In this document: positions 1 through 38,495 of the stretch, in pieces
Layout: each line of letters opens with the position of its first letter
Position numbering within the stretch: the stretch's first letter is position 1
Virus record (IMG/VR): IMGVR_UViG_3300026549_000015
DNA from: a virus
Strand: one strand, 5' to 3'
DNA: 38,495 nucleotides
The notes under the pieces: model-generated
What the model saw: the letters and a program-made list of their open reading frames with translations, nothing else
Database searches by the model: none
What the model was told of the DNA's origin: nothing
Program-made: the position numbers and the translations under genes

Positions 1-127
1 AAAATAATTTCAATGCCGATTGGAGAGATCCATCCATACGGAAAAAATCCGAGAAAAAACGATGGTGCGGTTAATGCAGTCGCAGAAAGCATCCGGCAGT
101 TCGGCTTTAATCAGCCGATTGTTGTTG
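1..127. repeat. Terminal direct repeat, identical to 38369-38495 (circularisation overlap)
   Basis: Base-by-base comparison of the first and last lines shows identity. The repeat cuts through the start of the ParB-like CDS. 127 nt is a typical maximum k-mer overlap of de Bruijn assemblers. Confidence 0.9.
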
Positions 128-1026
128 ATAAGGATCACGTTATCATCGTCGGGCATACGCGGTATAAAGCCGCGAAAAAACTGGGGATAAAGGATATACC
201 TGTCATTGTTGCGGAAGATCTGTCTGATCAGCAGGCCAAGGCATACCGGTTGGCCGATAATAAGACCAATGATCTGGCCGACTGGGATTTCGAACTTCTC
301 GGGGATGAACTCGATAGCATTTTTGATTTCGACATGTCTGATTTTGGGTTCGACATCAATGACGAGGACAAAGAAGATGCAGAAATGGATGAGGATAGTT
401 ATTATGGTGATGAGCGGGAGCGAACGTCAGCATCGTACAATCTCGAATATTTCGACCAGATTCGATCAGATGGTTTTTACGAGATGCCGGTCATTGAACC
501 TGTTGATTACATACCGGACGAACTGATCGGATTTAATTATGTTCTGAGTTCAAATCGGAGGGATGCCGGCGTTCACTTTTTCATCGACGATTATCAGTTT
601 GAACGCGTATGGAATGAGCCATTAAAATACATGGACATCCTTCAGGAATTTCCCTGTGTTCTTACACCTGATTTTTCGTTGTATATGGATATGCCCCGAG
701 CTATGAAGATCTGGAACATTTACAGGTCGCGGCTGATCGGCCAGATGATGCAGGATTACGGTATCACGGTGATTCCTACATTGTCATGGGCGGAGCCGGA
801 AACATTTCGATTCTGCTTTGATGGACTGAGGAAGGGCGGAACGGTAGCGGTCAGCACTGTCGGCGTAATAAGAGACGAGGAAGCCAGAAAAATTTGGACT
901 TCCGGAATGGATGAGGCAATCCGAAGGTTACAGCCTGATCAGATTCTTTGCTATGGATCTGATATAAAATATGATTTTAAAGGTATTCCGGTACGGCATT
1001 TTGATGCCAGAAAGTTTTCAGAGTAA
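13..1026 (+). CDS. ParB/Srx-like nuclease N-terminal domain fused to a DUF4417-like C-terminal domain
   Basis: N-terminus reads 'HPYGKNPRKND..AESIRQFGFNQPIVVDKDHVIIVGHTRYKAAKKLG..IPVIV..AKAYRLADNK', the ParB N-terminal fold with a GxxR box. The C-terminal 'GVHFFIDDYQFERVWNEP...TLSWAEPETF' resembles DUF4417. Confidence 0.75.
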   Translation: MPIGEIHPYGKNPRKNDGAVNAVAESIRQFGFNQPIVVDKDHVIIVGHTRYKAAKKLGIKDIPVIVAEDLSDQQAKAYRLADNKTNDLADWDFELLGDELDSIFDFDMSDFGFDINDEDKEDAEMDEDSYYGDERERTSASYNLEYFDQIRSDGFYEMPVIEPVDYIPDELIGFNYVLSSNRRDAGVHFFIDDYQFERVWNEPLKYMDILQEFPCVLTPDFSLYMDMPRAMKIWNIYRSRLIGQMMQDYGITVIPTLSWAEPETFRFCFDGLRKGGTVAVSTVGVIRDEEARKIWTSGMDEAIRRLQPDQILCYGSDIKYDFKGIPVRHFDARKFSE

Positions 1027-1036
1027 TGGAGAAGAA

Positions 1037-1420
1037 ATGGGAGGAAGAGGAAGCTCATTTGGAAAAGCGGGTGGAGGATCCGGATCAATTGACAGCCAGA
1101 TCTCATCCATTGATAAACAAATTGACAAGCTCGGTGTAAAAATGGCAACGTTTTTCAGATCCGCTACAGCTGATCATGGCGGGTTTAACCATTCTGAACG
1201 GCAGCAGTATAACAAAATGCTTGAAAAGACCAGGTCGCTGAAAAAACAAAGGTCTAATCTATATGATAAGAAGGCAAAGGCGCAGCAGTCATCCAGCAGC
1301 GGGAAAACGACTTTTGTTAACAGCTATGGCGAGGCTACCAGAAGGTATATAACATCTGGGACATATGAACGCGCACAGAAGAGACAGAGCAAATCAGTTC
1401 TCAGAAATATGGGATATTAA
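1037..1420 (+). CDS. Hypothetical phage protein with a Gly/Ser-rich N-terminus and basic C-terminus
   Basis: ATG at 1037 is preceded by GGAGAAGAA and lies in frame with track ORF 971-1420. It starts right after the ParB stop. No family recognised. Confidence 0.55.
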   Translation: MGGRGSSFGKAGGGSGSIDSQISSIDKQIDKLGVKMATFFRSATADHGGFNHSERQQYNKMLEKTRSLKKQRSNLYDKKAKAQQSSSSGKTTFVNSYGEATRRYITSGTYERAQKRQSKSVLRNMGY

Positions 1421-1445
1421 AGCAGCTTAGAAGTTGGTGAGGTGA

Positions 1446-1901
1446 ATGGCGAATGAAGAAAACTTAAAGCCGATACGAACTGAGAGTGAAGCAAGAGAAA
1501 AAGGGAGAAAAGGTGGAATCGCTTCCGGGAAATCCCGCCGCCGCAAGAAGGCCATGAAAGTGCACCTTCAAGAAGCTTTGGAATTATCCGTTGTTAACCC
1601 AAAAGTAAAAAAGATGATGCGCCAGGTTGGGATGGAAGACGGGAACAGCAACTACGATGCCGTGACTGCTAGTATTATTGCCGGAGCTATTCAAGGGGCA
1701 CCAGGATATGCAAGGCTGCTGATGGAACTGATCGGCGAGACTGGAGAAGAGAAGCGGGCGGATAAATCTGACAGGCGTGATGCAAAACGTTTGAGAATGG
1801 AAGAAGAGGAATTTAAACGGAAAAACGATTTGAACACTATAGACCGGGATATTAATATCCACATCGACTACGGTGGTGATTCTGATGGATCTGACAGTTA
1901 A
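1446..1901 (+). CDS. Putative terminase small subunit
   Basis: RBS GGTGAGGTG. Basic N-terminus 'REKGRKGGIASGKSRRRKK'. Sits immediately upstream of the large terminase and overlaps it. The call rests mainly on position. Confidence 0.5.
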   Translation: MANEENLKPIRTESEAREKGRKGGIASGKSRRRKKAMKVHLQEALELSVVNPKVKKMMRQVGMEDGNSNYDAVTASIIAGAIQGAPGYARLLMELIGETGEEKRADKSDRRDAKRLRMEEEEFKRKNDLNTIDRDINIHIDYGGDSDGSDS

Positions 1902-3159
1902 GGCGAATGCGGTATTCCGCGAGCCGGATCGGAGCCGTAAGCGTTACGTGATCATGAAAGGGTCGGCGGGCTCCGGAAAGAGCATGGACACCGCACAGAT
2001 GTACATCCTGCGGCTGATGAAGGACAAGGGTAGAAATCTTCTGTGCGTCCGGAAGTCTGATGTAACGAACCGGGACAGCACATTCGCAGAGCTGCAGGGC
2101 GCGATCTTCCGGATGTTCGGTGATGCCTGGCAGCGATACTGGTACATCAACTCCAGTAACATGATCATGGAGTGCCGGTCGAATCACAACCAGATCATTT
2201 TTCGAGGCGTGAATGATGATAAACAGCGTGAGAAGTTGAAGTCGATCACATTTAAGCGAGGCAAACTGACAGACGTATGGATCGAGGAAGCCACAGAGTT
2301 GACACAGCAGGACTTTGAAATTATTGATGACCGTCTCCGAGGAGAACTCCCGGACGGTCTTTTTTATCAGATCCGGATGACTTTCAATCCGGTCAGTGCT
2401 CAGCACTGGATCAAGAGAGTGTTTTTTGACCGATCGGATCCGGATGTATTAACGCACCAGTCAACATACAAGGATAACCGCTTCATTGACGCGGCATATT
2501 ATCGACGCATGGAACGACGCAAAGAGGTTGACCCGGAAGGATATCTGGTTTATGGCCTCGGGCAATGGGGCGAGACAAAGGGGCTGATCCTTCACAACTG
2601 GGAAGCAAAGGAAGTGCCGCTTGATCTGGAATGGTACGACGATGTCGCGATCGGCCAGGACTTCGGATACAATCACGCAAACGCGATCTATCCGATCGGT
2701 ATCAAGGACGGCAACCTGTACGTCATGCCCGGACTTTACGGATATGAGAAAGATACTGCTGAGTGGATCGCAGAGGCGAATGCAAAGCATCTGCCAAAAG
2801 ATCTGGTCATGTGGTGTGATTCTGCAGAGCCGGACCGGATCAAGATGTGGAGAAAGGCAGGATATCGAGCCAGAGGCGTCAGCAAGGAATCCGGCAGCAT
2901 TCATGCGCAGATCGACTGGCTGAAGGGTATTCCGGACGGAGATCGTCCGATCAATAGAAAAATATACGTGCATCCATCCAATGTGAATTTTATCAAGGAA
3001 ATTGAGCAGTGGAAGTGGAAGCACGATGACAAGCGGAACGAGTATCTTGATGAGCCCGTTCCGTTTTTTGATGACGCGATGGCCGCTCTGAGATATGGCA
3101 TCGAGGGCTGGCGCAAAGCACAGAAGGTACACGTAAAAACCTTTAAGGGAGGCATTTGA
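1885..3159 (+). CDS. terL: Terminase large subunit (PBSX/Terminase_3-like)
   Basis: Walker A 'GSAGSGKS', Walker B-like 'DVWIEEATE' and a C-terminal nuclease region 'GQDFGYNHANA...CDSAEPDRI...DDAMAALRY'. The ATG at 1885 has RBS GGTGGTGA. An alternative GTG start lies at 1873. Confidence 0.9.
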   Translation: MDLTVKANAVFREPDRSRKRYVIMKGSAGSGKSMDTAQMYILRLMKDKGRNLLCVRKSDVTNRDSTFAELQGAIFRMFGDAWQRYWYINSSNMIMECRSNHNQIIFRGVNDDKQREKLKSITFKRGKLTDVWIEEATELTQQDFEIIDDRLRGELPDGLFYQIRMTFNPVSAQHWIKRVFFDRSDPDVLTHQSTYKDNRFIDAAYYRRMERRKEVDPEGYLVYGLGQWGETKGLILHNWEAKEVPLDLEWYDDVAIGQDFGYNHANAIYPIGIKDGNLYVMPGLYGYEKDTAEWIAEANAKHLPKDLVMWCDSAEPDRIKMWRKAGYRARGVSKESGSIHAQIDWLKGIPDGDRPINRKIYVHPSNVNFIKEIEQWKWKHDDKRNEYLDEPVPFFDDAMAALRYGIEGWRKAQKVHVKTFKGGI

Positions 3160-4532
3160 CGGTGAGAATGAAACATCCATACAGACTGCCTGTTCCTCTG
3201 ACATGTGATCCTGCAGACGTTGTAAACGGCGTCAGCATGAACATGATAGACAAGTACATCGAGAAGCATAAAAAGAATCTCAGGCGTTACGAATATCTTG
3301 AGAGGCTGTACAGCGGATTTTTTGATATCGACGATGAACCGCCAAAGGAAGCATGGAAGCCGGACAACCGGTTGACGGTCCCGTTTCCAAAATACATCAC
3401 GGACACCTTCACCGGTTACGGGTACGGCATCCCGATCAAAGAGGAGCATCCAGACGATGCCATCAACGAGCGGATACATGACTTCCAGAATGACAACGAG
3501 CTTACGGATCACGAAGCTGAGCTGATCAAACGCTGCTGCATTTACGGCCATGCATGGGAGTACATCTATCAGGATGAGAATACCAGAACAAAAATGACGG
3601 TGCTCACTCCGAAAGATATATTTGTTGTGTATGATGACACGCTTCTGAGCCGGGCGCTGTTTGCAGTCAGATATGGTTATCATTCAGACAACAGCCGGAA
3701 ACCGCGCCAGCAGTACGGCGAAATCCTCACAAGGGACGAAATCATCGAGTTCGACGGAGAAAAGATCATAAACAGAAAGCAGAATCCTTACGGCCTGATC
3801 CCGTGTGTTGAGTGGCGTCTGAATGACGAGCGGTCTGGACTGTATGAGCAGGTGTCCCGCCTGATCGAACAGTATAATCATGTTATTTCCGAGAAGGCTA
3901 ATGATGTGGATGCTTTCGCAGAAGCTTATCTGGCGATAATCGGTGCGGAAGTTGATGAGAACGACATTTATCGCATCAGGGACGATAGAATCATCAACCT
4001 GTACGGTACGGATAATGCCAAGGATGTTCTGGTTCAATTCCTCACGAAACCGACAGCGGACGCAACGCAGGAAAATCTCCTGGATAGGCTGGAAAAAGAA
4101 ATCTATGAGACGTCGATGGTGGCAAATATTTCGGATGAAACATTCGGTAATGCTACCAGCGGAATAGCGCTGGCGTATAAGCTGCAGGCCATGAGCAACC
4201 TCGCAAGGATGTTCGACCGTAAGATCGAAAAATCGATCTGGAAGCGGTACAAGATCTTCTGTTCGCTGAAGACTAATGTCAGCGATCCGGAAGCATACAA
4301 GGATATTTCTATCACGATGACCAGAAACCTTCCGAAGAATATTCAGGAGGAAGCGCAGACGGCTGCACAGCTTGAGGGCGTTGTGAGCAAGGAGACACAA
4401 CTTCGGGTTCTTTCGATCGTAGATGATCCAAGGGATGAGATTCAAAAGATGCAGGACGAGGAAGACGCCAGCCAGACTGCTGCAGTCACTAATGCACTGT
4501 ACGGCAGTACGCATTCGGACGGTGAGAATTAA
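3156..4532 (+). CDS. Portal protein (SPP1 gp6-like)
   Basis: 458-aa ORF directly after terL. Portal-like motifs include 'YEYLERLYSG', 'ELIKRCCIYGHAWEYIY' and 'GIALAYKLQAMSNLARMFDRK'. The start is uncertain: TTG 3156, ATG 3168 or ATG 3237. Confidence 0.85.
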   Translation: MTVRMKHPYRLPVPLTCDPADVVNGVSMNMIDKYIEKHKKNLRRYEYLERLYSGFFDIDDEPPKEAWKPDNRLTVPFPKYITDTFTGYGYGIPIKEEHPDDAINERIHDFQNDNELTDHEAELIKRCCIYGHAWEYIYQDENTRTKMTVLTPKDIFVVYDDTLLSRALFAVRYGYHSDNSRKPRQQYGEILTRDEIIEFDGEKIINRKQNPYGLIPCVEWRLNDERSGLYEQVSRLIEQYNHVISEKANDVDAFAEAYLAIIGAEVDENDIYRIRDDRIINLYGTDNAKDVLVQFLTKPTADATQENLLDRLEKEIYETSMVANISDETFGNATSGIALAYKLQAMSNLARMFDRKIEKSIWKRYKIFCSLKTNVSDPEAYKDISITMTRNLPKNIQEEAQTAAQLEGVVSKETQLRVLSIVDDPRDEIQKMQDEEDASQTAAVTNALYGSTHSDGEN

Positions 4533-6139
4533 TGAGCAGCGCAGACTACTGGAGAAAACGCGAGGCTGAGGCTCTAAAAGAAAACCAGAAGCAGGAGAAG
4601 GACTACGATAAGCAGGTCGCAGAGATCTATCAGCAGATGATCGATGAGTGCGATGTGGATATCAAGACGTTCTATGCACGGTATGCCAGCAAAGAAGGCA
4701 TCACGATGGCAGAAGCCAAGAAGCGGGCTGACAAGCTGGACATCGAGGAGTATGGCCGCAAGGCTAAGAAGTACGTCAAGGACAAGGACTTCTCGGATCA
4801 GGCCAACGAAGAAATGCGCCTCTACAATATGACCATGAAGGTCAACCGCCTGGAGCTGCTGAAGGCAGAGCTTGGTCTTGAAATGACTGCCGGATCGGAT
4901 GAGCTGCAGAAGAAGCTCGGTGTGATGCTCGACGATCGCGCCAGAGAGTCCTACAAACGGCAGGCCGGTATTCTTGGGAAGACTGTTCCGGACGCTGACA
5001 CTTATGGACGGATGATGGACACGATCGTCAACGGCTCTTTCCATAACGCAACATGGTCGCAGCGGATCTGGGCGAACCAGGAAGCACTGCGCAGCAGGGT
5101 GAACGCTTTGCTTGTGCGTGGTCTGATCGGCGGCAGGAATCCGAGAGAGATGGCCAGAGACCTTACCAGGACGGTGCAATCCAGTCAGTCAAATGCAGAG
5201 CGCCTGATGCGTACAGAGCTGGCCAGGGTCCAGATCGGAGCCCAGCAGCAGGCGATCGCTGATGCCGGATACGATGAATATACTTTTCTGGCAATCGGTA
5301 CAGCCTGCGGTGACTGTAGAGCGCTTGATGAAAAGACCTTCAAGCTGAAGAAGATGATGCCGGGCGAAAACGCGCCGCCGATGCATCCGAATTGCAGATG
5401 CTCCGTCTGTGCAGCGATGTCCGACGAGGAGTTCAGGAAGCTGACCGGGGTGGACCCGGTGAAGCTGGACCCGGGTGCGAGCGACAAGGCAGCGAAGGAG
5501 AAAATAAAGGAAGAGAGCAAAGGACAGGAAAGAGAAAGCGCATATATACATGACGACGGAAAGAGAGACACAGGCCATGTAAATTTAGCCCTTGTAAATA
5601 CTAAAAAGTATCATGATAAATTTGAGAATCTTTCAAATCATAAGGCTGTAAACGAGTCTCTTTATCAGGAATCGATGGTTATCTTGGGAGATAGGAACAA
5701 CACAGAGTATGAGGACATTGTTGCCGTAGATGCAAGGAGTGGAAAAGTTTTGGAAAAGAACACATCTGCAGCACAATGCGGATATAAGCATAGTTGTGGC
5801 TTTACGCTAGAACAATATCAAGGTTTAGAAAAACGTGGCAAGGCGTATGAGGTGCTTCACAATCACCCAAATAGTTCTGTCCCGTCAAGAGATGATATTC
5901 GTAAATTGTTTGAAAGAGACAAACAAACGGCGTCAACAATCTGCTGCCATAATGGGAATGTTTACCGGATGGAAAAATTAAAGCCAAATAATGATATTGC
6001 TATTCTTGAAGAAAAAGCGTATACTTACTGCAAAGAGAAATATGCATATTTCGATGACGAAAAAATCGAATATGAATGTTCTTCAAGAATGATAAAGATG
6101 TTATTAAGACGTGGATATTTAAAATTCACTAAGAGGTGA
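4532..6139 (+). CDS. Head morphogenesis protein (MuF / SPP1 gp7 family) with a C-terminal RadC/JAB-like domain
   Basis: The MuF core is 'NATWSQRIWANQEAL...NAERLMRTELARVQ...GDCRALDEKTF...PPMHPNCRCSV'. From about 5534 onward an AT-rich extension contains 'EYEDIVAVDARSGKVL...AYEVLHNHPNSSVPSRDDI' (HNH..D at 5858-5899). Confidence 0.85.
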   Translation: MSSADYWRKREAEALKENQKQEKDYDKQVAEIYQQMIDECDVDIKTFYARYASKEGITMAEAKKRADKLDIEEYGRKAKKYVKDKDFSDQANEEMRLYNMTMKVNRLELLKAELGLEMTAGSDELQKKLGVMLDDRARESYKRQAGILGKTVPDADTYGRMMDTIVNGSFHNATWSQRIWANQEALRSRVNALLVRGLIGGRNPREMARDLTRTVQSSQSNAERLMRTELARVQIGAQQQAIADAGYDEYTFLAIGTACGDCRALDEKTFKLKKMMPGENAPPMHPNCRCSVCAAMSDEEFRKLTGVDPVKLDPGASDKAAKEKIKEESKGQERESAYIHDDGKRDTGHVNLALVNTKKYHDKFENLSNHKAVNESLYQESMVILGDRNNTEYEDIVAVDARSGKVLEKNTSAAQCGYKHSCGFTLEQYQGLEKRGKAYEVLHNHPNSSVPSRDDIRKLFERDKQTASTICCHNGNVYRMEKLKPNNDIAILEEKAYTYCKEKYAYFDDEKIEYECSSRMIKMLLRRGYLKFTKR

Positions 6140-6144
6140 TTCAT

Positions 6145-6312
6145 ATGAAAAATCAAAAATCCGAGAAAACGCCTGAAGATATATGGTATGATTATATCGA
6201 TGATAGTAAAATGCCATCTCCGGAAGAGGTTGAAAATTTTCCGGACACAAGTGAAATCGATAAGGAAGTAGATAAAGGATTTGAAAAAATAGCTAAGGAG
6301 CTCGGACTCTAA
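6145..6312 (+). CDS. Small acidic protein (55 aa), absent from the ORF track; candidate partner or immunity protein for the MuF C-terminal domain
   Basis: My translation: MKNQKSEKTPEDIWYDYIDDSKMPSPEEVENFPDTSEIDKEVDKGFEKIAKELGL*. A strong RBS AAGAGGTGA lies 5 nt upstream of the ATG. The ORF starts 6 nt after the MuF stop. Confidence 0.55.
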   Translation: MKNQKSEKTPEDIWYDYIDDSKMPSPEEVENFPDTSEIDKEVDKGFEKIAKELGL

Positions 6313-6451
6313 AATGAACAAAAGCTTGAAAGGCACGGCAGCGCAGGCACCATGCTTTTTCGTGGGGTGTGGTAATGAAATACAGAAAGAAACCAGTTGT
6401 TATTGAAGCGTACCAGACAGACGAACCGATCAGAAAAGGAGAGAAAACCGT

Positions 6452-6646
6452 ATGATTATGATTTCAACAGCATTATTTATTATCATTTTGGTGCTGATCA
6501 ACGCGCCGGCGTGGACATTTGCTCTGGTTGGCGTGTATTTTACCTTCCGGGTAATCGAACGCGTAAAGCATGAAAAGGCAAAGAAGGCACTTTTGAAGGT
6601 AATTGATGAGATTGTAAAATCATTTAAGGAGTCTGGCATTGATTAA
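6452..6646 (+). CDS. Small membrane protein with an N-terminal hydrophobic hairpin and a charged C-terminal helix
   Basis: Sequence 'MIMISTALFIIILVLINAPAWTFALVGVYFTF' followed by 'RVIERVKHEKAKKALLK'. The ATG overlaps the stop of a 26-codon upstream ORF (ATGA). Confidence 0.55.
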   Translation: MIMISTALFIIILVLINAPAWTFALVGVYFTFRVIERVKHEKAKKALLKVIDEIVKSFKESGID

Positions 6647-6926
6647 GGTTCAATACAGCAATGATCGTATTACGGTCACAGGCCACAGCGGTTACGCGCC
6701 GCCCGGCCAGGACATTGTTTGTGCCGGTGTTTCGGTGCTGGCCCAGAACCTGGTTGCCAGCATCAAGGCGCTGACAGACGACACAATTTCATACGATATC
6801 ACGCCTGGGAAGGCTGATATATATTACAGGAATCCATCAGAGAAAACGAAGACTCTGATCGATTCCTTTTTTATTGGGTGTGCAGCTATTGCGGATGCAT
6901 ATCCGGAACACGTCAAAATTTCATGA
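6639..6926 (+). CDS. prp: Prp-like cysteine protease (ribosomal-processing cysteine protease / DUF464 family)
   Basis: 'ITVTGHSGYAPPGQDIVCAGVSVLAQNL' matches the Prp signature GH(A/S)...G.DIVCA.VS and keeps the His/Cys dyad. TTG start with AAGGAG 7 nt upstream. Confidence 0.8.
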   Translation: MIKVQYSNDRITVTGHSGYAPPGQDIVCAGVSVLAQNLVASIKALTDDTISYDITPGKADIYYRNPSEKTKTLIDSFFIGCAAIADAYPEHVKIS

Positions 6927-6981
6927 ACGCAATACCGTGGGGCATATGCAATGCGGCGGGGCGCGAAAGGAGAGAAGAGAA

Positions 6982-7578
6982 ATGTTAGCCAGAAGTATGT
7001 ATCTACAGCTGTTCGCTGAAGGAGACGGGGCTGAAGGGACGCCGGCACAGGAGCCAGCGGACAATAGCAATGCCGCCGGCAGTAATGAACAGAAAAATCC
7101 GTTTGATGATTTCCTGAAGGATCCGGAGAATCAGGCCGAGTTTGACCGGCGCGTCGCCAAGGCACTGGATACGCAGAAGAAGAATCTTTCTGCTGACTAT
7201 GCGAAGAACCTGGACAGCGCGAAGAAGGAAGCCGAGAAGCTTGCCAAGATGAATGCGGATCAGAAACGCGACTACGACATGGAGAAGCTCAGAGAAGAAA
7301 ATGAGGCGCTGAAGAAGCAGGCCGCACGAGTCGAACTGAGCAAGACGGCATCTGTTCTGCTCAAGGAACAGAAGGTTGACGCGACACAGGATATCCTTGA
7401 TTTCGTGGTCGGGGAAGATGCGGAACAGACAAAGGCAAACATTGACAAATTTGTTGGCATTATCGAATCCGTCAAGAAAGCGGCAGAGGTCCAGAGGGCC
7501 ACAGGATCCGCTCCAAAGAATTACGGCGGAGGAGAGGAACTCACAGAGATCCAGAAGAGGATCGCAAAGTACAAATGA
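6982..7578 (+). CDS. Capsid scaffolding protein (DUF4355-like) with an L27-like leader
   Basis: The ATG at 6982 is preceded by AAAGGAGAG. The N-terminus is 'MLARSMYLQLFAEGDG'. The protein is acidic and coiled-coil rich ('KKEAEKLAKMNADQKRDYDMEKLREENEALKKQ') and lies directly upstream of the capsid gene. Confidence 0.8.
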   Translation: MLARSMYLQLFAEGDGAEGTPAQEPADNSNAAGSNEQKNPFDDFLKDPENQAEFDRRVAKALDTQKKNLSADYAKNLDSAKKEAEKLAKMNADQKRDYDMEKLREENEALKKQAARVELSKTASVLLKEQKVDATQDILDFVVGEDAEQTKANIDKFVGIIESVKKAAEVQRATGSAPKNYGGGEELTEIQKRIAKYK

Positions 7579-7589
7579 GGTGAAAATTT

Positions 7590-8528
7590 ATGAGAATCAG
7601 AATGAATCTGCAGCTTTTTGCAGGTCTGCAGCTTTTTGCAGGCGAGAACAACAACCAGAACGTCAGATCCTACACGAAGGACTTCAAGGAGCTTCTGACG
7701 GCAGTATTTGAGAAGGAGTCTTATTTCAGTGACTTCTTCAACGGAATCGAAGCGCTTGATGGCATCCAGCACAATGCGGTTGCTTTCTCCGTGAAGACCT
7801 CCGATATCCCGGTTGCAGTCGGAACAGCATACAGCACTGACGCCAATACCGCATTCGGCACCGGCACTGGTGCATCCTCCAGATTTGGCAATCGTACTGA
7901 GATCGTTTACACCGACACGGACGTTCCGTACAGCTGGGAGTATGTCTTCCATGAGGGCATCGACCGTCATACGGTCAACAACGACTTCAATGCAGCTGTT
8001 GCCGACAGGCTTGAACTGCAGGCGAATGCAAGGGTAGAGCAGTTCAATACACATCACAGCAAGTTCATCTCTGAGTCTGCGGGCAAGATCATTTCCGGCG
8101 GCGCGAAGGTAACGAAGGACAACGTAGCTGACCTGTTTAACGAGCTCTCCAAGTATTTCATCAATGCGAAGGTCCGCAAAGGCCTGACCAAGGTCGCAAA
8201 GGTGACTCCGGATGTTTACAACGCGATCATCGACTGCGGTCTTGCTACTACTTCCAAGAGTTCCGCAGCAAATGTTGATGCTAATACGATCACGACATTC
8301 AAGGGCTTCCAGATCGAGGAGATCCCGGAGACCGAGTTCCAGAAGAATGAAGTGGTTTACGCATATGTCACCGGCATCGGCAAGGCCTTTACCGGAATCG
8401 AGACTGCCAGAACGATTGAGTCTGAGGACTTTGACGGTGTTGCTCTGCAGGGCGCTGGCAAAGCTGGTGAGTATATTCTTCCGGCCAATAAGGCGGCTGT
8501 GGCAAAGGTAACTGTAACGGGAGCGTAA
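7590..8528 (+). CDS. Major capsid protein with a duplicated L27-like leader
   Basis: 312 aa, RBS GAGGTGA, positioned after the scaffold gene. The N-terminus is 'MRIRMNLQLFAGLQLFAGENNN'. Confidence 0.8.
   Translation: MRIRMNLQLFAGLQLFAGENNNQNVRSYTKDFKELLTAVFEKESYFSDFFNGIEALDGIQHNAVAFSVKTSDIPVAVGTAYSTDANTAFGTGTGASSRFGNRTEIVYTDTDVPYSWEYVFHEGIDRHTVNNDFNAAVADRLELQANARVEQFNTHHSKFISESAGKIISGGAKVTKDNVADLFNELSKYFINAKVRKGLTKVAKVTPDVYNAIIDCGLATTSKSSAANVDANTITTFKGFQIEEIPETEFQKNEVVYAYVTGIGKAFTGIETARTIESEDFDGVALQGAGKAGEYILPANKAAVAKVTVTGA
7608..7643 (+). repeat. 18-bp tandem duplication (ctgcagctttttgcaggt / ctgcagctttttgcaggc) encoding LQLFAG twice
   Basis: Read directly from the sequence; 17 of 18 bases are identical. 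Confidence 0.95.
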
Positions 8529-8540
8529 GGAGAATAACGG

Positions 8541-8738
8541 ATGTACAAGGTCATCAAAGCATTTCATGATCTGCAGGATCCTGAGAAGGATGGGTATCAC
8601 TTCTACAATACAGGAGATACTTATCCGAGAACCGGAATGAAGCCGACGGCAGAAAGAGTTGGTGAGCTTTCCGGAGCAGACAATGCTCAGAAGGAACCTC
8701 TGATCAAAGAAGTAAAGGCGGCCCGGAAGACGAAATAA
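8541..8738 (+). CDS. Small conserved head-module protein, function unknown
   Basis: 65 aa, RBS AAGGAGA, lies between the capsid and connector genes. Confidence 0.6.
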   Translation: MYKVIKAFHDLQDPEKDGYHFYNTGDTYPRTGMKPTAERVGELSGADNAQKEPLIKEVKAARKTK

Positions 8739-8747
8739 GGTGGTTAT

Positions 8748-9068
8748 ATGCTAGAGAAGTTAAAGCTGTATCTTGGTATCACAGACAGCGGCAGAGATGA
8801 TCTCCTGAATCTGATTATAAGCGGCACACAGTCCCGCCTAAAGGTGCTTCTCGGCGGAACTGATGAAGTGCCTGATGCCCTGGAGTATATCATTATTGAC
8901 GTCGCAGCGGTCAGATACAACCGGATCGGATCAGAGGGACTATCCAGCCATACTGTAGAAGGTGAGACGATGTCGTGGAGCGAGAACGACTTTGAGCCAT
9001 TCATGGACGATATCAATGCTTACCTTGAATCTCAGCATGAATCGAGAGGAGTGATCCGGTTCTTATGA
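8748..9068 (+). CDS. Head-tail connector protein (gp6-like)
   Basis: 'LEKLKLYLGITDSGRDDLLNLIISGTQSRLKVLLG' is typical of the gp6-like connector family. Position agrees. Confidence 0.7.
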   Translation: MLEKLKLYLGITDSGRDDLLNLIISGTQSRLKVLLGGTDEVPDALEYIIIDVAAVRYNRIGSEGLSSHTVEGETMSWSENDFEPFMDDINAYLESQHESRGVIRFL

Positions 9069-9367
9069 GATACGATCACTATGTTTATTTCTGCACGGAT
9101 GGAAAGAGTGAATATGACCCAGATACCGGAGATTATACAAATACTGAGCCAGTCAAAGTCAAGAGGCCAGCATCCATTTCTCCGACGTCAGACGAGAAGA
9201 TCCAGATCATATATGGCCAGATGGTGCAGGGCAGTCTCACTGTGCAGCTGCAGAATCAGTACAATGATCCGTTTGACTACATCCTGATCGATGGGAAGAA
9301 GTACCACGTTGACAGACGGAAGAAGCTCCGCGTGAAGGACGTATTCGTAGCTTCGGAGGTAATGTGA
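9065..9367 (+). CDS. Head closure / head-tail adaptor protein
   Basis: 100 aa, ATGA overlap with the upstream gene. Position and size fit an SPP1 gp16-like head completion protein. Confidence 0.55.
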   Translation: MRYDHYVYFCTDGKSEYDPDTGDYTNTEPVKVKRPASISPTSDEKIQIIYGQMVQGSLTVQLQNQYNDPFDYILIDGKKYHVDRRKKLRVKDVFVASEVM

Positions 9368-9727
9368 ATGAGCACGGTAAAGATCAAGCTCGAGGGCGAT
9401 AAGGAGTTGAAGCGGATGCTTCGCAAGTGCCAGAACAAGGGTAAGATCCAGGCTTGCGTGAAGCGATCCGGCGCCACATTGCAGCGGACTGCCATGCAGA
9501 AAGCACCGGTAGATACAGGCACTCTGAAGCGCAGTATCACTCTGCAGCTGACCGATGGAGGCATGACCGCAGAGGTGCAGCCAACGGTCCACTATGGGGC
9601 TTATGTAGAGCTTGGAACGCGCTATATGAGCGCAAGGCCGTATCTGCGACCGGCACTTGAGACAGCAGGCGCAGAGTTGAAGGCCAACATCACACGAGTA
9701 GTGCAGTCAGAGACAGGAGGAAAATAA
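9368..9727 (+). CDS. HK97 gp10-family neck / tail-completion protein
   Basis: 'QKAPVDTGTLKRSITLQ...VHYGAYVELGTRYMSARPYLRPALE' matches the HK97 gp10 family signature. Confidence 0.8.
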   Translation: MSTVKIKLEGDKELKRMLRKCQNKGKIQACVKRSGATLQRTAMQKAPVDTGTLKRSITLQLTDGGMTAEVQPTVHYGAYVELGTRYMSARPYLRPALETAGAELKANITRVVQSETGGK

Positions 9728-10131
9728 TGAAGAATCCACAGCAGGACATTTTCTCCGCTTTTCTGGTCGCACTTCGTGCGGAATTCGGTGCTGATCGCGT
9801 TTTTGATGGATTTTTGCCGCCTGATGGCACACCGTATCCTTTCGTCTATCTTGGAACCAGCCAGCAGATAGACGACTATGGAAACAAGATGCAGATCCTC
9901 GGTTCCGTCCGGCAGACAGTGGACGTATATACGGATGATCCGAAAAAGCGCGGCACCTTTTCTGACTGGATGGTTCGTGCAATAGAGACAGCGCACAGGA
10001 CCACGGAGTCGAATTCTTACCGCTGGGCAGTCATTGAGACTGATCAGCAGGTTATTCCTGATAACACGACGAATACGCCACTTATGCACGGCGTAATTGA
10101 CATTACATTTCAGCTCTTAGGAGGAAAATAA
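9727..10131 (+). CDS. Tail terminator / tail completion protein (DUF3168-like)
   Basis: 134 aa, positioned between the gp10-like and tail tube genes. N-terminus 'IFSAFLVALRAEFGADRVFDGFLPPDGTPYPFVYLG'. Confidence 0.55.
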   Translation: MKNPQQDIFSAFLVALRAEFGADRVFDGFLPPDGTPYPFVYLGTSQQIDDYGNKMQILGSVRQTVDVYTDDPKKRGTFSDWMVRAIETAHRTTESNSYRWAVIETDQQVIPDNTTNTPLMHGVIDITFQLLGGK

Positions 10132-10132
10132 C

Positions 10133-10675
10133 ATGATGAAATTGAATCTTCAGCTCTTTGCTGAGACAGTGCCTGGCAAGAAGATAATCTACAAGTTCAG
10201 ACTGCTTGAAGATGCGGAAAAAGAAGCTGCGTGGACTATCGCATTCTCGGAAGAGAACGAAAATGATATCTCTGTGGATGCGGATTCTACAGCAACCAAG
10301 GACGGATCTGTAAGGACTCCGTCTGTGCCGGAGATTGAAATCACGGCGACTGCACTGCTTGCGAAGGGCGACGATAAGATCACCAAGATTAAGAACGCAA
10401 TGCTGAAGAACAAGCTGTTCGAGATCTGGGAGATCAACCTGGAAGAACAGGCAAAGACTGCTGGTAAGTACAAGGGCACCTACTATCAGGGTTACTGCAC
10501 TAAATGGGACCTCTCATCTAGCGCAGAGGATATCGCGGAGGCAGAGCTGACCTTTGGCGTCAACGGAATCGGTGCAGATGGTGAGTGTACCGTCACAGAC
10601 GATGAAGTCGAAGAAGCATCTTATGTATTCACGGATACAGTCAAAAAGGAACCTGATAACAAGACCGGCAATTAA
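10133..10675 (+). CDS. Major tail (tube) protein, phi13-like, with an L27-like leader
   Basis: 180 aa, immediately upstream of the G/GT chaperone genes. N-terminus 'MMKLNLQLFAETVPGKK'. Confidence 0.75.
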   Translation: MMKLNLQLFAETVPGKKIIYKFRLLEDAEKEAAWTIAFSEENENDISVDADSTATKDGSVRTPSVPEIEITATALLAKGDDKITKIKNAMLKNKLFEIWEINLEEQAKTAGKYKGTYYQGYCTKWDLSSSAEDIAEAELTFGVNGIGADGECTVTDDEVEEASYVFTDTVKKEPDNKTGN

Positions 10676-10708
10676 GCCGGTCATTTCCAATAAGGATAGG
10701 AGTTATAA

Positions 10709-11077
10709 ATGTTTGAACTTGAGATTAACGGCGAAGTATATCAGTTTAATTTTGGATTTGGTTTTCTGCGAGAAATCAATAAAACACAGAAGACAACATC
10801 CAACGGTCTGACAAAAGAAGTTGGTTTTCAGATGAAGGTGGCCGGCCTGGTTGACGGTGATGTACTGGATCTTCTTGATGTGCTCTTTGTTGCCAACGAA
10901 AGGCAGACACCGCGCATCACGAAAAAAGCTCTGGAAGCTTACATTGAAGATCCGAAAACCGACATTGATTCCCTCTTTACGCAGGTGCTGGATTTTTTAA
11001 AGACGAACAATGTTACAAAGAAACTGGCGCTGAAAGCAATCGAACTGCTGGAGGAACAGGAGAAGAAGAACAGCTGA
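10709..11077 (+). CDS. Tail assembly chaperone (gpG-like)
   Basis: 'MFELEINGEVYQFNFGFGFLREINK'. Position is between the tube and tape measure genes. Confidence 0.8.
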   Translation: MFELEINGEVYQFNFGFGFLREINKTQKTTSNGLTKEVGFQMKVAGLVDGDVLDLLDVLFVANERQTPRITKKALEAYIEDPKTDIDSLFTQVLDFLKTNNVTKKLALKAIELLEEQEKKNS

Positions 11078-11418
11078 CCATCGATCAGCTTTATCATGAC
11101 GCGGCGGTAACATGTTTTCGGTATTTTGGTTTTACGTCCTTTGACCAGTTTGAAAAGCTGACTATCCGGCAGTATCTGATTATGATTGATGCGCTAAAGC
11201 TAAAAGACGTTGATATGGATTACCGAAATAATTTACAGGCTTACCTTAATATGAAGGCTCAAGCTACAAAGAAAAACGGTAAACCCGTCTATGATAAATT
11301 TGAGAAGTTTTATGATTATGAAAGCGAGATCCGCAAAGCGAAGGGCGTACCTGTCAAGAAGCGATTCAGCGGTCTCGCTAAATTTTTGCAGAAAAAAGCA
11401 AAGAAGGGAGAGAACTGA
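10709..11418 (+). CDS. Tail assembly chaperone frameshift product (gpGT-like): 10709-10999 joined to 10999-11418 by a -1 slip
   Basis: The -1 frame is open from 10948 to 11418. It encodes 'EQLTIDQLYHDAAVTCFRYFGFTSFDQFEKLTIRQYLIM...', and no plausible independent start covers 11078-11181. Confidence 0.7.
10993..10999 (+). promoter_or_regulatory. Candidate -1 programmed ribosomal frameshift heptamer T_TTT_TTA
   Basis: An X_XXY_YYZ heptamer in the gpG zero frame (GAT TTT TTA AAG), inside the G/-1 frame overlap window. Confidence 0.65.
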
Positions 11419-14400
11419 TGGCAAACTTTTCAGTGAAAGCAATTCTGTCTGCTGAAGCATCCGGCTTTTTGAGCGGAATGTCAAAAGCAGAAAATGCTCT
11501 CTCCAAATTCAGCAATAAAGTCAGTGGGTTCGCGTCGGATATTAAAAGCGGTATCCTGCAGGGTGTCGGCCAGCAGCTGACAAATCTGGCTACTGATGGA
11601 CTGCACAGCATAGTAGATGGGCTGGAGGAATCTTCAGCGGCGTGGAAAACCTTCCAGGGGAATATGGAAAATTTTGGCAAAAATACACACGAGATTGATT
11701 CTGCCAAAAAGGAAATGAAAGATTTCGCGACGGCATCCATTTACTCTGCCTCAGATATGGCATCGACGTATTCACAGCTGGCTGCAGTCGGCATTGATAA
11801 CTGCGGCGAACTGGTAAAGGGCTTCGGCGGTCTGGCTGCAGCGGCATCTGATCCGACGCAGGCTATGAAGACACTGTCACAGCAGGCTACACAGATGGCG
11901 GCTAAGCCAAAGGTCGCATGGCAGGACTTTAAGCTGATGCTCGAACAGACACCTGCCGGTATGGCAGCAGTTGCAAAAGAACTCGGCAAGGAGGGTAAGA
12001 TTGCTGGTGAAACGACATCTGACCTGATCACAGCCGTGCAGGACGGCACTCTGGCAACTAATGATTTTTTTGATGCGATCGAGAAGGTAGCCGGTACAGG
12101 CACGAAATTCAACAAGATGGCCACGCAGTATAAAACGGTAGGTCAGGCGATGGATGGCCTTGCGGAGACAGTCACAGGTGTATTGCAGCCGTCTTTTGAT
12201 AAGCTGAGTCAGCACGGCATAGACGCTCTGACTCAGCTTAATGACGCGATCGGATCCATTGATGGAGACGCACTGGCGGACAGACTGGATTCAGCACTGC
12301 AGCCGTTTCTGAGCCTTGCGGATGACATTGGATCAAGATTTAAATTCGCTTTTAAGAGTGTTGGATCATCCCTTAAAGACGCGTTCAGCGATACATCTAC
12401 CGCGCAGAATTTCAGCGATATGATGGAAAGCATCCATAATGCTTTCGGATCTGTAGCAGATTTCATCTGTATTCATGCAGATGATATTGCCAGCGCAATT
12501 CAGGCGATGGCTGATATCATAGCAGATGCCGTTACTTTCGTCTGTGACAATTTCAGCAACATTGTGGATGGCATCGGGCAGTACATCGATGTGGTCATGG
12601 ATGTTCTTGGACCGGTCGCGAGTCAGTTCCGAGATGCATTCAAAGCGATTGGCGATGCGATTACGGATAATACAGGCAAGTTTGCGGCAGCCAGCGGACC
12701 GGTGAACATATTCCGGAAGGTATGTGAAAAGCTTTCCGGGCCTCTTTCTGAGGTGGCTGGATTTTTAAAAGATAACGCTGACAAGATCGCGGATCTCCTC
12801 ACTAATGTTCCCTTGCTGATCGGAGCCTTCGCGGGTTTTAAAATCCTGTCTATGGTGACCGGCAATCTTAACAAGAGCAGCGGTGCGGCAAGCGGGGCAA
12901 ATCAGTCGTTCCTTAATTTTGGCAAGGCAATCGCACTCTGTGGCGCAGGCTTTCTGATGATGGCAGCGGCAGCGACACTGCTGGCGAACGCAGGAGCTCC
13001 GGCTATAGCAATGTTCGTTGTTATGCTCGGCAGCATATTCGCTTTGGTTGCCGTCGTATCTGTATTCAGTGAGCAGCTGCAGAAAGCAGCTCCCGGGCTT
13101 ACGGCTCTGGGTACAGCTGTACTTCTCTGCGCAGCTGGCTTCGCAATTATGTCAGCCGCTGCAATCGCACTGTCTACGGCTGGTACTGGCGCTATCGTTG
13201 TATTCAGCATTATGCTGGGCGCTATGATCGCACTGGTTGCTGTAGTAGGCACCTTCGGCAGCCAGCTCAGCGCAGCTGCTGCAGGGCTTATCGCTCTTGG
13301 CGCGGCTGTTCTGCTGTGCGGAGTAGGCTTCCAGATCATGGCTAATGCGGCTATCTCGCTGACATCAGCAGGCGGTGCTGCAATTGCCGTCTTCTTCGGC
13401 ATGATCGGTGCTATCGGTGCACTTGTGGCTATCATCGCGACATTCAGCACCGGCCTCTTGATAGCGGGCGCCGGTATAGCGATCGCATGTGCAGGCATCG
13501 CGTTGATGGCATCACAGTCAGCAGGATTGACAGCAATCATCGGGGCAGTATCTGACGCGATTACGGCATTCGGTGATACCGTTTCACAGGTCCTTACATC
13601 AGTCGGCAGTCTGTTCACAGATATCGGGAGTGCAATCCAGAGCGTCTGCGAAGGCATTGCGGATGTGATCAATTCAATTGGCGATGCGGTATCAGGTGTG
13701 CTTGATTCTCTGGCCGGTGTATTTGACTCAATTGGCACAGCCGCTCTTAATGCAGGCAAAGGCATCGAAAAAACAGCGGACGGCATCGCCAAACTGGTAG
13801 GGCTTAGCATTGTTGATCTGGCAGCAACGCTTACGGCAGTCGCCAATGGCATCGGAGACATATCCGATAATGCAGATGGTATGGACAGCGTGGCAAGCGG
13901 TATGACCGCGATTTCTACAGCGGCCATAAGCGCGAAGGCAGCAGTTATGGCCATTTCAGCGGCGCTTACATCCATATCAGCGGGCCTTGGGTCACTCGGA
14001 TCTGCAGGTACGGCAGCCTTTACACTGCTGTCAGCCGGTGCACAGACATCTGCGGCGACTGTAACAACAGCCATGACGGCCATGACTGTATCTGTAACAG
14101 CAGCTATGACCGCACTTGGACCTGCGGCAACATCGGCGGTTACGTCTGTAACCAGCGCCTTCATGATGCTTGGCACAGTAACGGCAATGGTCAGCACAGC
14201 AATGAATACCGTCCGGACATCAGCTGCTGCCGGTCAGGCAGCCATGATGATACTCGGTATTGCGATAACAGCAGCCGTATCACAGATGACAATATTGAGC
14301 TCAATCGGTACAATGGCAGGACAGTCCATGATATCACTGGCTAATGGCGCACAGACTGCAGCAACCGGCGTAAGTTCAATTGTCATGTCTGCTCAGGCGG

Positions 14401-15242
14401 CGACATCTGCGATGGCGGCCCTGGGATCAGCGTCTACATCGGCTATGGTCGAAGTAAGTACAGCATTTGAACGCGGCGGATCCGTATCCGCATCAACTAT
14501 GAGCTCAGCGATGAGCGAAATCAGAAGCGATGTGCAGTCATGTGCTTCTTCTGTATCGTCTTCCGCAAGCAATATGATGTCTTCTTTTGGACAGGCTATT
14601 TCGAGAGGATCCAGTAAGGCAGTAAGTACGATGACAACAGCAATGAACAGAATTATTACCGTGACCACAAGCGGAGCGGCAAAGGCTGCTGTATCAGGAC
14701 GTGCAATCGGCACAGGATTTGCTAATGGTGTCGGAACTGCAAAACGGGCAGTGGGCATAGCCCAAAGTGCCGTAGGGAGTACGATTTCTGCTCTGAGCGG
14801 AGGATCTTCGAGAGCATACTGGGCTGGTCAGATGATCGGCAGTGGCTTTGCTAACGGCATGTCATCAACGCTTGGGCAGATCAGGAGTATTGCTGCTCAG
14901 ATGGCATCTGCTGCTAATGCAGCTATTGCAGCCAAGGCCAAAATTGGATCACCATCAAGGGTGGCTGATAAACTTGGTTCCTGGTACGGTGAAGGATGGT
15001 ATAACGGCATTTCCGGATGGACTAAGAAATCATGGCAGGCAGCGGAAGGACTGATTGCTCCTAATAAAAAAATGCAGCCAAGCCTTTCTGATGCTTATGA
15101 ATATGGATATGGTAATGCTGCAGTTATTGAAGTTCCGCTTTATATCAATGGCCGCGAATTTGCCAGAGCTACCAGTGATGATTACGCGGCAGTACAGAAT
15201 ATGCGGCAGATAAGGAATAACAGAAAGGTCGGAATCAAATAA
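11418..15242 (+). CDS. Tape measure protein
   Basis: 1274 aa, the largest gene, placed after G/GT. Ala/Ser/Thr/Met-rich helical sequence with a central hydrophobic repeat block and the C-terminal 'KIGSPSRVADKLGSWYGEGWYNGISGW'. Confidence 0.9.
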   Translation: MANFSVKAILSAEASGFLSGMSKAENALSKFSNKVSGFASDIKSGILQGVGQQLTNLATDGLHSIVDGLEESSAAWKTFQGNMENFGKNTHEIDSAKKEMKDFATASIYSASDMASTYSQLAAVGIDNCGELVKGFGGLAAAASDPTQAMKTLSQQATQMAAKPKVAWQDFKLMLEQTPAGMAAVAKELGKEGKIAGETTSDLITAVQDGTLATNDFFDAIEKVAGTGTKFNKMATQYKTVGQAMDGLAETVTGVLQPSFDKLSQHGIDALTQLNDAIGSIDGDALADRLDSALQPFLSLADDIGSRFKFAFKSVGSSLKDAFSDTSTAQNFSDMMESIHNAFGSVADFICIHADDIASAIQAMADIIADAVTFVCDNFSNIVDGIGQYIDVVMDVLGPVASQFRDAFKAIGDAITDNTGKFAAASGPVNIFRKVCEKLSGPLSEVAGFLKDNADKIADLLTNVPLLIGAFAGFKILSMVTGNLNKSSGAASGANQSFLNFGKAIALCGAGFLMMAAAATLLANAGAPAIAMFVVMLGSIFALVAVVSVFSEQLQKAAPGLTALGTAVLLCAAGFAIMSAAAIALSTAGTGAIVVFSIMLGAMIALVAVVGTFGSQLSAAAAGLIALGAAVLLCGVGFQIMANAAISLTSAGGAAIAVFFGMIGAIGALVAIIATFSTGLLIAGAGIAIACAGIALMASQSAGLTAIIGAVSDAITAFGDTVSQVLTSVGSLFTDIGSAIQSVCEGIADVINSIGDAVSGVLDSLAGVFDSIGTAALNAGKGIEKTADGIAKLVGLSIVDLAATLTAVANGIGDISDNADGMDSVASGMTAISTAAISAKAAVMAISAALTSISAGLGSLGSAGTAAFTLLSAGAQTSAATVTTAMTAMTVSVTAAMTALGPAATSAVTSVTSAFMMLGTVTAMVSTAMNTVRTSAAAGQAAMMILGIAITAAVSQMTILSSIGTMAGQSMISLANGAQTAATGVSSIVMSAQAATSAMAALGSASTSAMVEVSTAFERGGSVSASTMSSAMSEIRSDVQSCASSVSSSASNMMSSFGQAISRGSSKAVSTMTTAMNRIITVTTSGAAKAAVSGRAIGTGFANGVGTAKRAVGIAQSAVGSTISALSGGSSRAYWAGQMIGSGFANGMSSTLGQIRSIAAQMASAANAAIAAKAKIGSPSRVADKLGSWYGEGWYNGISGWTKKSWQAAEGLIAPNKKMQPSLSDAYEYGYGNAAVIEVPLYINGREFARATSDDYAAVQNMRQIRNNRKVGIK
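12915..13481 (+). repeat. Three tandem 189-nt (63-aa) hydrophobic repeats inside the tape measure gene
   Basis: Units start at 12915, 13104 and 13293. They align as (N/A)(F/L)G.A(I/V)(A/L)LC..GF..M..AA..L..AG..AI..F..M.G....ALVA....F. Confidence 0.8.
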
Positions 15243-16771
15243 TGCTTTATGATTTTACAGATATTTCAGCAAAGAGATCACGCATTTCCGATCTTCCAGC
15301 TGAAGCTATGTCAATAAATGGCGTATTCCTCGAAAACGTTATCGATGGTTATCGTACTCTTTCAGTATCTGGCAGAGAATCTATTAAAGCAGATATTACC
15401 AAAATAGAAAAGATAAGGGTAAGCGGCGATATATACCAGTATCGCCGCTATCCTTCCAGAACACTGACTGTAACATATCAATTGATTGCTGATTCTCCGG
15501 AGCAATTTCGAAAAAGCTATACTGATCTGAATGCTTTTCTAAACGTAGAGAATGCACAGCTTATCTTTAACGATGAACTGGACAAATATTTTGTTGGTAC
15601 ACCAACTCAGATAGGCTCTGTGGATCCAGGGAAACTGGCAGTTATCGGTGAGATTGCAATAGAATGTCAGGATCCGTTTAAATACGATGTGAGGGAGACA
15701 GAGGTACAGCCTAAAGACGGAGAATTTATTGTTGATTATCCCGGGTCTGTCTTTTGCTATCCGACATTTACGGCTGCTGTAAAATCTGATCTCGGGTTCA
15801 TGTCTTTTGTTAAAGATACCGGAGCAGTGCTGCAGATTGGAGATCCACTGGAGACGAACTACGGCTATAAACAGTACTCAAAGGCTTTGTATACGCATGA
15901 TTTTAAAAAACATGGATTCGACAAGAATAACTGGGTAATGAACAGAGCGCCGTATGACACACTACTGCATTATCATCCTTTTGTGGGACATATAGCTGAA
16001 AGCAGTGATGGTATATATGCTGATAATTATGGTGACAGAAGCCATTACACATATTATCATGGCCCATCAATCACACATACCTTATCAGAACCGGCAGAGA
16101 ACTTTACTTTCCGGTATACCTTAAAACATTCCAAAAACTCTGTAAAAACACAGAAGGAATCAGCAGCTATTATATCCGGGGAAACCAGTTCCGGGAAGAC
16201 AATTTCATTAATGGAAATCCATGTTTATGATGTCAGCGATGGGAATTTCAATTCAGCTATACTCTATTATGTTAATAAAAGCTGCATCAAAACTACGAAT
16301 ATATCAGGAAAGGCTAATAACGGTTATACAACTGGCAACGGTTACCTGGAAATGCGTAAATTTGGTAACGAGTTTACTTTCTCGGTTAACGGAAAAAATA
16401 TTATCCAGGTTACCTTCGATGATCTGTCCAGTGTAAAAGCCACAGCCATATCCTTTGTGTTCGGTAGTAATATGGAGGACTGGGAAAATACCGGCTATAA
16501 CGATATTGGATATTGTTCCTTTATATCGCACAGCGCGCAGAAATGGGAAGATGTGACCAACAAGTTCATGGCTGATGACCAGGTGAATGTAGATTGTTCT
16601 CAGGGATTGATCGCAGTCAATGGGTCCGTGCAATATGGACTTGGCGCGCTTGGAAATGACTGGGAAGACTTTACACTGACACCTGGTATCAATCATATTA
16701 AGATAGCTTATTCATCGTGGGCTGACAGCCCTCCGGAGTTCACACTAAAGTACAGAGGCCGATATATATGA
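15242..16771 (+). CDS. Distal tail protein (Dit, Sipho_tail-like) with a long C-terminal extension
   Basis: The N-terminal region 'INGVFLENVIDGYRTLSVSGRE...RTLTVTYQLIADSPEQFRKSYTDLNAFLN..AQLIFNDELDKYFVG' looks Dit-like. Position directly follows the tape measure gene. Confidence 0.75.
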   Translation: MLYDFTDISAKRSRISDLPAEAMSINGVFLENVIDGYRTLSVSGRESIKADITKIEKIRVSGDIYQYRRYPSRTLTVTYQLIADSPEQFRKSYTDLNAFLNVENAQLIFNDELDKYFVGTPTQIGSVDPGKLAVIGEIAIECQDPFKYDVRETEVQPKDGEFIVDYPGSVFCYPTFTAAVKSDLGFMSFVKDTGAVLQIGDPLETNYGYKQYSKALYTHDFKKHGFDKNNWVMNRAPYDTLLHYHPFVGHIAESSDGIYADNYGDRSHYTYYHGPSITHTLSEPAENFTFRYTLKHSKNSVKTQKESAAIISGETSSGKTISLMEIHVYDVSDGNFNSAILYYVNKSCIKTTNISGKANNGYTTGNGYLEMRKFGNEFTFSVNGKNIIQVTFDDLSSVKATAISFVFGSNMEDWENTGYNDIGYCSFISHSAQKWEDVTNKFMADDQVNVDCSQGLIAVNGSVQYGLGALGNDWEDFTLTPGINHIKIAYSSWADSPPEFTLKYRGRYI

Positions 16772-18372
16772 TCTGTTATTTTGCTAATAGGAATATGAAA
16801 GTCATCGGCATGGCTTCCACTGAATTGCCGGATGGATACTATATCAGTGATGATAAGTGGGTAGAAGATATTGACAGTGGTGTGGCGACATTCGAATTTA
16901 AAATAGGTTATACCGATTCGCAGCATCTGACAGTGAAGGATATGTGTCAGGTAGGTAATTATGTATTCCGCAGTCATGACAATGACGGAGAAATTTATAT
17001 AATTACGGATACTACCGACGAAAGCGGTACCTTCACGATTTACGCTGAGGATGCCGGTCTGGATCTTTTAAATGATGTCTGCGGGGCTTTCTCAGCGGAT
17101 CAGGCGCATTATATAACCTGGTATATCAATAAATTCGCGGCAGGATCCGGCTTTGAAATAGGAATAAATGAAATTCCTAACTATATGCGCTTGCTGTCTT
17201 GGGAAGGTGAGTCCACAGCAACAGAGCGGATCAGGTCAGTTGCCACACAGTTTGACAATGCGGAAATCGGATACTCGTATGAGATTGACAAGCTGAATGT
17301 TATTCATAAATACATTAATATCTATAAAAAGCGTGGGAAGGACGTCCTGCAAGAGCTTCGGCTGGAACGAGAGATTAAATCAATAACAGAAACACGATCT
17401 ATTACTAATCTAGCTACAGCTCTTGCAGTTACCGGCGGAACACCGGAAGGTCAGGATGATCCAATCACCCTTGCCGGTTATCAGTATGATGATGGTGATA
17501 TTTATGTGTCGGATGATGGGATAGTTTGCAGCCGGGAAGCTAATAAAAACTGGCCAAGACCAGGTACAGCAGATTACATTACTGCCTCATATAGCTATGA
17601 CACTACCAGCCAGAAGGAATTACTGAGCAGAGCGATCACAGAACTGAAGAAACGGCGAGAACCGGAAGTTAACTATGATATCGATCTTTATTATCTGCCA
17701 CAGAATCTGCGGATTGGCGATAGAGTAAGAATTGTTGATAATCATGGGAAACTGTATTTGTCGGCAAGGCTGCTGCAGCTTTCACAGAGTGTTTGCGAAA
17801 ATATGAACAGTGCAATATTCGGTGAATATCTGATAACAGATTCCGGCCTTTCAGATATGGTTCTGGATTTGTCACAGAAATACACCGAAGCTGTAAAGCA
17901 CAGACCAATTTATACCTGGATTGCATATGCCGATGACAGTGAAGGTACAGGAATATCTACATCTCCTGATGGGAAAAAGTATATAGGAGTCGCTGCCAAT
18001 AGATCGACACTTACCCCTGATCTGACAGATCCTACTGTATATACATGGTCATTGGCAAAGGGTACTGATGCAATCCTTTTACAAATAGAGAGTGTTAATG
18101 GCACATATTTTAAGAATACGGCAGTCAATACCACCTTGACAGTAACCATCAGGATAGGTGGCACAATTATCACGAATAGTGAGCAATTAGCAGAATATTT
18201 TGGAGGCGGTGCGTCTCTTGTCTGGAGCGAAAAGAAAAAAGGCGAAACAGAATATACTCAGATCAGCAGTAATGACAGCCGGATCGGAGATAAAGGTTTT
18301 TATATGACAATTAGCGCATCGGATATTGATGAGCAGTCAGTTTTCGAATGCGTACTAAACCTGGAGGAATAA
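16768..18372 (+). CDS. Tail-associated protein (Tal / prophage tail endopeptidase-like baseplate hub)
   Basis: 534 aa, follows Dit with an ATGA overlap. Contains 'IYTWIAYADDSEGTGISTSPDGKKYIGVAANRS..DPTVYTWSL', a motif common in siphophage host-specificity proteins, and an Ig-like C-terminal module. Confidence 0.7.
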   Translation: MICYFANRNMKVIGMASTELPDGYYISDDKWVEDIDSGVATFEFKIGYTDSQHLTVKDMCQVGNYVFRSHDNDGEIYIITDTTDESGTFTIYAEDAGLDLLNDVCGAFSADQAHYITWYINKFAAGSGFEIGINEIPNYMRLLSWEGESTATERIRSVATQFDNAEIGYSYEIDKLNVIHKYINIYKKRGKDVLQELRLEREIKSITETRSITNLATALAVTGGTPEGQDDPITLAGYQYDDGDIYVSDDGIVCSREANKNWPRPGTADYITASYSYDTTSQKELLSRAITELKKRREPEVNYDIDLYYLPQNLRIGDRVRIVDNHGKLYLSARLLQLSQSVCENMNSAIFGEYLITDSGLSDMVLDLSQKYTEAVKHRPIYTWIAYADDSEGTGISTSPDGKKYIGVAANRSTLTPDLTDPTVYTWSLAKGTDAILLQIESVNGTYFKNTAVNTTLTVTIRIGGTIITNSEQLAEYFGGGASLVWSEKKKGETEYTQISSNDSRIGDKGFYMTISASDIDEQSVFECVLNLEE

Positions 18373-18373
18373 A

Positions 18374-19453
18374 ATGGCAACAATTAAGGCTAGTAACCAG
18401 ATTTCATTAACCGATTTAACAGATGCTTATAGCGTAATCTTATCATCTGACTCATGCACTTTTGTTGGAAACACAACATCTGTAAATTCTACACAGATAA
18501 TGAAAGTGACTGTTACAGCGATGCGAGGAGCTGACATTGTGGCTTGCACGGTTGGTGATATGACCTACTCTACCTCGGGTATCAGCGCAACAGCCAGCAC
18601 AGCTACGAGCCCTGTTGTGACGATTACAGCATCCACTTCTCTGAAAGCAGCAGGCACAATTACAATTCCGGTAACCATTACAGATGCTGACGTAACGATT
18701 AATAAGATATTTAATTTCGCTATTGCGTTTACTGGTGCAACTGGAGCTACCGGTAAGGGAATCAAGTCAACTACCGTAACTTATCAGGTTGGCACATCCG
18801 GAACAACAGCACCGACTGGTACGTGGAACGATAAAGTTGTTGCTACTACTGCAGCAGGCCAGTATTTGTGGACCAAGACTGTTATTACTTATACCGATAA
18901 CAGCACCACAACGACTTATGCTGTTGCGGCCCATGGAGCCACTGGAGCGAAGGGAGATACTGGCGCGAAGGGAGATACTGGTGCAACCGGAAAGGGTATA
19001 AAATCAACCGCCACGACATATCAGCTGTCAACAAGCGGTACAACCGTACCTACTGGCAGCTGGTCCAGCAGTGTGTTAGCTCCGACCACATCACAGTTCC
19101 TCTGGACAAGGACTATTACGACATACACCGACGATACCACTTCTACAGCCTACAGTGTCGGCGGTAAAGTTGGAGCAACTGGTGCAAAAGGTTCCGACGC
19201 TATCACAATGTCGATTACCAGCTCCAATGGATTTGTATTCAAGAATACCTCTGTTAATACTACGCTTACTGCTCATGTGTATCAGGCAGGAAAGGAACTG
19301 ACGTCTTCCACATCTCCGACGCTTGCATCTGTTGGCACGATTAAATGGTATAAAGATGGCGGCACAACGGCGGTAGGTACTGGTCAGACATTAACGGTTA
19401 CATCTTCTGATGTCACTGACAATGCGAGTTATACCGCACAGCTGGAGGCGTAA
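18374..19453 (+). CDS. Tail fibre protein with collagen-like Gly-X-Y runs and duplicated modules
   Basis: 'GATGATGKG', 'GATGAKGDTGAKGDTGATGKG' and 'GATGAKG', plus two copies of a 'KGIKS..TYQ.S.SGTT.PTG.W....YLWT.T..TYTD' module. Confidence 0.75.
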   Translation: MATIKASNQISLTDLTDAYSVILSSDSCTFVGNTTSVNSTQIMKVTVTAMRGADIVACTVGDMTYSTSGISATASTATSPVVTITASTSLKAAGTITIPVTITDADVTINKIFNFAIAFTGATGATGKGIKSTTVTYQVGTSGTTAPTGTWNDKVVATTAAGQYLWTKTVITYTDNSTTTTYAVAAHGATGAKGDTGAKGDTGATGKGIKSTATTYQLSTSGTTVPTGSWSSSVLAPTTSQFLWTRTITTYTDDTTSTAYSVGGKVGATGAKGSDAITMSITSSNGFVFKNTSVNTTLTAHVYQAGKELTSSTSPTLASVGTIKWYKDGGTTAVGTGQTLTVTSSDVTDNASYTAQLEA

Positions 19454-19456
19454 TGA

Positions 19457-20173
19457 ATGGCTGTTATAGTTTCTGCTCAGGTACACCTGGAACAGATTAA
19501 TGATGGCAAGACAGGAAAAGGTGTCAAAGCTATCGTTGAGCAGTATTGTCTGTCAACAGATAATACGACGGCACCGACATCTGATTGGAGTACAACTCAG
19601 CCGGAATGGACATCAGGTCATTATATTTGGACAAGATCACAGATAACATGGACTGATGATTCAGTCACCACTACAACACCGGTGTTAGCGGATGCGATCA
19701 ATGAAGCCAACAGTACGGCTAATGAGGCAGCAGATAAGGCTAACACAGCCGAATCAACTGCGCAGAATGCAGAAAACAAGGCGGACAGCGCACAAGGAAA
19801 ACTCGATTCTTTATCAGATAGTTATATAAATCTTTTTGATAAATTATATAACACGGACAACGGCGATATTACCAATATCCTGTCAACACTTTCCAGCTAC
19901 GGGGCATATATCGGCATTGATCCGTCAATCCCAGCGCTCATTATCGGCAGGAGCGAGGCCGGAACGCGGATGGTGCTCACCGACGAACAGCTGCAATTTT
20001 TGGTTAACAGCAATGTGCCTGCCGTATATTTATCTAATCAGAGATTATATGCTCCAGAATCAGAAGTAACAACATTATTTTTCGGAGTTACTGATTCTAG
20101 TGGGAATACGATTGGTACCTGTGGCTGGATACAGAGGAGTAACGGACATCTATCGCTTAAGAAGATACGATGA
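19457..20173 (+). CDS. Tail fibre / baseplate structural protein (third copy of the fibre module plus a coiled coil)
   Basis: 'GKGVKAIVEQYCLSTDNTTAPTSDWS...HYIWTRSQITWTDD' followed by 'NEANSTANEAADKANTAESTAQNAENKADSAQGKLDS'. Confidence 0.65.
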   Translation: MAVIVSAQVHLEQINDGKTGKGVKAIVEQYCLSTDNTTAPTSDWSTTQPEWTSGHYIWTRSQITWTDDSVTTTTPVLADAINEANSTANEAADKANTAESTAQNAENKADSAQGKLDSLSDSYINLFDKLYNTDNGDITNILSTLSSYGAYIGIDPSIPALIIGRSEAGTRMVLTDEQLQFLVNSNVPAVYLSNQRLYAPESEVTTLFFGVTDSSGNTIGTCGWIQRSNGHLSLKKIR

Positions 20174-20187
20174 GGAGGTGAGGAACA

Positions 20188-21675
20188 ATGGCAACCATTT
20201 ATGGCGGAAACTTTGATAAAGGCAATAAAGCGGTATTAGAATGCCGTACCTGGGAATCCGATGATAATTTCGGATTATGGTGTGATGGACAGTTATATTC
20301 CAATGTAACGTGGTCGAACTATACTTACACAGGAACTTTGTCCTGCGACGGATCATGGACCGGTTCAAAAGGATCATGGTCAAACGGGAAATATTCTACT
20401 TTTACTCTGATAAGCGATCAGAGAGTGTGCAATGTTACCAAAAGTCACGATTGGCAGAGTCGTACAGCAACGTGGTCAATTACGTCCAATTCAGGTGCTT
20501 CTTCATCGTGCAGTTATACGGTGTCTATTCCTCCACGAACTTCTTATGCGGTATCCTATAATGCCAATGGCGGAACAAATCCTCCGGGATCACAGACAAA
20601 ATGGTATGGGGAGAACCTTAAACTGCATACCTCAATTCCTACACGTACGAATTACAAATTCAAGGGATGGTCGACATCTTCAAACGGATCTGTAGCATAT
20701 GCAGCAGGCGCTTCTTATACAAACAATTCATCCGTTACACTATATGCTGTATGGGAACTTGCCTATGTAGCACCTAAAATTGAAAACCTCATTGCCAGCA
20801 GAGTCGAAGGAAATGAGACAGCTATAAATATTTCCTTTAATTGGACTGCTGGTACAAATGGGTCCACTGTATTAGGCGAAACAATTACCATATTCAAGAA
20901 GCTTCAGAGTGATAGCAGCTATCCGAGCTCTGCGGCATACACATCTTCAGTTACAGCAGCAAGCGGAACTGTATCGACCACACTTACTGGATTTAATACT
21001 GACAGTCAGTACGATCTCCTTGTGAAACTTACAGATTCAACCGGAAGCATCCAAAGAACGACTTATGTATCAACCGTTGCTTACATAATCGACATTAACG
21101 AAGACGGAACCGGAATGGGAATCGGAAAAGCTTCTGAAGGTGAAGGACTTGAAATAGGATGGGCCATTAAGGTTCTTAACGATTCCGGAGCGCTTACTAA
21201 GCTAAGGGATTATATTCATCCGATCGGAAGTATTTACATAAGTGCATCCAGTACAAATCCAGCATTGATCTGGGGTGGAACGTGGACACAGATTAAGGGG
21301 CGTTTTCTTATTGCCACTGGCAACAATGACGCGAACACCACAAACTACTGGGGAAGTTTTTCAGCAAATACTATAAACTGTCCAGCTGGAGAAAAAGGCG
21401 GTGAATCACAGCACACCTTATCTATCAATGAGATGCCAGAGCATAATCATAAAGGACGGTTTAAAGGAACTTGGAATGAATCTTACACTACGTGGAATAA
21501 CATGAACGTTTTTTCGCATAATGCGTACGATTGGTGCGGAACATCTTCTCCCGATAACAGACATACTATCATCGGTGGTTCTCCAGGTTCTCCAATTACC
21601 AATACAGGTGGAGGTGCTGCGCACAACAATATGCCACCTTACCTTTCAGTGTATATGTGGCAAAGGACCGGTTAA
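20188..21675 (+). CDS. Receptor-binding tail fibre protein 1 (Listeria-Bacteroides repeat-like domain plus tail-collar-like HxH C-terminal domain)
   Basis: 'YAVSYNANGGTNPPGSQTKWYGENLKLHTSIPTRTNYKFKGWSTSSNGSVAYAAGASYTNNSSVTLYAVW' looks like a Flg_new-type repeat. The C-terminus is 'PIGSIYIS...GGESQHTLSINEMPEHNH...GGGAAHNNMPPYLSVYMWQRT'. Confidence 0.7.
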   Translation: MATIYGGNFDKGNKAVLECRTWESDDNFGLWCDGQLYSNVTWSNYTYTGTLSCDGSWTGSKGSWSNGKYSTFTLISDQRVCNVTKSHDWQSRTATWSITSNSGASSSCSYTVSIPPRTSYAVSYNANGGTNPPGSQTKWYGENLKLHTSIPTRTNYKFKGWSTSSNGSVAYAAGASYTNNSSVTLYAVWELAYVAPKIENLIASRVEGNETAINISFNWTAGTNGSTVLGETITIFKKLQSDSSYPSSAAYTSSVTAASGTVSTTLTGFNTDSQYDLLVKLTDSTGSIQRTTYVSTVAYIIDINEDGTGMGIGKASEGEGLEIGWAIKVLNDSGALTKLRDYIHPIGSIYISASSTNPALIWGGTWTQIKGRFLIATGNNDANTTNYWGSFSANTINCPAGEKGGESQHTLSINEMPEHNHKGRFKGTWNESYTTWNNMNVFSHNAYDWCGTSSPDNRHTIIGGSPGSPITNTGGGAAHNNMPPYLSVYMWQRTG

Positions 21676-21693
21676 GTACCGGCAGGAGGAAGT

Positions 21694-22311
21694 ATGGAAA
21701 TTATATTTGATGACATCAGTATCGAAGGCGAGAAATCAGGTACATATTTTTTAACGAGTCAGTACATACCGGATGATATTCTTGAAAAAACAAAAAAGAT
21801 TTCGGTCATCGACGGTGATGACAAAACTGAATACCTTAATCCTAAAATCGAGGAGTATAAATACGATCAAGATCTGGAAAAGTATATTCTTGGGTTCTGT
21901 GTTTTGTCAGAAACTGAGGTAAACGAAAAGATCGATTCCATTATCGATGAAAATCTCGATCAGTTCAGTAAAATCCTTCCGACATTTACCACTGGTATGA
22001 AGTATACAAAGGGGAACATGGTCGTTTACGAAAACTCCGTATACCGGGTATTACAGGATCATACCTCCCAGAATGACTGGACTCCTGACAAGACTGCATC
22101 GCTTTTTGTTAAGGTCGCGGGAGCTGAAGTATCTGATTCAGGCGAAGTTACCGTTAATGAATGGCCGAATTTTGTTCAGCCTACAGGAGCTACAGACGCA
22201 TATTCCAAGGACTCGAAAGTGACGTTTGAGGGGTGTCACTACATATCTCTGATTGATAACAATGTCTGGAGTCCGGTAACATATCCTGATGGATGGACCA
22301 AGGAGGAGTAA
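21694..22311 (+). CDS. Protein with two CBM5/12-like carbohydrate-binding repeats
   Basis: 'YTKGNMVVYENSVYRVLQDHTSQNDWTPDKTASLF' and 'YSKDSKVTFEGCHYISLIDNNVWSPVTYPDGW' resemble the chitin-binding-domain pattern Y..G..V.Y.G..Y..LQ.HTS...W.P.....LW. Confidence 0.6.
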   Translation: MEIIFDDISIEGEKSGTYFLTSQYIPDDILEKTKKISVIDGDDKTEYLNPKIEEYKYDQDLEKYILGFCVLSETEVNEKIDSIIDENLDQFSKILPTFTTGMKYTKGNMVVYENSVYRVLQDHTSQNDWTPDKTASLFVKVAGAEVSDSGEVTVNEWPNFVQPTGATDAYSKDSKVTFEGCHYISLIDNNVWSPVTYPDGWTKEE

Positions 22312-23327
22312 TGCTTAAACAGATTAATGTAATCCCTGATTTTTCGTTTGATTCTGTAAATACAGTCATCTCGCTTAGCCAGTATGATGCTTCTTATGTT
22401 ATCAATTTTGATCTGTCGCATTTTGAAGGAGTCAGCTCTGTAGCATATGCCAGACTTGATGGATTAAAGGCAGACGGCAAAGGTTTCTCAGCAAACCTCA
22501 CATTATCAGATAACGTAGCAGTGCTGACTGGCAACGATCAGCTGACAGCTGCTGCAGGAAGAGGGACATTCGAACTCGTGCTGCTGGACGCAGAGAAGAC
22601 ACGGATCGGCTCGCACAATCTCTATGTGGATGTGGAGGCGGCTCCGCTTGCTGATGATAGTTTTATATCTAACACTGAGATTCCTAGCCTGATCGACCTT
22701 GGACGGCAGAATGCTGCAGATGCAAAGACTGCTGAGACAAGTGCGGAACAGGCGGCAGCTCTTGCGAAAAGCAGTGCGGACGAAGCGAAGGCAGCTGCTG
22801 CGCAGGCATCAAAGTCTGTGGAAGATGCACAGGCGTTGGACGACGATTTGAAGAAGAACATCACCGCTGCTACCACCATCAATGCGCAGCTGAGAGAGGC
22901 GATTGCCAATACCCCAGCTAGTGTCGGCGTGGATACGATCTATCCGGTCGGCTCTATCTATATGTCAATGGCGGTTACGGATCCGAGTTCGGTGTGGCCC
23001 GGGACTACATGGGAACGTATACAAGATATGTTCTTGCTTGCTGCCGGCAATACATATGCAGCCGGTGCAACTGGCGGTGAAGCTACACATAAGCTGACAA
23101 AAGAAGAAATGCCAAGTCATACGCATTATGAAAGATTCCGAGGGAAATGGCAAGTGGAGCCGGTATATGCCAGAAATATCAACGCTTTCTCTCATGCCAG
23201 TTATGACTGGATAGGAGAAAGCGATCAGGTTACGCATACTCCTTGTAGCGATTATGTCGGAGGAGACCAGGCGCATAATAACCTGCCGCCTTATATTGCC
23301 GTATATATGTGGAAGAGAACCGCTTGA
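22311..23327 (+). CDS. Receptor-binding tail fibre protein 2 (coiled coil plus the same tail-collar-like HxH C-terminal domain)
   Basis: ATG at 22311 follows AGGAGGAG. 'AADAKTAETSAEQAAALAKSSADEAKAAAAQASKSVEDAQ' is followed by 'PVGSIYMS...GGEATHKLTKEEMPSHTH...GGDQAHNNLPPYIAVYMWKRT'. Confidence 0.7.
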   Translation: MLKQINVIPDFSFDSVNTVISLSQYDASYVINFDLSHFEGVSSVAYARLDGLKADGKGFSANLTLSDNVAVLTGNDQLTAAAGRGTFELVLLDAEKTRIGSHNLYVDVEAAPLADDSFISNTEIPSLIDLGRQNAADAKTAETSAEQAAALAKSSADEAKAAAAQASKSVEDAQALDDDLKKNITAATTINAQLREAIANTPASVGVDTIYPVGSIYMSMAVTDPSSVWPGTTWERIQDMFLLAAGNTYAAGATGGEATHKLTKEEMPSHTHYERFRGKWQVEPVYARNINAFSHASYDWIGESDQVTHTPCSDYVGGDQAHNNLPPYIAVYMWKRTA

Positions 23328-23336
23328 GGAGGAAAA

Positions 23337-23609
23337 ATGACACCACTAGATTCGACAATAATTGTTGCCCTAATCACAGGTGGCCTGTCACTACTTGGCG
23401 TGATCATCACTGTCAGGCAGGGGAACACACGAACAGAGCAAATGCTCGCCGCACATCAGGCCGTGCAGGATACGAAGATCGACCATCTGACAGAAGAGGT
23501 TAAAAAGCACAACAACTTTGCATCCGAAATACCCGCCATCAAGCAAAAGATCGCAGACATCGAGAAGCGGGTAGACCGGATAGAGGAACATATGACGGAT
23601 ATAAACTAG
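23337..23609 (+). CDS. Membrane-anchored coiled-coil protein, probably lysis-associated
   Basis: N-terminal transmembrane segment 'IIVALITGGLSLLGVIITV' and C-terminal 'IKQKIADIEKRVDRIEEH'. Sits immediately upstream of the holin. Confidence 0.5.
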   Translation: MTPLDSTIIVALITGGLSLLGVIITVRQGNTRTEQMLAAHQAVQDTKIDHLTEEVKKHNNFASEIPAIKQKIADIEKRVDRIEEHMTDIN

Positions 23610-23645
23610 GGAAAAGATTTTTAGAAAATTCAGAGGAGGGATGAC

Positions 23646-23837
23646 ATGAGCAGAGAATGGTTAAGAGCAGCGGGGATCCGCGCACTCAAGACAGTTTGCC
23701 AGAGTGCGGTGGCACTGATCCCGGCAGCGGTCACGATCTCCGCCGTTGACTGGAAGACGGTCATCGGCACGGCACTTCTGGCGGGCGTGGTCAGCTTGCT
23801 GACAAGTGTAGCTGGACTGCCGGAAGTGGATAACTAA
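23646..23837 (+). CDS. Holin (r1t/LL-H-like small two-TM protein)
   Basis: 63 aa. 'RALKTVCQSAVALIPAAV...DWKTVIGTALLAGVVSLLTSVAGLPE'. Located directly before the endolysin. Confidence 0.75.
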   Translation: MSREWLRAAGIRALKTVCQSAVALIPAAVTISAVDWKTVIGTALLAGVVSLLTSVAGLPEVDN

Positions 23838-23872
23838 GAGATTAACAATGAGATTAACAAAGAGGTGTTTGC

Positions 23873-24793
23873 ATGAGTTATCAGTTAATTACATCTTATG
23901 TATCAAATAACTGCGGGTACAATCCGCACTATTCACATGGCGGCAATTCCGTCAGAGAAATCATCATCCATCACTGGGGCGTTGACGGACAGTCCTTCTC
24001 CGATGTTTGCTCGTGGCTGTGCCGGAAAAATGGGAATTCCTCCGCACACTATGTTGTAGAGTCCGGCAAGGTGGCGAGACTGATGCCGGAAAAGGATTGT
24101 GCATGGCATGCTGGTAACCGGTATGTTAACATGCACTCCATTGGCATTGAATGCAGGCCGGAGATGTCTGCCGGAGACCTTCAGACGGTGATCGAGCTGG
24201 TTGCAGACATCTTCCGCAGATATGGCGTCTTGCCAATCAGAGGACACAAGGACGTAGCATCGACAGACTGCCCTGGCAGATATTACTCACATCTATCAGA
24301 AATTAAAGCAAAAGCCACAGCTCTGGCAAAAGGATCCGCCGCAGCGGCTGCCACATCGACTGCCACAGCACAGCCTTCAGGCTCCGATCTGATCAAGACG
24401 GCGCAAAGAGCGGCAAATTATTTTGTTGCCGCAAGGCTTGACGTCGACGGCATCAGAGGGCCGCTTACCAATGCAGGTGTGATCAAATGCCTGCAGAAAG
24501 CAATGAATAACGACTATGCTTCCGGGTTAGCTGTCGACGGAATTTATGGTCCGCTGACACAAAAGGCACTCGGCAATCACTACGTCAGACGGAACGAGAG
24601 GCAGTATATGGTTACCTTTGTTGAGATCGCCCTGTATGCCTTGAATTACAATCCAAACGGGATTGAGTATCCTGGAGAGTTTGGGGCAGGTTTAGAGGCG
24701 GCTGTGCGAAAATTCCAGAAGAATAACAGACTGGCAGTTGACGGTATCGTTGGATATAATACCTACAGGAAACTGATATCTAAATTTGTGTAA
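23873..24793 (+). CDS. Endolysin: N-acetylmuramoyl-L-alanine amidase (Amidase_2/PGRP) with peptidoglycan-binding repeats
   Basis: 'IIIHHWG...SAHYVV...CAWHAGN...NMHSIGIE...GHKDVASTDCPG', then three 'VDGI.GP.T' PG_binding_1-like repeats. Confidence 0.9.
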   Translation: MSYQLITSYVSNNCGYNPHYSHGGNSVREIIIHHWGVDGQSFSDVCSWLCRKNGNSSAHYVVESGKVARLMPEKDCAWHAGNRYVNMHSIGIECRPEMSAGDLQTVIELVADIFRRYGVLPIRGHKDVASTDCPGRYYSHLSEIKAKATALAKGSAAAAATSTATAQPSGSDLIKTAQRAANYFVAARLDVDGIRGPLTNAGVIKCLQKAMNNDYASGLAVDGIYGPLTQKALGNHYVRRNERQYMVTFVEIALYALNYNPNGIEYPGEFGAGLEAAVRKFQKNNRLAVDGIVGYNTYRKLISKFV

Positions 24794-24810
24794 AATGCAT
24801 ATAACGTTTT

Positions 24811-24852
24811 GGGGCTGTCGCATTAGATAATGCGACAGCCCCTCACTTGTTT
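24811..24852 (+). terminator. Rho-independent terminator of the late/lysis operon
   Basis: ggggctgtcgcat / atgcgacagcccc forms a perfect 13-15 bp stem (24811-24842), followed by tcacttgtttt. Confidence 0.8.
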
Positions 24853-24888
24853 TAGATGGGATTATATAGCTTGCATGGCAATGAATTT

Positions 24889-24911
24889 TGACACACTTTT
24901 TGACACACCCT
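24889..24911 (+). repeat. Paired direct repeat tgacacac-N4-tgacacaccct; candidate integrase arm-type site (copy 1)
   Basis: 'tgacacactttttgacacaccct' is nearly identical to 25108-25130. Confidence 0.6.
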
Positions 24912-25107
24912 AAACCGGTTTCTACGCATCTGCAGCAAAAGTACGATTTCCGGAAACCCTTGTTTTTACGGCGTTTCAAGGTATGATAGGTTCATGAAGA
25001 GAATAATTAATAAGTTCTATATCTTTCAGGTCTTAAGCGATTTCTAAATTTAAAAATGCTGTATTTATGCGGCCTGAGAGGTATTTTGGTTTTCGCGATA
25101 TCTCCCC

Positions 25108-25130
25108 TGACACACCTTTTGACACACCCT
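25108..25130 (+). repeat. Paired direct repeat tgacacac-N4-tgacacaccct; candidate integrase arm-type site (copy 2)
   Basis: 'tgacacaccttttgacacaccct' lies in the same orientation as copy 1, about 220 bp away, just downstream of the int stop. Confidence 0.6.
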
Positions 25131-25164
25131 TTGGCCGGCGGAGCAATCTGCCGGCCATTTTACG

Positions 25165-26307
25165 TTATAAAACAGCACTGATTTTCTCCATTTCCCTGCG
25201 CTTCGTGTCCTCCATAACATCACAATACAGATCCATTGTAACGGCAAAGGATGAGTGACCGAGAATGGCCTGGAGCGTCTTCGGGTCCATCCCGTTTTCG
25301 ATGCACCTGGTGGCGAAGCAGTGGCGCAGAGTATGCAGCGAAAAGTGCGGAACAGTTTTATCCTCTTCCTGCATCCTTGCGATCGCTTTGTCCATTTCTT
25401 TTCTGATATTGGTATCGCAGATTGGCGTTCCAAATTCTGTTGTAAAAACCAGATCGTCAAGGCCGGCCTTCGGCTTCCAGTATTTCCCAACAAGCAACCG
25501 TTCTTTTTTCTGCACAATAGACCGCTCCTTAAGGAGACTATACAGCTTGCCGTTTTTCATCATTGGAATGGTACGCCTGCTTGCTTCAGACTTTGGAGTG
25601 TCCAGGTATTGCCCTTTACCAGGTATGTAGCTAAGTGTATGCCTGATGTGGATCTCGCACGTCCGATAATCGATATCACTCCACGACAGACCTAATATTT
25701 CCCCGATCCGCATACCGGTCAAGGTGGCCATGCGGCATATAGGATAATACCGGCTGTCTTTCATGTATTCCAGGAATTTGTCCTCCTGTTCTTTTGTCAA
25801 AGCCTTCTTTTTCTCCCTCCTGGTAAACTTTGGCGTTGTCACGGAATCCATCGGATTTTTTGAAATGATTCCGGACTGTACCGCCTGCTGCAAACTATCA
25901 TACAGCAGGAAATGAGAGGTAGAAGCCGTTGACTTAGAATAATTCTTGGCCATCCTGGTTACAAAACGCTGCAACTGCTCCGGGCGGAGAGAAGAGATAT
26001 TGCGTTGACCGAATTCCGGTTCAATATATCGGTGGAAGTTGCGCCGGTAAAAGTCCAGCGTTGATATCTTGCAGTCCGCTGTCTTATAAGTGTCGATCCA
26101 TTCATTGAACCATGCCGAGAAGGAAACTTTTCGATCCTTGCTGTATAGACCATGAGCGACTTCATATCTTTTGTCATTCAGCTGTTTCTTGGCTTTTGCC
26201 AGCTTGTCACAGTATCCGCTGTATGTTTTCCCATCATACTTGAAGCGCCACATATACCTGCCATCTTTGCGCAAGGTAATGCCTGTCGGCAGGTTATTGC
26301 TTTTCAT
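25165..26307 (-). CDS. int: Tyrosine recombinase / phage integrase
   Basis: The start 'MKSNNLPTGITLRKDGRYMWRF' follows GAAAGGAGGA. The N-terminal part is SAM-like. The catalytic region is 'RMATLTGMRIGE...HTLRHCFATRCIENGMDPKTLQAILGHSSFAVTMDLYCDV'. Confidence 0.9.
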   Translation of the reverse strand: MKSNNLPTGITLRKDGRYMWRFKYDGKTYSGYCDKLAKAKKQLNDKRYEVAHGLYSKDRKVSFSAWFNEWIDTYKTADCKISTLDFYRRNFHRYIEPEFGQRNISSLRPEQLQRFVTRMAKNYSKSTASTSHFLLYDSLQQAVQSGIISKNPMDSVTTPKFTRREKKKALTKEQEDKFLEYMKDSRYYPICRMATLTGMRIGEILGLSWSDIDYRTCEIHIRHTLSYIPGKGQYLDTPKSEASRRTIPMMKNGKLYSLLKERSIVQKKERLLVGKYWKPKAGLDDLVFTTEFGTPICDTNIRKEMDKAIARMQEEDKTVPHFSLHTLRHCFATRCIENGMDPKTLQAILGHSSFAVTMDLYCDVMEDTKRREMEKISAVL

Positions 26308-26375
26308 ATATCCTCCTTTCGTGGTATAATAAAAGAGCATGATAATACCACTTGCTTGTAGAGTATTCGTGCGCG

Positions 26376-26410
26376 GCCCTGATCTGTTGCAGCAGGTCAG
26401 GGCATTTTTA
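26376..26410 (+). terminator. Hairpin plus T-tract oriented on the + strand between the repressor and integrase genes
   Basis: gccctgatctg / caggtcagggc forms an 11-bp stem with one mismatch, followed by attttta. Confidence 0.4.
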
Positions 26411-26470
26411 TAGAGTTCAACACATTTTAAGTTTAAACCACACTTTTTCTGGACTGAAACTACAGGTTTC

Positions 26471-27127
26471 TTAGTCATCATATTCCTGCTTGTGATACAC
26501 ACCAGCCAGTTCACCAAGCACCCAGACATCATCGTCAGAATCTATGATAATGGGACCATATTTCTCATTGCATGGCTGCAGGATAACGTGCTGATCAGTC
26601 TTGTAGTATTTCTTAAGGACAGCGGAATTTTCTGCGCCGTACACGATGCCGTATATATGACCGTTTTCCAGTTCGAAGTCTCTCCGAAGGAAAGCAATGT
26701 CGCCATCATGGATGCCGGCGCCCTCCATCGAATCACCGTGTACGTTTAAACAGTAATCAGCTTTTATGGATTTATCAACAAAAAAAATACCTACGTAATT
26801 AGAATCATTGAGTACACCGTCACCGGCGCAGACAGTTCCGAGAATAGGGATAGGATAAGCGCCCGGAACGGAGACGTTGGAAGGAAGAGAGGAATTATCT
26901 CTATCATCATGGTGTTTTTCTACCAGATCAGATTTTGAACATCCAAAATAGCGAGCTAGTAATTCTATTTTGTCGATTCTTGGATAAGTTTTCCCATTTA
27001 TCCAGTCCGAAACGGTCATATAACTTAACCCTAATGCTTCACAAATATCTTTTCTCGTCTTGCCGGTTTTGTCCATATAATAAGAAATATTTTGAGCCAT
27101 AATTTTTTTATTACCCAGATCACTCAT
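26471..27127 (-). CDS. cI: CI-type repressor (XRE HTH plus S24/LexA-like peptidase domain)
   Basis: 'IMAQNISYYMDKTGKTRKDICEALGLSYMTVSDWINGKTYP' is the HTH. 'VHGDSMEGAGIHDGDIAFLRR...AVLKKYY' is the S24 Ser/Lys-type domain. Start is probably 27127 (MSDLGNKK); alternatives are 27133 and 27151. Confidence 0.85.
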   Translation of the reverse strand: MSDLGNKKIMAQNISYYMDKTGKTRKDICEALGLSYMTVSDWINGKTYPRIDKIELLARYFGCSKSDLVEKHHDDRDNSSLPSNVSVPGAYPIPILGTVCAGDGVLNDSNYVGIFFVDKSIKADYCLNVHGDSMEGAGIHDGDIAFLRRDFELENGHIYGIVYGAENSAVLKKYYKTDQHVILQPCNEKYGPIIIDSDDDVWVLGELAGVYHKQEYDD

Positions 27128-27150
27128 ATGCATACCCCTTTCATGACACA

Positions 27151-27179
27151 ATTATACAATTTTATCCGTGATTTTTCAA
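27151..27179 (-). promoter_or_regulatory. Leftward sigma-70-like promoter for the repressor gene
   Basis: The minus strand reads TTGAAA-17 nt-TATAAT (-35 at 27174-27179, -10 at 27151-27156). An operator half-site lies in the spacer. Confidence 0.6.
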
Positions 27180-27260
27180 TCAAAAAATTGAAAATATCAC
27201 GGATAAACCGTTGACATAGGTACAGAAACGTGATAATGTTAAATCACGGAATAACCGTGA
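27162..27260. promoter_or_regulatory. Operator array: four exact TCACGG/CCGTGA hexamers plus one degenerate copy
   Basis: ttatccgtgat (27162-27172), atcacggataa (27196-27206), cgtgat (27229-27234), and the palindrome tcacggaataaccgtga (27244-27260). Confidence 0.7.
27211..27237 (+). promoter_or_regulatory. Rightward early promoter (PR-like)
   Basis: TTGACA (27211-27216) and GATAAT (27232-27237) with a 15-nt spacer, upstream of the cro-like gene. An operator palindrome lies just downstream. Confidence 0.55.
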
Positions 27261-27274
27261 CAGGAGGTGAAAGA

Positions 27275-27475
27275 ATGAATCTAAAAGCAGCAAGAGTAAA
27301 TTGTGGTTATACCATAAAAGAAGCAGCACACTTAATTGGCGTTAACCCTGATACACTGGGGCGATGGGAGCGTGGAGAAACATTTCCCAATGTACCACAA
27401 ATTAAGCGGATCGAAACTGTTTATAAAATTTCATATAACGAAATCAATTTTTTATGCAATGAAAACACGGTTTAA
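27275..27475 (+). CDS. cro: Cro-like XRE-family HTH regulator
   Basis: The ATG follows CAGGAGGTGA. 'LKAARVNCGYTIKEAAHLIGVNPDTLGRWERGETFPNVPQIKRIETVY'. Confidence 0.8.
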   Translation: MNLKAARVNCGYTIKEAAHLIGVNPDTLGRWERGETFPNVPQIKRIETVYKISYNEINFLCNENTV

Positions 27476-27514
27476 CCGTTATTTGTAACAACAGAAAGGA
27501 AAACCACATAAAAG

Positions 27515-27742
27515 ATGACATTTAAAGAAAAGTTCATGGAGGTTCTGGAAATGACCGGAATTACTCTTGACGAGTTTGTTGAGGAAACCGGTTACAACCG
27601 CAAGACAGTACTTAATTGGCTGTGGCAGAACCAGAAACCGAGAGTGCTCAGCGAGATCTGCAAGATGCTTGATCTCGAAGAGGACTATTTTGACGAGTGT
27701 TTCGAAGGAGGGTGGAAACATTATGACGGGAAGAGAAGATGA
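27515..27742 (+). CDS. Small HTH-like early protein
   Basis: 'GITLDEFVEETGYNRKTVLNWLWQNQKPRVLSEICKMLDL'. Confidence 0.55.
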   Translation: MTFKEKFMEVLEMTGITLDEFVEETGYNRKTVLNWLWQNQKPRVLSEICKMLDLEEDYFDECFEGGWKHYDGKRR

Positions 27743-28019
27743 ATTCCTGGACAGTCTTATTGACAATTTCTGCACAATTATAGCATCCAAAATAATGGAT
27801 AAAATGCATAAATCCGCAGAAACAACCGTGAATACCGATAATTCCATAACAGTCGACACAGAGGAATTACAGAAGCGCCTGCACTGTGGATCCAGCACGG
27901 CAGTGGAGATTGGCACCGCTGCCGGCGCCAGAATCAAGGTAGGAAAACGGGTACTCTGGTATGTAAAGAACGTAGATGAGTATCTGAACCGTATCGCTGG
28001 AGACTATGAAAACATGTAA
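27723..28019 (+). CDS. Excisionase-family / HTH_17-like DNA-binding protein (putative Xis)
   Basis: The C-terminus 'ITVDTEELQKRLHCGSSTAVEIGTAAGARIKVGKRVLWYVKNVDEYL' fits the excisionase-type winged-helix pattern. The ATG at 27723 follows GGAGGGTGG. Confidence 0.45.
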   Translation: MTGREDEFLDSLIDNFCTIIASKIMDKMHKSAETTVNTDNSITVDTEELQKRLHCGSSTAVEIGTAAGARIKVGKRVLWYVKNVDEYLNRIAGDYENM

Positions 28020-28096
28020 GACATGTAAGCATTGGCGGTTCTGTATTGAAAGATCAAGATTTTACACATGTAAGGATTACGAGGAGGAAAAGAAAA

Positions 28097-28252
28097 ATGA
28101 CAGCTGTAGATTGCGTCAAAATAATTATGAATTACGAGAAGATTCCGGCAGAAACCAGACTAGATCTGATTGAAAGAATCATGGATGCAGCTATTAAAGG
28201 AAAATCTGATATTCAGATTCCGGCAGCATGCCAGAGAAAGGTCACAAAATGA
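28097..28252 (+). CDS. Hypothetical early protein (51 aa)
   Basis: The ATG follows GAGGAGGAAAAG. Confidence 0.45.
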   Translation: MTAVDCVKIIMNYEKIPAETRLDLIERIMDAAIKGKSDIQIPAACQRKVTK

Positions 28253-28446
28253 TCGAGGTTAAAGACATGTATTATCCTAGTAAGTTGATGAGAGAAAAAG
28301 TTGTTGACGCTCTTAATTTATTGGATCGCTACTGTATAAAAGAAGAATGTGGAAATTGCATTTTATATGATCTCTGTATTGGAGATTATTCAATACATGA
28401 ATTAAATGCATTATTGGAAAGAGAGGACCCATGGGAATTACGATAA
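28249..28446 (+). CDS. Hypothetical early protein (65 aa, contains CxxC)
   Basis: ATGA overlap with the upstream ORF. Contains 'CIKEECGNCILYDLC'. Confidence 0.45.
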   Translation: MIEVKDMYYPSKLMREKVVDALNLLDRYCIKEECGNCILYDLCIGDYSIHELNALLEREDPWELR

Positions 28447-29702
28447 ATGAATTTGAAGCTGAAAACGTCAAGCGGATCCGCGCCGTCAAGCTTCATCCAT
28501 CACCAACTGGATTGACAATCATAGGTGGTAATAACGGACAGGGGAAAACTTCTGTTTTAGATTCCATCGCCTGGGCACTTGGCGGTGAGAAGTTCAGACC
28601 GACAGATGCAAAAAATAAAGATTCGGTAATTCCGCCGTATCTTCATGTAACGCTTTCAAACGGTCTTGTTGTGGAGCGGAATGGTAAAAACAGCTCGCTC
28701 AAGGTAACGGATCCGTCAGGGGAAAAGGCGGGACAGAAGCTGCTGGACTCTTTTATCGGAACGCTGGCACTTGATCTTCCAAAGTTCATGAATGCTTCCA
28801 ATACTGAAAAAGCAAAAATCCTGCTAAACATTCTCGGCGTTGGCGATCAGCTGGAAGAGCTGAACAATCAGGAACGGAAGATTTATGACGAACGGACCGC
28901 GATCGGGCGTATCGCCGATCAGAAAGAAAAATATGCGAAAGAACAGCCATATTATTCGGATGTTCCGGAAGCACCGATCTCTTCTGCAGATCTGATTAAA
29001 CAGCAGCAGGAAATTCTCGCCAGAAATGGACAGAGACAGCAGTGGATTCGCGATTATGACAAATACCAGGCAGAGTATAACAGCATCGTGGAACAGATTG
29101 ATCTTTTGAAAGAGCGGCTCCATGAAGTTGATGAAAAGGTGAAGGCATCGAAGCACTCTCCAAGAGAACTGCAGATGGAATCCACAGAAGAACTGGAAGC
29201 CAGCCTGGCGAACATCGAGGAAACCAACCGGAAGGTTCGAGCGAACCTCGACAAGGAAAAGGCAGAGGATGATGCACGTCAATACAGACGACAGTATGAT
29301 CAGCTGACGGATCAGATTGAAAGCATCCGCAACGAAAAAAAATCTCTTCTGGATCACGCCGATCTACCGCTTGAAGGATTGTGTGTTGAAAATGGCAATC
29401 TAATCTACAACGGTGAACAGTGGGATTGCATGAGCAGCTCTGATCAGTTGAAAGTGGCAACTGCAATTGTCAAGAAGCTGAATCCGGAATGCGGATTTGT
29501 GCTGATCGACAAGTTGGAGCAGATGGACATGAAGACGCTGAAAGAGTTCGGCGACTGGCTGGAGCGTGAGGGTCTGCAGGTGATCGCTACGAGAGTAAGC
29601 ACTGGCGATGAGTGTAGCATCATCATTGAGGATGGATTTGGCGATGATAAAAAGGCCGGTAAGGCGGTGCAGAAAAAGAAATGGGAGGCGGGTAAGTTTT
29701 GA
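28431..29702 (+). CDS. SMC/Rad50-like AAA ATPase with a central coiled coil
   Basis: Walker A 'GGNNGQGKTSVLDSIAWAL', a long coiled-coil middle section, and Walker B/D-loop 'GFVLIDKLEQMD'. Confidence 0.7.
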   Translation: MGITINEFEAENVKRIRAVKLHPSPTGLTIIGGNNGQGKTSVLDSIAWALGGEKFRPTDAKNKDSVIPPYLHVTLSNGLVVERNGKNSSLKVTDPSGEKAGQKLLDSFIGTLALDLPKFMNASNTEKAKILLNILGVGDQLEELNNQERKIYDERTAIGRIADQKEKYAKEQPYYSDVPEAPISSADLIKQQQEILARNGQRQQWIRDYDKYQAEYNSIVEQIDLLKERLHEVDEKVKASKHSPRELQMESTEELEASLANIEETNRKVRANLDKEKAEDDARQYRRQYDQLTDQIESIRNEKKSLLDHADLPLEGLCVENGNLIYNGEQWDCMSSSDQLKVATAIVKKLNPECGFVLIDKLEQMDMKTLKEFGDWLEREGLQVIATRVSTGDECSIIIEDGFGDDKKAGKAVQKKKWEAGKF

Positions 29703-30841
29703 ATATTACACGAGGAAAAATTCACACCGCGAAAAAGGTATTGATCTACGGTCCGGAAGGGATCGGAAAAAGTACATTGGCATCGAAGTTTCCGGATCCG
29801 GTCTTTATTGACACGGAAGGATCCACTAAAAATCTTGATGTCGCACGATTTGACGCACCGTCATCCTGGGCAATGCTGCTGGATGAAATCCGATATGTCA
29901 TCGATCATCCGGAAGTCTGCAAAACACTGGTACTGGATACGGCAGATTGGGCGGAAGACCTCTGCAGCAAGGCGGTCTGCAGCAAGTACCACAAGGACGG
30001 GATCGAGGATTTCGGCTATGGGAAGGGGTACACGTACCTGGAGGAATCGTTTGGGGAAATGCTGAACCTCCTTACAGACGTTACCAAGAGGGGCATCCAT
30101 GTCGTCGTGACCGCCCATGCCCAGATGAGGAAGTTTGAACAGCCGGAAGAAGCCGGGGCATATGACAGGTGGGAGCTGAAGCTGTCAAAGAAATGCTCAC
30201 CGATGGTAAAGGAATGGGCGGACATGGTGCTTTTCGCAAATTATAAGACCATCGTGGTAAAGATCGACGGGAAAAACAAGGTGCAGGGCGGGAACCGCGT
30301 CATGTATACCTCGCACCATGCATGCTGGGACGCAAAAAACAGGTTTGGCCTGCCAGACGAAATCCCGATGGATTATGAGGCGATCCGCCTTTGCATCGAA
30401 GAAGGAATAGCCGCTGGCACGCCAGCGGAAAAACCGGAGCTTGCAAAGGAACCGGAAAGCAAGCCTGAACCTATACCAAGACAGGAGCCTCGGGAGCATG
30501 CAAGGAAAGCGGAAGAACAGAAAAGCCCCGAGCCGAAAAACGTGCTGTCCCCGGACGGGTCGTCTGACGTTGACGTCGTGCCACACGGGGAAAAGCAGGA
30601 GGACGGCCAGTGGGAGCTTCCGGAAGGCGTACCAAAGGCGCTCAGCGACCTGATGGTGGCCAACCACGTCACTGACTGGGAGATCCAGAACGTCGTGGGC
30701 GCAAGGGGGTACTTCCCGGCAGACATGCCGATCAAGGACTATCCGGAAGACTTTGTAGACGGCGTCCTGGTAGGCGCCTGGGAGCAGGTCTTCGGAATGA
30801 TCAAAACTATGAGGGAAACACAAGAAGTCCCTTTTAACTAA
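29699..30841 (+). CDS. AAA_24 / Sak4-like RecA-fold ATPase with a Pro/Glu/Lys-rich linker and a C-terminal domain
   Basis: 'KVLIYGPEGIGKSTLASKFPDPVFIDTEGS...TLVLDTADW'. TTG start overlaps the upstream stop. Confidence 0.7.
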   Translation: MNITRGKIHTAKKVLIYGPEGIGKSTLASKFPDPVFIDTEGSTKNLDVARFDAPSSWAMLLDEIRYVIDHPEVCKTLVLDTADWAEDLCSKAVCSKYHKDGIEDFGYGKGYTYLEESFGEMLNLLTDVTKRGIHVVVTAHAQMRKFEQPEEAGAYDRWELKLSKKCSPMVKEWADMVLFANYKTIVVKIDGKNKVQGGNRVMYTSHHACWDAKNRFGLPDEIPMDYEAIRLCIEEGIAAGTPAEKPELAKEPESKPEPIPRQEPREHARKAEEQKSPEPKNVLSPDGSSDVDVVPHGEKQEDGQWELPEGVPKALSDLMVANHVTDWEIQNVVGARGYFPADMPIKDYPEDFVDGVLVGAWEQVFGMIKTMRETQEVPFN

Positions 30842-30857
30842 CTAAGGAGGAATGAAA

Positions 30858-31304
30858 ATGGCAACAGAAGACAGGGAATATGGTTGGGATGACGAGATTG
30901 TCAACGAGGGGCAGGATTTTGAGCCCCTCCCGGCAGGTGATTATGACTTTACCATTAACCACGTGGAACGCGGCAGGTCACAGGGCAGCGAAAAGCTGCC
31001 TCCCTGCAACATGGCGACGGTATACTTTGACATCCACGGGAAAGACCACGACATCACGGTAAAAGAGAACTACATCCTCCACAGCCGGATGGAGTGGAAG
31101 CTCTCACAGCTCTTCCGTGCCGTCGGCTTAAAGAAGAAGGACGAGCCGCTCCGGATGAACTGGAACGCGCTCCCCGGGTTAAAGGGGAGGGCAAAAATCA
31201 AGCTCGTGCCTGGGTACAAGGACCCGGACAGGCTGTATGACTCGATCGACAAGCTGTACCCGTCAGACGAGGCGCCGAAACGTTATGAAGCCGGGAAGTT
31301 CTAA
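30858..31304 (+). CDS. DUF669-family protein (putative ssDNA-binding accessory protein of the Sak4 module)
   Basis: 'EYGWDDEIVNEGQDFEPLPAGDYDFTINHVERG...EWKLSQLFRAVGL'. AGGAGG lies 7 nt upstream of the ATG at 30858. Confidence 0.6.
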   Translation: MATEDREYGWDDEIVNEGQDFEPLPAGDYDFTINHVERGRSQGSEKLPPCNMATVYFDIHGKDHDITVKENYILHSRMEWKLSQLFRAVGLKKKDEPLRMNWNALPGLKGRAKIKLVPGYKDPDRLYDSIDKLYPSDEAPKRYEAGKF

Positions 31305-32898
31305 AAAAATCCAGCTCAGGCCTTACCAGCAAGAGGCAGAAACGGCGGTTTTCGAACAATGGTCAGGAGGCGTACACCGTACGCTCCTGGTCCTTCCGAC
31401 GGGTACCGGGAAGACCATCGTTTTTGCAAAGATTGCCGAGCAATGCGTGAGGACCGGCAACAGGGTCCTGATCCTTGCCCACCGGAAGGAACTGCTTGAC
31501 CAGGCGGCAGACAAGATCCTGAAAGCAACCGGCCTGCGATGCGCGGTAGAACGTGGAGAAGAGACCAGCGTTGACAGCTGGTACAGGATCACGGTCGGGT
31601 CCGTCCAGACGCTGATGCGCGACAAGAGGCTCAGCCAGTTCGGCCCGGGTTATTTTGACACGATCATTGTAGACGAGGCGCACCACTGTATCAGTAACAG
31701 CTACCAAAAAGTGCTGCAGCATTTTGACGACGCCCATGTGCTTGGCGTCACTGCCACGCCTGACCGCGGGGACATGCGGAACCTTGGCCAGTACTTTGAA
31801 TCACTGGCATACGAATACACGCTGCCACAGGCGATCAGGGAAGGGTACCTGACACCGATCCGCGCGGTCACGATCCCGCTGAAGATCGACATGACGCAGG
31901 TCGGTGTCCAGGCGGGCGACTTCAAAGCGGGCGAAATTGACACGGCGCTGGACCCGTACCTAGAACAGATCGCTGGAGAAATGGAAAACTACTGTAAAGG
32001 CAAGAAGACGGTCGTATTCCTGCCGCTGGTCAGGACGTCACAGAAGTTCCGCCGGATACTGGAAGGGCACGGCTTCAAGGCTGCAGAGGTCAACGGCAAC
32101 AGCGACGACCGCGAGGAAGTCCTCCAAGATTTTGAGACAGGCAAATACGACGTGCTGTGCAACAGCATGTTACTGACAGAAGGATGGGACTGTCCATCTG
32201 TGGACTGCATCGTTGTGTTGCGGCCCACCAAAGTACGGAGCCTATATTGTCAGATGGTCGGACGCGGGACGAGGCTGTCGCCTGGGAAAGACCATCTGCT
32301 ACTGTTGGATTTCCTATGGATGACAGAAAGGCATGAGTTGTGTCACCCGGCAGCGCTGATCTGCGAATCAGAAGAAGTCGCGCAGCAGATGACGAAAAAC
32401 ATGGCTGATCAGGCCGGGGTTGAGATGGATATCGAAGAAGCGGAAAAGATGGCATCGGAAGACGTCGTTGCACAGCGGGAAGAAGCGCTTGCAAAACAGC
32501 TCGCCGAGATGAAGCGCCGGAAGCGAAAGCTGGTAGACCCGCTGCAGTTCGAAATGTCCATCCAGGCGGAAGACCTGTCCGGGTATATCCCGTCCTTCGG
32601 GTGGGAGATGGCGCCTCCGTCTGACGCGCAGAAAAAGTCCCTTGAAAAAGCCGGGATCATGCCGGACGAAATCGAAAACGCCGGAAAGGCAAGCAAGCTG
32701 CTGGACAGGATCGCGAAACGGAGGGACGCGGGGCTGACCACGCCAAAGCAGATCCGCTTCCTGGAATCGCGCGGCTTCCAGCATGTCGGAACCTGGCAGT
32801 TTGACGACGCCAGGAAGCTGATCGACCGGATCGCGGCAAACGGGTGGCGCATCCCACATGGAATAGACCCGCATACGTATGAGGTGTCAAATGGATAA
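31285..32898 (+). CDS. Superfamily-2 DEAH-box helicase
   Basis: 'LRPYQQEA...LVLPTGTGKT...IIVDEAHH...VTATPDR...SMLLTEGWDCP...QMVGRGTR'. Confidence 0.85.
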   Translation: MKPGSSKKIQLRPYQQEAETAVFEQWSGGVHRTLLVLPTGTGKTIVFAKIAEQCVRTGNRVLILAHRKELLDQAADKILKATGLRCAVERGEETSVDSWYRITVGSVQTLMRDKRLSQFGPGYFDTIIVDEAHHCISNSYQKVLQHFDDAHVLGVTATPDRGDMRNLGQYFESLAYEYTLPQAIREGYLTPIRAVTIPLKIDMTQVGVQAGDFKAGEIDTALDPYLEQIAGEMENYCKGKKTVVFLPLVRTSQKFRRILEGHGFKAAEVNGNSDDREEVLQDFETGKYDVLCNSMLLTEGWDCPSVDCIVVLRPTKVRSLYCQMVGRGTRLSPGKDHLLLLDFLWMTERHELCHPAALICESEEVAQQMTKNMADQAGVEMDIEEAEKMASEDVVAQREEALAKQLAEMKRRKRKLVDPLQFEMSIQAEDLSGYIPSFGWEMAPPSDAQKKSLEKAGIMPDEIENAGKASKLLDRIAKRRDAGLTTPKQIRFLESRGFQHVGTWQFDDARKLIDRIAANGWRIPHGIDPHTYEVSNG

Positions 32899-35152
32899 TA
32901 TTCAGGATTTATTGAAATTTATCAACCCGGCGGCCTGTTCCTACCAGGAGTGGACGAATGTTGGAATGGCGCTGAAACTGGAAGGCTATCCGGTGTCTGT
33001 CTGGGACGAGTGGTCCCAGGCAGATAGCCGGCGGTACCATGCGGGAGAGTGTGTGAAAAAATGGAAATCCTTTAACGGCGCAGCCTCACCTGTTACTGGA
33101 GGGACGATTTACCAGATGGCCGTCGAAGGCGGTTACAAGCCTGCAGCAGGCGGCCACGAGCTGGATTGGGATGATGAAATCGTACGGGATGACAAGGCTA
33201 TTATAGACCCGGCATGGGTCGAAAGCCGTGAGATTGAAGCACCCAGGCACTGGGACCCGGTCGAACAGATCGTCACATATCTCAACACCCTTTTTGAGCC
33301 GGGCGAAAACGTCGGCTATGTCATGCAGTCATGGAAAAACGAAAAAGGGAAGCATATCCCGCAGAACAAGGGGTCATATGACCGGACTGCAGGCGAGCTG
33401 GTTGAAGCGCTGGAAAAGTGCGGCGGTGACATTGGCAGCGTCCTTGGAGACTATGACCCTGAAGGGGGCGCGTGGATCCGCTTCAACCCGTTGGACGGGC
33501 ATGGCGTCAGGAATGAGAATGTGACCGAATACCGCTATGCACTCGTGGAGTCCGATGACATGGAAATCGACAAGCAGAACGCAATTATGCGGGAGTTACA
33601 GCTTCCAATCGCTGCGCTTGTCTACTCAGGCGGGAAAAGCCTCCATGCCATTGTAAAGGTCGATGCGCCTGATTACGCGGAATATCGGAAGCGTGTTGAT
33701 TATCTGTATGACATATGCCGGAAAAACGGCATGACCATCGATACACAAAACCGAAACCCGTCCAGATTGTCACGCCTTCCGGGCGTGACGCGTGGGGATA
33801 GGAAGCAGTTTATCATTGATACAAACATCGGGAAAACGTCATGGGCAGAATGGAAAGACTGGACCGACTCCGCCAATGACAACCTGCCAGACATCGAAGG
33901 CCTGGCAGGCGTCTGGGACGACATCCCGGATCTTGCCCCGTGCCTGATCGACGGCGTGCTGCGCAAAGGGCACAAAATGCTGATTTCAGGCCCTAGCAAG
34001 GCGGGAAAAAGCTTCCTGCAGATCGAGCTTGCCATTGCCATTGCAGAGGGCAAGAAATGGCTGCAGTGGGACTGTGCGCGCGGACGCGTGATGTACGTCA
34101 ACCTGGAGCTGGACAGGGCGAGCTGCTTGCACCGATTCAAGGACGTCTATACAGCGCTTGGCATGAAGCCGGAGCACCTGGACAACATTGACATCTGGAA
34201 CCTCCGTGGGCAGTCCGCGCCGATGGACAAGCTTGCCCCGCGTCTGATTCACAGGGCGAAGGAAAAGGGTTATTCCGCGGTGATCATCGACCCGATTTAC
34301 AAGGTTATCACAGGGGACGAAAACAGCGCTTCGGAAATGGCAAAGTTCTGTAACCAGTTCGACAAGATCACGAAGGAGCTCGAGTGTTCTGTGATTTACT
34401 GCCACCACCATAGCAAGGGCATCCAAGGCGGGAAACGTGCAATGGACCGCGCGTCCGGTTCCGGCGTATTTGCAAGAGATCCGGATGCGCTGCTGGACAT
34501 GATCGAGCTGCCAATCCCGGAAGCCTTACAGAAACAGCAGGCAGACCGTGCGGCGTGTGATGCGATCATGTATTACTTGGAACACTGTGCATTGACAACT
34601 TGGGATTGGAAAGAAGAAATCGGACCGGATGACCGAATGTCGCTGTCGACACTGACCGATAAGTGTAAAGCACATCTGCTGCCGGTAGATCAGTCACGGA
34701 TCCGAGAGCTGATCGAAAAGAGTAAAAAAGTCACTTCGCAAAAAACGGCGTGGAGAATCGACGGAATCCTTCGTGAATTTCCAAAGTTCGATCCGGTAAA
34801 TATATGGTTCAACTATCCAATACATGAAGTTGATGAAGACGGTCTTCTCGCAGATATTAATCCGGAAGAAGAGAAAACGCCATATCAAAGGATGTTGGAG
34901 GCAAAAAAGAAGCAGTCAGAAAAAGATAATGCTGAGAAAATCTCGCAGTTCGCGATCGCTTTTGATGGCCTTGTGGATGAATCCGGGTGTGTCCGGTTAA
35001 AGGATATCGCCGAAGAAATTGGAGTCAGTCAGAAGACGATTGGGGCATGGCTCGGAGCCGGAAAGAGAGGAAAAACAGAATTGAAAAAAGAGTTTGTTTC
35101 TTTCACAAACGAGGATAAAGATCATGCACGCTATGTAAAACGCAAAGAATAA
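32891..35152 (+). CDS. DNA primase-helicase: PriCT_2-like N-terminus, AEP primase core, RecA/DnaB-like (AAA_25) ATPase, C-terminal HTH
   Basis: 'YQEWTNVGMALKLEGYPVSVWDEWSQ' (PriCT_2-like). 'YALVESDD...YSGGKSLHAIVKV...IDTQNRNPSRLSRLPG' (AEP motifs). 'ISGPSKAGKSFLQIELAIAIA...YVNLELD' (Walker A). 'LKDIAEEIGVSQKTIGAWL' (HTH). Confidence 0.85.
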   Translation: MDNIQDLLKFINPAACSYQEWTNVGMALKLEGYPVSVWDEWSQADSRRYHAGECVKKWKSFNGAASPVTGGTIYQMAVEGGYKPAAGGHELDWDDEIVRDDKAIIDPAWVESREIEAPRHWDPVEQIVTYLNTLFEPGENVGYVMQSWKNEKGKHIPQNKGSYDRTAGELVEALEKCGGDIGSVLGDYDPEGGAWIRFNPLDGHGVRNENVTEYRYALVESDDMEIDKQNAIMRELQLPIAALVYSGGKSLHAIVKVDAPDYAEYRKRVDYLYDICRKNGMTIDTQNRNPSRLSRLPGVTRGDRKQFIIDTNIGKTSWAEWKDWTDSANDNLPDIEGLAGVWDDIPDLAPCLIDGVLRKGHKMLISGPSKAGKSFLQIELAIAIAEGKKWLQWDCARGRVMYVNLELDRASCLHRFKDVYTALGMKPEHLDNIDIWNLRGQSAPMDKLAPRLIHRAKEKGYSAVIIDPIYKVITGDENSASEMAKFCNQFDKITKELECSVIYCHHHSKGIQGGKRAMDRASGSGVFARDPDALLDMIELPIPEALQKQQADRAACDAIMYYLEHCALTTWDWKEEIGPDDRMSLSTLTDKCKAHLLPVDQSRIRELIEKSKKVTSQKTAWRIDGILREFPKFDPVNIWFNYPIHEVDEDGLLADINPEEEKTPYQRMLEAKKKQSEKDNAEKISQFAIAFDGLVDESGCVRLKDIAEEIGVSQKTIGAWLGAGKRGKTELKKEFVSFTNEDKDHARYVKRKE

Positions 35153-35400
35153 AATAGTATGCGACAATCGTTACAGACACGTTTCGCGCACAGTGCGACA
35201 ATCGTTACAGACACGTTTCGCGCACAGTGCGCACACAACGATGGTCGCATAGTCGCACGGGGAGTGCGACCATATATATAAATATATATAGTCGCATACG
35301 CGCACACGCACCTGTGTATGGTGGGCGGTAAGGGGCACCGCCCCACCGCACCTACACAGGTACGAAGCGTAAGGCCAAATTTTTTTGAAGGAGAAAGAAA
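35153..35400. other. Putative origin of replication: iterons, AT-rich unwinding tract and a long imperfect hairpin
   Basis: Contains a 2 x 34-bp tandem repeat and six TGCGAC/GTCGCA hexamers. The tract catatatataaatatatata (35271-35290) is flanked by inverted tgcgac/gtcgca. An imperfect hairpin spans about 35309-35361. Confidence 0.6.
35161..35228 (+). repeat. Perfect tandem repeat, 2 x 34 bp (gcgacaatcgttacagacacgtttcgcgcacagt)
   Basis: Read directly: 35161-35194 equals 35195-35228. Confidence 0.95.
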
Positions 35401-35790
35401 ATGAATTTTTTTATGCCGATGATTCCTCCGACAATTACCCAGCAGGAACACAAAGTGACAATCCGGAACGGCAGGCCGATTTTCTATGAACCGGCGGAGC
35501 TGAAGGCGGCTCGGAGGAAACTGCTGGACAGCGTGGCAAGATTTGCACCGGAAAAAGAGCTGACTGGTCCAATCAGACTGACAACGAAATGGATCTGGCC
35601 ATCCGGCAGTGAAGATTTCCATTGGAAAACAACAAAGCCGGATACAGATAACCTGATCAAAATGCTTAAGGACTGTATGACACGCGCTGGCTTCTGGCAT
35701 GACGATGCGCAGGTGGCTTCCGAAATTACAGAAAAGGCAGAAGGACCGCATCCTGGCATTTATGTGGAAATAGAGGAACTTACACTGTGA
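35401..35790 (+). CDS. rusA: RusA-family Holliday junction resolvase
   Basis: 'KPDTDNLIKMLKDCMTRAGFWHDDAQV' matches the RusA catalytic Asp motifs. 129 aa. Confidence 0.8.
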   Translation: MNFFMPMIPPTITQQEHKVTIRNGRPIFYEPAELKAARRKLLDSVARFAPEKELTGPIRLTTKWIWPSGSEDFHWKTTKPDTDNLIKMLKDCMTRAGFWHDDAQVASEITEKAEGPHPGIYVEIEELTL

Positions 35791-35987
35791 AGAGGGTATA
35801 CGAAGCGATCTGTGATGTGTGGCATCTATACAGGGATCACAGAGATCCTGCTGAAACCTGGTCGGAAGTCATTGATGCGGCAGATAAAATACTGGAAAAG
35901 TATGATGGGACACCGGTTTATCAGCTGGCATGCGAATTGACCTATGCAATCATAAACTATTTAGAACATGAGAATATCGTCATTTGA
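35787..35987 (+). CDS. Hypothetical protein (66 aa)
   Basis: GTG start overlaps the rusA stop. No family recognised. Confidence 0.45.
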   Translation: MKRVYEAICDVWHLYRDHRDPAETWSEVIDAADKILEKYDGTPVYQLACELTYAIINYLEHENIVI

Positions 35988-36142
35988 CGTTATTTTATCG
36001 TAGCAGTCAGTAACTATAAACTAAGCAATTATATAGTGTGTCGTTATTTATTTGTTGTTATTTACAGAATTTCGGCGGTTGGCTACGAGCCGCTGGAAAT
36101 AAAAGGAGGAGCAGGATTGAGTTTTGACAAGGAGGACGTAAA

Positions 36143-36490
36143 ATGAGTGGAGGACACTGGGATTACATGAATGATATGCTTATGAATGAGATATTCGGAT
36201 GGAACTCAGATGGTAAGCATGTCCCTGATTTACTTGATGATCGCATAATGTCTAATATCACGTATGACATTTTCAAAATACTACATGAGTACGATTGGTA
36301 TGTCAGCGGGGACACAGGAGAGGAGGATTACAGAGCCTCAGTAAAAGCGTTTAAAGCAAAGTGGCTCAAAAATCCGGAAAGGACATATAAGTCGATAATT
36401 GACAATGAAATTGAAAATACAAGAAAAGATTTATACATGGCTCTTGGGCTTGAGGAAAAGGAAGACGCAGATGATCGCAGCAGTGACTGA
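36143..36490 (+). CDS. Hypothetical protein (115 aa)
   Basis: The ATG follows AAGGAGGA. No family recognised. Confidence 0.55.
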   Translation: MSGGHWDYMNDMLMNEIFGWNSDGKHVPDLLDDRIMSNITYDIFKILHEYDWYVSGDTGEEDYRASVKAFKAKWLKNPERTYKSIIDNEIENTRKDLYMALGLEEKEDADDRSSD

Positions 36491-36491
36491 A

Positions 36492-36722
36492 ATGAAGGAG
36501 ATGCCAGGAAGGTGCATCGACTGTGAGTTATACAAGAAGTATCAGTGCATGGCTATGCACACCAGCATATTCTGTCCGTATGTCAGGCCGGTGACATGCC
36601 CGCTGATCAGCGTGCCGGAGAAGCGGTGTCTGTATGATACGTGGCAAACCCGGATGAAGTGCAGTGAGTGCGACTATCATGGCACAGATGGCTGCGCGCT
36701 CGGATATAAGGGAGATATGTGA
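36492..36722 (+). CDS. Cys-rich small protein (putative zinc-binding)
   Basis: 'CIDCELYKKYQC...CPYVRPVTCP...CSECDYHGTDGC'. An alternative start lies at 36471. Confidence 0.5.
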   Translation: MKEMPGRCIDCELYKKYQCMAMHTSIFCPYVRPVTCPLISVPEKRCLYDTWQTRMKCSECDYHGTDGCALGYKGDM

Positions 36723-37345
36723 TGAATGATAGAATGCAGAGTATTGTCCAGATGCGCCAGAGCGGTGCTTCGTATTCGATGATTAAATCGGAGTTCGGTA
36801 TATCTGACTCTACTATTGTTTATTCGCTTAAAAAGGCCGGCTTAAGCAGGAAGCGCAAAGCCATTACGGACGATATCAAAAAGCAGATCTTTAAGCTGCG
36901 TGACGAAGGATTGCCATTCTGGCAGATAGCTGAGCAGACAGGTGTGTCAGCCACGGGAGCTTATAAGGTTTATATTAAGCATATTGAACCGGAAGCTGCC
37001 AAGCTGAGACGTCAGGGAAAGTCCTATACGGAAATCGGACAGATCTTTGGTGTCAACAGCGCAACTGCAAGAAGGATGTGCTTAAGAGCCGGATCTTTAG
37101 GACCGGAAGAATCAGCAGAAGCAAAAGCGATTGAGAAACCGTCTGTGCGTATTGACATCAGGATCGGATCGCCTGTCAGAATCTATTCCGCAGACAGAGT
37201 CGGGAATGGTGAATGGAGAGAAGGCGTGGTCAGAGATCTGTATGATTGTTTTTTCATAGTTGACTATGGAAAGACAAGAGAGTGCTTCCTTTACTCTGAT
37301 CTGACTTGCCCTGATACAAGCTGGAGGTTTAGAGACAATGCATAG
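36719..37345 (+). CDS. DNA-binding protein with three tandem HTH repeats and an SH3/Tudor-like C-terminus
   Basis: Repeats are 'IVQMRQSGASYSMIKSEFGISDSTIVYSLKKAG', 'IFKLRDEGLPFWQIAEQTGVSATGAYKVY' and 'AAKLRRQGKSYTEIGQIFGVNSATARRMCLRAG'. Confidence 0.6.
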   Translation: MMNDRMQSIVQMRQSGASYSMIKSEFGISDSTIVYSLKKAGLSRKRKAITDDIKKQIFKLRDEGLPFWQIAEQTGVSATGAYKVYIKHIEPEAAKLRRQGKSYTEIGQIFGVNSATARRMCLRAGSLGPEESAEAKAIEKPSVRIDIRIGSPVRIYSADRVGNGEWREGVVRDLYDCFFIVDYGKTRECFLYSDLTCPDTSWRFRDNA

Positions 37346-37353
37346 GAGGAGGT

Positions 37354-37767
37354 ATGATGCGAGATTATTCACCGTCTGAATCGTCAGAATATTACCTGCC
37401 AAGAGAAGAATTCCTGACGGTTCTGCACTTTGCCAGAAGCTATCCTGAGTGGAAACAGACGCTTTCGATCAGACCCGGCGTGACAGCTATGCGGTATGAT
37501 GAAGACAAAGTGCAGACGTCACCGAAGTGTGATTCGCTGGAAAAGATTGCGATCAGACGGGTGGAGCTATCAAAGCGCTGTAAGCTGATTGAGGACACGG
37601 TGCATGATGTTGGTGATGATATTTATGATTATCTCCTTAATGGCGTTACCTGCGGCACACCGTGCTATCAGCTTATCCAGATGGGCATGCCATGCAGTGA
37701 AGCTACGTACTACAGACGGCGAAGAAGATTTTACTATGAGCTGTCTCATAAGATTTCGGTAAGTTGA
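37354..37767 (+). CDS. RinA/ArpU-like late transcriptional activator (sigma region-4-like C-terminal HTH)
   Basis: 'FARSYPEWKQTL...DKVQTS...IAIRRVEL...MPCSEATYYRRRRRFYYELSHKI'. It is the last gene before the packaging module. Confidence 0.5.
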   Translation: MMRDYSPSESSEYYLPREEFLTVLHFARSYPEWKQTLSIRPGVTAMRYDEDKVQTSPKCDSLEKIAIRRVELSKRCKLIEDTVHDVGDDIYDYLLNGVTCGTPCYQLIQMGMPCSEATYYRRRRRFYYELSHKISVS

Positions 37768-37953
37768 TCAATCAGGGGCAATGTCAAGGGGTTATACTGA
37801 TATCGTGGAATTATGATGAAAGACATCCAGCCGGCTGCTTTTTGGGTTAGTTTTTCTTGGTCGGTATCGGGTGGACCTCCTTTCTAAAACCTTCCGCAGG
37901 AGACTTTGGCTGATACGGGTTTCCATCCTGCGGACAGTAGCAAGGGAAACCTG

Positions 37954-37981
37954 GGCGCCAGTGAAATATCTGGCGCCTTTT
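37954..37981 (+). terminator. Rho-independent terminator inside the long non-coding region upstream of the late operon
   Basis: ggcgccag-tgaaatat-ctggcgcc gives an 8-bp GC-rich stem, followed by tttt. Confidence 0.7.
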
Positions 37982-38162
37982 AATTGCAGGAGATACAGAA
38001 GTGCTGAATATTTATGACAGGAGAACAAACAATGGATAAGAAGCGGCCGCAGGAAGGGAGTTTCTCGCAATCCTTTATGTAGATAAAAATATTAGAGAAT
38101 GACAAAAAGAAATATTTGAAAAAGGGTACAATTCTGAACTTGTCGGTCCTGTTTCTCATGAT

Positions 38163-38369
38163 TTGATTATCCGTTCCTTTATCGTGGATGGAAAAGAAAC
38201 CGAGAGCTATTGTCTGCGGCCGGAAGAAATGATCATGGTCAATACCAAATTTAATGATGAGATAAACTATATAGGGCTGGGAAAATATAAGACGGCCTAT
38301 GAAGCCAGAATAAAAAGATTGCAGGGCACAAGAGAAGATCTGGAAAATAAGAGGAGAAATAGCGTGTGA
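38163..38369 (+). CDS. Hypothetical small protein, start uncertain (TTG 38163, GTG 38184 or ATG 38229)
   Basis: This is the only + strand ORF between the terminator and the ParB-like gene. Its stop lies 11 nt before the ParB-like ATG in the circular map. The RBS is weak. Confidence 0.35.
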   Translation: MIIRSFIVDGKETESYCLRPEEMIMVNTKFNDEINYIGLGKYKTAYEARIKRLQGTREDLENKRRNSV

Positions 38370-38495
38370 AAATAATTTCAATGCCGATTGGAGAGATCCA
38401 TCCATACGGAAAAAATCCGAGAAAAAACGATGGTGCGGTTAATGCAGTCGCAGAAAGCATCCGGCAGTTCGGCTTTAATCAGCCGATTGTTGTTG
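38369..38495. repeat. Second copy of the terminal direct repeat, duplicating the first 115 nt of the ParB-like CDS from 38381
   Basis: Identical to 1-127. Confidence 0.9.

Follow-up and report, generated by a model that had tools for sequence, protein, structure and literature searches.

A Prp-family protease in the head module

The stretch of gut-phage DNA analysed here, hereafter the window (38,495 nt; IMG/VR record IMGVR_UViG_3300026549_000015), carries on its plus strand a head module with an SPP1-type portal protein (3156–4532; PF05133, E 4e-106), a MuF-like minor head protein with a C-terminal JAB/MPN-like domain (4532–6139; PF04233), a Prp-family cysteine protease (6639–6926), a head scaffolding protein (6982–7578) and the major capsid protein (7590–8528); the major tail (tube) protein lies at 10133–10675 on the same strand. 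Judged by its gene content (SPP1 portal, MuF, separate DUF4355 scaffold), the head module is of the 80alpha type, and we know of no prohead protease in modules of that type. An earlier note on this DNA had the Prp replacing the usual HK97-type prohead protease. Such an enzyme is indeed undetectable in the phage: no window protein matched Peptidase_S78, U35, S49 or S14 (HK97/ClpP-type; Pfam, E <= 1e-3), and the sole peptidase family elsewhere in the phage is that of the S24 repressor. Replacement, though, is the wrong frame for a head of the 80alpha type. A search of the module for promoters and terminators gave no more hits than chance.

The Prp ORF encodes 95 aa from a TTG start codon, with an AAGGAG ribosome-binding site 7 nt before it, and begins MIKVQYSNDRITVTGHSGYAPPGQDIVCAGVS. 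It matches PF04327 (Peptidase_Prp) along the entire profile (positions 1–90 of 90; E 6.3e-21, 74.9 bits against a cut-off of 27) as well as phrog_4478 ‘peptidase’ (E 2.7e-27). When aligned with the structures 2g0i, 2idl and 4peo/7kld (Prp), its His16, Cys28, Asp25 and Gly23 correspond to His22, Cys34, Asp31 and Gly29 of S. aureus Prp. These four residues do not vary in 28 phage relatives, which argues for selection on catalysis. An AF2 model (pLDDT 88.9) places strands at residues 2–7, 10–14, 50–55, 58–63 and 92–94 and helices at 25–45 and 68–87, an arrangement that is the Prp fold as defined for the family (PMC9405229), and all of its 14 best Foldseek matches in the PDB are Prp (TM 0.73–0.91). 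The ORF is a true member of the Prp family with its catalytic residues intact, as had been proposed earlier from its Prp signature and His/Cys dyad.

The Prp gene sits between those for the MuF protein and the scaffold, not between rplU (L21) and rpmA (L27), whereas true host copies were found in the rplU-prp-rpmA context (a Lachnospiraceae operon; contig L098). Identity to the Prps of such operons is only 34–36%, which argues for an old lineage that diverged within phages long ago and against a recent capture from a host. NCBIfam equivalog cut-offs do not separate phage from host Prps: the window Prp scores 44 bits at best where 185 are required, and this carries no discrimination because a genuine Lachnospiraceae operon Prp falls below as well (68.7 against 135).

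Leaders on scaffold, capsid and tail tube

Directly downstream of the Prp gene, the sequence reads into two leader-bearing genes, the scaffold (from 6982) and the capsid (from 7590); both the gene order and the LQLFA leaders on these two proteins had been described correctly in the earlier note, which overlooked a third carrier, the tail tube. It had also placed the cut after Ala, one residue too far. Prp cuts F’A, separating a P1 Phe from a P1’ Ala (PMC9405229), and the predicted mature ends are therefore AEGDG (scaffold), AGENNN (capsid) and AETVPG (tube).

The scaffold (198 aa, DUF4355; PF14265, E 1e-24; phrog_172) is 32.5% identical to the 80alpha scaffold protein over residues 8–196 (tblastn). 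The start of the longest ORF, at 6874, was rejected; the real start is the ATG at 6982, from which the protein begins MLARSMYLQLFAEGDG. Its leader, MLARSMYLQLF (6982–7014), is identical in 9 related contigs and is predicted to be cut before Ala12. The capsid (312 aa; phrog_840, E 1.4e-117) begins MRIRMNLQLFAGLQLFAGENNN; its leader, MRIRMNLQLF plus AGLQLF (7590–7637), holds two nested predicted cuts, and the phrog_840 match begins at residue 19, just past them. The second site comes from an 18-bp perfect tandem duplication at 7607–7642 (TRF: period 18, 2.0 copies, 100% match) that doubles LQLFAG. Relative to contig L005 it is an in-frame insertion with identical flanks, and relatives have the single-site form MRIRMNLQLFAGENNN. 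It occurs in three otherwise near-identical contigs (the window, L109 and L114) out of ten, from independent samples, and is absent in the other seven; on this comparison of contigs it is a polymorphism within the phage population. An assembly artefact was rejected, since the duplication recurs in independent samples.

The tail tube (180 aa; PF06199, E 2.6e-15; phrog_238) begins MMKLNLQLFAETVPGKK, and its leader, MMKLNLQLF (10133–10159), would be removed to leave AETVPGKK. Profile matches begin at residue 13 (PF06199) and residue 12 (phrog_238), and homologous tubes that naturally have no leader start MAVIQGKR or MSVIQGKR, at the predicted mature end. The leader thus appears to be an add-on: family profiles begin just after it, and some tubes are leaderless from the predicted mature end. 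All three leader-bearing structural genes are part of one operon. A six-frame translation contains LQLFA 4 times where ~0.07 would be expected by chance, each time within the first 17 residues of the scaffold, capsid or tail tube gene; a chance origin was rejected on this count together with the motif count from 80 loci given below.

The head module contains a second putative peptidase, the JAB/MPN-like domain of the MuF protein, as suggested by its invariant HNHPNxSxPSxxD motif and by an AF2 model (pLDDT 92.6) whose best, but weak, Foldseek matches are JAMM1, RadC and a bacterial deubiquitinase. As a leader protease this domain was rejected: it is absent from most Prp-carrying relatives. We know of no link between JAB enzymes and LQLF’A-type motifs.

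Recurrence and covariation in related phages

Relatives of the window Prp are encoded by at least 580 IMG/VR contigs. Leaders were counted in the best 80 of these loci; since many of them are nearly identical, the counts amount to less independent support than the numbers imply. N-terminal [LMIV]Q.F[ASGTD] motifs number 202 in this sample (3.8 expected), with at least one in 77 of the 80 loci and three in 53. The leaders occur on capsid proteins of unrelated families (about 298 and 392 aa) as well as on differing tail proteins. Among Prp-carrying phages the head module keeps a fixed gene order, and Prp is almost always accompanied by leader-bearing structural genes. Isolated phages with both Prp and leaders are Dorea DO134P1, where the Prp gene was left unannotated in the record, Acutalibacter Fontainebleau, Lactococcus TP712, whose Prp is orf36, and Brochothrix BL3. 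Proteins of the same family in the same genomic position exist as database labels: the ‘peptidase’ of phrog_4478, of BL3, of Lactococcus PLgT-1 and of Fontainebleau, and the ‘YsxB-like protein’ of uncultured Siphoviridae. A scan of genomes found no close prophage of the window phage, the best matches being Lachnospiraceae MAGs at 57–61% identity. One MAG prophage (L092) has ‘LRIH’ where others have LQLF; it is a singleton, and the motif was absent among the viral relatives searched.

In one clade the active-site region of the protease and the P1’ residue of its substrates vary in concert. In 11 loci (Fontainebleau and 10 IMG/VR relatives) the Prp has Asn at the position of Asp25, and all 23 of their substrates have Asp at P1’; with Asp-type Prps, P1’ is Ala in 291 of 302 substrates. 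This covariation speaks for phage Prps working on substrates of their own, and it represents one evolutionary event, because it is confined to one clade. That clade is a sister lineage, not the window’s own. As to the self-contained protease-substrate module that had been proposed earlier, the pairing gains support from the leaders in 77 of 80 loci and from the Asn/Asp covariation; that the phage enzyme does the cutting is what we infer from them.

We also compared the leaders with those of L27, in a census made at the level of the family (Lachnospiraceae) rather than on the host’s own L27, and with a query biased towards Phe at P2. Ala stands at P1’ in each of the 33 distinct Lachnospiraceae-like L27 leaders, and none has F’D. 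The tail tube leader is nearly identical to Lachnospiraceae L27 leaders (e.g. MMKLNLQFF’AHKKG); the prime-side residues differ in this family-level census, being acidic or small in phage leaders and His-Lys-Lys in L27.

Proposed cleavage and relation to known systems

We consider it probable that the phage-made Prp cleaves the L27-like leaders of the co-encoded scaffold, capsid and tail tube between Phe and Ala. The protease would be made from the late operon alongside its substrates, each of the three being synthesised with a short N-terminal leader (...LQLF’A...). Its binding would resemble that of L27 by S. aureus Prp, relying on a P4 Leu, a P3 Gln and a P1 Phe, and its cut would leave the scaffold starting AEGDG, the capsid AGENNN and the tube AETVPGKK. 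If 80alpha is a guide, the leader itself probably helps to control folding or assembly; its removal would take place before or during assembly and would not be the trigger of capsid expansion. With an enzyme of its own the phage would no longer depend on how much host Prp is available or on what that Prp accepts, host Prp being tied up with L27 and ribosome assembly. 80alpha offers a precedent, in that the Prp of its host trims the leaders of the homologous scaffold and of the capsid (PMC5744158, PMC9405229), taking off 13–14 residues before expansion. Cleavage of both proteins is dispensable for 80alpha viability (PMC5744158), a point that we counted against the mechanism.

The strongest alternative is that host Prp cuts here as it does in 80alpha, the phage copy being a dosage booster that spares L27 processing and ribosome assembly. 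Because the window leaders are canonical (LQLF’A), a host Prp of the Lachnospiraceae might suffice to cut them, and their likeness to L27 extends in the tail tube to MMKLNLQLF’A against MMKLNLQFF’A. Many phages that have the homologous scaffold and leaders are also devoid of a Prp: the scaffold family is present in 156 phage records and a Prp relative in just 22, and leaders without a Prp occur in 80alpha, CL1 and IME197. We still think this explanation unlikely in view of the F’D sites of the Asn-type clade, found in no L27 of the census, the systematic prime-side difference between phage leaders and L27, and the long divergence of the phage Prp from host Prps (34–36% identity). Alternatively, the phage Prp could be mainly a leader-binding chaperone or assembly factor that holds scaffold, capsid and tube until handover, with cutting incidental: 80alpha assembly needs the scaffold leader and not its cleavage (PMC5744158), and S. 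aureus Prp holds its product tightly and has been proposed as an L27 chaperone (PMC9405229). The invariance of the active-site His, Cys, Asp and Gly in 28 phage relatives speaks against such a role, which we judge improbable. That the Prp instead acts on host targets (L27 or other motif proteins) to manipulate translation, its position near leaders being incidental, seems very improbable given the near-universal leader association and the fixed gene order, even though three Prp-carrying viral contigs (L016, L019 and L049) combine an intact Prp with leaderless scaffold and capsid, so that the Prp may have another role in those phages.

Returning to cleavage by the phage Prp, the nearest known system is 80alpha with its host protease. 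S. aureus Prp (MEROPS C108, SAOUHSC_01756/YsxB) shares family, fold and catalytic residues with the window Prp, and the 80alpha/L27 recognition motif (N/D)LQ(F/L)F’A is that of the window leaders. 80alpha has the same kind of head module (SPP1 portal, MuF protein, separate scaffold), with leaders on both its DUF4355 scaffold (gp46) and its capsid (gp47), as our re-reading of them shows. The differences are that the window phage encodes the protease inside the head module whereas in 80alpha the host supplies it, and that in the window, unlike in 80alpha, the tail tube is also a predicted substrate. An HMM search of the 12.6-kb head-tail stretch of 80alpha returned no Prp-like ORF, and none of the Staphylococcus phage records matched the window Prp. 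At 95 aa the latter is also shorter than the Prps of S. aureus and the Lachnospiraceae operon (106–108 aa) and of a Syntrophomonadaceae operon (~101 aa).

Two other kinds of phage protease are comparable. The capsid-processing cysteine protease of Streptococcus phage Cp-1, the other member of MEROPS clan CR (PMC9405229), is likewise phage-encoded and trims the N-terminus of its own capsid protein; it differs in belonging to another family of the clan and in removing, in a podovirus, a prosegment of ~40 residues where the window has a short L27-like leader. Structural matches of the window Prp model included a Cp-1-like protein of phage SOCP and ‘cysteine protease’ entries of uncultured podoviruses. 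Proteases of the HK97 type (S78/U35) and the ClpP/S49 type are similar in being late, lying in the portal-capsid interval of the head module and acting on capsid proteins, but their fold and chemistry are unrelated to those of Prp. These enzymes are enclosed in the prohead and break down the scaffold or the delta domain. Prp, in contrast, removes or would remove just 9–16 residues, in 80alpha before expansion.

The literature searched did not describe a phage Prp together with leader-bearing substrates (a mention in Wall et al. 2015/2017 is possible), nor did it report biochemical or proteomic evidence of cleavage for the window phage or its relatives. A Shewanella phage paper names Prp just in annotating a protease ORF.

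A broader and more tentative reading has each phage Prp co-evolving with its leaders as a partly private pair that insulates head and tail assembly from the host enzyme, with one 95-aa protease licensing scaffold, capsid and tube; we find this possible, if on balance doubtful. The clearest example of a private pair is the Asn-variant Prp with its F’D sites, which no L27 of the census has. If the reading is true, these phages would be a natural library of tiny proteases with shifted specificities, and a single 95-aa Prp would be a shared assembly checkpoint for scaffold, capsid and tail tube.

Research on Prp has treated it as an essential enzyme of the host and as a target for antibiotics, with 80alpha as the textbook example of its use by a phage. 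The present data show that many gut and dairy Firmicute phages bring their own Prp, along with leader-tagged scaffold, capsid and tail tube. The purpose of the leader and of its removal becomes testable in such phages, which encode both the enzyme and its substrates and offer natural specificity variants. Practical consequences may follow as well. Prophage copies are being labelled ‘ribosomal-processing cysteine protease Prp’. When Prp inhibitors are evaluated, phage copies present in lysogens could be a complication. In proteomic and structural work, the mature N-termini of capsid, scaffold and tail proteins of these phages are probably mis-set.

A Prp-family ORF in the head module

The window is the complete genome of a temperate siphovirus, with an integrase (25165-26532, minus strand), an S24/HTH repressor (26471-27151, minus strand) and replication genes. 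Its structural genes run from the large terminase (1873-3159) through an SPP1-type portal (3156-4532), a MuF-like minor head protein (4532-6139), two small ORFs, a 95-aa ORF (6639-6926, plus strand) and a DUF4355 scaffold (6982-7578) to the major capsid protein (7590-8528). Connector genes separate the capsid gene from the tail tube gene (10133-10675), which is followed by chaperone, tape measure, Dit/Tal, fibres and amidase.

The 95-aa ORF starts with TTG, 7 nt 3' of an AAGGAG site, and its relatives use ATG or TTG at the identical position. It matches the Pfam Peptidase_Prp profile across its entire length (E 6.3e-21), matches phrog_4478 as well, and can be aligned to Prps of known structure from S. 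mutans, S. pneumoniae and S. aureus; the best 14 PDB matches of its AF2 model are all Prp structures (TM 0.73-0.91). Its His16, Cys28, Asp25 and Gly23 are invariant among 28 relatives and correspond to His22, Cys34, Asp31 and Gly29 of S. aureus Prp, which mutational work (summarised in PMC9405229) showed to be required for activity. Profile, structure matches and aligned catalytic residues therefore agree with the earlier note, which had proposed a Prp with an intact His/Cys dyad.

Leaders and their pairing with Prp

L27-like leaders had been proposed for scaffold and capsid, and both are present: the scaffold begins MLARSMYLQLF'AEGDG and the capsid protein MRIRMNLQLF'AGLQLF'AGENNN (the prime marks the predicted cut). 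The tail tube, MMKLNLQLF'AETVPGKK, is a third carrier that was missing from the original list. Because the published Prp rule, MLxx(D/N)LQ(F/L)F'A, places cleavage between Phe and Ala (PMC9405229), the cut had been drawn one residue too far. In a six-frame translation of the window, where chance would give 0.07 occurrences, LQLFA is found four times, each time no more than 17 residues from the start of one of these three proteins, and the capsid and tube family profiles start immediately after the leader. The doubled LQLFAG of the capsid leader is a perfect 18-bp tandem repeat (7607-7642), found in the window and two other samples and absent from another seven contigs whose Prp is identical. 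Seen in three independent samples, this doubling of the capsid cleavage site represents a genuine standing polymorphism, and the doubled leader is evidently tolerated.

Prp relatives were found by tblastn in 22 of 50,697 phage records. Neighbouring genes were read in four isolated phages, and leaders were seen in each: MANLQLF'A, ...GLQVF'T and ...GLQVF'S in Dorea DO134P1, NLQLF'D on three proteins in Acutalibacter Fontainebleau, NLQRF'A and NLQRF'S in Lactococcus TP712, and NLQLF'A, NLQKF'A and DLQKF'A in Brochothrix BL3. At least 580 IMG/VR contigs encode a Prp relative. By composition, 3.8 N-terminal motifs would be expected in the best 80 of these loci; they hold 202, with at least one motif in 77 of the 80 and three in 53, though these counts are not independent, many of the loci being near-duplicates. 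Since the leaders occur on capsid proteins of two families and on more than one kind of tail protein, the association tracks Prp and not any single cargo family. Prophage Prps of [Clostridium] scindens (loci L006-L008) and other Lachnospiraceae lie in the order portal-MuF-Prp-scaffold-capsid, as in the window. As a genomic pattern, the pairing is well supported.

Exceptions do occur. In three IMG/VR contigs (L016, L019 and L049) Prp is intact and scaffold and capsid are both leaderless, and no leader was found elsewhere in the 12 kb read. Certain tail tubes of Prp-carrying phages also lack a leader and begin at the predicted mature end. In a Lachnospiraceae MAG (UBA7109; L092:2969-4916) (N/D)LRIH replaces (N/D)LQLF on scaffold and capsid, beside an intact Prp and with a leaderless tail tube, implying either shifted specificity or a decaying prophage; a search for viral relatives with the LRIH motif found none. 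In a Ruminococcus sp. MAG (L094:9989-11418) Prp adjoins tail genes only, with no head genes between: a predicted membrane protein lies upstream, and a leader-bearing tail protein (…DLQLF'ADVV) directly downstream, followed by more tail genes. Possible readings are a tail-only element and a rearranged prophage.

Existing database labels for phage Prp genes are 'peptidase' and 'YsxB-like protein'. Bacterial genome records give prophage Prps the name 'ribosomal-processing cysteine protease Prp', as though these were the enzyme that processes L27, and the DO134P1 record (L001, OP172779.1) leaves its Prp gene at 6001-6285 without annotation. Phage Cp-1 encodes a known clan-CR protease that trims its capsid protein (PMC9405229). 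Recent papers of the Prp-discovering groups mention only the host enzyme and 'some staphylococcal bacteriophages' (PMC12324487; bioRxiv 10.64898/2026.08.10.744006). A full-text search found no paper tying a phage-encoded Prp to leader-bearing scaffold, capsid and tail proteins; the founding Prp papers lie outside that search, and an earlier remark is possible there.

Host and phage enzymes

Host Prp genes lie between rplU and rpmA. The window Prp is 36% identical to the host Prp of a Lachnospiraceae contig and 34% to that of a Syntrophomonadaceae MAG, so the phage gene represents an old lineage and no fresh capture. A host enzyme could plausibly cleave the window leaders, because that of the tail tube is nearly identical to the leader of Lachnospiraceae-like L27 (consensus of 120 proteins, M[LM][NKR][ML]NLQ[FL]F'AHKKG). 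The comparison with L27 raised in the earlier note was made with this Lachnospiraceae-like set. Prime-side residues differ systematically, being acidic or small in phage leaders versus His-Lys-Lys in L27. In the Fontainebleau clade (L002 and L135-L144; 11 loci, Prps 70-100% identical) the active-site region reads GQNIVCAA, with Asn at the position of the essential S. aureus Asp31, and P1', the residue just after the cut, is Asp in 23 of 23 substrates. With Asp-type Prps P1' is Ala in 291 of 302 cases, and in the L27 census it is Ala in every protein. Asn in the enzyme and Asp in the substrate may reflect a charge swap between the two; this covariation is confined to one clade, hence one event, and that clade is not the window's lineage. 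Together, the prime-side difference and the covariation argue that phage Prps would act on their own substrates. We consider it fairly likely that the phage Prp removes the scaffold, capsid and tail tube leaders.

The window scaffold is homologous to that of Staphylococcus phage 80alpha (32.5% identity, residues 8-196). This scaffold family is common to 156 phage records; Prp occurs in only 22. In the head-tail stretches examined, 80alpha, Lactobacillus CL1 and Enterococcus IME197 carry leaders and no Prp, and Streptococcus Javan141 has neither. Three states can therefore be distinguished: the leader is absent, or it is present and paired with either the host's or the phage's enzyme. The window contains no HK97-type or ClpP-type protease. 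The absence of the former had been correctly noted; reading Prp as its replacement is the wrong frame, since this head type uses no prohead protease and the 80alpha cleavage is small, early and dispensable, the scaffold leader itself being needed (PMC5744158).

Neighbouring genes

Directly after the capsid gene, in a position kept in relatives, lies a 65-aa ORF (8541-8738; MYKVIKAFHDLQD...) whose PHROG matches (E 4e-20) carry the label 'Arc-like repressor'. As that label is odd between capsid and connector genes, the ORF may in reality encode a small head protein. The MuF protein ends in a C-terminal domain of ~200 aa (5531-6139) that carries an invariant HNHPNxSxPSxxD motif and has no sequence match in Pfam, PHROG or PDB. 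The AF2 model of this domain is confident (pLDDT 92.6), and its best structural matches, all weak, are the JAB/MPN+ proteins JAMM1, RadC, a bacterial Ubl-deubiquitinase and CSN5; many phage contigs also encode the domain on its own, as a 284-aa protein. Possible roles for it are as an injected effector or in deubiquitinase-like counter-defence. Finally, a ParB_N + DUF4417 fusion protein is encoded at 13-1026, upstream of the packaging genes, an arrangement common to the window and a 95%-related prophage (L005).
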